From positions 558,001-622,000 of the forward strand of contig NC_087455.1 of assembly GCF_036321535.1 (NCBI RefSeq): DNA of 64,000 nt, read 5' to 3'. Below are positions 1-64,000 of the stretch, piece by piece; within the stretch, counting starts at the first letter, position 1; every line of letters begins with the position of its first letter. The position numbers were made by a program, and so were the translations under genes. The notes beneath the pieces are model-generated. The model did no database searches, was not told the origin of the DNA, and saw only the letters and a program-made list of their open reading frames with translations. Source of the stretch: Camelus dromedarius. Taxonomy: Eukaryota.

Positions 1-1292
1 GGACGGAGGGCTCTTCTCAGGACCACACGTGGAGCTGAACTTTAAATGGCGTACGTTTTCTGTACGTGTGACAGGCTCAAAAATGACAAAACACGATGAT
101 CTCCATGTCCTGACACTGTAAGTCCCCGACGCACTGGAGAGTGAAAAAGTGCATTTTCAACTACATCACCCGGCTAAGGAAACAATCTGTTCTCTGCACG
201 TTGACACTGACACGCACGTCAGTGTCCAGAGAAACAACTTAGAGGAAAACGAGAAACATGGGCAAAGAGAGGGGACTTGGGGACGTCACTGCAGCGGGAG
301 CACTCACGGAGGAAAACACACATGTGCGCGTGCGCTCAGCGCCTCTAACTACAGAAACAGCAGGGCAGTGAGACGCCGCCAGCCAGGCTGCCCGGTCCTG
401 TGCCTGCCGAGGGCTCGGTGCCGCCTGCAGGTCCCCCAGGCCTGTCCCTTCACCTCCTCACTGGTGACGGTGGGGGGTGGGGGGTGGACGCCACGGGTAT
501 GGGGAGAGGCTGCTGGGCCTGACTTTCTGTCCTCCCCATCCACGTCAAGCGCCCGGCACAGCCCAGCCCCCAGTATGGTCTTCCCCCCACCCCCACAAGC
601 TGCGGCCTTGTCACCCCTCAAAAGTCATGAGCTGCCCAGCTGTTCCATAAAGTGCCGGACAGAGAAGATTCAGGCTTCCAGGGCCACGCATGGTCTTTCC
701 TGTCCCCTCTGCTTCTACAACTGCACAGACGGCCTCAGCTCTCAGGCTGGGCGTACCCCTGGCCAAGGCTCAGTGCCCCAGACGCACCAAGGAGAACCAG
801 CGCAGGCGTGTGGCGTGCGCGCGCTGACCACTGACCACATGAGCTGTAAAGCAAGAAACCTGAATTCTTCCGTTTCATTGTGAGGAAATCGTCATACATG
901 TGGAAACTGAGGGCCATTCTACAGAACGGCCTCAGCTCATCCCAAAGGTCCGTGTCCAAGAGATTAACTAAGCTGTGTGTCTCTGACCAGACCCCCTGCT
1001 GAGTGGCGGCGAGCAGACCACGGGACAGGCCTGCAAGGCTCCGAGCCGCTGGCCCAGTGGGGACGACCAGGCCCAGAGCAAAGGCGCCACGTCCTAGTGT
1101 CCGCAGCCAGCGTCTGTGATGGACCTGCTGGCAGGCAGAGGAGCCCTACTATTGCAATTTTTCATAAAGTTTGGAATTTTGCAAAATAGAAAGTTGGGAA
1201 CAGTACTTCAAGAGTTCAAGGCACAATGCTCCTTTTCACCTAAGAGATGGCCCATATCTGCGTTCGCGTCTCGGCTCCCCGCAGGCACTCAC

Positions 1293-4200
1293 CGGCCGAG
1301 TAGATGACGTGCCTCAGCACCTGCAGGGTGCCCACGCGGGTCCTCTCGTGGCTAGAGTCCAGCTTGGGCAGCAGGAAGGCCAGCAGGCGGTCAGGTGAGC
1401 AGCAAGCTGCAGGGCAAGTGCTCATCAGAGCTGCTGGTGACAAGCTGTCCTCTCCGTGGGCCACCTGTGCCTCCACACCCTGGCGGCCAGGAGGACAGAC
1501 GCTGGGGGCTGCAGCCCAGCCAGGCCTCAGCGGGCAGAACCCCAGACAACACAAAGGGCCTCCCCCCAACCCCGGCCACTCACCCAGCACCGTGAAGCAG
1601 CGCAACACCTCCTTCTGGTTGTTCATCACCAGCGGGCTGGACGACTCCACAGGCACACACACCTGCCCAGGCACAGAGGGCGGTGGTCACAGGCCAGCCG
1701 GCTGCCTGGGGCCCAGTGGGCTGGAGGGGAGGGCCAGCCCTCTGGAAGATGCTGGGCCCAGACAGACTGGCGGGAGCCCGGCCTTCCACCCCCACCCCCA
1801 CGGCGGGTGCACCACCTCGGCCTCCAACGCTCTCCCCTTCAGGGACCCCCGCCCCCACGCTGTGTCAGGGGAGGGGGCAGCACACACACAGCTGGCCTCC
1901 AAGTCAGCTTAAGGGCAAAGAGCCCGGGCTCCTTCTCCGCTCCCCACCCCAACCCCCGCCCCACCAGCAGCCAGGAGAAGAGACTCCCAGGACACTTCTT
2001 CATGAGGAAGGAGACAGAGTCCCACCCCCTGGGCACTACACTCTTGGGCACACACAGGAACCCACTCATCTCTCGAATACAGACAGGACTAGAAACCAAA
2101 CACCTACATCCATTTGTTCCAAACTGTAACAGAAAAACTTGCACTGAAAAAGCAAGAACAGAGGCTGTTGGCAAATGTGTCTCTGGGCCCCACTGCACCT
2201 CAGCAGGTGACACTCAGGGTGCTGAGCTCTGGGGAGCATCCCAGGCCACACACACCCCTCAAGGGCACAGCTAAGGACACTCATGGGGTCTCCGTACAAA
2301 GGGCTCTAAGGTGACTCTTTGGACAGCCCATCTCACGACCCCCAAAGTGCCCAGCAGCCCCTGGAACCACAGGCTCGCCCTAGCCTGGGCTCTGCCCGTC
2401 CTCATCAGCAGAGAAGGAGCTGAGGGGAATGGGGGCCCAGGCTCTGCTCCAGGTTCCCAGCCAGCTCCTTGCTATTTCCATGGCAAAGACCTAACCTGGT
2501 CCCAGAAGGCACCACCGCTTCCTGCCTGCTCCCTTGGGTCACCTGTCCTGGGGAAGCCAGTGTGTGTTGTGAGGACTCAAGCAGGGCCGGGGAGGAACGG
2601 AGGCCTCCCTCCCACCAGCGGCAGTGAGGGAGCCGCCTTGGAAGCAGACCCTCCCGCCAGGGGAGCCCACATGAGCCTGACCCTGTGAGGGAGACTGAGC
2701 TGGTCCTGGACTCCACAGTGACTTCAAGATAATCAACTGTCCACTGTCCTAAGGTGCTAAGTTGTGCAGTAATTGGTTAAATGGCAACAGATAACTAATG
2801 CAAATGGGGAGTCATCTGGAAAAAAGATAAAACTGGATCCTCATTTACTCTTTCCCTAAAATAAATTCCAGATGGATTAAACAGTAAGAGTATAGGGTGA
2901 AATGGGAGAATCTAAAAACTGATCGTGGAACTTGAAAGCCTTTTCTAAGTAAATAACACAGCCTGAACTAGAGCATAAAAGATGGATAAATGTTGATGTA
3001 GGAATAATTTTTGGGGCCAAAGATCATAAACAGAGCTACAAAGTAAAGGACAAAGTAGGGATAGACATTCATACATACATGACACAAGACTGTAAAAACC
3101 TGCTATAGACCAATATGAAAAAAACCCTAAGATCCAATAGAAAAAGGAAAGATGTGGACAGCTCTAAGAAAAGAAAATACCACATTTTTTCTACCTTCTC
3201 AGCTTTTATGTGTTTATATTTCCCTTTTAAGCCCATTCTCCAGCCCCGCTCTGTCCCACAGACAACAGCTGCTTGTTTTTGGCTTCATGCCGTCATTCCT
3301 ACAGTAAGTGTCACTGTGCTTCATATCTCATTTTTTCTCACTTTCTTCAGAGTTGTAAACTTTTTCTCTGTGGAGATTGTGGGCATCCTTTATTAGATTA
3401 ATTCCCAGACACTTCACAATAAGTTTATGTCCTATTGTTGATGTCATTTTTTTGTACTTTCTCGTGGTCACTACCGGTGGAGGAAAGGGCTGTGGATTTC
3501 TACAGGCTGGTTGGTCACTGGCAACCTTGCTGAACTCAGTGCGAGTGCTTGTGAGCAGGCTCAGTTCACATGAGTGAATTTCTAGATGAGTAACTCAGTC
3601 ATCCTTGAAATAAGTCTTTCGAGTGCTTACAGGTGACACTATTCTAGGCACTGGGACACAGCAGTGCACAGACAAGGCCCCCAGGTCCTGCTGCGCACGT
3701 GCCCGCAGGGGAGGGCAGGGCCGGCCAGTCTGGGAGAAGGGGAAGCAGAGTCGGGGATGGAGGCTAGGTGCTGGCAAAGGTAAATGACAGGTCTGCCCTC
3801 TCTCCTCCCACTTCCTTTCTGTTTGGGGGTTTTGGGGGGGGGTGTTAATTGAAGTATACTTGATGTACAATATTATGTAAGTACAGATTTACAATATAAT
3901 TTTTAAAGGTTATATTCCATTTATAGTTCTTACAAAATTGGCTACATTCCTGCACTGTGCAATCCCTCTTTGCAGCTGATTTTACACCTGACGGTCCGTA
4001 CATCTTAGGTTCCCCCACCCCACCGCTTCTCGGCCCACTGCTGCCGCTCTCCTCACAGGAGCTGCCCCGCTGCCATCAACACCAAGGGCGGCTCCCCCAC
4101 TCTTGACAATGAGGGGCGTGCTGCGTCCCAGTCATTCTGATGAATGCTGAGGGTTTGGCATCTGAACTTCAAGTTAAAGAAGTTCCTTTCCAAGGCTAGT

Positions 4201-7200
4201 TGCTGAGAGTTTTAAGGATAAACAGGTGTCAGACTTCATTAAGAACTTTTTCTGCATCGATTGAGATCAGAGAATATTCTCCCTAATCTGTTTCTGTGAT
4301 GAAGGCAGCTAACCAGCCCCCATCCCTGGCAGGGCCAGCGCCCCAGTGGTGGGGGTACGCTGTGGGTCAGTCAGCTTCACCATGTGCCAGGGCCCAACGT
4401 CTGTCCTCGTAATTGTTCTCACACCTTCTTGGACGGGTTCTGACTTGGGTTTGGAATCAAGACTAGCCTCACATAATCAGTCAGGCAGCTCTGGGTCTTT
4501 TTCTAACTTCCAAGCCCACCTGCATGGGACAGAAATTAGCTGTTCCTCGGAAGTCTGGTAGAACTCAACCTTAAAGCCACGTGGGTCCTGGGTTTGTTCT
4601 AAGGAAGGTAGGTCTTGGAATGTTGTTTCCATTTCTTTATTGGTTTAGTCAAGTTTTCTATTTCTTCACTGCCAATGTTGACATTTAAAATTTTTTTCTA
4701 GGAGTCTATCCATTTCGTACAATTATTCGAGTTCATTGCCACTGCTCACCGCACTTAAATTACTGTTTAATCTCTCTACTGGAGGCCTCCCCCAGCCCCT
4801 CGCTGGGACCAAGAGTAGGGGCGCAGTCTGTGTGTGCAGCAGGTGAGGGCTGGGCCAGGGGTCTGTGGGGCCAGGCTGGCATCCCAGCTGGTGCGGGAGG
4901 AGCCACAGGCCCAGAGATGGGGGAGTGAGGGGCGCCCAGGAGTCAGCCCGGCCCCTGCAGAGCCGCCTGCTCTCGCTCCCATAGGTTTTCTGCTCTCCTT
5001 CTCCCTCAGAAAGTTCCCTGGACTGAATGCACGTCCCCACTGCTCAGCCCACAGCCCACCAACGGCAGAGTAACCCCGCTTCCCCGCACAGTTCCCTCCA
5101 CCTGACCTCCATGCCTCTCATCTGACCGGAAGGGCATTGGTTTGCAGGGCTGAGGGGCCTCCTCCAAGCTCTTTCTCTGGTAGAGCCTTCAGGACCCTCC
5201 CCTCGCCAGGTCCTGCTCATGACCACCTGGGCCTCTCCTCTGCTCTGCCTGTGCTCGGGCTCTCGGGACCCACACCCAGTGCAGACGCTGCCCCTGCCCT
5301 GCTGGCGGCCTGCTCCTGCCCCCAGCAGGCCTGGGGAGGGGTGTCCTGTGTCACACTGCACGAGCCAGCATGGAGCAGACAAGGTGGCGGCATCGCCGAG
5401 AGCTGCACCCACCTCAGCCCCATCTGGCTGGACCAGCCCTCAGCACCACCCTGGGGTCCACACTGGCCCGCCCCCAGCCCACCTGAGTGTGCAGAGCGGC
5501 CAGGAGAATGTCGAGCTGGACCTCCAGTGTGCGGCTGCCCACGCTCACGGCTGCCTCGAGGATCTGGCCCAGGCTCTGCTCGTGGCATGGAGGAGAGGGG
5601 CTGTCAGTCCCCCTCAGGCCCCAGCCCCACCCGGGCTGACTGTGGGACCCTCCCAGAGTACACCCCACCTTGGGGCTTAAATAAGAAAGCCCTACCTCTG
5701 CACCTAGAATTCGGAGGAGAGGGGAGGGATCAGGAAAGGGGCCCCAGGAGGCCAAGTGGTCCCAGCTCACAGGCTCCCATCCAGTGCAGGGTGGTAGGGA
5801 GGAATGTGACCCCCTCAGGGCTGCCCCCACCTGGTGTGCCAGGCTCCCCGCACCTTGGACACGTGCACGGTCTCAGCATGCTTCTTGTAGAGGGCGAGGA
5901 CTCCAGGCAGGAGCTTGGGGAGCTGCTCCTCCAGCTTCGCGCTGGGCAGCAGGTGGCTCATGGGCCCCAGGGCCTCCACCACAGCCAGTCGCAGCTGAGG
6001 GGACAGTGACAGGTGTTCACGTCCAAACCACGGTGGCACGTGTGACCCGTGTGAAGTCATCACACCCAGGCCCTCCCCCAGGGAGCACTGGGGCCCTGGG
6101 GAAGGGGAGGCTTCAGAAAACAAGCCCTGCTCTGTGGGGACCTGCAGGTAGACTCCCGAGCAGGCCATACCTTGGCTTCTCGGCTCGGCAGCCAGTGGTG
6201 AAAGAGGATGTCATAGGCACTGAAGATATCGGCAGCGAAGGTGTCCTTCCTGACCGTGGGGTCCGGGGCTTGGTCCAGGTTGGCCAGATACTCCAGGGTG
6301 CTCTCGCTGAAGTGCTGCAGAGCTGCAGGGACCCCAGTGGTGCGTGCTGCACAGGCTGGCAGGCAGCACCTACTTCTGCATCACTGCACCTTCTAAAGCC
6401 CCCGACGGCCCACGGGATGCCAAGCTTGGGACTACAGAACTGTGCTGGGGTGAAGAGTCCCCCAGACTCACGCCTTCCCCAGAACCTCAGAACGCGGCTT
6501 TTGGAAATACAGTCTTTGCAGATGCCGTTAGTTAAGATGAGGTCGCCGCTGGGTAGGGTGAGACCTAAACCCGACACAACTGTATCCTTAGAGAGACAGA
6601 CACACGGTGCGGAGGAGCAGACACCGAGGCGATGCAGCCTTGAGCCCAGAAACCGAGGGTCACCGCCACCTCCAGATGCCGGGGAGCCTGGAAGGGCTCT
6701 CCCCAGAGCTGCAGAGGGCACACGGCCCTGTCACCCCCTACTCGTGGAATCCTGGCCTCCTGAGCTGTAGAGAATACGTTACTATTGTTTTAAGCCCCCT
6801 AGTTTGTGGTACTTTGTTACGACGGCCCTAGGAAACCAGTACAGGTACCAACCTCCCCAAAACGCCCTCAGGCACTCACCCAGCCCGCCAGTCTGCTGTA
6901 AGGCAGAAGGGGCTGTGCCCACCTCCCCCTGACAGACACACAGGCCACATGCTCCCCAAGGGCTGCTGTGCAGGCAGGCGTGGGCCCCCAGTACCTGCGT
7001 GGAAGGAAGACTGGGTGCCAGGGAAGGGGAAGGGTACTGAGGTGAAATGGGGGGGGGTCCCCGAGACAGCGAGCTTCAGAGCCGGGCCTCCGGAGGCCAG
7101 AGCCCAGCGCCAGGCAGGGCCAAGCCATGAGGCCGCCTCAGGGCGACCCCAGGGACTACAGATCTGCGGGACGGGCCCACTCGCCAGCCCACGCACCTCT

Positions 7201-10200
7201 AACCCAGCCTACTCGTCAGGCGAATTTCTCAGCATGGGTTTCGCAGTCTAACAGGAAGAATAAACCCTAAGCCTCCGTCTACAGAAGGGCAACCATGTCA
7301 CAAGTGCTCAAGAGAGAACTTAAAGACATTTTGGAAAAAAACTACTCCTGGAGCCCATGGCCGAGGGTTTGTGTCTTCGGTCGTCCTCTCACTGAGGATG
7401 GGGCCTTAGAGGGTCTGGTCTGGGGGGCTCTGGTCCCCTTGCCACTCAGCTGCTAAAATCTCGGCTGCAGGTGCCCCCACCCCGCAACCCTGGTCTGCCC
7501 TACTCTTTTGCCTCCTTAAGCTGTTCGGTCAGGCTGTTGGTCAAACTGACCAGGGCTTCTAGGTATTTTGCATAGAAAGTTCTTTCAGGATAATGGGCCA
7601 CTTTATGTCCAGAAGCAGAAACCCACCCCTGAATTTGTTACTAGGCTTGAGTTCTTAATCAGTTCCACACACACACAGTTTCCCTTCCTTCAGGAGCGAA
7701 CACTCAGTTTGGCTTTCTCTGGACAGCTAACGCATGTGCACTGTTTCTCACTCCCCACAAAGCCAGGGCCAGCTCCTTCCGGCCAGCCTTCTGGGCCCCT
7801 GCCACTTGGAGCCCACCCACTCACTCCAGTGCCGCTTTGTTTCCAGACTTAATAATGGTCTGGGGTGCGAGTCTCCCGTATTCTCCAGGCACAAGTCACT
7901 AATGCAACCTCCTCAGCTCTTGCCACACATCCTGGGGCTCCCTTGGCCACGCCACGTGGGGCCACACCCTTCCTGATCCTTGCTTCTCAGAAAAAAGTCT
8001 CTTCCATCCTTCAGCTCAAGCACCATCTGGACTGGACTCGGACCCTCAGCCGGCTTCCACCAGGGCCTTCTGGCACCCTCCCTGGAGTTGGGAAGAAGCC
8101 AAGGCCATCCTATTCCCTCAGCCTCCTCTTGGACCAGCTCCCCCACCAAAGCCTCCTGGCGTGGCTCCTTGGAGCACCTCTCTACCCGGAGCAGCCGCTG
8201 TTCAGGGCAGATGTGGGGATTATTTATGACCCTCCCGTCTCCACTTTCTCCGTTCGTCTTTTCCAGGCTGTTCTGTTTGAATGCTGGCTTCACGGTCTCG
8301 CCTGCTAATTCTTCTCTCTCTCTCTCCTATTTCCACATTTTTGCTTTGTTTTCTGGAGGATTTCCTCAATTTTCCTCTCCATTTCTGTCTTCCATTTTTG
8401 CTATCATGTTTTTAATTCCCAAAAGCTTGGTTTGGTTCTCTGAGCGCAGCTTCTTCACAGCACCACGCTGTTCCGTGACGGCACCCTCTCTTACCTCCCT
8501 CAGTGTGTTAGAACAGTTTCTTTCCTGCCTATTTTCTTCTCTCTAAACCGTCTGCTTCCCCCAAGTCTCGGTTTCTGTTTACTTTGCTACCGCCTATCCC
8601 GTCAGAGACTTTCCTTGTGGGCAGTAACTTTTGGTTGCCGGTCAGTGCTAGAGAGTGTGGCCAGGCCATGCATGACCCTGCTGCCTGGGACGTGTCGACA
8701 CCGTCGCTGGGGCCTCCCTGCAGCTCTTCTCCTGCCTGGCCGCAGCGTCCCGCAAACTGGACAAGGTCCTCCGAGTGTGCCCGTGCCACTGCCCACCTGT
8801 GCCTCCTTCCTGCAGTGGGCACAGATCTGCCCAGAACCAGAGGCTGCCTGCGAGGACCAGAGGCCTCAGCCCTCTCCCGGCCCACGCGGGCCGCCGCCGG
8901 GCTGATGTGGACTCTCCTGGCCTGCCTGAGGCCATTCCATGGTCTTTCCTCCAACTGCAGACACTGAATTCCCATCTGTGGCGAGGAGTGCACCTCAGTA
9001 GGAGGGCGGCAGAGACAGAGTGCCTGCTGGCCCCTCCCACCTACACAAACACCAACAGGGTAGAAACTGCAGGAACTTTAGGCCTGTGAAGGGAAGGGCA
9101 CGAAGAGTTCAGAACTGCATGTCCGCTTTCCACACAGCGCTCAGCGCTTCCCAGGAGCGCTGCCAATGCTTCTCGGGGGAGCTGTCCAGGGCACACAGCT
9201 CCACGGCTCCACGCAGGCTCTTCCACCACCACCAGCCTGGATGCTCGCTGTCCGAGGCTGGTCTCCGCCCCCACCCGCCCCTGCTCCCTTACCCTGTTTT
9301 CAGCGCACCTAAGGTACACACCCCGCCCAGACCCACAGCTCTGCCTGGGTCCCTTCCGCGTCCTGCTCCTGCGTTCCCAGCTCAGCAGTAATTCCTGGCA
9401 CAGCTGCTTGGAGATCCTGTCGCAAATTCCCTTTTTAGCCAAAACTAGGTCAAAGAGGGTTTCCATCATTCAATCCAAGCACCTGCCATCACCCACAGGT
9501 GGGAGGAGCCAGCAAGAGGAAGGCACCAAAGAGGCCACAGCAGGGAATAGAGAATGGAGGACATGGGGACTATGCAGAGGGCTGGCAGGAGCTGGAGCCC
9601 TTCCCTGGGCCCCTGAGAGCCACCAGGAACAGGGTGGGCTGGAGCCCAAAGAGCTAGGCCCCTGCTAGGAAAGTCCCCAGGTGTGCAAAGGATGGACAGC
9701 TTCCCTGGGACCCCTCCTCAAACACACCAACCCTCCAACCCTCCACCTGACTACAGAGCCCCCCAGCCCCACCCCAATCCCACCCCAATCCCACCCCACC
9801 TCCTGCCCGCCGCAGCCACACCCTCTCGTTGTAACCACACCCGACCACGCCCCTGCCGAGTGTAACCAAGCCTCCTCCACATTCCCCCTGGCCTGGTTGC
9901 CTAGGGCGGAAGCCCAGGACCTCCTAACAGGCTGGGCTTGGGATCAACAAGGCTCCTGTCCTCGTGGGAGCCTCCCCCTCCCACCCCGCAGTACCAGCCA
10001 GCGGTCTTCCTGAGATGGGCGGGGACACTGGGGACACCAGGAAGTCGACGGACAAGGGCAGTGTGGTGGCTGCTGGAGGAGGCCCAGGCCCCTCAGCCCC
10101 CAGTTTCAGGATCCTCTATTCCCCTCTCACAAGAGCCCCCTCTTCCCATGAAGCGCCATGCCATGAGGCACCACCCCCTGCCCAGGCACACAGAGAGCCA

Positions 10201-13200
10201 CACATACAGAGGGTGAGACAGAGCACTCTGCGCCAAAATGCCCAGGGAAAGGTCACTTTTCCAGGACGGAGCAGGGGGAGGACTGAGAGCAGCTTCAGCG
10301 TGGGGCAAGCCTCTTCCGCACCCCCAGTCAAGTGTCCAGGCCTCAGAGGACTGCAGTGTGAGGTCTGCATGGGGGGGTGGGGGGAACCCAGCAGCAGAGA
10401 AAAGCAGTCAGAGGGCAGAGGCCAGGCCTCTACCTGCAGCAGTGCCCACCCAGCCCCGCCTGCAGTCACCCTTCCCCTGAATGTCCCACCCTCCTCCTAC
10501 AGCCCAAAGGACCCACGCGCCCCAGAGGGGCACTGGAGACAGAAGGCCCAGGAGTGGCCCAGCAGTGCGCAGCCCCTGCCCCGCAGAGACCCCGTCTTAC
10601 CGGAGCAGAACACCACCCTCATGGTGTCGTGCTTGGCGGCGCCCAGCATGGGCAGCATGGTGCTCAGGACGGACGTCAGGAAGGGCACCATGCCGAACAC
10701 TGCAAGACAGGTGCGTCAGGAAGAGGCAGAGGGCCCTGCCACGTGCCAGGACCGCTCTCTGCACAGCCTGGGGCTCATGACAGAACTGTGGGGGCATGGG
10801 GTGCCATCGGGGCTCTTGGAGGGCCCCTCGACTGGCTGGGGGTGGGTATCGAGCTGCCACCTACCATTGGAAACTGAGAGGCTGGCGAGCGTCTGCACAA
10901 CGAAGTAGTGGGGCAGGACCCCGGGCTGGAACTTGCTCAGCAGCTCCTCCATCACCCTGCCGATGAACCGCTTCCCCACCGCCACGAGGACACTGCTGGC
11001 CGCCTGCTGCCAGTCGTAGACCAATTCCTGCCCCCCAAAAACCTGAACTGACACCCTGACCCAAGCAGGCAGTACCTCACCCTGAAGTCGCCCAAGAGGC
11101 AACCCTGAACCACTCTGCCCTTGGTCACATCAGAGAACACGCTGCCTCTTCTCCGGGCTGCAGCGCTGGCCCCACGCAGAGCCAACTCGCCCTCAAACAG
11201 CAGAGCCGGGCACAGGTGCCTCTGTGCCCTGGGAGTTTAAGAGTTTTGCTCTCTGTTTCCATCTGAAATTGTGGGTTGACCCTCCTCACCCCAGAGGGGT
11301 AGTCAGTACACAGGACCGAGGGGCCAGTGCTGAAGCTGCCAGACAAACACACTCCTGACGCACTTGGGTGGAAAGGCCTCGGAAAGAGGATTCCTGCCCG
11401 AGCCAGGGCGAGCCAGCCAGGCCAGCGCAGGTGCCCCTCATACCTTCACTCTGGTCATCTCGCCGGAAGCCAGGAGGATGACAGCCCTGGCCGTGTCCTT
11501 GTCCAGCTCACTGAGGTGATTGTTCACCACCGTCTCCATGGCCCTCAGGATCATTGCCCGGTACGGATGCGCAAGCTGAGGAGAGAAACCGGCGGGGAAG
11601 GAGGGGGCCTTGCTTGTCTCTCACAGCCCGTCCTCCAGCTTAGGAAGGAGTGCGGGCCTTCTGAGACTTCAGGCCCCACCTCCTGGGTGAACCTGCCACC
11701 AGCCAGTGCGCCCCAGCCCTGACACAGCCCCTCCTCGGCCCCTCCTGCTGTATCCGGCCCTGCGTGCCTCCTCTGTGCACTTCACCCTGATGACACCGCA
11801 AGGACAGAAGACCCAGAGGTGAGCAGAGCCCAGCCAAGGGAAGGGCTCTGTCCACCCCGAGTCCTAGGGCATCACAGGGCTGGGAGGTGAGGGCAGGAAG
11901 TGCTCAGGGAGCCACGAAAGACTGAGACCGGCCTCTCCCTGAGGACCCCACCACTCCCAGAGCCCCCAGGCAGGGGTGCAGACAAAGCGGGCAGTCTCAG
12001 TGCAGTGGGAGGGGCCGGGCCGCCCGGGACAGCACAGAGCCCGTGCGGCAGGAGGAAGAAAGGCAAGAGGGAGCCACTCAGGCCAGCTGCTCCCTGCAGC
12101 TACTCAGGCTGAGGAAGGGGTGCTAGTGACCCTGGGGCAGGAGCCCCTCCCCAATAGCACACCCCCATCCCTCCTGCAGAGCAGCCTGCACTGGGTGCAG
12201 CCCACGGGGGAGAGCGGGGAGGGCAGGAGTGTGCCAGCACCGGCCCCCACAGGAGATACGGCCTCGGCGCCGCTCGGTGAGGGAAGCCTCGGAGGACGTC
12301 CAGGTACTGCTCAGACGGAGTGGACGACCCCTCGGCCTGGGCACGCAGCCAGCTGCTCAGAGCTGCCGTGTGGGTGCAGGGAGTCCCAGACACACCCCGC
12401 ACCACACTGCTGGGCTCGCTCGGCCGGGCATGTCTGTTTCGAGACACATCGGCTGAGTGGGTTGCACAGACACTCATGCCAGGCCACCAGTGGACATGAC
12501 ATTTGTTCCTGAGAAAAGCCAGCGTGGAGCACCCACACCCCTGGGTAGACCAGCAGTTCACACGGAAATGGCCATCGTTTTCTGGGGGAAGCTCCAATTT
12601 TCAGTTTTCTCTTCTCAGTATCAAACTCTCCAATGTCCTGTGGGGTGGCAAGTCTTGGTGGCAGCAGTGATGGCCACACTGCGTTGGTACTGGCCACTCC
12701 AGTTGTAAGCAAGCTCTTCCCTTTCCTTTCAGGCTTCAGCAAGCAGGCCTGCCTGCGTTTAAGTTCTAAATTTGGTAATAAATCATTATTTCAGATTGTA
12801 GTAATTTGGCACTCTTCCCAGGTGGGATATGAGGTTTTTGGGGGGAGTCTGCCCTGCCCGGCGGGGCTAAGCTGCCTCACTGGAAGTCACTGAGTGGCAA
12901 GCTGGACACAGGAGGCACTTTTTCTTTGGGGAGTGAGAGAATCTGGGGAAGGTGGGAGTGACTGTAAATGGTACAATTCCACTGAATCAAAATCCCTGCT
13001 AAGTTGGGAAGAACAGCTCTGAAAAGCAGCCGGAACACTGACCCTACGTGATTGGGACTCATCACTCCTTTCTTGTCGCTTTGCTCTTTGGCTCCTGGTC
13101 TTGGAAATACACATCACAGTGTATTAGGTACCCATTTTTAGCTGCTTTTATTTCCTCTTCTCGTATATGAAGATGTTTGGGTGGGATCTTTGCTTTTTTC

Positions 13201-16200
13201 CCCCCGAAAATCAAAAGGAAGAGATGAAGTGCCCGGCCCTGAGCTCTGCAGGTTCTGCTCACAGTCCGCCAGAACTCGGCGGGCCAACTTGGTCTTGGCC
13301 AACCTGCCCTCAGGGAAGCGGGACACAGTGGTTCCGCTGGGTCCGTAGCTGTGATGGACTGGAACCAGAAACCTAGGTGCCCCACAAAAAGATGTACTCC
13401 CTAAAAAATGTGTCATAGGGAGATATATATAGTTTAAAGCTTTGTACATGCATTACTTTCGTTCTAGGATTTGGCTTGAATTTTGGTTTGTTTTATGGCT
13501 GTAAGCACTGTTTTAAAACCCCACCTCCATTAATAGATGGGACAGGCCCCACTCAGGAACAATCCTTCTCCAAGGAAAGCCTCACATGGCTGAAAAGTGA
13601 ACGCAGTAACAACCCTCTTTAAGTAAAAACGTACAGCTTATATCTGGGGAAAATACAATGTCCTACTGATGGGGTCACTCCCGGCTGCGGCTTTGTCTTG
13701 TTTTGTCTTTTGCTTTTCAGTAGTGTGTTAAAATACGCGTAACAAAGGTCACCATCTTAACCGTCTCAAGAGCACAGCTCAGTAGCACCAGACACATTCG
13801 GCTTGTTGTGTGACCAGCACCACCACCGTCCACCCTCATCCCTGTCACTCTCTTCATCTTGTAAAACTGAAACACTGTCCCCATGGAACACCAACCCCCA
13901 TTCCCCTCCCCCAGCCTGGCACCCACCTTTCCACTTTCTGTCTCTGATTGGACTATTCTATAACTCCTGTAAGTGGAATCATATAGTATTTGTCCTTTTG
14001 CGACTGGCTTATTCCACTGAGTATACCGTCCTCACAGTTCATCCACGCTGTAGCAGGTGTCAGAATTCACTTCCTTTTTAAGGCTGAATAATATTCTATT
14101 GTCTGGAAGGACCATATTTTGTTCATCCATCCATTCACTGATGGGCACTTGGGTTGCTTCAACCTTTTGACTAATGTGATCAATGCTGCTATGAACACGG
14201 GTGTGGAAATACCTNNNNNNNNNNNNNNNNNNNNNNNNNNNNNNNNNNNNNNNNNNNNNNNNNNNNNNNNNNNNNNNNNNNNNNNNNNNNNNNNNNNNNN
14301 NNNNNNNNNNNNNNNNNNNNNNNNNNNNNNNNNNNNNNNNNNNNNNNNNNNNNNNNNNNNNNNNNNNNNNNNNNNNNNNNNNNNNNNNNNNNNNNNNNNN
14401 NNNNNNNNNNNNTTTGTGACAGTAGCGGTCACGATGTTTGCGAGGTGGTGTTTCATTGCAGTTTCAATTTGCATTTCTCCAGTGATTAGTGATGTTGGGC
14501 ATCCTTTCATGTTCTTATTGGCCATTCATGTATCTTTTTCAGAGAAATGTCTAGTCCAGTCTTCCACCCATTTTTCAATTGGGCTGTTTGGTTTTTCTGC
14601 TGTTGAGTTTTAGGAGTTCTCTATATATTCTGGATATTAATCCCTCATCAGATGTATGATCTGCAAATACTTTCTCCCATTCTGGGGGCTGCCTTTCTAC
14701 TCCATGGATAGTATCTTTTGATGTACAAATTATGAAAAATTTTATTAAGTCACATTTGTCAATTTTTTTCTTCTGTTGCCTGCTTTTTGGTGTCAAAGAA
14801 GTCACAGCCAAGTCCAATGTCCTCATGCTTTTGTCCTATGTTTTNNNNNNNNNNNNNNNNNNNNNNNNNNNNNNNNNNNNNNNNNNNNNNNNNNNNNNNN
14901 NNNNNNNNNNNNNNNNNNNNNNNNNNNNNNNNNNNNNNNNNNNNNNNNNNNNNNNNNNNNNNNNNNNNNNNNNNNNNNNNNNNNNNNNNTCCTTCCCCCA
15001 CTGAATGGTCTTAGTGCCCTTGTTGAAAATCATCTGACCACACATGTGAGAGTTTGTTTCTGGGCTCTCTATTCTATTCCTTTGGGCTACGTGCCTGCCC
15101 CTGTGCCAGCACCACACTGGTTTGATTACTGTAGCTTTGTAGTTAAGTTTTGAAATCAGGAAGCGTGGGTCCTCCCACTTTGTTCTTTTTGGGGAATGTT
15201 TTTGCCATTCACAGTCCTTTGAGATTCCTTATGAATTTTAGGATGGGCTTTTCTATTTCTGCAGAAAATATCATTGGGATTTTGCTAGAGACTGCAACAG
15301 CTACTTATTTTTAAAGAAAAGGCTGTATTTCCATTTTATGTTGCTCTCGAGAGCTCAACGAGCAGAGGAGTGACTCTCGGAGGTCCCCCTGATAGAGTGG
15401 TCGGTTGGGCCTCACCAGGCCCCCAGGCCCCTTGCCATCCTCACACAGCGGGAACTGAACCGAGGCAGCTTGCGGACGACACAGGCAGGGCCTTTGGGAG
15501 GGATCAGGCTGTGACGGGGAGCCCTGGGGAATGGGATTAGTGCCCCCAGGAAGGAAATCCCAGGGAGCTCCCTCACCCCTTCTGTCAGGTGAGGACTCGG
15601 GGGAAGCAGGCTCTCACCAGGCACTGAACCTGCCAGCACCCTGATCTTAGGACTCCCAGCCTCCAGAACCATGAGGAACAGGCCTGCTGTCTGTAAGCCA
15701 TCCAGCCTGTGGCGTTCTGTCACAAAGGCCTGGGCAGACTAAGCAGCTCTCTCTGCCGCTCTTCCCAAGGCCACTTCCCGCCCACTGGCCTGACAGTCTC
15801 TGTGAAGCAGCCTGTTTGTCCCTGTGTCCACCTCTTCCATGCTGAGCCTCGGCCAACAGGAGTGAGGCCCGCCACCACCCAGGAGCACAGACCAGGTCCA
15901 GCTGCGGGAGAGCAAAGGTGCCCCAGTGCCCCGGGCGGCAGCAGAAGCTGCCAGAAGCTGATATCCACAAAGTATCGCGGGCTTTCAAGCTGCTGCCCCA
16001 CCTTTGATGACCAGATGGAGTGTTCGGCTCTTTTCTGTGGGCCCACATCTTTTTGGAGAGAGACTCAGTCAGCTAAGATGCAGCCAATACAGTATGGCTA
16101 TGAAGAAGCACAAGCGAGGGAAAGAAGCCCCCGGTCACAGGGCGTGGACGAGGCGGCAGAGGCCGGGGGTGCCCAACAAGGGTTATGCTCTAAGGACAGC

Positions 16201-18645
16201 TCCCAACAACACTCGTTTACTATAAACATAAGGAACTTTGCTTATAAAGCTGGTTAAAGAAACTAAAAAGGCTAAAAAGAGGGTAAAGTCATAAATGACA
16301 TAGAAAATAACAAGTTTTCATGAAGCAGACTTCAATTTTGCTGTGAACTGCTAAAAATAACAAACCCTCTTTCAGCCACCTTTCCTCTTTGTTGGCCATT
16401 CCTTCATACAGCTAGGGCAGCCCTAATCTCTGTCCGCCAGTCAGACATGGACTTCAGCACGCCCCCCCCCCCCGACGCCCAGCAGGGGCACTGCGAGTCC
16501 AAAGGGGAGCCGCGGTGGACATGCCCTTCCTGGCTAATCTGTGAACCGTGCCTCCCTACCCACAGCCCTGCAGCAGCCCCAGCCTTCTGTGCAACCTGCA
16601 AAGGCCAAGAACAGCAGGGCAGCCGGGTACAGCAGGGTACCCTCTGCACGAAGGGAGACGTCCTAGGGCCGCAGCAGGACTGGGCTCTCTCCCCCAGTAG
16701 GTGGCAGCTGCAGAGGGGAGCGAACACACTACAGAGAGAGCCCCTTTTAGTCATCAAAGTGTCAAATAAAACAAAAAGAAAAGTGATCTTTTGAGACTGC
16801 AAGTCTCCTTTCCTTCCAGGAATGGGCCTAAATCACGCCCTGAGGAAAACTGAAAGGCTGCAGGATTATTTCCTACTACAGGGAGCTGTCAGTGTCACAG
16901 GAGCCTGGAGCCAGGGCCCTGGAGAAAGGCAGCTGGCAGGAGCCTCTTCTGCGATGGGTGGGCGCTCAGCCACCTCTGCAGGGCCGGGCTCCGCAGAGCC
17001 GAAGAGGAAGCCTGCGAGTGGCCGCACCCACCCACCGGCAGTCTGCAGGAGCGCTGGGAGCCCAGGCCCAGGCTGCCGGGCACAGCCCCTCCCCAAGGCC
17101 CGTCCACGGGCTCCAGCGACTGCTGATGCCAGTGGCCTTCTCTCGCTGGCAGGGACAGCCATGTAGTCTCTGGCAGGAGAGTGAAAGGGGACAGCAACAC
17201 CGGGCCTGCGAGCGAGCGGATGGACCCTGTGGTGCTGACCACCCAGTCCCCCTCTATGGGACTGGCCCCCAGGCCACAGGGCAGCTCATCTACCCTGGAC
17301 ATGCCGGCCTCAAGGGAGCCTGGACTTGCAGGTGCGGCTTTCTGCCCACAGCAGCCCGGCTGGTCGGCTCCACACCCACCAGACCCTGCATGTTCCCCCC
17401 ACAGACTCCTCCCCACAGCCCCCACAGCCCCCACAGCCCCCATAGCCCCGCCCTGGAAGGGCAGGGATACCTTGTCATGCTGCCGCAGGTGCTCCTCACA
17501 GACGCCGAGCGCCTCCTCAGGCTGAGACTCTCCAAGGGCACACAGGGAGCCACACACCTGCTCCTGCACCAGAGGGTCCTTGTCAGTGATGGCGTCCAGC
17601 AGGACGGTGGCCAGCTCTGCACGACAAAGCCCGGTGTGGGTGCTCAGGCCCAGCACTGACGCCACCACCGCCATGCTCAGCCTCTGAGTCCTCAGACCCC
17701 GGCCACTTCGCATGCCTCAGGGCCCCACCAGCTGGGCCACTTCGCACACCTCAGCCACACACACCTGACCTAGTCTCGCAACCCACTCCCTCCCTCCACT
17801 TCACTTGCCAGGGTCTCTAGGACCCACTGGCCGCCTGCTCTGAGGTCACTCCCCTCACCTCTACCCAGACCTTACAACCCAGGCTGTGTTTGCTCCATGT
17901 CTGCTGCCCCTGCTGGACAGGAGCTCCTATGAAAGGCAGAGGGTGCAGGCTCAGGGTTCCTGGGGAGCAGCCTCCAAGGTGGTCCTCTGGCCCACACTTT
18001 GCTCTATGCTTGCTGGGCGGCATGCCAGTCCCACCAGCAGCTCTTGAAGACTCCTCCTCATCACCCCAGACTCTCCCACTCAGAGCCAGGCCTCTTCTGC
18101 CTCGCACCCCATGGAAGGACCCCACCATCCTCAGTGTGCCGAGAGCTCAGAGCTCGGTGCCTGGCAGCGGCCTGCAGAGCCTCCCTCACCCCTGGGGATG
18201 GAGTCCTGTGGGGCAGGGACGCAGCTCCCCAGCCTCCGCTCTGCCATGGGCCACACCCTCAGCAAACAGCTGGCCCTGGCTGGGGGAAGACTGGCCAGGC
18301 AGAGGGGATGCTGGCCGTGGGGCTTTTGGAGGAAGGGACGAAGGCACAGGGGCTCTCCCACGTGGAGCACGAAGCCCTGTGTGCTAAGCAAAGGCTGCCC
18401 CCACACCAGACTGAGCCTGTGGCCGAATTTGCCACCTCTGTGTCCGCATCTGCATAAACAGTGCTCTGTTTTCTTTTTTTTTTTTTTAATGAAAACTTGA
18501 GAAAGTGTTCGTGCACTGTCATTCCTTCAAACCCCATTTACTCAATGCCACAGGCTCCGCTGCATCCCAAACTCAAGAGCCAGCAGGTGTGACACGGAGG
18601 CCGCCTGAGAGCCCCGCACGTACTCTTCACGCGCGACTCGCCCAT
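1293..18645 (-). CDS. MROH1: Maestro heat-like repeat-containing protein family member 1, 5' part (first ~380 aa; gene continues beyond the left edge)
   Basis: Coding exons (minus): 18624-18645 (MGESRVK), 17471-17616 (KLATVLLDAITDKDPLVQEQVC..RQHDK), 11444-11575 (LAHPYRAMILRAME..), 10865-11027 (ELVYDWQQAAS..), 10601-10699, 6171-6322 (LQHFSESTLEYLANLDQAPDPTVRKD..), 5854-5994 (LRLAVVEALGPMSHLLP..), 5483-5575, 1584-1662 (VCVPVESSSPLVMNNQKEVLRCFTVL), 1293-1406 (CCSPDRLLAFLLPKLD..). All GT-AG, phases consistent, 1141 nt total. Matches the recalled human MROH1 N-terminus. The ATG exon begins at 18701. Confidence 0.95.
2805..3190 (+). mobile_element. Old L1 fragment (ORF2 3' region)
   Basis: A-rich, with L1-type phrases (atctggaaaaaagataaaactggatcc..aaaataaattccagatggattaa). 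Boundaries approximate. Confidence 0.55.
3830..4040 (-). mobile_element. 5'-truncated L1 3' end
   Basis: ttaattgaagtatacttgatgtacaatattatgtaag..ggctacattcctgcactgtgc is the typical reverse-complement L1 3' UTR. Confidence 0.55.
6441..6843 (+). mobile_element. MaLR solo LTR (MLT1B/C-like)
   Basis: TG..CA termini. Contains hallmark cagaacctcagaa..tttgcagatg..ttaagatgaggtc and tgttttaagcc..gtttgtggtactttgttac..aggaaaccagtaca. Confidence 0.75.
14215..14412. other. Assembly gap (198 N)
   Basis: Run of n inside L1. Confidence 1.
14845..14989. other. Assembly gap (145 N)
   Basis: Run of n inside L1. Confidence 1.
15395..15745 (+). mobile_element. MaLR LTR (MLT1A-like)
   Basis: gaatgggattagtgccc..ctctcaccaggcactgaacctgccagcaccctgatcttaggactcccagcctccagaaccatgag..cagactaagca. 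Confidence 0.7.
17411..17449. repeat. 9-bp tandem repeat (CCCCACAGC)x~4
   Basis: Direct reading; lies just inside the intron after the MROH1 exon ending at 17471. Confidence 0.8.
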
Positions 18646-20535
18646 CACTGTGGTCTCGGCTTCCGCTCGGCCGGTGTGAACGTGGACAGCTCTTCTCAAA
18701 CCTGGAGCAACCAAAACGCTGCCTTTAACACATAAGCCTCTTCCATGTACGGGCAGGTACTATACTATGTTTGTGTAAAACACAAGATTCAAATGACTCT
18801 GTTCTGGTGCAACTGTCTCTGCCACACTTTGGCTCAACCACTCTCGGAGGACAAAGGACTCCCTCCCAGCGCCCAGCAGCCCCGCCAGCACACGGACAGC
18901 CCACAGGGCCATCCCAGATGCCCCGCGGTAGCCTGGGCAAGTGTGGTCACTGTGTCCACCGACAGCACCTTCCTGCCCTCCGTGAAGGGCAGAGGGCGGA
19001 CACAGGGCCTAGTGTTGCTGCCAGTCTGTGCAGAGCAGGAACACCTCCCCCTGAGGGCAAGGACAAGGGCCTCGACTGCTGCGGGGCCAGGACTCCCCAC
19101 ACCTAAGAATCCCAGCACAGGATTCAGTGAGCCTCCTGCTGGCGGAGAGAGCCTGGCCGGGCAGCATAGGGACCCAGCGGGCTTGCTGGCATCTGAAACC
19201 AACCATGCAAACAGCCCACGGGATTCGAGAGCTACAGCTTTCAAACACCCCAAGCCTCGAAACGCCACTTGCAACAGACAGACCCAAAGAATAGAGCCCA
19301 TGAAACGTGCAAACACCTCCCCTCTTCACCATGTGGCCACACTCTCTGAGGACCAGACTGTGTTCACACTCATGTCCTGCCTGCTGCAGCGCACCGCCCT
19401 TTGCCCGCCCACAGGAGGGTGGAGGTGGTAAAGGAGCGCTGCCATGATCCGCTCCCGAGCATGCAGGACATGCTCACATGGCTGCGGACACACAGGAAGG
19501 AGGCAGAGTGAGAAGTCATGTGATTCCTGGGAGGCGGTGGAATTAAAAAGAAGTGAGAACGCTAGGTCAGGAAGGCAGACTGGTCCCAAGCATTCACCTA
19601 TCCTGCCAAAACCTCAATGAAATGACAGAAAAGATGCATGTTTTAAAGGAATAAACACAAAAGAGAACTAGAACATAGGGAAAGATAAAATTAGCAGCCT
19701 GGAAGTTTCCAGGTGTTCCAGGTGGACAGAAAGCAAATGGAGAAGACGGGCTAGAAGACGGTGGTGCCAGCAAGGTGTTTCCCCTTCCTTCCTGGAGCAT
19801 CTGAAACAACCAGGAAAACAAGAATAAAACACATATTCCAATGGCAGCAGAGCAACACGGCAGCAAGAAATCGCAAAGCCCAAAAAGATGAAGGGCTGAA
19901 AACAGCCCAGCTGTCAGGCGGGAGTGAGGTGCGCTGGCAGCCGGCTCAGGAGGAACTGCAGAGCAGCTCTCAGAGGCAGGCACAGCCTCACGTGGAACCC
20001 AGGTCCTGAGCTCCCAGAGCCCATCGAGTCCACATGGAAGCAGCCCACTCCTGGGCAGAGGCCTTGCCCTGTGAAAAGCCACAGCTGCCTCTCTCCATGG
20101 CCTCAGGAAACCAGCTCCAACTCTGCAGGTCTGGAACACCCTTCACCCAAGTGCACCCGGCTCAATGGGAGCAAACAAAAAGAAACTAACGTAAGAGACA
20201 TCAGCTCCCAGCCCGGTGGGGAAAAATGGACCCATCTGCCATTCCGACCAGAACAACCCAAACTGGACAAAACACGTGAAACCGTGGTTCTCAAGGAGAT
20301 GGACATCGGGAAGCAAAGGAAGGGGAACCCTGAGGTCACTCCAGCTCACCCCCTGGAGGCCGCACCCAGCTGAGAAGGGCTTGGGAGGCCCGGCAACACG
20401 CCTGTGTCATGGACATGGTCTAGAAGCATCTCAGGAGACCTGGGTCCTGCTGGAGTTGGTGGCTCTAGGAACATAGTAAACTCCAGAGATTGGCAGAGGG
20501 TCCCCTGGACACGCAGTTGATTTACTGGCCAGCAC

Positions 20536-21112
20536 TGGGCAGCAGAATAATGTCCCCAAAGATGCCCACGCCCTCATTCCCAGACCCTGAATATGTGATC
20601 TTACTTGGCAAACGGACTTACCGACCCTGAGATGGAGAGGTTACCCCGGATTATGAGGGTGAGACCAGCCTCATCACATGAGTTCTGAAGAGAAGAGAGC
20701 CTTTCCCAGCTGGGTCACAGAGATGAGATGGAAGAAGGGGGAGAAAATCAAAGCTCGGGAAGGACTCAAGCCACTGTGTCTGGCTTTGAAGATGGAGGAA
20801 GGCAGCTCTGAGCCAAGGAATGTGGGGCACTCATAGAAGCTGGGAACAATTCTCAGCTTACAGTCAGCAAGAAAACAGGGACTTCAGTCCTACAGCCACA
20901 AAGAACCAAATTCTGCCAACAAACTGAAACAGCAGAAAACAGATCCTCCCCAGAGCTCCCAGAAAGGAGCACAGTCCTGCCAACCCCTGATTTTAGCCCA
21001 GTGAGATCCACGTCAGACTTCTGACCTCAAGAACTTAAAGATAATGAATGTGTGTTGTTTAAGCCACTAAGTGTGTGGTAATTTGTTATAGCAGCAATAG
21101 AAAACCAGCACA
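20536..21112 (+). mobile_element. MaLR solo LTR (MLT1D-like)
   Basis: gcagaataatgtccccaaagatg..ggctttgaagatggagg..gagccaaggaatgtgg..ccaaccctgatttt..aagccactaagtgtgtggtaatttgttatagcagcaatagaaaacc. Confidence 0.8.
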
Positions 21113-21749
21113 AACACTGGGTTTGAGAAGAAACTCCCCGAGGCCAAGGAAGGAGCCACTAAAAGGATTAGCAGAACACAATCCCCAGAGCTCACCAGGG
21201 GCCAGGAGCGGGTCTGCTCCCAGCCCTGGCAGCCAGGAGGGACATCCCAACTCACAGGGCAATGGGAAGAGCACTCAGTGAAGAAGTAAAATTTGCCCGA
21301 GAAGAAATACTATTCTGGTCTCAGCCAACAAAGCTAAAAAGCAAGACCTACAAGGATCAAACGGTTCTCCAGTAACTTAGTCACAACCCAGAACAAAGCT
21401 CAGGAATAGTAACAGGAACACAAAGGCATCCAGCGCTGACAAAGTGAGACGATGATGTCTGGCATCCAGTCAGAAACTACCAAGCATGCAAAGCAGGAAG
21501 AAGACAAAGCCCACAGCCTCCACCGTGACGAACGGTCACCTGGTACAAACTAACTCAGAAATGGCACAGAGGAAAGAATTAGTAAACAAGGATATTTAGA
21601 CAATTAGTATAATTGAATTTCATATATTCAAGAAACCCCAGGAGAGACTGAACATGTTAATACAAAGAGGTTAAAGTAAATGATGGGGAAAGAAAAATGA
21701 GGCTGACACTAGTCATAAAAAGCTAGAATGACTATATTAATAATAGACG

Positions 21750-21878
21750 NNNNNNNNNNNNNNNNNNNNNNNNNNNNNNNNNNNNNNNNNNNNNNNNNNN
21801 NNNNNNNNNNNNNNNNNNNNNNNNNNNNNNNNNNNNNNNNNNNNNNNNNNNNNNNNNNNNNNNNNNNNNNNNNNNNNN
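21750..21878. other. Assembly gap (129 N)
   Basis: Run of n inside L1. Confidence 1.
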
Positions 21879-22346
21879 AACTCCCTCTCTCTGTAATTGT
21901 TAGAACAAATGTACAGCAAACCAGCAAGGGAAGACCTGAACAGCGCTGTCAACCAGCCTACTTGAGTCGTATTTACAGAACACTGCATTCATTATCTGTA
22001 GAACATGTATGTTCTTCCAAAAGCACATGAAGCATTTACCAAGACTGATCATATTTTGGGCAATAAAACAAGTCTCAATAAATTTAAAAGAATTCAAGTC
22101 ATAGACAGAGTATGTTCTCTGACTACAGTGGAATTCAATTTGAAATCAGTAAGAGGAAGCTATCTGAGAACTCTCCAAGTATTTAGAAACTACTTAACAT
22201 GTTTCAAAATAATGCATGAGTCAAAAAAGAAAAAAAATTTTAAATAAGATTAGAAAGCATTTTGAAGGGAAAGAAAATGAAGACATATCAAAATTTGTGG
22301 GAAATTTATAGCACTAAATGTCTGTATTAGGAAAGTAGAGTGACAT

Positions 22347-22780
22347 TGTGAATCTGAATAAAAGAAACCTCATTTAACAGGGAGCGGGGAGGCTCCCATG
22401 CATTAACCGCTCCAGGCAAATTACAGACCCACAGGAAGAGACAGGACCTGCATTCCCAGCAGGCAGGTGTCTCCACTTTAGGCCTGGCAGGAGGAATATC
22501 TCTCCCTGCCCAGCAACAAGCCCAGACAATGGGAACCCTAGCAACTCAGAGAATGGAAAGCCATCACCATCCTAAATTCTCACTTCCCTCCAAAGGACTT
22601 TCTTCAAAGCAGCCCCTTCCAACTTCCTCCTGCTCTCTATAAAGTGACTTTCTTTCCTTTGTTTGCTGGACTTGCCTATAGTTTTTGCTATAGCCTGGTT
22701 GTCACAGACTGAAATTCTCTGCTACTCCCAAATAAACACATTTTGCTGGTAAAATAACTGTTTTTGTTTGAAGGTCAACA
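22347..22780 (+). mobile_element. ERV1-type solo LTR (434 bp) inserted in L1, 4-bp TSD ACAT
   Basis: TGTGAA..TCAACA termini. ACAT at 22343-22346 and 22781-22784. AATAAA at ~22731. L1 text resumes seamlessly (tgACATcaacttccacc). Confidence 0.75.
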
Positions 22781-24047
22781 ACATCAACTTCCACCTGAAG
22801 AAACCAGACATTCAAATGAAGCAAAAGAAAAGAAATAATAAATATCATTATGTAAATTAAAGAAATAGAAAACAGAGAATAGAAAAAATCAAAGTACCAA
22901 AGTTTAGTTATTTGAGAAGATCCATAAATTTGATAACCTCCAGCCTGACTGATCAAGAAAAAAAGAAAAAACAAATTACCAATCTTAAGAATGAGAACAG
23001 TGACATCATTACAGAGTCTACAGATTTTAAAAGGATAATAAGAATATATTCTGAAAAACTTTTTGCCAGAAAATTGGACAACTTAAAATAGACAAGTCAA
23101 TTATACCTCAAAAATTATAAAAATTTAAAAGTAAAAGAAATAGGCAAGTTCCTCGAATGACAAACTACCAAAGCTCACTCAAGAAGTAATAGATAACCTA
23201 AACAGCCCTGTATCTAAGAAAGAAACTGAACTTATAGCTAAAAGCCTCCCCACAGAGAAAACCCCAGGGCTAGATGACTTCCCAGGGGAATTCCAGCAAA
23301 CATTTAAGGAAGAAATAATACCAACTCCACAAAAATTCTTACCGGAAAATTGAAAACAAGGAGCACTTACCAACGGATTCTTTAAGGCCAGCACTACTCT
23401 GATAACAAAACCAGACAAAGATATTAAAAACAGTGAAAAATATAGACCAATATTCCTCATAGACACAAATGCAAAATTTCTTAACAATATTTTATCAAAT
23501 CATATGCAAAAATATGTGAAACGATAATACATTATGACCAAATGGGGTTTATCCCATGAACACAAAGTTGCTTGAGTATTTTTAAGTGCAGTCAATGTAA
23601 ATCATATTAACAGACCAAAGAAGAAAAACCATATAATCATCTCAATAAATGCAAAATAAGCATGTGTCACGATCCAACATCTACTTATAATAAAAATGAT
23701 CAGCAAACAGAAATAGAAGGGAACTCCCACAACCCGATAAAGAGCACCTAAGGAAAACCTGAAGGGACATCATCCTTAATGGTAAAAGACTAACTGCTAC
23801 CCCTGCAAGATGGAGAACAAGGCAAGGATGTCTGCTCTCACCACTTCTATTCACTATCCTACTGGAGGCTCTAGCCTAGGCAATCAGGTAAGTATAAGAT
23901 AATATAAGGCATTCAAATTGAAAAAGAGGAAAAACTGCTTTATTCACAGGTGATGTGATCACCTATGCAGAAAATCTGACGGAATCTACAACTGGAACCA
24001 GATCAGTAAGTCAGCTAGTGAGGTCACAGGATATAAACTTAATGTTA

Positions 24048-24145
24048 GGTGGAGGGTATAGCTCAGTGGTAGGGTGCATGCTTAGCACACACAAGGTCCT
24101 GTGCTCAATCCCCAGCACCTCCATTTAAAAAATAATAATAATAAA
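24048..24145 (+). mobile_element. Camelid-type tRNA-derived SINE
   Basis: ggagggtatagctcagtggtag..cttagca..aaggtcctgtgctcaatccccagcacctcc followed by an A-rich tail. Pol III A/B boxes. Confidence 0.8.
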
Positions 24146-24843
24146 TGAAGTTAATATTCAAAAATCAATTGCATTTCCATATACTAACAACAATCAAAAA
24201 TTGAACAAGCTGTACCCTTTGCCATTGAGCAAAAATAATATGAAATATTTAGGGATAAATTCGACAAAAGATGGACAATACAGTAAAACTATCAAACCGC
24301 GCTAAGAGATATTAAAGAAAAGTTAAATAAATGGAGAAAAATACTGCGCAAGGATATCAATTCTTCCCAAGTGGATTTACAGACTGAATGCATTCCCAAT
24401 CAAAATCCTAGCAGGCTTTTTGTAGAAATTGACAGAATGATTCTAAAATTCATACGGAAATGTAAAGGACCTAGAATAGCCAAGACAACTCTGAAGCAAA
24501 ACAAGGCACAATTGGAGGACTTATATTTGTAAGTCCTGACTCCAAGACTTATTAGACCAACTGATTTTCAACAAAAGTACAAAGGCGATTGAGTGCAGCA
24601 GGGACAGTCTTTCAACAAATAGTAGTGAACAACTGGATGTCCACACGCAGAAAGTAAACTCCAGTCTATAGCTCACACCATACACAAAATCTCAAATGAT
24701 TCACAGACCTACATGCAGAACTTAAAACTATAAAACTTCCAGAAAGAAACAGAGAAGCAAGTCTCCATGACTGACACCAAAAGCAAAATCTACAAAAGAG
24801 AAACCTGATGAACTGAAATTCCTCCGAGAACTGCTCTTTGAAT

Positions 24844-24926
24844 ACACGGTGACGTGAGTGACAACTGGACAGTGACGGACACACGGTGACACGAGTGACA
24901 ACTGAACAGTGACAGACACACGGTGA
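24844..24926. repeat. 37-bp minisatellite, ~2.2 copies
   Basis: ACACGGTGAC(GT/AC)GAGTGACAACTG(G/A)ACAGTGAC(G/A)GAC twice, plus a partial third copy. Confidence 0.85.
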
Positions 24927-27899
24927 TAAGCGGCAGGCCCTCCGTCGTCCCCCTCCTTGCCCCCTTCGACCCTTCCTACCGGGCAGCAGGTGGCCTGCTC
25001 CCTCACTGAGAGTCTCCCCTGGTGTCCACCTCACCTAACCCTCACTCTCTGGCCACTTCCCCTGCGCTCACGCGCTGCTCTTTGTCACACGCAGGTCACA
25101 TCATGCCCACCACTGCGCAGCAGTCTCCACTGCTGCCCCCGGAATCCAGCCTCTGCCCACCAGCCTGCACGCTCATGCTCACCCCATCCTCAGTGCGGCG
25201 TAAAGTAAACAAAAGATAAAACAGGCAAGTCATTCATGACAGATAGGACAAGAGGCGCATCTGTCTCATGTTAACATGCAAAGGGGCCCGTCCGCGTCAG
25301 CAAGATGCACAGCAACGCGGGCAGCGCGCAGGCACCGGGCTCTCCCTGCGTCCCCAGCGGAAGGCTTGGGCGGAGGCCCGGCACACAGCTGCCCTCCGCC
25401 GGCACCAGACGCCGCCTGTGCTGTGGACCCACGCAGGTGGGGACAGCCAGTGGAGCCCAAATGGTCACTCTTCACGACAGGATCACCCACCTCCCGACAC
25501 CCTCCTGCAGGAGGCCTCACGTGAGGGCAACAGCCATGTATGAACAACACTTACATCTACCAGGGATCTGGTTAGACTTTTTAAAAGACAAGCATGGGGA
25601 GAGGCGGTAGCCAGGGAAGTATCAGCCACGGTGGAAGAGCTAGGCTTCACTGGTTCGATAAGAGTCCCTCTGTGGCCCCTGCCCGGACCAGGCAGTTGGT
25701 CTGTGGGCTTATGACACACCGGGGTGGCAGCACAGACCCTGCTCCCTGTGGAGCGGACAGACAAATCTGTGAGTGCTCCACAGGGGAAGGGGATGCAAAG
25801 AGAGGGAAGGGTCTGGAAGGCCCCCTGCCTCCCTCAGGAAGCACTTAGAGGTACCATCTCCTTTCACCTGCAGGGCCAGGCAGGTCTGAGAGCAGCTGTT
25901 AGCAGCTGGGAAGCAGTGGAGCAGGACTCAAGCAGGACTGGCTCCAAGCACTCCCTCCACGCCCGCCCATGATGCCCATGAGCACAGGTCACAGAGCAGG
26001 GTGACCGTACACACTGTAGGCCACCTCAGTCAGTCAGGAGGAGTGAGGAGTCAGTCCTCCTCACCTGTACTCAGTCAGCATTCACTCAACTGCACTGAAC
26101 AAATGCCCACGTGCTGCCGCCCCAGCCCACAGAGCCCCTGGCCTGAAAGGGCCATGCGTACAACAGCTGCCACATGGACGGGCACAGGCTGAGAAAGGTG
26201 CGGGGCCAACCTTACTGAGCTGGAGGGGTCAGAGACCACGAGGGCCACACCCCCAGCCCAGAGGCAGCCTGTCCAGAGGGTGTGTGAAGGGAAACTGGGA
26301 AGTCAGGACACCATGGGGGTCATAGGAATGTCCCACCCAGGCACGAGGCCCAAACACAAGGCCCAGGGGCCTTCCCTTCCTAGCACAGGAGCCAAAGAAT
26401 CAACTCCCAGAGTCACTGACAAAAACAGGGCAGATGACCAAGCAGACAGCCCACACAGCTCACAGTCCCTTGAGAATCCAGGTTCCCAACATAAGCCACA
26501 CCAAGCTGTGTCCCCCCAACCAGGTGCCTCCAGTGAAGAGGGCACCTTCCTCATGACGTCCAGCAGCCAGCCTTCCCTGAGCACTGGCCAGGAGCCTTCC
26601 TGGAGTCCCTACCCGAGCAGATCAAGCAGCTCAGCTCCATGAAGGGGCTGATCACAGATGGGCAACAACCCAGCTGCTTCCCTGGGCCTCAGTGGACTCT
26701 GGGTCTGAACCAAGCGCAGACACCTGCTTCCAGGCATGTGAGCCAGCTGTGAACTTGAGAAAGCAAGCAAGTGCCCCACGGTTCCACCTCAGGTCCACCA
26801 GTGATCCTCAGCCCAGACGTTGGTTTCAAGGTAACTCCAGGTCAGCTCAATTCCAGGTCATTCCATGCTGTCACCAAGAGAGACCAAAAACGCATGCTCA
26901 CTTGAGCCACAATAGCCGAGGCCTGGGAACCAGGATCCTGCTGACAACAGCGTCCCCAGGCCCCTTGGCTGTCTGGACCGCAGGGCAACTACATCACAAT
27001 CACGCCACCGGCCAAGTGGCCCACAACTGATGCTTCTCAGGTGGGTCTCCTGGGGCCCCGTGCCTGCCAGCCCCCTCCATCTGGGCCATCATCACCACTC
27101 AACCCAAAGGCTCTAACACTCAATCCACCAACTTCACCCCTGACTTCTCTCAGGTCCCCGCCTCACCTGCCTCTTTTCCTATGTCATCATGCCCCCAGCT
27201 ACCTCGGTCCGAACTCAGCATCACTCCCTCCTGTTCCTCCGTCTCCCTCCCCACACCCTACAGTCACTCACTGACCACCTTCTTCTCCACCTCTACCTTC
27301 ATCCCTTTCCAAAGTGGTCACTGCCCCCAGGACTGTCCCCTCAAAGCCAGCTTCCACCCTAATCCCACCTATCCCCCCACCCCAGACAGCCGCTCCAGCT
27401 TATACCCCCCCAGAACCCTCTGCCCCCACACCCCCTTATGCCTCATTGCACTTGAGCTTATCAGTCACCCAGCCCCGACCCTGGCAAAGGGGACCCTCTT
27501 AAGTATGCAGGTTGGAACTGCCTGTGCGCACAGAGCCCTTTTCTCAGACCCCAACACTGCACTGCAGCTATGCTGGTGCTGCAGGAAAATCAGAACCCAA
27601 AATTGGGCCTAGGAGGCCAGGGACTGTGGGCCAGCCCTGGCCTAGCACCAGCTAGGTCTCACCTTGACTGAGGGCTGGACTTCCTGCAGCCCCTTCCAGC
27701 TTTACCACCTACATTACACGACCAGAAATCCTTAGGACTTTGGACAAATTACCTCCCGGCTCTGGACTGCCTCCTTCTCTAATGTCAAAGAGAAAATGAG
27801 AAGAATACGACGGCCTCTGCTCTTTGGGACTGTCGGGGTCTAGGCTTAGCTTCCCATGGAGGCAACCCCTGAAGTGCCTGCTGGGGGAGCAGGAACGTG

Positions 27900-28950
27900 G
27901 ACCACACGCCTCCGGAAAGTGACAGGCACTAGGACTGGCGACCCAGTGTCCCCCAGGGAGGGGGTGGGCACAGGGGACCAGGTACCTTGAGCCCCACCCT
28001 GGGAGGGGCAGGCGGGGCGGAGGGGTAGGGACGGGTAATCTGAGCCCCACCCTGGAAAGGGTTGGGCAGGGGGACTAGGCGCCCCGCGTCCCACCCTGGG
28101 AGGGGACGGACTCGGGGACCAGGCGTCAGGAAGAATGTGAGCGGCTAGGCTCCCAGGCCTCTCTTCCGGGTTGTGTGGCGGCAGATCCCGCTCCGCGCGG
28201 GGCTGGACGCACCTGAGCCCAGGGAAGGGGCGGGCTCGGCCCCGCGACGCCGGGACCCTCCCTTTGCTGGCCGGGTGACCTTGGAGAGGCGCCCCCTGAC
28301 TCGGCTTCCCCCGCGGCCTAGCCAAGGGGGCGGCCCAAGGGTCTGCGACCCAGGATCCCCCGAGGGGCACCTCCCCGAGGGAGCGCAGCCGTCCCCTGGC
28401 CCCCTGGCCCCGGCCCCCGGATCCCGACCGCCGTTTACCTGAGAGGCCGCCGCAGTAGCTGCCGGGGCACCGCCCTCCCGCCTGCCGTGGACCGGGGCGG
28501 GCGGGGCCACGCGACGAGTCCGTCCCGCCGCCCTCCGCCAACCGCGGCCCGGCTTGCGGTAGTCCGGCCCCGCCCCAACCCTATCTCCGAGCTCATTGGT
28601 CGGAGGGGCCTCCCTCTCGGTCTCTCCGCCCCGCCCACCGAACCCAAGAGAGCCGGAGTGCGCAAACTCCACCTCGTGCTCGGCCCCGCCCCCGGCCGCC
28701 CAGTGACCCGCACACCTGACTGTTGGGCGCGAGGACCGCCGCCGTGTGGGCCGCAAGGCGGGACTGGCCACTGCGCAGGCGCGGGAGCAGCCCCCCCCCC
28801 CCCCTTCCCATTCTGGTGTGTCCCGGTCCGGTCCGTCACTTACACTCCACGATCCCCGCACACAGACCCCGCGCCACACACCGGGGGACGCATTGGGGAT
28901 GTGGGTTCCGCCCGCCAAGGCGCCCAAAGCAGGTCCCCTCGCAAACACAT
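27900..28950 (-). promoter_or_regulatory. MROH1: CpG island / promoter and non-coding first exon of MROH1
   Basis: CpG-dense. NRF1-like TGCGCAGGCGCG at 28772-28783, CCAAT (minus) at 28595-28599, several GC boxes. Splice donor CAG|GTAAAC on minus after 28439. TSS not determinable from sequence alone. Confidence 0.7.
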
Positions 28951-29528
28951 ACCTGTCCAGGTACACACGCCAGGTGCCCCCAATCTGGACACACACGGGC
29001 TCTGTCATGCCCTCTATCTCTCACTCATGAACACACGCCCTGAACACCCAACAAACATCCCAGGGACCCCGAGGACACCGTGTCCTTGCAAACAGGTACA
29101 CACGTGCACCCGGGAGGCACACGTTCAGTCTGCCAACAGGCCGTGGGAATGAAGATGAGCAGGTGTCTGCATTCTGGACCTTGGAATCTGGAGGAGGCAG
29201 ATTATAAACAAGTAAACGACTAAAATACACATGAAGTGCTCTGAGGGGTCGCAGCTAGAGGCTGAGAAAGGCAGAAGCTGAGAGAGGAGCCCGAGTTGCG
29301 GGCAGAGACACACTGGCACGTGCAAAGCCCCAAGGCTGAAATTGCCTGGACATGTTTACAAACCAAAAAATCAAGGAGTGAGTGGTGTTTCCGAAGTTCA
29401 GGAAGTAAAAAGAGCGATTTGAGAAGAAGTGGTCGGCAGCACTAACAGATGTGTGCCACTTGCTGGGACTGCAGAGAGCTGTGGGCTGGGGTGCAAGGAG
29501 GCAAAGTAGGGGCACAAGTTTAAACACT

Positions 29529-29695
29529 GGGGCGGGAGGTTTTAGCTCAGTGGTAGAGTGCATGCTTAGCATGCACAAGGTCCTGGGCTCAATTCCCAGT
29601 ACATCCCTTTAAAAAGAAGTAAATAAATAAAAGTAAACCTAATTACTCCCCCCTCCCCCCCAAAAAAGACAATATAAAAAGTAAATAAATAACTA
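29529..29695 (+). mobile_element. Camelid-type tRNA-derived SINE with TSD TTAAACAC
   Basis: tagctcagtggtagagtgcatgcttagcatgcacaaggtcctgggctcaattcccagtac, then aaataaataa..aaacctaattactcccccc tail. TSD at 29520-29527 and 29696-29703. Confidence 0.85.
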
Positions 29696-31781
29696 TTAAA
29701 CACCAGGGTAGGGTGGCAACTGAGTAGTGCCTGGGAGGTGGGGGCATTCTTTCACAGAGAAAGGCTTCAGCCTGTTTCTGTTGCAGGGATTCAGACCAAA
29801 AGAGAACTCGGATGGCGAAGAGAGTGCGGTCCTCAGCAGATGGCGTCTGGCCCCTCAGGAAGAGCCCCACCCCCACCCACCCCAGATTTCCCCACAGGCA
29901 GGAGGGGGAGGGGTGAGCCCAGGCATGTGGAAGTTGCCAGGGAGGGAGGCAGGAGGCCTTTTCCAAGCTCACACCTGGACCTGGACGGCTCACTCTCCCT
30001 TAGTTCCCATGGCCAGCGCCTAGCAAGCCCAGCTGGCTGGCCCTGCCCCTCCCCAGCCTCAGCTCGATTTCTTCACCCGCCAAGCAAACAAGCTGCCCCA
30101 GCACAGGTCACAGCCGTCTTTGAACTTTGATTAAATTCTTAAGGCTAATCTCCCTTCCACAACGGCAAGCTCTGTGAGAGAAAGGCCCCTGTCTGTGATT
30201 TGCTCCCAAGGGCTCAGCACCAAGCCCAGTACTTGGCAGGCACTCAGTGAAGGTCCGTGAAGTAGCTGGATGAGCCAGGGTGCAGAGAAAGAGGAAGGTG
30301 GACAGAGCTGGTGATCATTCTGGATCCTGCCTGTCATCTGCCCAGGCAACAGTCACTGGCTTCCAGTTGTGTTCTGGTACTGGTGGGAGCCAGGAATGTG
30401 AGGGGGGCACAGCACAGACACCCTTGGCCGGAGCCACATGGTTTTCCCTTTTGCTGCTCCAGCTTGGACATGGCACTCTCCAGCCTAAGTAACACCTGAG
30501 TAACTATCCCAAGTTAAAGCCCCTCCGCTTGAAATACCTGGAGCGGTTTCTATTTTCCTAAACCTCAGGTCAGCAACAAACCAGTTAGTTTGTCCATATT
30601 GTCTATATTCCAGGCAACTTGCCAGAACGGGGCTATAGGGGAGCAAGGGAGCATCAAATGCAAGCCCGCTCTCAAGAAGCTCAAAATCCAGCGGGGATGA
30701 GATGTGTCTTACTCATTCACGAGCGAGTACTCTGAGGCTCTCCCTGCACTGGGAGTAATACCTCACCCACCGTGAATCCCAGGGGGACAAGCCAAGTTCA
30801 CAGACCCTCCCAGGACAGCAGCCACAGCCACTGTGCATCCAGCTCACAGAAGAGATACCATGAATTTGGGCCCCATGTGTGTCATCTGTAAAAGGGGTAT
30901 CACTTGGTGGTGCTCAGATTTGAAATCCTGGATGTGAACCGTCTACCACAGGACAGGCACATCGGTCGTAACTGTGAACAAAAGCAGACTGCAGGAGGGG
31001 CGGCTGCAGCTCCTAGGAACGCTTTGAACAGCACCTGGCCCATGGCAGGCACTCAGCAAACAGTAGGCGGCTACTCCCCAGCATAACAGCACCCACAGGA
31101 CTCCAGGGCCCAGGAGACAGGAGGGGACATGTTGGCTCCTCTCTTCTGGAGCTGGAGGGTTGAGGTAGGCCCTTGCAGATCTTTGCTTGCCTGGGGAAAT
31201 GTCATCAAGTGTGCAGAGAGCTCTAGGGGAAAGCCTGAGCAGAAGCTTTAGTCCCCAGCAGAGGAAGGCTGAGTGGCTCCCCCACATGCCAGCTTCTTTG
31301 AAGGCCTTTTATGGCCAGCCAGGGTGGCCCAAGAGGCCTCACCCTGGCTCTAGCCCTTAGGGTTCTCATCCTACCAAGTGGGACCCATGCAGGGCAGGAA
31401 TGGTTCCAGCAAGATGTCTTTAGAGCAGGCAAGTCCTGGGGGACAGGACAGCCCCTTCAAGGGCACAATGCAGGTATGGCTCTAGAACCTGCCCCTGCTT
31501 TCCCAGACCCTGCCCTCCCCCACGCCAGTTCATGCTTGTGTAGCTGGGTTAGCCTCCCATCCTGAGCTCTCAGCCCCGGTCACTCTCCCGTCTGAGCCCC
31601 AGTCCCAGCAAGAATTCAGAAACTGGGCAGCAGCCTTGAGGGGGTGCAACTGGCCTCCTGCAGCCCCATCACCCCTGCCCCTCTAACACAAGTTAGGCCT
31701 CAGCCGTGCCTCCCAACCCCCTCCCCAAGACCCTGCAGTGAACTGGACGGCCCCACCCTCTTCTGCAGTGCCCTGCCCTCC

Positions 31782-33181
31782 ATGAAGGGCAGTGGCAGCA
31801 AAAACCGGACTAGAAAACCTTCATGGAGCAGGTGCGTGAATGCAGGGACAAGGGCTACCTGCTCTCCTCCAAGAAGAATGGCTCTGGGGCCTTCCCCAAA
31901 GTCTGCCCGACCTATGCCATGTGAGAGCACATGTGGCACAACTCAAAGCTGGCCTCTAACCTGCGACGCAAACACTGTACCATGGTGAGGTCGGCTTGCC
32001 TCCTCCCCATGGGCCCCTGTCCTAACTCCACTCAGGCACCCCTCAGGGCCTCTGGCTCCCTCCTGGTCCCACAACCTCCCTGAGGGCCAAGCCTCCTGCA
32101 GGCTGATCACTCCCAGTTTCCAGACGCCCTGAACATATAAGTTCTTGGATGAGGGGGGTCAGCGCTGGCCCCCAGAGATGCTGCCAACCCTACCTGGCCC
32201 AGCCAAGTTCCACAGTGAGCACAAAGAACAGAGGCCCCTCACGCCGCATCCTGCCCCGAGGGGCTGTGGTCTCCCCACAGGGGCCACCCCCAACCCCTGC
32301 AAGCAGCTATCAAGGCCACCTCCACCTCTGAGGCCCCGCAGGCTCTCCCGCTAGTTCCTGCCCGTGAGATCCTGTCACTCAGTGTTGCCTACAAGCACCT
32401 ACATGTGGTGGAAGGGACCCCGGGGCCAACCTGTCCCCATCCTGCCCACTCCAGGCTTGCACCCTTCCCCACCAGGGACCGTTATGCTCAGGCCCAACCC
32501 CATCCTGAGACCCCAGTCCAGTGCCTGGACAGCCCCTCCTTGGGACAATAGCAGGTGCAGGTGGGTGGGAGTCTGGCAGGTGCAAGAGACCTGCCAGAAC
32601 AGCCAGCGCTCCTACTTGATGCTGAGTGCCAGGACCCCATCCGAGGCCTGCTCCAGCTGCAGCCCCAAGTGCACCTGGGCCTGCAGCAGGTGGCTAAGCA
32701 CCACGCACGCGCTCTTCTGCACCCTGCTCGGTTTGTACCAGGTGTGACAGGCCCACGAGGGTGGGCAGGTGGGCAGCTCCTCAGCACCTCCTGCGCCCCA
32801 CCCACCACCATCTGACGGTCCCACTGCAATTGGTTGCAGAGAAGCTGGAGGAGTCTCAGCTCTCAGCGTCCCTGGATAACACGGAGCCCAGCTCAGACTC
32901 AGATGCCCCAAGGCCCCTCCTGCAACTGCGGCGTCTGCAGCAACAGGGCGCCCTACCCAATGGCACCTCCGTGCCTGAGCACCCTGGGGCTCGCCCCAGA
33001 CGAGGTGCGGGCTCTGCCGGGCTGGTGCTCTGGGGCTTGGAGGAGGCCAGTCGTGGGGCGCAGCGGGGTAGGTCCCTCCGGCATCCGCTGTTGCTGTGCT
33101 CCGTGTCTGCCACCCAGAACCTGCCTGGGCACCACCTGTTAACCGAGGGTGTGCAGGCAGGCCGGGGTGAGGCCAGATAAA
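31782..33181 (+). pseudogene. TSSK5: Testis-specific serine/threonine kinase 5 unitary pseudogene
   Basis: Recognisable TSSK5 pieces: exon 1 31782-31984 (..FMEQVRECRDKGYLLSSKKNGSGAFPKV..HNSKLASNLRRKHCTM), exon 2 ~32303-32407 (AIK..EAP..FLP.EILSL..YKH), ETCQNSQRSYLML then ECQDPIRGLLQLQP..LQQVA at ~32580-32741, and DNTEP at 32875-32889. Disrupted by frameshifts, TAG 31811, TGA 31922, TAG 32352 and loss of HRD/DFG/APE. Syntenic position between HGH1 and MROH1. Confidence 0.9.
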
Positions 33182-33184
33182 GCG

Positions 33185-33190
33185 TTTATT
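33185..33190 (-). terminator. Probable HGH1 polyadenylation signal AATAAA
   Basis: TTTATT on plus, ~1.28 kb past the HGH1 stop codon, at the 3' end of the convergent TSSK5 remnant. Confidence 0.6.
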
Positions 33191-34466
33191 CTGTGGAGCC
33201 GAGGGTGTGGACTTCACAATACAGGAAGAGGGCCGCAGGCCCTGGGGCACCTCGAAAAGAGTCCACATACCTACATGCCAGAGCTTTCATTTAATTGGGA
33301 GGGAAGGGGGAATAGAGAGGGACTACTGAGGAGGGAGATACCTGGCACCACAAAGAACCCAGCCTTGATGGGAGTGGGCAAGTGGAGCTACCTCCAGCTT
33401 TAAGGCAGTACCAGACTGAGACTTGTGGAGTCGGGGGTATTGGGAACTCTTGGGAAGAGAAGCTACCCTCTGGCACCAGGGTACAAGGGGCCTGGGAGGG
33501 CCAGTACACAGGGGTCCTGTGCAAAAGATGGCACTAGGTTTGGTGGGAGGCTCTGGAAGAGAGTACAGTGGGGTGAGGGCCACACAGACAGCCTACCAGT
33601 GACAGTCTTCAAGGCTTGGTGGCTGAAGAATTGGGGGTACCACACATGGAGCCAGGGGCTCCAAGGGGGCAGAGGGTGGTGGGGAAAAAACCTTGGACCA
33701 TGGGCAAGGCTGCAGGCGTATCAGGGAGGCTCTCAGCATGGTAGGCAAGGGGTTCTGGGGAGCTGAGACTCAGGGAAGTTGACCAGGGAGAGGGCCTAGC
33801 TATTGGGAGAGGGCGAGGGCATCAGCTTAGTCCAGAACTGGGAAACAGGACTCGAGGAGCTTGCACGGGGCTGAGAACTGGGTTTGAGCAAGGTCAAGTG
33901 GGAAGGTGGAGAGGATGAGAGGGAGTGCTCCAGGGAGAGGCCAGGGGGATGCAGCCCTAGGAGGCTCCAGGACAGGTTGTGGCTGGTGAGAATCTCAACA
34001 AGTCAGCCCTTTGAGGCCGAGTCTCAGGCAGGGCAAGCTGAGGGCCCCAGGACAGGACTGGCAGCAAGGGGCACTGCAAGCACCTGGGTGCCCACCTACG
34101 CCCAGACCACTGCAGCACCCCTGGGACTGGGAAGCTTCAGCTGACCCCTCCAGCTTGCAGTACTTTTCTGTCCAGCCTCATAGGACACCCCGAGGATGTA
34201 CCTGAGCAAGTCATAGGGCCTGGCCAGCTCTGGTTGAACATTCCTTCTCTGAGCAACCAGCATTCTTGCTGGAAGCAACAGTGCCCTCAAAACTTCAGTG
34301 TTTCCTGAGCACTCGCTCTAGGGCCCTCAGCAAGGACCTGGAGCTTACAGGTGGCTCTGCTTCTCAGCAGCGCACAGCCTCAGAGCAAGGGGACCCGGAG
34401 GCCTGCCGGCAGCTGCAGATGGGTCTGGTCTGGGAAGCCTGGAGCTGGTGGCGGGCTTCAGGGGCC

Positions 34467-36216
34467 TCAGGTGGGTGCAGCTCCCTCTGCTTGTGGCTCT
34501 GGAGCCAGTTCCTGCTCCTGACGCTTCTGCGCACACTGCTCCTGGTCCTGGAGGTCCTGCTGCTGCAGCTCTCGCTCAATATCTTCGGGCACCTGCACCT
34601 CCAGCAGGTTCTCCATGCCGTGCTCCGGCTCGTCCCCAATAAGCACCTGCCAGCAGGGCAGGCAGGTGAGCAGCTGGCTAGCACACCACGCTCACCCACC
34701 ACCCCCCTAGCCCCGCACCCACCTGGATGAGTTTCTCACAAGCCATCCGCACATCGGGCTCTGACTCCCAGCTGTGCAGCTCACGCAGGATCAGGTAGGC
34801 TCCCTGGTCTCTCACCTGCTTCCGACCAGGCGCCGTTGCTGTCAGCTGGGAGAGGACAGAGGTTACCCAGATGTTGTGTACTTGTGTGTGTTGCGGGGGG
34901 CATTAATGTAGCAGGACCGCTGCTCACCAGCATGATGGCCTCAATGAGCATTTTGCGGATGTCGGCATCAGACTCTCGCTGCTTGTCTGACGGCAGGTAC
35001 TGCAGGTCAACAGGCAGCCCTAGGGGTGAATGTGGGAGTCACTGGGTCCCTATGTGGCCCCTGGGCTGATATGCCAGACCCTACCATTGTAAGCCAAATC
35101 TGTGCTTAGCTCCCTGCTGGAATGTTTCAGAAGAGGCCCTGACCTGGACACCTTCTCCCTCTCCCCTAATGGCCTCCCTTCCTGCCTAGCCAACCCTGAG
35201 GCTCAGCCCAAGCCACTCACGCTCCATCTCCTCCTCAGAGAAGTCCTCAGGCCCAGCCAAGGGCAGTAGCAAGAAGGGGAGAATGTCCACCTCGGGCCCA
35301 AGCAACCACTCATGGTGTCCTGGGGGAAATAGGAATGGAGGCCAGTCCAGAGGGGCCCCAGTCCAATCTATCCCCCCCCCCATTCTCCGACATGGCAATT
35401 TCCCCACCACCACTCACGGTGCTCGAAGCAGCAGTTTCGCAGTGTCCCCACCACCCCGCCCCTGCGCACCGAGGAGTCCGCGTATTGGGTAAGGGGCAGC
35501 AGCCGCTGGACCACGCACCTGGAGGGAAGGACCACTCAGTGCCGTCCCTTCTCACTTTCACCCCCTCCCAGCGAGCACCCTGGGCTTCACCTGTCGCGGT
35601 CCAGCAGGAAAGCGCGCGTGGCGGGACGCTGGCTGAGGTTAGAAAGCACAGGCCCCAGGTAGTGAAGGGGCGCGCGGGGGTTGTAGCCGGGAGTGCACAG
35701 CGCTCGAACCAGCCGCTCCAGGCCCGTCTCCACCGGCTCCGCGGCCGCCAGCGCCGCCATCAGCGCAGCACACGGCGCCGGCTCGCGGCTGAGGTTAGCC
35801 AGCACGGCGGCCGCCTCTTCGGCCCAGGGCCACTGTGGGTCCAACGCGCAGCCCAGCAGGCGGGAGGGCAGCCCGGGCTCGGCCGCCAGCAGCGGATCGT
35901 ACAGGCCGGGGTCGGCGGCCAGATTGACGAGCGCGCGAGCGGCGTCTCGGGCCGGGGCGGGAGCAGGGGCCACCGCGAGCTCGACCAGCGCCCGCAGCAG
36001 TGCCCCTTGGCCGGCCAGCAGCGTGCGGCCCGGCTCCGAGCCGGTCAGCGCCAGCACGTGCTGCGCCGCCGCCGCCTGCAGGTCACCCCGCGCTCCGAGC
36101 GCCAGGAAGGGCAGCAGCTTCGCAGCCGCCGCCTTCGGGCCGGCCTCTGGCATCGGCGACCCTACGGAAGCGAGGCTGCCGGCTGACGCGCCCGAGTCAG
36201 CCCCGGCGTCCCCCAT
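34467..36216 (-). CDS. HGH1: Protein HGH1 homolog (eEF2 chaperone, ARM-like), 406 aa, 6 exons
   Basis: Exons 35591-36216, 35418-35518, 35221-35319, 34928-35019, 34723-34845, 34467-34646; 1221 nt; all GT-AG. Translation MGDAGADSG..KLLPFLALGARGDLQ..LDPQWPWAEEAAAVLANLSREP..RCVVQRLLPLTQY..RNCCFEHRHHEWLLGPEVDILPFLLLPLAGPE..EKLIQVLIGDEP..AAPT* matches recalled HGH1/FAM203A. Confidence 0.96.
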
Positions 36217-36560
36217 GCCGGTCGGTGCGCTCGGGTCAGCGCGCGTAGATCCGCCTGGCACCGCCGCGGCGCAGCGGCCCCGCCCACCACGGTAGCGGAA
36301 GCTGCAACGGCCAATCCGAGGCTGTCGACTCTGCGCAGGGGGCGGGACCGCCGCTTGGAGGCGGGGCCACGCGGAGGCCGGGGGATTGTGGGATTGGGTG
36401 CCGGCCCGGAAGCCGCGCGCCTCAGTTGCCCGGCAGCGGTGGGGGTCCCGAGGCACGGACGCTGCGCCAGCTGTGGCGCCGTCGCAGGGGGTCCTGCCAG
36501 CCACCGAGAGCTGGCTGGTCACGTGGCCCTCTTCCTTCGCGGGCCGACGGAGATCCATCT
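35550..36560 (-). promoter_or_regulatory. HGH1 CpG island / promoter
   Basis: Very high CpG density over exon 1 and upstream. CCAAT at 36311-36315, GC boxes, ETS-like CCGGAAG near 36405. Confidence 0.7.
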
Positions 36561-36589
36561 TCACTGAAAGCGAAGCCAGACTGACTGCT

Positions 36590-37570
36590 GGTGTTAGACT
36601 AGCTTGTATTCCCGGTATGATCTCCGTTTGGTCGGGAGACATTTTCACTTTTATGTATTGCTGTGTTCAGTTTGCTGAAGTTTTGTTTAGAATTTTTTAC
36701 ATCTCAGTCCATAAGGGATATTGATCTGTGGTTTTCTTTTCTTGTAATATCTTTGTCTGGTGTTGGGTAACATTGGCCTCAGAAGGACTGGGGGGAAAAT
36801 TCCTCCTCTTGAATTTTCTGGAAGAGTTTGTACAACTAATGTTGCTTCTTCCCTAAATGTTTGCTAGAATTCCCCGTGAAGCCATCTGGGCCTGAAGTTT
36901 TCTTTCTGGGAAGGTTTTTCAATTATAAATTCAATTCCTTTAATAGATACGTGTATGTTGAGGTTGTCATTTTCTTCTTGGGCGACTTTTGGTAATTTGG
37001 GTCTTTTAAGGAGTTGGTCCATTTCCTCTAAATTTTTTAATTAATTGGCACAGAATTCTTCATTATATTCCCTTACTGTCCTTTTAGTATATGTAGAGTG
37101 TTGTGGTATCACCCGTCTCGTCGCTGATATTGGCAATTTGTGTCGTCTTTCTCTTTTTGTCAGTCTTGCCAGAGGTTTGTCAGTTTTACTAATCTTGTTA
37201 AAGAACTGCCTTTTGGATTTATTTTCTTTATTGCTTCCTTTTTCGATTTTATTGGTTTCTACTTTGACCTACTGTTTCCTTTCTTCTGCTTACTTTTTGA
37301 GTTTAATTTGCTGTTCTTTTTCTAGTTTCTTAGGGTAGAAGCTGAGGTCATTGATTTGAGATCTTTTTTGTTGTTGTTACTATAACTTTTTTAAAGTTGA
37401 AGTATAGTTGATTTACAATGTTTCAGGTGCACAGCAAAGTGATTCAGTTATATATGTATATATATATTTTCAGATTATTTTCCATTATAGGCTATTAACA
37501 AGATATCGAATATAGTTCCAAGTGCTCTACAGTAGGTCCCTGTTATTTTATTCTTCTTTTCTAATACAGA
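36590..37570 (-). mobile_element. L1 ORF2 fragment abutting the HGH1 CpG island, with a younger L1 3' end inserted at ~37380-37550
   Basis: Reverse L1 text (ttttctggaagagtttgt..gtgaagccatctgggcctg..tcagtcttgccagaggtttgtcagtttt). The insert reads gttgaagtatagttgatttacaatg..ggtgcacagcaaagtgattcagttata. Confidence 0.8.
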
Positions 37571-38862
37571 AGGTTTCCCCCCATTTATTATCTGACTTAT
37601 GGGTTATGTTACGTACTTTTACATAGGTTAAAAACTCCTTAATAGATTGATACATTATTTTTATTTCACACTAAGGGTCAGGATGAAGCCTCTGGGGCAG
37701 TGATGCCCTGGAAAGCCACTCACAGGGAACAGTATGCCCCTGAAGTCAGCAGATCATAAGGTCCAAGGGCTGCGATTTGTCCCCACCTGAGACCCATGGG
37801 AAGGGCGCCTCATAGCCTCAATCCTGACCTAAACTTTCATGAAAGTGAAATTGAAACAGAAATTGAAGAGGGTGGACAAGTCCAAGAATGTGCCCACCTC
37901 TCCAGGAAAACCACATGCTCAGGACACACAGATTCCAGTCATAAGAGCTGAAAATTCCTCAAGATGTGGAATTGGAATATTATGGATAATCTAGGTAAGT
38001 GATGCCCTCTGGTGGGAACTTTTGACTGAGACAAAAATGTGCACCTTCAGGGCCCACTGGCATCCAGAGGACTAATGCGCAAGCCCTGGCTTTGATTGGT
38101 TTGAGGAAGTTTTTATGGTAGTCACCAGTAGGGAGCCTTAAATATTCCTAAAATGAATTAAAAGGTCCAAACTTTTTGAAAATAATTTCAAAGTTAAAGT
38201 TACAAGAACTGTGCAATGAACCCCCATATACCCATGACCCAGAGAACTCAAAGTCAAATCCCCAGGTCACACCAGTCACCCCAGTAATGACCTTTTACAG
38301 TAATGGCCTTTCAGCAAAAGGTTGTGCCTCTTGTCCCCTTTGGTCGGGAACAGCTCCTCAGTCTTTGATCTTGGTGCCCTTGACACAGACCACGGCCATG
38401 ATCAGGTGGCACTGTGTCAGTTGGTTCCAGGCCTGGAGAAGTTGATTTCATCACTTAATTAAGGTGGAGTTGCCCAGGCTTCCTCACTCTCAGGTTACTC
38501 TTTTTCTTTTTTGTATTTAATATTTTGTGGGGAGATACTTTGAGACTATGTAAACATTCCGTTCCTCATTCACCTTTCACTCGCTAGTTTTTTCATGTTA
38601 CTATTTTTTTCTCTGACTTATGATCATGGTGGTTGCCAAAGAGTGAGTTTCTAATTTTATTGTTTGTTATGAGGGCAAAAAGCTTTCTCTTTACCTATTT
38701 ATTTATGTCAACAAAGACTCATGGATTCCTAGTTTATTCAAAGAAATGTAATATTTTCCTGTCATTATTTTGATCCTCAGATTGTCCTCAGTTTGGCCAG
38801 TGAAAGTACCTTCAAGGAGGCTCCTGTGTGTTTTTTTAAATGTTTTTAAAATTAGCTTTATT

Positions 38863-39464
38863 TGAAACCAGACAGTACCCTGCAACACCTGCCCAGGGAC
38901 AGACCCCCCCCCCCCCGCCCCATGTCCCTCTACCCTTTCTGCAGAGGAGCTTTGGCCTCCTAGCACTTCCCTGAGTTCCAAAGAGCAAATTTAATCAGAG
39001 AAGTGAGAAAATGCAGAAACAAAGCAGTCAAGCAAGACAAAATAATAATAGTTCATCCATAAACAAAGTCAAGGACCTTGAGGGCTAGAGATGACATCCT
39101 GAGCCACAGCCTTGAGTGGTTTTGCAGATACTGAAACCCCCACCAGGTGGAAGAAGTTCACTGCCTGCTGACCACCAGCACAGAGACTCCAGAAAACTGA
39201 TCATTGAGATTCCTGAAATACCACCCTTCTACCTCACCATCAACCAATCAGAGGTTGTCCACAAGCTGATCACCCACCCAGTGACCCGCCTTCCTCACTC
39301 TGTCTTTAAAAATCCTCCCTGAAAGCCGTCAGGGAGCTCGGGTATATGGGGCATTAGCTGCCTGTTCTTGCGATCAACACTGTACTTTCCTTCACCACAA
39401 CCTGGTGCAGTGGATTGGCTTTGCTGTGTGTCGGTTGAGTGGACTCAAGTTCCGTTTGGTAACA
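38863..39464 (+). mobile_element. ERV1-like solo LTR interrupting an L1 3' end
   Basis: TG..gtttggtaaCA ends. CCAAT (caaccaatcag), TATA-like tttaaaa. Flanks join as an L1 3' end (agctttatt|caaggtataa). TSD not clear. Confidence 0.6.
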
Positions 39465-39499
39465 TCAAGGTATAAGCCACATACCATACAGGTCACCCA

Positions 39500-40900
39500 T
39501 TTAAATTCAATGGCTTGTGGTATATTACATTAACTTTTGAAAGTGGTTGTAAAGTACATACAACAAAATTGGCCATTTAACCATTTTAAAGTGTATCATT
39601 AGTGGCATTGATTATGCCCACAGTGTTTCCAAAACGTTTTCATCACCCAGAGCAGAAACTCTAACTTTTAAGCACTAATTGCCCACCTCCCCTCATCACC
39701 CACTAGTGACCTCTAGTCTTTCTTTTTTTTAATACATTCTGTTCTTATTTATTTTATTATTTTTTAATGGAGGTACTGGGGATTGTCTGTCATGTCTGCT
39801 AAGCATGTGCTGGCTGTCTCTAGACATGTGTCTATTCTAGGTACTTCAGTGGTTACATCTCATGTAGCTATAAAACAACGTCAAAACCAAGGTATGCATG
39901 TAGTTCCACGCCACCGTGTGACTCGTGTAGATTCATGTAACCAATGCCACAGGCAAAACAGGGAATAGTCTCATCACCACGAAGCTCTCCCTCCTGCCCG
40001 CCCACCCTCCCTGCCCGCGGCAACTACTAACCTGTTCTTCACCTCTCATCTTGTCGCTTCAGGAATGTTATTTAACTGGAATCACAGAGTAGATGATGTT
40101 TTGAGACTGGCTTTTTTCACTCAGCATAATTCTCTGTAGACTCCAGGTTGCTCTGTGTCAGTAACGGTTCATTTTCCTGGCTGAGTAGTCCGCATGTGGA
40201 CGTGCCACGGTTGGGTTGGCCGTTCGCCTGTTTAAGGACCTTTGTGTCCTTCCCAGTTTGGGGTCATTACAAATAAAGTTGGTGTAAACGTTGGTGCACA
40301 GGTTTTTTGTGGACATAAGCCTTCATTTCTCTGGCATGAATGCGCAGCAGTGTGATTGCTGAGTCGTGGTTTTCAAGAAACTGCCAAATCGTTTTCCAGC
40401 GTCTGGACCATTTTACATTCCCACCAGCATTACAAGGAGGTCCAGTGGCCCCGCAGCCTCCCCGGCAGTTGGTGGTGTCCTTTTTTTTCAGCTGCCCTGC
40501 GCTTCCGTTTCCCCGTCTCCGCACGGGCTCATTTGCCATCCTTATCTCCTCTTGGGTGAAGTGTCTGTTCTGTTTCTTTTGCCCATTTTCTAGTGGGGTG
40601 GTTTGGCTTTTACAGTCAATTCTGAGACTTGCTTATATATTCTGGATATGTGTCCTTTGTGGGTAAGTCCTTTGTAGGTATTTCCTAGTCTGTAGATGGT
40701 CCTCGCATCCTGTTAACAAGGCCTTTCACAGAGCGAAAGTCTTAAAATTTGACAAAGTTCCATTTATTGATTTCTCTTCTTTTATAAATGGTGTCTTGGC
40801 GTAATGTCTAAGGCTCTTCATCCATTGCTAGGTCCAAGAGTTTTTGTTTTCTTCTAAAATTTTTATAATTTAACATTTAAATGTATGATCCACTTTGTTT
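39500..40900 (-). mobile_element. L1 3' UTR / ORF2-end fragments, with a truncated SINE at 39721-39785
   Basis: tttgagactggcttttttcactcagcataat..catttctctggcatgaatgcgcagcag..tttacattcccaccagca. The SINE 3' half reads caatccccagtacctccattaaaaaat on minus. Confidence 0.7.
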
Positions 40901-41094
40901 GGTCTTTGATTTTATGGTGTCTGTTGGCCAGTAGAATTTTTTTAAATCAGAAAATATGCCTCCCCTTTCTGAGTATTACTTTTTCTAAATTGCCTTCTGA
41001 CATATTTCTATGTTTTCTACATTCCAATCTTCAACTCATCTGAAAATTACTCATAAGTGACACCAGGAAGGGGTCCAGCTTTGCTGTGTCTGCG

Positions 41095-41245
41095 CTGTGC
41101 TCAGCACTGTCCCTAAGTGCTTCAGGTACAATAATTCATTTCATCCTCATGGAGGCCTGTGAGGCATTACTGCCCCATTTCATGCATGGGGAAACTGAAG
41201 CTTAGAGAACTTAACTCACTTAAGGTCACAGTCAGGAAGCGGAGA
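41095..41245 (-). mobile_element. MIR
   Basis: tcatttcatcctca..cccatttc..tggggaaactgaagcttagaga..aaggtcacagtcagg is the MIR core. Confidence 0.7.
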
Positions 41246-42579
41246 AATATATATGTCTGTGTGTATTTCCTATACATACATTGCTATTTTGATGTCTTCT
41301 ATAGTGGAAATCATATTCTAGCTTTTTGTACATTTTTCTATTGGGTTATGTGATTTTTTTTAGTGGTTATTGATTTGTAGAAGTTCTTTATACACTTTGG
41401 AGATGAGCCATTATTAGGTACATGTATTTTAAATGTCTCCTCCCACTCGGTCACCTTTGTAGTCTCAATGGTGTATTTAAATTAATAATATTTCCTAATT
41501 TTTAAAAAATTATATATTAATATTTACTAATAAATGTATTGTTTTCCTTTATGAACACTGGGGTTTTTTGACTTGTTTAAACTTTTGTGCTACTTTCTCA
41601 TGTTTGTATTTAAAGCATTTATTGCTTTTATAATTTAAACCACGAAGCAGCAGTGGAAGCAGACCGACTGCTGTGGGCCTCACAGCCCGTCTCAGCCAGC
41701 ACGGCTCCTTCTACAGAAACGCCAGGGCTTTTGGTCACCTGCATCTGCACTTCCGGCCCCGCTCAGCCAAGGAAAGGGCTGCCCCCTCGGCAGCCCGTAA
41801 CAAGAGCCCCTGCACGGCTTGGGGGTTGTGGGGAAGGTGGAGGGACACCAGTTTTAAACATAAAGCCACCGAGAAGAAACATCTGAAGTCAGAGGCTGAA
41901 AATGCAGGAGAGAAACCACCACCCAGGCCGCCAGCAGCCAGCTGTGAAAGCTGGAACGGGCCCTCAGCAAAGGCAGTCCCAGCAGACATGTACCCCGGGG
42001 TCCCACGGTGGCTGGGTCAGTGCCTTCTGAGGTCACAGCCGTTCAGAAGAAAGCCGAGGCCCTCTTGAGACCCTATGCGTCACAGACAAGGTCGACCTCC
42101 TGGTGACTTTTAGGTTGAAAGGTCCAGACGACACTGCCCCTTTGTTGCTCCTTGAATAAAGCACGAAGGGCCGCGTCATCAATCCTCCTCCTTTCTAGCC
42201 TACAAGTAGCAGAGCTCTGACAGACTCCTGGTTTCACCTGCATCAAACAACTGCAGGTTTCTCCCCACACACCTGTGGCCACCCCAACCCCAGTAATAAC
42301 TGATAAAGGTTGGCTGCGTGCCTGAGCAGGGCACACCCATCCTCCGGCTTCCCTCTCTGGAGTAGACTGGCCCGACCCCACCAGGAACGCTGCTCCACCA
42401 TGTGCTGACCACAGCCCAGATCCTGTCCCACCCTGGACCCCACTGTGCCCCCAGCTCCTGCCTCACGTGTGCAGCTGGCCACCGGCAGGCTCACGACACA
42501 CCAGCCAGACCTCTCTGCCCACCTCAGCGGCCCCTAAAGATGAAGGTGGCATCCAATGTGCTGGCTGTTGCATGTGGAC

Positions 42580-42585
42580 TTTATT
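42580..42585 (-). terminator. WDR97 polyadenylation signal AATAAA
   Basis: TTTATT on plus, ~110 nt past the WDR97 stop at 42697. Confidence 0.7.
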
Positions 42586-42696
42586 CCAGCCCTGGGCCCC
42601 GGCCAGGGGCAAATAGCCAGCTAGAGAGCTGTGTCCTGACTCCAGACTGGAGGGAAAGGGAGGGGGGACGGGGTCAGGCCGAGGCTGCTAGCCTGG

Positions 42697-45600
42697 TCAG
42701 CTGTAGCTGTCAGGGTCCGTGTCATCTGGCAGGAAGTAGCGCTGCAGGGCTGGCTGCAGGAGCAGTGAGGGCAGTGGACGGGCAGGCCTGGGCCAGTCTA
42801 GGGGGAAAGGCTGCAGTTCCACTCGTGGCAGCGGCAGCTTCAGGGTCCGGATGGAACTGTCCAGGGTGCGGCCCGGCTGGAGCCGGGACAGCATCTGACC
42901 TGGGAGCCAGCAGGACAGTGAGGCCTTGGGGTGGGGTCAGTGCTCGCTGGGCTGGGCTGGGGTGAAGGCCAGGTCCCAGTTTCTACTCCTGTCCCCACTC
43001 ACCCCTCAGTTTCATTGGAGACCTCTGGGCCCTGGCCTCCTGAAGCCGGAGGATAGGGTAGTACCTGGATGGTAAGGAGACGGTTTGGCTGAGCCGGCCC
43101 GTCAGCCACCCCACACCGGCTCCTCCCCAGCCTCATCGTGGCCAGCTCACCGGCGATCTCGGAGCTCTGGCACCACTGTGCTGGGCCCCTGAGGGCGCGG
43201 GCGCAGGGCAGGGCGCGGGCTCCCTGGGTCCTCCTGCTGGTGGCCCTGCCGCCTAACCTGCTGCTGCTTGCAGAAGAAGTTGAGGGCGTCGATGGGTCCC
43301 AGGTCCAGCACTTTTGACTGTGACCAGTCCGTCTGCTCCAGCGGCAGAGGCTCGTCCAGCAGTGCAGTGGGCGAAGAGCAGAAGTGAATCAGGGTCTCAG
43401 AGAGTGCGCGTCTGGTCTGCCTGAAGCGCGTCTGTGGTGGCATCTGCTGGGCCTGAGACTCCAGGGCGGCCACGTCCGGCTCCCCAGGCGAGACCACCAG
43501 CGAGGGCGTCCAGGAGCGGACCGAGGGGGTCACAGAGATGTGAACAGTTGCCCCAGAGGCCATGGAAGTCTGCGACAGGCCCTCCTTGGCAGGAGGGAGG
43601 GGTGCTGAGGTCTCCGAGACCTGGGGCAAGATCTCGGACAACTTGGTCACAGACGGCTGCAGGGTTTCCATCTGCAGGGGAAGGTAGCCAGTGGAGGGTG
43701 AACTGCAGTCCAAGGCAGAGGCTGCCCCCTCCTCCACCAATAGTGAGGCCCAAGTGGTGCTGCCCCAGTTCCAAGCCAGCGGGAGACCCCACTGCCATCT
43801 CCTCCCCAGGGAGGAGCAGGAGGATCCCAGGAGATGGGGAGGGGTTGGGGGTTGGGGAGGACGGATGAGGCACAGAGCTGGGGCGGGGCAAGGAGCCTGC
43901 TGGCCTCACCTGGGAAAGCCTCCGGAGAAGGTGGGAGGCTCTGTGGCCCAGCGGCCCACCCCACCCCAGCCCCACCCCAGCCCGCCCAGACCTGCAGCTG
44001 CTGGATCATTTCCTCCAGCTTCTGGCAGCAGCGCGTGCGCAGTGCAGCCTTGGAGTCACAGTCCGGGCCCTGGACCCAGGTCAACATCTCCTGGAACAGG
44101 AAGCCCTGCGGGTCCTGAAGGCCTAGTCCGTCCAGCAGCTTCTTGAGCTCTGGCCTGGGACAGGTGTGGGCGGCTTACCGGAGGCCCCGGGGCTGGCAGG
44201 GAGGGCGGGTAGAGAGAGGGACTCACCGGCAGGAGGCGGGCGAGTAGAGGAAGTAGGACATGAGCTCCAGCACCACCTCGCGGGACTCCAGGGAGCAGGC
44301 CAGGAGCAGCTGCAGCGCCAGCATCACGAATTGCTTCTGGGTCTTGTCCTGAGTGCGGGGGAGGGGAGCGGATCACGCCCGGCGGGGGAGGGGCGGGGCC
44401 TCTCGAGGGCTGGGGCTCACCTCGAAGCTCGGCGGCTGGTCCAGGTTGAGCAAACGCACAAGGATGCCCTGCAGCCGGCCACAGAAGCCTCTGCTGACAT
44501 CAGGCAGCAGCCTCAGCAGCACGTGCAGGATGTCCACGCGGTCGGCCCAGGAGGCCTCGTCCAGCAGGTCCATGAACAGCAAGGCCAGGCCCTCCACCGT
44601 GCCCACCTCAGGGTACGCCTGCAGGACCTGCGTGCTGAGGCCTGCCCCCTGTCCCAACCCAGGCCTCCAGCCTCCCCATCCCATACCCAAGCCCGCGCTC
44701 CCAAGACTCCCCCGAACCTCCAGGGTGAAGATGGGGAACAGCTTTTTAAACCAGTTCTGCCCAACGAAGAAATGCAGGAAGCTAGGCAGGTGCCCGTGGC
44801 GCTCTTCCCAGAGCGCGCGCCCACGCTGGTGTGGGGGGCGGCGGAAATGGGTCTCTGTCCTGGTGGTGTCGTCGCGGGAGCCCATGGGCCTCAGGGTCAA
44901 GTACTCAGAGACCTGGGGGGAGCGGCAGCAGTGCAGACCCTGCCTCTCCAGCAGCTCCCTAACCCTGACACCAGGGGACACCCACCTGAGCCTTTAGCTC
45001 CTCAGACTCCAGCAGCTGGTCAGAGAGCTGCCCACAGGGACTCAGGGCATCTGAGGCCCAGTCCAGCGGCTCCTTGTCCTCCTCTTCCCCCAACCACTGG
45101 ATCAGCCTCTGCTGCCACGTGGCGTGCTGCTGCCTGATGCCCCTCACCAGCCACAGGTCGTCCTGGCTCACGCCTGGCTACGAAGGGGAGAGCGAGTGGC
45201 TGCAGGGCTCCTGGGAGCCAGGCCCTCCCATTCACCCCTCCCCGGCCCCGCCAGCACGCCCCCAGCTCTGCCCCTTGCCTTTGGTCTGCTGCTGTGGGTG
45301 AGCTGGCCCAGGGCACCGAGGCCTCTGACCTCCCCAGGGAGCCACATCTGCTGCAGCACCGCGGAGTTGGGCACGCAGCCCGGGAAGTGGACAGGCCGTG
45401 TCAATTTCTGGAGGTGCTGGTCGGGGCCGGCACCACGGGGCAGTCTGAGGATCAAGCTCCGCCCTGCCCCGGAGGCCGCCCTGGCAGTGCACCCGCCAGC
45501 CAGGTCTCTGGGTCTCTGAGAGCTGGGCTCAAAGCCCTGCCCCCACAAGCACAGACAGGGAGAGAATCTCTGGCACAGGGCAGTCAGGGCAGCATCAACT

Positions 45601-48600
45601 GTGGTAACTGAGGTGGGAAATCTGGGGAACAGGCGGCCTTTGGGGAAACCCGACACCCCAGATGCTCTCCATGGGACTCAGCCTCCCATCCTGGAGCAGA
45701 GACACCAACAGGAGAGGGACAGTAGGAGTTCAGAGAGGGGCTGTTGAGGCCTTGGATAGAGGCCATAGCGGCTGGAGGGGTCAGTGACCCACCTAGGAAG
45801 GTAGGAGGACCAGGTCTGTGTGCCAGACAAGGCCTATCTGGGCATTTGGATGTGAGAGTGTAGGCAGACAGTGCCTTGCAAGAGGCTAGCTCTCAGACAA
45901 AGTCCGCAGGGGGCTCCCCAGCCGACATCTCTAGGGAGGGGTACGCAGGCACAGCCAGCTGGCAGAGGCTCTGGCTTTGCCCAGTGCTGCTCTGGGGTCC
46001 TTGGCTCTCTGCAGCTGGGTCCCAGAGTGCAAGGATGCAGGGCACACAGAGCAGCAGCACTGGAACTGGGCCAGGGGCGCGGGGCTGCGGGTGGGCATGG
46101 CCCTTGGGTCAGATTTAGACACAAAGGTTTGCGGCAAAGGGAAGATGGGGTACACAAGAAGGGTCCCCACAGGGAGGGAAGTGCCTCTAGGGAGAGCAAG
46201 GGGCTCCCACCTTGTAGGGCTGCATGGTGGCGGGAAAGAAGCCCCCGAGGTTGGAGAGAAGCTCCTGGGGCCGCCTCTTCGGTGGCAGGGGGATCTGGGA
46301 ATGGGACAGGGCTCAGAGCCAAGCTTGGACTCCAGAGTCCCTGCAGCTCTGCCCTTGGCTGGGCAGGACCCCCACCTGCCCAGGCCCCTCACCCTATGCT
46401 GCAGGTGGGAGGACAGGGGGTCCGGGGCCACAGGCTTCTCCCTGCGGAGCCGCTCCGACTGCAGCTGCAGGTCCAGACTGAGGCCCAGCTCACAGCTCAA
46501 GGAGGAGCGAGCCAGCAGCTAGGGCCCAGGAAGAGGAGTCAGAGGCGAGGGACAGGGATCCCAAGGTGAGGGCAGAGGGGTGGGAGGGGTGGGAGAGGTG
46601 GGAAGCCTCACCTGGGATGCTCTGCTGTGCACCCTCTGGTGGTGGGGTGGGACAGGCACGGGCACTCGGGGAGGGCGGGCAAAGCGCCGGCCCAGAGCCC
46701 CCAGGTCCTGTGGTGGCAGGGTCATTGACGCTGGGGGGGCTTCAGTGCAGTCCCCAGCCTGTCCGAGGCTAGGGGCGTCTCTGGGCAGGTCGCACACTTC
46801 CCAGGTCTCTCTCTCCACAGTGAAGGGCAAGGCACTGCACTGCTGGGACTCTCTTCCAGCATACTTGCCCTGCCAGTGGGGGGAGGGGGGGGCAGAAGGG
46901 CAGTGTCAGAGGCACAGGGCAAAGTGGGGGGCTGGGGGAGGCCCCATACTCACCAAAGGGCCGGGGCCGTAGATCAGACGGAAGTAGTTATCGAAGGCCT
47001 CCTGGCACTGCCGCCCGGAGAGTGGGGCCTGGGCGGCCGGGCTCACCAGCCCCAGTCTCAGCTGCTGAAGGTCTTGGTCCCGGGCAACCAGGGCTTCCAA
47101 GTCCTGGGGTGGGGGTCAGGGGTCAGCCTGTTCTTCCTCGAGCCTTGCCGCGTGCTGCCCAGACAACCACAGGGATCCCAGGCTGCCCCGGGGACTGAGG
47201 GGAGTGGCTTGAGCCTGGGCAGGGGGCAGGGCTGGGGCACCGGGGTGGTGAGGGGGTCAGGACCCACCCCACCTCCTCCAACACTGGCTGCTGAGGTGCT
47301 GCCGTCTGGCGATGGATGAAGGACAAGGCTGTGCTGCAGACAGGGACGGGCATGGGTGGGACACGAGGTGGCACTACCAGTGGGACAGGGCAGAGGTGGG
47401 ACAAGGACCCGGGAGGTGGGTGGCCAAGCCCCTGGTGGGGAACAACCAACTGCCAGGAGTGGGGAGGCCAGGACTGGGACAGGCCTGCAGTGGCCCAAGG
47501 GGCCTGGGAGCCCCAGGGTCTCATGCTGGGGACACAGCCTGGCCCTGACCCAGGGAGCTGGGCGGGGACCTCCAGGACAGTTCAGCCAGGCTGGCTAGCA
47601 GACCTGAGGCTGGCCGCCCCATGCAGGTTGGCAAGCCTCCGCAGCTGGTCTGAGGTCAGCGACTCCTGGCTCTTCAGGGGCAGTGGAGGGTCGTCTACCA
47701 TGTCGGCGACCTTCCCATACAGCTTCTGAGCAGGGAGAGGAGCCTGGAGCCCTGGCCTTGCAGGCTCATCTGCTGACAGCAGCCCCACCCTGCCCACGTG
47801 GCACTCAGTGCACACCTTAACCAGGTAAGATGTGGGCAGGTAGAGCATGTGGGACACCAGGCAGAGGCGGGAGCCCAGTGCCAGCACCAGATCCCCGCTG
47901 TTGTTGCAGAAGGTTAGGGCCTGAGGGGCACCATTCAGCTGCAGGAGCCTGGAGGGATGTTCAGGGCTAGAGTCCAGCCCTGCTCCATGGAGTGGAAAAC
48001 CGAGGCAGCAGCAGAGGCAAGGCTCTCTCCCCTATCAGGCTGCTGGGCTCTGGTTGAGAGCAGAGGCAGGAGAACCCAGAGGGCCACCCCCACGCTCCTG
48101 ACCCTCCCTTTGCCCTCCCAGCCCCAGCCCACCGCAGCAGGCGGTTCTCTGCTGTCCAGATGCGGATGGTGCAGTCCAGGCTGGAGCAGGCGTACAGCTT
48201 AAGCGTGGGACAGCAGCACAGGCCTGGGGGCCAGGGCTCAGGGTCAGGGACCAGATCCATACGGTGGCCTGGGCGTCACCTTTGCCCTGTCCCCTCACCG
48301 GTGATGTGGTCTGTGGGGTCGTCCTGGGGCTGGTGATCATAGCGTGGGCGGCTGTCCAGGCCGAACTGCACCAAGCCATAGGTGGCACTGTGGGGGTCCT
48401 CAAAGCCCACAGTGACGTGCTTCCCAAGTGCACAGAGTACCACGGCCGGGTGGCAGCAGGAGAAGGTGCGAAGCAGGCTCAGGCTCTCCTCAGCGTAGGG
48501 GAAGACGCGCCACATCTTCACGGTCAAGTCTCCCCCTTGGGGGCGGGAGCCATGGTTGGGGGGGGAAGCCGGGGTTCCCAGGCCACCTCCTGGGGGAGGA

Positions 48601-51205
48601 GACGTACTGACCGGAGGACACGATGCTGTTCCAGGTGGACTCGATGGCGGTGACGGGTCCTGGGCTGTGTGCCACCGTGTGGAAGACTCTCTTCGATGAG
48701 CGCAAGTCGAGCACAGACAGGGCGCCGTCGGTGTGCCCCACCACGGGCAGGTACCTACGGGTGGCAGCAGCCTGTTGGCGCGGGCCCTGTCGCCTTGCCC
48801 AGCCCTCACTGTCTCTGGCACCCACCGGTTCTTGTCCTTCCAGGCCCAGGCCATGTCAGTGGGGCACAGCTCGCCCTCGAGCTGGCGCACGATCTCCCAT
48901 GTGGCAAATGCACTACTGGGGTCTGTGAGGTGGCTGTAGAGGTGCAGGCAGCAGGGCCTGGACGCAGGGGGTGGCGGCGGGCACAGGCGGTGCAGCACCC
49001 TCATGGGGCAGCGAGCCGCGTTGGCACACAGCAGGTGTCCCGCACGCGTCAGCAGCCACAGTGCTTCGTGAGGCAGGCAGTAGGCCACGGCAGCCACGCA
49101 GTCTGCAGGCTCAAGCAGAAGCGCGCTCACGGTGCGTCCCGTCGAGACGGACACCAGGTAGACCGAGCCATCGGCGCATGCGCACACGAGGCGCACAGGC
49201 AGCGGCGGGTGCAGGGGCATGGGCAGCGCGGGCGCCACCTGCAGGTGCAGCACCGGCGCTGACAGCTGCACCAACGGCGAGTAGAGCTCACGCAGGCGCC
49301 ACAGCTCCAGGCTGCTGGCACGCAAGGAGAGCAAGGGCCAGCCAGGGCCGGCGGGGGCCAGCAGGCGGTCCACGCTCTCGGACGACACGCCCCGGCCCCA
49401 GCAGCTCAGCGCCACCTCGCCCACCTGCGCCGCTGCCTGCAGGTCCCACGTGCGCAGCGTCCCGTCCTGTGAAGCTGACAGCAGCAGGGTTGTGTTGGGG
49501 AGCACAGCCACTGCAGTCACCGGGCCTGCGGGAGGGACGCGGGTCACTGCACATCAGGGACTAAGGAAGGGGAGCCGTCAGTCAGGGTGGTGGCCAGGAG
49601 CAGCGTGGCCAGGAGTCAAGGAATTCCATGCCCAGAGCCCCTTAAGGCAGAAGGCTGTGCACAAGGTGGAGGGAGACCAGGCCTCAAGAACCACGGTGGC
49701 GCGGCGCACCTGTGTGGCCCACGAACACCATCCGGATCTGCCAGTCAGCCTCCCACACCTTCACCGTGCTGTCCCGGGAAGCTGTCACCATGGCCTCTAC
49801 ATCCCTGCAGTACGCCAGGTCGCAGATGGTGCTGAGGGGTGAGAGGGAGGCCCGGCGGACTTAGCACCGCCTTGTGTGTGTGTACCTGCACCCCTGCCAT
49901 GACTGGATTTCCTTCGCAGACTCGCCTCATGAGTCCCCCGTCCCTGGGCCCCCTCACGTTTTGTGCAGATCTCGACGCACATCTATGAGAACCCAGGCTT
50001 GCAGATCAAAGGTGAGCACGGCTGAGCCGTAGGCTGCGAAGCAGCACGGGACCTGATGGGGAGGCTGAGGCCCCAGAGCCAGACGCGCAAGTGCACCTGC
50101 CTGGCCCGGCAGTGGCTGCAGAGGTGACCTGTGCGGAACCAGGCAGCGGCCACCTGAACGGAACTTCCAAAGCGCCAGGCTGCCGTCTGCCTCGGCCACT
50201 AGCAGCAGCCCGAGATCGGGCACTGGCAGGCAGCAGATGGGCTCGCAGCCTGGCACCCTGTGCACCCCTGGTTTACTCAGCCACAGTAAGCTTAAGTCAG
50301 ATCTCAGTATGGCCAGACCCACTGGGCCCCAGCCCACAAAGCGGCCCACAGTGCCCAGCGGACCCAGCACTGCCACTAGCCCCGTGAGAGCAGCAGGAGC
50401 CGGCAGCTTCTTCTGCATCCAGCCGTCCTCCCTGTGCAAGTGCAGGTGGCCCGCACCATCCAGCATCACAAAGCGTCGGCCCACCGGGTCCTGTGCCACC
50501 GAACGTAGCCCGGGTGCCACCTCCAGGCGGCGCAGTGGCTCCAGCCCGTGGGTCAAACGCGCCACGCGCAACTCAGCTTTCTTCTCCTGTAGGCCAGGAC
50601 CAGCAAGCCTTAGTCAACCTCATCGGGGCCAGGGGTTGGGGGAGAGCAGTGCACCCGCCTCTGGGAGCCAGGAGGATCAGGGCTGGGGTCCTGCCGGGGC
50701 CCTTAGTAGAAGAGCCAGGCCAGGAAAGAGGCCTTGAGCCAGGTACCCTGAGCAAGCCACACCTTTTCCACGAAGTTCTGGAGGCCTGTACGCAGAAGCA
50801 GCCACAACTGGCGGGCACGGGCGCTCGGGCTTATGTTCTGCCACTGTGAGTTGCTGGTAAAAAGCCGTGGGGCCGGCTCTGAAAACGATGACGCTGCAGG
50901 CCAGCAGGAGAAGCCCTGTCGCTGTTCAGCTGTGGACCCCCAGCCCTGGAGGTCGGGGGCAGCCAAGGGCCCTCCTGAGGGCCCTGCCAGGTGAGGGGAC
51001 TGCCCCGGGAGTGCTGCGTTCCCGGGGAACAGGACCTGCACCACAGGGGTCGAGGCCAGGCCACCTCACCATTCCTCTCCTTGAGCAGCCCCGGGTCCGG
51101 GACATCATAGATGTCAGCGTCATACAGGTCCAGGTCCAGGTCTGAAAGCAGGAGGTCGCCTTCTGCTGTAAAGGGGTTGCTCGCATCCAACACATTCGAC
51201 TCCAT
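42697..51205 (-). CDS. WDR97: WD repeat-containing protein 97 (KIAA1875), ~1618 aa, 24 exons, intact
   Basis: Exons: 51070-51205, 50763-50893, 49958-50586, 49710-49831, 48826-49525, 48612-48754, 48299-48535, 48133-48223, 47816-47948, 47604-47725, 47273-47333, 46954-47103, 46612-46869, 46393-46518, 46211-46294, 45330-45407, 44986-45177, 44718-44912, 44421-44618, 44227-44348, 43992-44154, 43151-43671, 43003-43064, 42697-42899. Total 4857 nt, GT-AG, phases close. WD-type segments VTASRDSTVKVWEAD, LSASQDGTLRTWDLQ, SSGGDLTVKMWRV, CSSLDCTIRIWT; C-terminus LQPALQRYFLPDDTDPDSYS matches recalled human WDR97. Confidence 0.93.
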
Positions 51206-51248
51206 TTCAGCAGCTGCAGGTCCAGGCGGCTCAACAGCCCCTGTGGCC

Positions 51249-51302
51249 GTTGCTAGGATACCTGAGGCAGCAGGCCCCGCCCCCGACGCAGGCCCCGCCC
51301 CC
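51249..51302 (-). promoter_or_regulatory. Putative WDR97 core promoter: RFX X-box-like site plus two tandem GC boxes
   Basis: GTTGCTAGGATAC at 51249-51261 (CCTAGCAAC on minus). GCAGGCCCCGCCCCC occurs twice, at 51270-51284 and 51288-51302. The cluster lies 44-97 nt upstream of the WDR97 ATG. Confidence 0.55.
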
Positions 51303-51342
51303 ACACTGCAAGAGCCTAGGAACACATTAAGTCACAGAAACT

Positions 51343-51348
51343 TTTATT
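51343..51348 (-). terminator. MAF1 polyadenylation signal AATAAA
   Basis: TTTATT on plus, ~465 nt past the MAF1 stop. Confidence 0.75.
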
Positions 51349-51811
51349 GGAAACAAACCAGCTGCAGCAAAGTGACACTCAGTGCACGCTGCCCAATGGG
51401 CAAGGTGGGGGGTACAAGTGGGCAGATGACCCCTGGGGGCCGCCTGCTGGGTCTCCAGCCCTTTGGGCTGGATTGTGCAGGCCCAAGCCTGACCCAGCAC
51501 AAAATACAAAAATAAACTCTGTGGTCCAGCTGTCCCTGCCTATGTAAGTCCGTCTGGGCAGGGCAGTGGCTCTTCCCACCAGGCCCTGTGCTGTCCAGTC
51601 CAGCCACAGCGCGGGCGGCAGGAGCCCATGGGAGTGAGAGGACATCCACAGGCTAGAGCCAAAGGGCTAGGCAGGCGTGGCCTTGGGTGGCGCTGGTGCT
51701 GTGGCAGCGGCAGGATCTGGCCAGCGGTTCTGGAGGCCCTGGGGCCCCTCAGATGGGCAGGTCCAGGCACGGTTTGAAGCTGGGTGAAGCCGGGGCCTCT
51801 GTTCCTCCTCT

Positions 51812-53261
51812 TCACATACAGACCACTGGGACCCTGGGCAAAGGGTGGCGTACAGTGGGCTCTGAGGAGCCAATACCCAGGACACCAGGCAAAGGGGCCC
51901 CAGCCTGCCCACCCCAGGCTCGAGGGAGGGAGACCACTGCAGCCATTGCACACCTGTCCTCTTCCACAGCGCTGGTCTCCTCAGGTCCGCCCTCGCTGCC
52001 TCCACCGCCGCTCTCCTCCTCCTCCTCCCCTAGCTCCATGTCCAGCTCGTTGCCTGCCTCTGAGGAAGTGTAGGTGGACCCACTGGGGGAGGTGAGGGAA
52101 CCCGTTTTAAGACCACCTATCCTGGCCTGCTGCTGACTCCAGGGAGAATGTCCCGGGAGGACAAAGTCAGGAATAGGGTGGACCAAGCTAGGGAAATGGT
52201 GCGTGCCCCAAATAGGAAGGTGGGGGAAGGGAGGTGGACAGGTGCCAGCCAACCTGATAGAGCGGCAGCTGAAGAAAACAATCCGTTTCAGCCGCTTGTT
52301 GTAGAAAAAGTAGTTGAAGGACCAGAGACTGCCGTCCTCCCCAAAAGGATCTGAATCCAAGTCTGGATTGTAGCTGGGGAGTGCAGGGCGAGATGTGGTG
52401 TGAGGTCCCAAGTGCCACACAGACCCAGGGCCCACCTGCAGGGATGCCAGCCCACCTGTAGATGTCGCACTCGGCCAGGCAGATCTCCTCATCGACTGCG
52501 TTCCACAGTTGTGGCTTCAGGGCCTTGAAGTCCTCTCGTACAGCCGAGAACAGACTGCAATTGACTGCGTTCACCACCTAGGATGGTCATAATCGGGGCT
52601 GACCCAAGACAGCAGGCATGAACAGGGCAGGGCCATGGTAAGTTGGGGAGGACACTGGCGATAGCCCGGGGCCTGCAGGTCCCTTCCCTGACCCGACCCT
52701 CACCCAGCTGAGGCTGGGCTCCCGGCTGAACTCGTGGCTTCGGGCTGTGCTGAAGTCATAGTCTGGCCGGAAGGACTCATTGAGTGTGGCGATCAGGTAG
52801 AAGAGGGTCTTGCGGCTGCACTTGTCGCTGAGGGGGCCCTCATCCTCACCGCCTTGACTCTTACTCAGTCTGCACAGAAAGAAGTGTCAGCCCAGCACTG
52901 CCCCACATGCCACAGTCCCCAGTGGGCAGGCCCTGCCCACGCTCACCTGCTGGGGCTGAGGCCTGAGGTCTGGGGTGGGGACAGTGCCTCCAGCACGTGT
53001 GGCTGGCCCTCCTGACAAAACTGCTTGAACATGTGCTTGTCATCTCCAGCCATCTTGCATGAGTAGCTCTCAATCCTAGAGATGCAGGCAGGGTCATGGA
53101 GTATGCCACCCCCAGGTTCAACTCAGAGCCAGGGCAAAGTGACTGCTGAGACACCAGCCCCTAGAGCCCCAGCCTCACCTGCCGATGATGTGGGCATCTC
53201 CGGTCTCCACCGTCAGCTGCGAGTTGATGGCCTCGAAGCTGGAGTTCTCCAACAGCTTCAT
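51812..53261 (-). CDS. MAF1: Repressor of RNA polymerase III transcription MAF1 homolog, 256 aa
   Basis: Coding exons 53179-53261, 52947-53075, 52704-52869, 52456-52577, 52254-52373, 51954-52082, 51812-51833; 771 nt. [88 protein letters not shown]..acidic tail..VPVVCM*. The first coding exon has its acceptor at 53304. Confidence 0.98.
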
Positions 53262-53879
53262 GTCCTTGAGGAAGGGGTCTTGTGCTCCAAGAGGCTAGTA
53301 TTGCCTGAGGATGGGAGATCAGTCCATGGGTATCTGGCCCTTGGGACTCCACCTTTGGCCCCACTCCCAGCAAGCGGGGCCCCTGTAAACAAGTTAGGTC
53401 CCTCCTGCAGCCTGCCCCCAGGCCTTCAGCACTGGCAGGAGAAGCGAGGAGATCCCCTTACCTGAGAGTGGCAAGGCTCCAGCTCAAGCCACATCCCCTG
53501 CACCTCACAGGAGATCTTGGGGCAGGCTGGGGGACCCACCAGGGTCCCCACTAACCCTGAGCTGCCGATTCGGTCTCTCCCTCAACACTCCCCGTCCCAA
53601 CGAGAGTCCTACCCACCAAGGGGGCACTGTGAGCCCACGAAGGGACACGACTCTTTAAGTCCGCCTCGGGCCGGGCCTCTCAGCCAGGCTAAGAACCTGC
53701 ACCCGGTGAGGAACCAGGACACCTGGGGCTCGGCCCTGCGATCACCTGGACGCGGCGCTCTTCCCTGTTCTACAGGAGGCTGTCTAGTAAGGAGAAGAGG
53801 AAACGCATGAGCTCTTCCCTTTTTCTCCTCAAGTACGACAAGGTGCAGAGGGAGGCCCCACAGCCCCCAGGAGAGCCTG

Positions 53880-55300
53880 TCAGCAAGGTACCTAGGCGTT
53901 CCTGCGTCCGACGGGTCCCAGCCTGGCGCCGCGAACTACAAATCCCAGGAGGCCCGCGCTTCGGGAGGCGCGCACGCGCGCCGGCGCGAAGCCTGCTGGG
54001 GGCTGTAGTTCCGGAGGCCCCGAGACGGCGCCGGGCACAGGGCGTACGCCTACCTGCTTGCGCGGCGCTCAGTCGGGCCTGGCTGGGTCCGGCGGGATCA
54101 GGTCGATAGGCGTCGGTGCGGGTGAGAAGGCGGTGCGGGCCCCGGGCAGCGCGGGCTCCTCAGGACCGGAGGGCGGCGCCGCGGCCTCCGCACGGGCCGC
54201 ACTGTATCCGGGGGAAGAAGCTCCGAGGCGACGTCCCGTTACTCCCGGCCCTGCCGGCCCATCCGGGCTGCCACCGCGACATAGCCTCGCCCCTGCTCGG
54301 CGCCCTACTATCGCGACCGACCTGCCCGCCGACCGCCACAGAAGGCCTGAGCAAGAGAGCGAACGACCTCTGCCTCCTCCGGCCAGACAACAACAAGCGT
54401 CCGCAAGGCCCAGCCCCACACGTCTGAATGGCCCGCTCCAGCCTCCGGGGGCGAGAGCTCGCATAGCCATTGGGCGCATTGCCCGCCGCTCAGTCCTGTC
54501 TTCCACTCCTACTGGCTGCGGTGCCTGTCCATCTTCTTCTCGGCCGTGCGAGCCCGCCTCCCTCCCTGGCGCTCATTGGTCACAGCCCATCGTTGGCTCC
54601 GCCCCCTGGGGGGCCACCTGCGTTCCCTGGAGCGATCCGCGGGCTGGCGGGACGGGGCAGCCCAGCGGCTGGCGGGAGGCAGGCCTTGAACGGGTGGGGT
54701 TGGCGTCCAGCTCCGGCCGGACGCGGGGTCGGCAAGGACCACCGGGCCGCAGCACCCGCCCGAGCCTCTTGGGCTTTCCACTAGTAGCCGGTGTTTCGGT
54801 CCGTGAGACTTTGCTCGGCGTACAGGCCTCTAGGCGCAGCCTCGCCCACCTGTGTCCGGAGACCCTGGGGCCGTGTTCACCCTTGGCGAAGCGGGAGGGT
54901 CAGTCGGCTCCGAAGCTTTCGCGGCACCCGGAACCCCAGGCTCGCGGCCGCAGTTTCCGGCCGGCGAAGGCGCTCAGCGGCCCGAGGCCACGGAAGCGGG
55001 CTCGGGAGGCCGGGCCGGGGCCGGACGGAGATGGCACCGCCGGTGGGCGGCGCGGCCGCGGCTTCGGACCCGGGCTCGACTGCGGTGCTTCTGGCGGTGC
55101 ACGCCGCGGTGCGGCCGCTGGGCGCGGGGCCGGAGGCCGAGGCGCAGCTGCGGAGGCTGCAGCTGAGTGCGGACCCTGAGCGACCAGGGCGCTTCCGGCT
55201 GGAGCTGCTGGGCGCGGGGCCCGGCGCGGTGAGTGGAGGCGGCGGGGTGTCGCGCGGCCTGGCCGCGGAGCCTGAGGCCAGCCCTTTGTTTGCCAGTCGC
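53880..55300. promoter_or_regulatory. MAF1/SHARPIN bidirectional CpG-island promoter
   Basis: Head-to-head genes. CpG-dense. ATTGG/CCAAT boxes at ~54469 and ~54575. Two ZNF143-type ACTACAnnnCCCAG motifs at 53935-53948 (+) and 53996-54009 (-). Confidence 0.8.
54054..54460 (-). other. MAF1: Non-coding first exon (5' UTR) of MAF1; 5' boundary approximate
   Basis: Donor CAG|GTAGGC after 54054 inside the CpG island, upstream of the first coding exon. TSS inferred from CCAAT boxes at ~54469 and ~54575. Confidence 0.6.
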
Positions 55301-58300
55301 GTGCCCTTGAGCAATTAACTTTTCTTTGCTTCTGTTTCTTCGGCTGTAAAATGGGGACAATGCTGGTACCTCCCTTCGTAGGGCTACTGTGAGGGTTTCG
55401 TAAGATAATACAAGTTAAGCGCTTAGGTCAGTATAAGTGGTCTACACGTTACCTCGTTTTCCTTTGATCACCATGTCGTGTGTGCTGGGCAGAGACACTG
55501 AGCCTAGACTCTCCCCCTCCTCAGGTCAGTTTGGAGTGGCCCTTGGAGACAGTCTCCTACACTGTCAGAGGCCCCAGCCAGCATGAGCTGCAGCCTCCAC
55601 CAGGAGGGCCTGGGACTCTCAGCCTGCACTTCGCCAACCCTCAGGAAGCTGAGCGGTGGGCAGCCCTGGTCCGAGGTGCCACCGTGGAAGGACAGAATGG
55701 TCAGTTCCCTGGAGCGAAGATTCATTTCGTTGGCCAGGGACTGCATTAGTTCTAGGAGAGAAGAGGAGAAGGCCCAATGGCTGGCCTGGATGGGGAAAGT
55801 AGTGGGGAAAGCTGGGCTCACCTTACCCACTGCTGGGGTTCTGGAAAGCCTTCCAGGAGGAAGAAAGGGGAGAAAAGGAACAGAGCTGAAGCCTGGAGTA
55901 GCAGACAAGTGTGGAGGGGCAGAGAAGCAGGCCTTCGGGACCTGGGTGAGAAGACAGACTAGATCAACAGCAAGGGACAGGTATTCAGTGGGAGAGAAAT
56001 AGGCTCAGGTTTGAACTACTTAAGACTAGTAGAGGCCTGCATTTGTGTGGGTGGTGCAGATAGGGCTGGAGAGAAGGATGTTTCCAGAGATGCTTGAGAG
56101 ATGGAACTGGCTGGGTTTCATGGGGGTTTAAATGGAGGGGTTAGTGGTTGAGACAGAAAGCTGGAGGGACCAGATACTGTAGAGACCCCAGATAGAGGGC
56201 TTGTTTGGGAGGGCATGGAAGTGATCAAGTTCTGAAACACGTGGGAGGGAAGGGAGGTAGGTGGATCTGGGCTGGAGCTGGGACTCAAGAGACAAAGGTT
56301 GGGGGTAGAAATATTCAACCAAGGTCACCCAAAAGAGGGAAGCGAGAATAGGGTCTGGGTCCAGCAGGCAGTGCCTCAGGGAAGAAGTCCACAGATGCAT
56401 CAGAAGAAGAGCTGACAGAGTGGTGAGAAGAAAACCACACAGTGAGATGGAAGAGATCCAGACAGTAGCATCTGTAGAGAGAGAAAGGCTTTCTTCTTTC
56501 ATTCATTCATTTGTTCGTTCACCAGATACATGTATTCAGCACCATACTAAGCCATCCTTTAAGACCTTAGAGATTTAGCATGAATAAAACTTCAAACCTC
56601 TGCTCTCTTGGAGCTTGTATTTCTAGAGGGGAGACACACATAAAATAAGTAACATAAAATTCTGCACATGGTGGAAGGGATGGGAATGCTGGAAGGGAGG
56701 GGTTTGCAACTTAAAATAGGGTGGTAGGAAAATCCTCTTTAAGGTGACACGAGTGAAATTTAAAGATTGTAGGGTAAACCATGTGGCCAGCGAGCAGCAG
56801 GTACATACAAAACGCCCAAGGCAAGAGTCTACATGTGGCCTTTGGGGCTCATCTCAGGCCAGTCCAGGCATGGTGCTGGGTGCTTGGGAGTTCTGCTTAT
56901 CTCAGTCGTCAGACAGCTCAGACCTAAGACCACTAAGGAGCTGCATCAGCACCGTGTGGGCTGGGCCTCAGGCAGGAGGTAAGAAGGGGGAGACAGCAGC
57001 ATGCCCAGGGCAGGCATTAGCTGGAGAGGGTTTGTTTGGAGTGGGAGCAGCCCAAGGTGTTCTGTGCTGATGGTAGAGCCAGGAGAGAGGATAGAGGTCC
57101 CTGGGATACCAAAAGGTGGCCACCCTGACGGCAGGGCTCCTGTTGAGCAGGAAGGGGCAGGCTCCTTCTGAGGACTGCTTTGGTTCTGGCTGGCTGAGAG
57201 GGCCTGCAGAGGCCAAGAGAAGTGGTCTGGCCTCTGTGGAGGAGGAGCACAGGTGAGACTGGGCAGCAGAAGGGACCAGAGCCCAAAGCAAAGCCAAGTA
57301 CAGCTCTTGAGTGGAGTCTGCAGGGACTTCTGGGGTTTGCAAGGGTTGAGGTTGGGGAGAAGGCCTGGCTTGAAGTGTGGCCAAGGCAGGGCCCTGGCAT
57401 GGGCTGAGGTAAGGAGGGAGAGAGAGCTCCAGGCTAAATCTCAGGAGACCACTAGCCCACCACACATCTTCCCTCCTAGGCAATGACAGCCTGCCCCCAG
57501 CCCTAGGCCCAGAAACAAGCCCTGTTTCCCTGCCCAGTCCCCTTGAAGTGCTCACACCCAAGGCCCCCCAACCCAAGGTGGATCTTCCCTGGAGCTCTGG
57601 AGACTTGATGGAGAAAGGTAAAGGCGGGTGCCTGGAGGGGGTCGGGGGAAGCAACCCATGTGAGGCTGTGATGGCTCTCTCTCCCCCTGCAGAAGAGCTG
57701 GCAGGGCGCCTGACCCGGGCCATAGAGGGTGGGGATGAGAAGGGGGCAGCCCATGCAGCAGCTCTCCTGGCCCAGCACCACGTGGCCCTGAGTATCCAGC
57801 TCCGAGAGGCCTGCTTCCCTCCTGGCCCCATCAGGTAAGGCCTGGGACTTCCTTCTCACCCTGACCTCCCAACCCGCTCAGGTCCCACATCCTGACCCCT
57901 GACCTACACTCTGGCCCAGACTACAGGTCACGGTTGAAGACGCTGCATCCTCTGCCCATGTCTCGCTGCAGGTCCACCCCCACTGCACCATCGGGGCCCT
58001 CCAGGAGCAGGTGAGCACAGGGTCTGGGGGCCCCTGCTGGGGGTGGGGGCCCCAGGTGACACTGATGTTCTGGCCCAGGTGTTCTCGGAGTTTGGCTTCC
58101 CACCATCTGTGCAGCGCTGGGTCATTGGGAGGCGCTTGTGCGTCCCCGAGTACAGCCTCGCTTCCTATGGGGTCCGGCGGGACGGGGACCCTGCTTTCCT
58201 CTACCTGCTCTCAGCCCCCCGAGAAGCCCCAGGTCAGTCCTTGATTGGGGTGGGATGAGGAAGGTGGGGTGCAGCTTGACACGGTCCTGAGCCTCACCCC

Positions 58301-58809
58301 TCTACCGCAGGACGCAATCTTCAGCGCCCTCAGAAGATGGAGGGGGAACTAGGCCGTCTGTTTCCTCAGTCACTTGGGCTTCCCCGAGCCCCTCAACCAG
58401 CCAGCTCCAGTCTCCCCAACCCGATTCAGGTGGGCAAGGGACTGGGCAGGGTGGGCCCAGGCGGCTCTGGGCATTGGAAGGAAGGGGTCAGCAGCACTGT
58501 CCTCACCTCTCTAGCCCAGCTGGTCCTGCCCTTCCTGCACTTTCATCAACGCCGCAAGCCGGCATGGCTGTGAGATGTGTAGCACCCAGAGGCCTCGTGC
58601 TTGGGAGCCCTTTCCCACAGCCTCCACCCAGCAGCTACCAAAGGTACCAGAGGCAGGGAGGGAACAGGGGTGGGCAGTGGCAGAACAAGCAGAATGACCC
58701 ATCTCTTCCCCCCCCCCCCGCCAAGGTGACAAGGAGAGAGGATGGCCCCTCCCTTCCAGGCCCGAGCTCCCTGGACCCCGTCCTGAACCTTTCAGGGAAC
58801 CTCTGCTGA
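55031..58809 (+). CDS. SHARPIN: SHANK-associated RH domain interactor (LUBAC subunit), 409 aa, 9 coding exons
   Basis: Exons 55031-55228, 55525-55699, 57480-57617, 57693-57834, 57920-58010, 58079-58232, 58311-58429, 58515-58643, 58726-58809; 1230 nt. PH-like N-terminus ([24 protein letters not shown]), LTM/UBL ([47 protein letters not shown]), NZF ([14 protein letters not shown]). The last exon is slightly less certain. Confidence 0.95.
55300..55440 (+). mobile_element. MIR in SHARPIN intron 1
   Basis: ccttgagcaattaact..ctgtttcttcggctgtaaaatggggacaat..gtacctc..tgtgagggtt. Confidence 0.7.
55990..56830 (-). mobile_element. L2 fragments in SHARPIN intron 2
   Basis: cattcattcatttgttcgttcacc..tattcagcacc..tggagcttgtatttctagaggggagacac is an L2 3' end; degenerate L2 body lies upstream. 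Confidence 0.6.
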
Positions 58810-58863
58810 CTGCTCACAAGGGACAAAGCCAGGGCTGGGGGGAGGGGCCATGAGCTGGAGTCA

Positions 58864-58869
58864 TTAAAG
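58864..58869 (+). terminator. Probable SHARPIN poly(A) signal ATTAAA
   Basis: Common variant hexamer 55 nt after the stop codon. Confidence 0.5.
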
Positions 58870-59903
58870 ACATTTCTGAGCCAGCTGGGTGCCCCTTCAC
58901 GTGCCTTTGTGCAGACTGGGCTGCTGGGAGGGTGGAGGGCAGGGCACAGTCCCTCAGTGGAACTTGGCAGAGGTTGGGGGAGCTGCCCAGGTGGCCACTG
59001 GAGCACACTTGGACCACAAATCCCAGGGGTCCTCGGAGCATGGCAGTGAAATCTCCCAGGCCCCGAGGGCTTGCAGGGCACTGCCAGGCTGCTAACCACT
59101 GGGCTTGGGCCCTCTGCACCTCATCCAGTCCTTGGGAGACCATGCCTCCTATTCCAAGCAGAGCCTTTCCAGTACACACCCTCCACCTTTTCCCTGCTCA
59201 GCCCTTGCCTTCCCCACAGGCCCCTCCTCCTCTAGGCCACTCTGTCCAGGCTGTCCCTTATAGTCGCCTCTTGGGGACAAAAGCTCAGAAGCTAAGAGCC
59301 CTGAGCCAGGGTCCTCCTGCCACTGATGGGTCCACGGCTGAGCGAACCTGGCCACTGTCTGGCTGTATGGCCTGGACCTACCTCTAGTTGTCAAGCCAAG
59401 AGACCAGGAGCACATTCTAAGAGGCCTCTGGCTGCCTATCTCTGCCTCCCCTCCTCTCCTCGCCACCACCCAGCCCTGCCAGCCCCCTTGCCCCAGAAAC
59501 TGCTCCTGCAGCTGGTACTTTAGACCAGGCCCCCCCTGCTGAAATGCAACTGAGGGGTCCTTGCTGCCCTCAGGATGAAGGCTAAGTGGTCTGATACACT
59601 GACATTGGCTGGTTTCTCCAGCAGGTTCCTGGGCCCTTGGACTATGTCCAGTCAAGCCAGGCCCTTTTCACCTGAGACCAGGTACTCTCCGCTCCAACGA
59701 ATGCTGCTGCTTCTCTAACAGCTAGTTCTCTGCCTCCTGTCCCACATCCAGTACTGACTGGACTCCCAGCCATGGTCCGTGCAGTGTGCAGGGTAATGCT
59801 GGCCACACAGCACAGCACACTACTGGGAGCTCTGAGGGCAAGGGTCCCCTGCACACCTGTACTCCCATCATACAATAGCTGAAATGTGTATGTTGAGAAA
59901 CAA

Positions 59904-59909
59904 TTTATT
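59904..59909 (-). terminator. CYC1 polyadenylation signal AATAAA
   Basis: TTTATT on plus, ~175 nt past the CYC1 stop. Confidence 0.75.
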
Positions 59910-60085
59910 TCCATGATGGGTGCTGAACAACCTGGAGCTAGAACCCTGTCTCCTGCCCCTTCTCCTCTTGTCCCAGAAGAAGAGGGGCTTGGCCAAGAGG
60001 GCCAGCTGAGGCCTGAATAGGCCCAGGGTGGCTCCTTGGCTTGAGGACCCGTTCAGGCAGGACAGCAAGCAGAGACACCGGGCAG

Positions 60086-62347
<2,262 letters not shown>

Positions 62348-63199
62348 CTTGGCCCTCTTCAGCGCAGCCCCCACTCCCGTCGGCCTCTGCGGCGCCAAGG
62401 GAGCTGAAACGTCGCGAGAGCCGGCAGCGTGGGACGGGGCGGGGTCGGTCCCTGTCAGGCCGTGCGCTGCCTCACCTCGCTTCCCCGGTCGTCATGGAAA
62501 CGGCGCCCGTTGCCGCGACAATGCCTGGCTACCCTGGTTTCCCAGGGCCGCCTCTGGTCTCCGCCGCCCCGCGGTGCTGCGCCCTAGCCGCGGACGCCCC
62601 CAACGGAATCCACCGCATCTTGGAAGCCATCGCACGCTTTCGTGCAGTAGTATTTCGAGACCTGGCGCGGCGGCGGGACACCTGCACTGCAACAATTTTC
62701 GTTGTCTAACCCGGTTTTCTGATGACCCCGGCAGGCCCCACTTGCAGAGCTGACTCAGCTTACCCACGGCTATTAGCCTATTCCCTGGGAATGTTTGTTG
62801 AAGGCAATTACAGGCAAGTGTAATTTCAAAGCTGCCGGAGGCAATGGATAACCGCTGGGGTAAATAATAGACTAATCAAAAAGCTTAAAAGGAAGAAATG
62901 GGAACCACAGTGTGCACAGGGGCGTTGAAAAGCCGGACCAGGTGTTTCTGAAATATATATGGTCACAAACTGAGCAGGACTGTGCACATGCTCATGAAAG
63001 ACCTGAAAAGCCCTAAGGGCTCGCTTCCGGAGGGAAATGAAGCCTAAAGCAGAGTTGTAAACCGTCTGGCTGAATTCTGAAAGCATGCCCCACATGCACA
63101 CAGAGCTACTTGGGAAAGACTGGGAGATGTCTTGCTTCCAAGCACTTAGGGAAATTTCTGTCCAGTCATTAACTGACCACTAAACTAACCAGGTAGAGA

Positions 63200-64000
63200 C
63201 TTCAGTGGCTACCCATGACAGATAAAAGACTTGACAGAATTAGTTCAGAAAAGGCACTACATAAATGTCACTACCACAGCAACAACAGCAACAAAAGATG
63301 GAGTCTGATTTCCAGAATTGCCACATTATATCGTTTAAAATGTCTAGTTCTCAGAAAAAAATTCTGGCCTATAAATAGGGAAATAAAAACCAATCAACAG
63401 GAAATATCCCTGGGGAAGCTTAGCAATTTAAATGTATTCAAAGAACTAAAGGAAAGTATGAGAATAGTATCTCATCAAATAGAGAATGTCAATTACAATA
63501 AATTATAAAAAGGAACCAAACAGAAATTATAGAGTTGAAATGTGCATAACGGAAATGAAAATTTTTACTGGAGGGGCTCTATTGCAGATTTGAGTAGGTA
63601 GAAGAAAGAATTAGCAAACTTGAAGTTAGATCAATTAAGATTGTCTGGTCTGCAGAACAGAAAGAAAAAAATTGGAGAAAAATTAACAGAGTCTCGGAGA
63701 CTTGTGGGACACCATTAAGCATACCAGGCTATATTAATTCTCAGGAGCAGAGGAGAAAGAAAAAGGAGCAGAAAGAATTTTTGAAGAAATTGTGACTGAA
63801 AACTTTCCAAAGTTGATGAAAAACATGGATCTACACATCCAGGAAGTTAAAGAACTCCAAGCAGAATAAAGTAAAAGAGATCCACACCTGGACACATCAT
63901 AAATTGTTGAAAACCAAAGAAAAAGAATCTTGAAAGCAGCAAGAGAGAATGTTGACTCTTCATATATAAGTGGTCCTCAATAAAATTAGCAGAAGATTTC
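63200..64000 (+). mobile_element. Old L1 (MC/MD-type) 5' region and ORF1, running off the right edge
   Basis: gaaagaattagcaaacttgaag..gacttgtgggacaccattaagcatacc..gactgaaaactttccaaagttgatgaaa..aatcttgaaagcagcaagagag are ORF1 hallmarks, with stops. Confidence 0.8.

What the first reader, a model, noticed from the sequence alone, without database searches (positions are those of the whole stretch)
31782..32407. TSSK5 is inactivated: multiple independent lesions in exons 1-2
Seen: the ATG at 31782 is out of frame by 1 nt with the TSSK5-like frame. That frame carries TAG at 31811 (GAC TAG where D-Q is expected) and TGA at 31922. The Gly-rich loop reads NGSGAFPKVCP instead of IGSGAFSKVYL. The exon 2 acceptor appears mutated (ctgcAA|gca gct atc aag). 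Exon 2 has further 1-nt deletions and TAG at 32352. Known: TSSK5 is intact in mouse and a pseudogene (TSSK5P) in human. Inference: if this is a camelid, it is probably a second, convergent loss of a sperm kinase in a non-primate lineage. I recall cattle TSSK5 as intact but have not verified it.
Basis: partly seen in the sequence, partly recalled or inferred. Interest (0 to 1): 0.72.

Follow-up and report, generated by a model that had tools for sequence, protein, structure and literature searches.

The report
Dead TSSK5 sperm-kinase gene in camelids
Camels and alpacas carry only a wrecked remnant of the testis kinase gene TSSK5, broken before the two groups split; pigs and whales lost the same gene separately, so this is a real but fairly ordinary gene loss.

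Summary
Window 31782-33180 (+) is the syntenic remnant of TSSK5, lying tail-to-tail with HGH1, in a dromedary genome.

Compared with the intact 8-exon genes of horse, ibex and dog, it carries these lesions:
- exon 1: a 1-nt deletion and CAG>TAG (31811);
- exon 2: a destroyed acceptor (AG>AA, 32301-2), a 2-nt deletion, AAG>TAG (32352) and a 1-nt deletion;
- a ~1.4-kb deletion (junction 32623|32624) that removes the whole catalytic core;
- a 17-nt deletion in exon 7;
- loss of the original stop codon.

All of these are identical in dromedary, two further Camelus assemblies and alpaca, so the gene died before the camel-llama split. The TGA at 31922 is Camelus-only. Alpaca has its own extra TGA.

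Assembly error is excluded: four assemblies and independent run contigs agree.

Ruminants, horse and dog keep an open gene, and human TSSK5P is open through codon 101. The camelid loss is therefore independent. It is not the "second" loss, though: pig plus warthog, and blue whale plus Kogia, carry different disabling lesions at the same locus.

The searched literature describes only the primate loss. An intact copy elsewhere in the camel genome is unlikely but was not searched for exhaustively.

The parts
31782..31984 (+). TSSK5 exon 1 remnant (203 nt, against 204 in intact orthologues). It holds the conserved ATG at 31782, a 1-nt deletion after 31797, CAG>TAG at 31811-31813, a degraded Gly-rich loop at 31877-31909, and TGA at 31922-31924 (Camelus only). 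The donor GT at 31985-31986 is kept.
   Evidence: (E = 7e-19 to donkey TSSK5)
32301..32407 (+). TSSK5 exon 2 remnant with a destroyed acceptor (AA at 32301-32302 instead of AG). The exon body is 32303-32407. It has a 2-nt deletion after 32337, AAG>TAG at 32352-32354 and a 1-nt deletion after about 32360.
   Evidence: All four lesions are identical in dromedary, two other Camelus assemblies and alpaca, and absent from pig, whales, ibex, horse and dog.
32580..32623 (+). 5' stub of exon 3 (acceptor AG at 32578-32579). It has an in-frame 6-nt deletion after 32585 (the Leu-Tyr codons) and ends at the large deletion.
32623..32624 (+). Junction of a ~1.4-kb deletion (about 1387 nt in horse coordinates). 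It removes 153 nt of exon 3, all of exons 4, 5 and 6, and introns 3-6. That is 458 coding nt (about residues 122-273), including the HRDLKCEN catalytic loop, DFG and APE. The two sides join out of frame. Microhomology at the junction is only 1-3 nt.
   Evidence: (collinear break in whale, horse, ibex and dog; none in alpaca); (no match to residues 122-270 anywhere in the window)
32624..32741 (+). Exon 7 remnant (kinase subdomain XI, E-C-Q-D-x-I-R-G-L-L-Q-L) with a 17-nt deletion after 32703 and small indels near 32730. Donor GT at 32742-32743.
32839..33180 (+). Exon 8 remnant (C-terminal tail; acceptor AG at 32837-32838). Camelid-specific indels relative to ibex, whale and dog: -6, +7, -1, -1. 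The ancestral stop TGA is changed to CGA at 33144-33146. The frame now runs on to TAA at 33178-33180. Dromedary and the other Camelus assemblies differ here by a 3-nt and a 1-nt indel.
   Evidence: (E = 8e-30 to Bos TSSK5)
35590..36216 (-). HGH1 exon 1, the synteny anchor. HGH1 lies tail-to-tail with the TSSK5 remnant, as in every other mammal examined.

Best explanation
[quoted passage not shown] It cannot encode a kinase.

Why no kinase can be made:
- The reading frame is broken 16 nt after the start codon, and a stop follows at codon 11.
- Exon 2 has lost its splice acceptor and carries a second stop.
- A ~1.4-kb genomic deletion has removed exons 4-6 and most of exon 3. With them went the catalytic loop, the DFG motif and the activation segment.
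- Exon 7 has a 17-nt frameshifting deletion.
- The original stop codon is gone.

Timing and independence:
- At least nine of these lesions are identical in Camelus and alpaca. I therefore infer that the gene was already dead in the last common ancestor of living camelids.
- After that the remnant drifted neutrally, picking up lineage-specific stops (TGA at 31922 in Camelus, a different TGA in alpaca).
- The loss is independent of the catarrhine primate loss. It is also independent of separate losses in suids and in cetaceans, because ruminants, which branch inside that group, keep an intact gene under purifying selection.

Shown: the lesions, their sharing across species, the synteny, and the intact state in the outgroups.
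Inferred: which lesion came first, the date of loss, and that no protein or functional RNA is made.
For: Identity and synteny
- tblastn of donkey and Bos TSSK5 hits exon 1 (E = 7e-19), exon 7 plus exon 8 (8e-30) and, more weakly, exons 2 and 3, in collinear order.
- HGH1 lies tail-to-tail 1-1.4 kb away, exactly as in horse, ibex, dog, whale and pig.
- The neighbouring gene in horse, ibex and dog is a Pkinase gene of 406, 415 and 398 aa. I rebuilt each as an 8-exon GT-AG model of exactly the annotated length.
- A search with the hyena TSSK5 recovers these as TSSK5 / TSSK5-like proteins, mouse TSSK5 included.

Lesions

Not an assembly artefact
- The window is identical to GCA_000803125.3. It differs by only 9-11 SNPs and 3 indels, none touching a lesion, from GCA_048773025.1 and GCA_009834535.1.
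- Alpaca GCA_048564905.1 is collinear across the deletion junction at 93.4% identity.
- Runs from 11 studies hold 41-100% of the stretch's words.
- Laid contigs of four runs show no change at any lesion they cover.

No coding gene recognised
- No gene is called there in the Camelus ferus/bactrianus or alpaca annotations.
- No camelid protein appears among the 120 best TSSK5 hits.

Relaxed constraint
- dN/dS for dromedary against alpaca is about 2.3-2.7 on few changes, against 0.15-0.30 between intact orthologues. The camelid stem is intermediate at 0.44.

Independence
- None of the camelid lesions occurs in pig, whales, ibex, horse or dog.
- Human TSSK5P is reported open through codon 101 (PMC7401350).
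Against: - Only assembled contigs (Logan), not raw reads, could be laid. One of them (run X3) may come from the same sample as the window.
- Lamini are represented by a single alpaca assembly.
- I could not search whole camelid genomes, so an intact duplicate or retrocopy elsewhere is excluded only indirectly. The evidence is its absence from the listed annotated proteins; only 120 of 180 hits were shown.
- RNA-library contigs from the other Camelus type cover exon 1, intron 1, exon 2 and intron 2 at low depth. The locus may therefore be weakly transcribed, although the contigs are unspliced and could be DNA carry-over.
- The dromedary CamDro3 annotation has an odd 1204-aa ab initio gene call spanning this region, with no Pfam hit.
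Confidence: 0.93

Rival explanations
1. The lesions are assembly or sequencing errors, and the living animal has an intact TSSK5 at this locus.
For: The region is GC-rich (about 0.6), which can cause indel errors in some technologies. The window differs from another dromedary assembly by a 26-nt indel in intron 1.
Against: Every lesion is identical in four assemblies from at least three species. Contigs of independent runs reproduce them, including runs carrying the alleles of the other Camelus assemblies. Eleven studies hold the stretch. A ~1.4-kb deletion with the same junction in camel and alpaca cannot be a read error.
Confidence: 0.01
2. This is a decayed copy, and a functional TSSK5 (a duplicate or retrocopy) survives elsewhere in camelid genomes, so there is no real loss of function.
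For: Other TSSK family members arose by retroposition (PMC7401350).
Against: The remnant sits at the ancestral syntenic position and keeps its introns, so it is the orthologue and not a copy. HGH1 from four camelid RefSeq/GenBank annotations is in the searched protein collection, yet no camelid TSSK5 is among the best 120 hits, which reach down to fish. No other TSSK5 note exists for this genome in the scan.
Confidence: 0.04
3. One ancient loss in the cetartiodactyl ancestor explains the camelid, pig and whale pseudogenes, so the camelid loss is not independent.
For: Three of the four major cetartiodactyl groups sampled (camelids, suids, cetaceans) lack an intact gene.
Against: Ruminants, nested among them, keep an open 8-exon gene with dN/dS of 0.17-0.30. 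No disabling lesion is shared between the three groups. Each group has its own set: camelids the exon 1-2 lesions and the exon 3-7 deletion; suids the loss of exons 1 and 4 plus their own frameshifts; cetaceans the ATG loss, a +4 insertion and the exon-3 donor loss.
Confidence: 0.01
4. The remnant has been kept for a non-coding role: as a transcribed lncRNA, or as part of the HGH1 3' UTR, which appears to run antisense through its 3' half.
For: RNA-library contigs cover much of the stretch (41-68% of words). A ~3.1-kb contig at higher depth runs from about 32580-32637 rightwards out of the laid stretch towards HGH1. Human TSSK5P is transcribed in brain (PMC7401350).
Against: Contigs cannot show strand, ends or splicing. 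No spliced joints were seen, and the low-depth pieces are collinear with the genome, introns included. Dromedary-alpaca divergence across the remnant (6.6%) and the indels between the Camelus assemblies in exon 8 give no sign of constraint.
Confidence: 0.07

Closest known systems
Human / catarrhine TSSK5P (unitary pseudogene at 8q24.3; Zhang et al. 2010, PMC2864566; Salicioni et al. 2020, PMC7401350)
   Same: It is the same gene, and its reported 8q24.3 location matches the region that holds HGH1. It is an unprocessed pseudogene with no reported functional counterpart. It is also a testis-kinase loss in a lineage that keeps TSSK1/2/3/4/6.
   Different: It is an independent event. The human gene is reported as translatable for its first 101 codons (exons 1-2) before a premature stop. 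Camelids are already frameshifted and stopped by codon 11, have lost the exon-2 acceptor, and have physically deleted the catalytic core. The human sequence itself was not examined here.
Intact mammalian TSSK5 (mouse P0308, 372 aa; horse, ibex and dog loci L005, L004, L009)
   Same: Orthologous locus between MROH1 and HGH1. The 8-exon layout is the same and the camelid remnants align to it. Residual identity to horse is 82% in exon 1 and 72% in exon 2.
   Different: The intact genes are open, have canonical GT-AG introns and carry HRDLKCEN, DFG and APE. They evolve at dN/dS 0.15-0.30. The camelid sequence has none of these properties.
Suid and cetacean TSSK5 remnants
   Same: Same locus, same kind of decay, same order (Cetartiodactyla).
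   Different: The lesion sets differ. In suids, exon 1 is unalignable (SINE-containing sequence lies there instead), exon 4 is deleted, and they have their own stops and frameshifts. Cetaceans keep all eight exons, but share loss of the ATG (7-nt deletion), a 4-nt insertion and loss of the exon-3 donor, plus species-specific stops.

Membership tests
TSSK5 orthologue (unitary pseudogene of TSSK5) | Best sequence similarity is to TSSK5 rather than to other kinases | tested here: met
   tblastn of donkey and Bos TSSK5 gives E = 7e-19 and 8e-30. Exon 3 of the syntenic horse gene retrieves proteins that a follow-up search with the hyena TSSK5 names TSSK5 / TSSK5-like, mouse TSSK5 included. No direct comparison with TSSK1-4 or TSSK6 was made.
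TSSK5 orthologue (unitary pseudogene of TSSK5) | Conserved position: tail-to-tail with HGH1, between MROH1 and HGH1-WDR97 | tested here: met
   HGH1 exon 1 lies at 36216-35590 (-). The arrangement is the same in whale, ibex, horse, dog and pig. A Maestro-HEAT gene lies beyond TSSK5 in Kogia.
TSSK5 orthologue (unitary pseudogene of TSSK5) | Unprocessed: keeps the parental exon-intron structure | tested here: met
   Remnants of exons 1, 2, 3, 7 and 8 align with the exon borders of the horse, ibex and dog 8-exon models, and introns 1, 2 and 7 are present.
TSSK5 orthologue (unitary pseudogene of TSSK5) | Unitary: no functional copy elsewhere in the genome | tested here: inconclusive
   No camelid TSSK5 is among the 120 best of 180 hits, although camelid proteomes are in the collection. 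No other scan note exists. Whole-genome search was not possible with these tools.
TSSK5 orthologue (unitary pseudogene of TSSK5) | Disabling lesions that are fixed, not polymorphic or artefactual | tested here: met
   The lesions are identical in four assemblies of at least three species and in contigs of independent runs. Population-level raw reads were not examined.
Active protein kinase (Pfam PF00069 Pkinase) | Catalytic loop HRDLKxxN, DFG motif and APE / activation segment present in an open frame | tested here: not met
   The region encoding about residues 122-273 is deleted. No piece reaches any Pfam kinase hit. The Gly-rich loop is mutated.
Processed (retrotransposed) pseudogene | Intronless copy at a non-syntenic site with a poly(A) remnant | tested here: not met
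   Introns are retained and the position is syntenic.

The most novel reading that the evidence does not exclude
TSSK5 is a recurrently discarded gene. It was lost at least four separate times in mammals (catarrhine primates, camelids, suids, cetaceans) while staying under purifying selection in ruminants, horses and carnivores. If the losses track a shared change in sperm biology or mating system, or compensation by another TSSK paralogue, the pattern would show what this enigmatic, possibly catalytically odd kinase is for.
Probability: 0.15. Interest if true: 0.6.

Novelty: new member of a known kind. Interest (0 to 1): 0.36.

Why it matters
TSSK-family kinases are studied as male-contraceptive targets. 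TSSK5 is the least understood member. [quoted passage not shown]

This work shows that statement is incomplete:
- Camelids lost the gene before their crown radiation.
- At the same locus, pigs plus warthog and baleen plus toothed whales have lost it independently.

Repeated natural knockouts in fertile lineages argue that TSSK5 is dispensable in some reproductive contexts. They also give comparative material for asking what replaces it.

The practical consequences are modest:
- annotation pipelines should label the camelid, suid and cetacean loci as pseudogenes, since some whale models currently splice around the lesions;
- camel reproductive genetics need not look for TSSK5.

This is an ordinary kind of event, a lineage-specific unitary pseudogene of a testis gene. 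It is not a new mechanism.

Tried and rejected
- Pfam and PDB searches on the stop-free pieces of the remnant (36, 21, 36, 63 and 113 aa) found no kinase. The only hits were chance matches to PRDM9 zinc fingers. The pieces are too short and too decayed.
- The search for homologous proteins with the 113-aa C-terminal piece found nothing within the allowed length band.
- Alpaca HGH1 isoform X2 was not on record as a gene product. Isoform X1, found through its cluster, worked.
- Logan/ENA contig L010, fetched as a possible pig sequence, turned out to be caprine with an intact TSSK5.
- My first two splice-model scripts failed on search-window limits. The third gave models matching the annotated lengths.
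- Dating by dN/dS is only rough. Stem omega of 0.44 against about 0.24 in functional lineages would put inactivation in roughly the last quarter of the stem. The many shared lesions (more than 10, against 1-2 on each terminal branch) suggest an earlier loss. I do not regard the date as resolved beyond 'before the Camelus-alpaca split and after separation from other cetartiodactyls'.
- The 'GAG microhomology' proposed in the sister note for the deletion junction holds only loosely. The outgroup flanks read ...GCTG|GAGCTG... and ...GCAG|AGTGCC..., and the junction reads GCTGAGTGCC, which gives 1-3 nt of ambiguous overlap.
- Exon-8 'stops' listed in the horse frame are artefacts of horse's own different exon-8 acceptor and deletion. 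I ignored them.

Full report
**What is in the sequence.**
- An ATG lies at 31782.
- A TSSK5-like frame starts one base out of register with it. That frame holds TAG at 31811 and TGA at 31922.
- The Gly-rich loop reads K-N-G-S-G-A-F-P-K-V-C-P.
- A second kinase-like stretch (A-I-K ... R-E-I-L-S-L ... Y-K-H-L) lies at 32303-32407 behind CTGCAA instead of a CAG acceptor. It holds TAG at 32352.

On their own these pieces are too short and too decayed for Pfam or PDB to recognise. Identity therefore had to be shown through orthologues.

**Species and locus.**
- The long open frame at 36216-35590 (-) is HGH1 exon 1 (Pfam DUF383). It is 100% identical to Camelus HGH1 and 98% to alpaca.
- I used HGH1 proteins as anchors to fetch the neighbouring DNA from other genomes.
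- In horse, ibex and dog the gene lying tail-to-tail with HGH1 is an annotated Pkinase gene of 406, 415 and 398 aa.
- Exon 3 of the horse gene retrieved a set of proteins. A search with one of them, the hyena TSSK5, returns proteins named TSSK5 or TSSK5-like across amniotes and fishes, mouse TSSK5 included.
- tblastn of donkey and Bos TSSK5 against the whole window hits exon 1 (E = 7e-19), exon 7 plus exon 8 (8e-30) and, more weakly, exons 2 and 3, in collinear order. Nothing in the 64 kb matches residues 122-270.
- The feature is therefore the syntenic, intron-containing TSSK5 locus.

**Reference models.**
From the horse, ibex and dog loci I rebuilt 8-exon GT-AG models. Exon lengths are 204, 108 (105 in ibex), 203, 56, 133, 116 and 135 nt, plus a variable last exon. 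The translations have exactly the annotated lengths and are 98-99.7% identical to database TSSK5 proteins. All three carry HRDLKCEN, DFG and APE.

**Lesion catalogue** (MAFFT alignments and per-exon table).

Shared by the dromedary window, dromedary GCA_000803125.3, the two other Camelus assemblies and alpaca:
1. a 1-nt deletion after 31797;
2. CAG>TAG at 31811 (codon 11);
3. exon-2 acceptor AG>AA at 32301-2;
4. a 2-nt deletion after 32337;
5. AAG>TAG at 32352;
6. a 1-nt deletion after about 32360;
7. an in-frame 6-nt deletion in exon 3;
8. a ~1.4-kb deletion with its junction at 32623|32624. It removes 153 nt of exon 3, all of exons 4-6 and introns 3-6, which is 458 coding nt, and it joins the two sides out of frame;
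9. a 17-nt deletion in exon 7;
10. several indels in exon 8 and loss of the ancestral stop (TGA>CGA at 33144).

Also shared are radical replacements at otherwise invariant Gly-loop positions (S>P, Y>C, L>P).

Lineage-specific lesions:
- CGA>TGA at 31922 in Camelus only;
- CGA>TGA in exon 7 in alpaca only;
- a 3-nt and a 1-nt indel in exon 8 between dromedary and the other Camelus assemblies.

**Are the lesions real?**
- Over 31400-33400 the window has no mismatch to dromedary GCA_000803125.3 apart from a 26-nt indel in intron 1.
- It differs from the other two Camelus assemblies by 9-11 SNPs and 3 indels. None of these is at a lesion.
- Alpaca aligns collinearly through the deletion junction at 93.4% identity.
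- Sequencing runs from 11 studies hold the stretch.
- When contigs of four runs were laid on 31600-33300, one 7.2-kb contig was identical throughout. It may come from the source sample.
- Three other runs carry the alleles of the other Camelus assemblies. They showed only those known SNPs and indels, and no change at any lesion they cover.
- Only contigs, not raw reads, were available.
- An artefact is nevertheless not credible, because many identical lesions recur in four assemblies.

**Independence.**
- None of the camelid lesions is present in pig, blue whale, Kogia, ibex, horse or dog.
- Ruminants are intact: the ibex model, the caprine contig L010, and the Bos, Ovis, Cervus and Odocoileus proteins.
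- The literature states that human TSSK5P is translatable through its first 101 codons and was lost after the platyrrhine-catarrhine split (PMC7401350 and PMC2864566). The primate event is therefore unrelated.
- The same locus is also dead in suids. In pig and warthog, exon 1 has no alignable counterpart (SINE-containing sequence lies in its place) and exon 4 is deleted, with further stops and frameshifts. The two remnants are collinear at 96.6% identity.
- It is dead in cetaceans too. Blue whale and Kogia share the loss of the ATG through a 7-nt deletion, a 4-nt insertion and the loss of the exon-3 donor. Each also has its own stops.
- Ruminants branch inside this group and are intact, and no lesion is shared. 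These are therefore three separate losses within Cetartiodactyla.

**Selection.**
Nei-Gojobori estimates were made on the codons retained in camelids.

| Comparison | dN/dS |
|---|---|
| intact orthologues against each other | 0.15-0.28 |
| inferred ancestor to camelid stem | 0.44 |
| dromedary against alpaca | about 2.3-2.7 (only about 15-28 changes; consistent with no constraint) |
| blue whale against Kogia | 0.8-1.1 |

This fits a gene that was functional for part of the camelid stem and has been neutral since. The exact date is not resolved.

**Expression.**
- RNA-library contigs from the other Camelus type, filed as 'reproductive system', cover exon 1, intron 1, exon 2 and intron 2. Depth is low, they are collinear with the genome, and no spliced joints were seen.
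- A deeper ~3.1-kb contig runs from about 32580 rightwards out of the laid stretch towards HGH1. It is probably HGH1 mRNA with a long 3' UTR antisense to the remnant.
- Contigs cannot prove strand or transcription, so this stays an observation.

**Novelty.**
- Full-text searches for TSSK5 with 'camel', 'gene loss', 'pseudogene' and 'knockout' found only the primate loss.
- They also found statements that mouse TSSK5 may not be an active kinase.
- Large gene-loss catalogues may list the camelid loss without discussing it. I could not check that.
- The finding is a new lineage for a known kind of event.

**Caveats.**
- No whole-genome search was made for a second copy.
- Alpaca is a single assembly.
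- No raw reads were laid.
- The human sequence was not examined directly.
- The N runs in the window (14215-14412, 14845-14989, 21750-21878) lie far from the feature and were left untouched.

The scan's sister note s1-193403 (deletion fusing the N-lobe to the C-lobe) describes the same deletion, and this work confirms it.

Noticed in passing
L013:13300-16400 (pig, GCF_000003025.6) and L015:13127-16242 (warthog): The suid TSSK5 locus is also a pseudogene. Exon 1 has no alignable counterpart (SINE-containing sequence lies there instead), exon 4 is deleted, exon 3 holds stops, there are several frameshifts and DFG has become VFG. The pig and warthog remnants are collinear at 96.6% identity, and no gene is annotated there. 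The lesions differ from the camelid ones.
   Followed up: partly
L001:12557-15921 (blue whale) and L014:12600-15900 (Kogia breviceps): Cetacean TSSK5 keeps all eight exons but is disabled. Both species share loss of the ATG (7-nt deletion), a 4-nt insertion in exon 1, and a 4-nt deletion plus donor loss at the end of exon 3. Blue whale adds TAG in exon 5, TGA in exon 7 and K>N in the HRDLK motif. Kogia adds TAG in exon 7 and frameshifts. Whale-whale dN/dS is about 0.8-1.1. Even so, the blue whale annotation carries a 367-aa model, and the database entries P0144, P0148 and P0369 look like models spliced around lesions.
   Followed up: partly
window 32004-32017 (intron 1 of the remnant): The window lacks a 26-nt segment that is present in dromedary GCA_000803125.3, in both other Camelus assemblies and in the run contigs that carry their alleles. 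It is absent from the window and from the contig of run X3. It is probably a segregating or assembly-specific indel in a short repeat.
   Followed up: partly
window about 32580-33300 and rightwards: In two RNA libraries a ~3.1-kb contig at 4-5 times the depth of the upstream pieces starts at about 32580 / 32637 and runs out of the laid stretch towards HGH1. Its length fits a spliced HGH1 mRNA whose 3' UTR runs about 1.9 kb antisense through exons 8-7 of the TSSK5 remnant. An AATAAA on the minus strand lies near 33190.
   Followed up: no
one search hit list: TSSK5-like entries flagged 'LOW QUALITY PROTEIN' or partial occur in Panthera, Suricata, Castor, Cebus and Tiliqua. These are candidates for further lineage-specific lesions or for assembly errors.
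   Followed up: no
L005, L004, L009 exon 1 (intact orthologues): In intact TSSK5 the Gly-rich loop reads G-S-G-A-F-S, with Ser where kinases usually have the third Gly. This agrees with the doubts in the literature about ATP binding or activity. Even so, the gene evolves at dN/dS 0.15-0.30 in horse, dog and ibex.
   Followed up: no
L007:12008-17151 (dromedary GCA_000803125.3): The deposited annotation has a 1204-aa gene call without any Pfam hit across the TSSK5 remnant. It is probably an ab initio artefact in GC-rich sequence.
   Followed up: no
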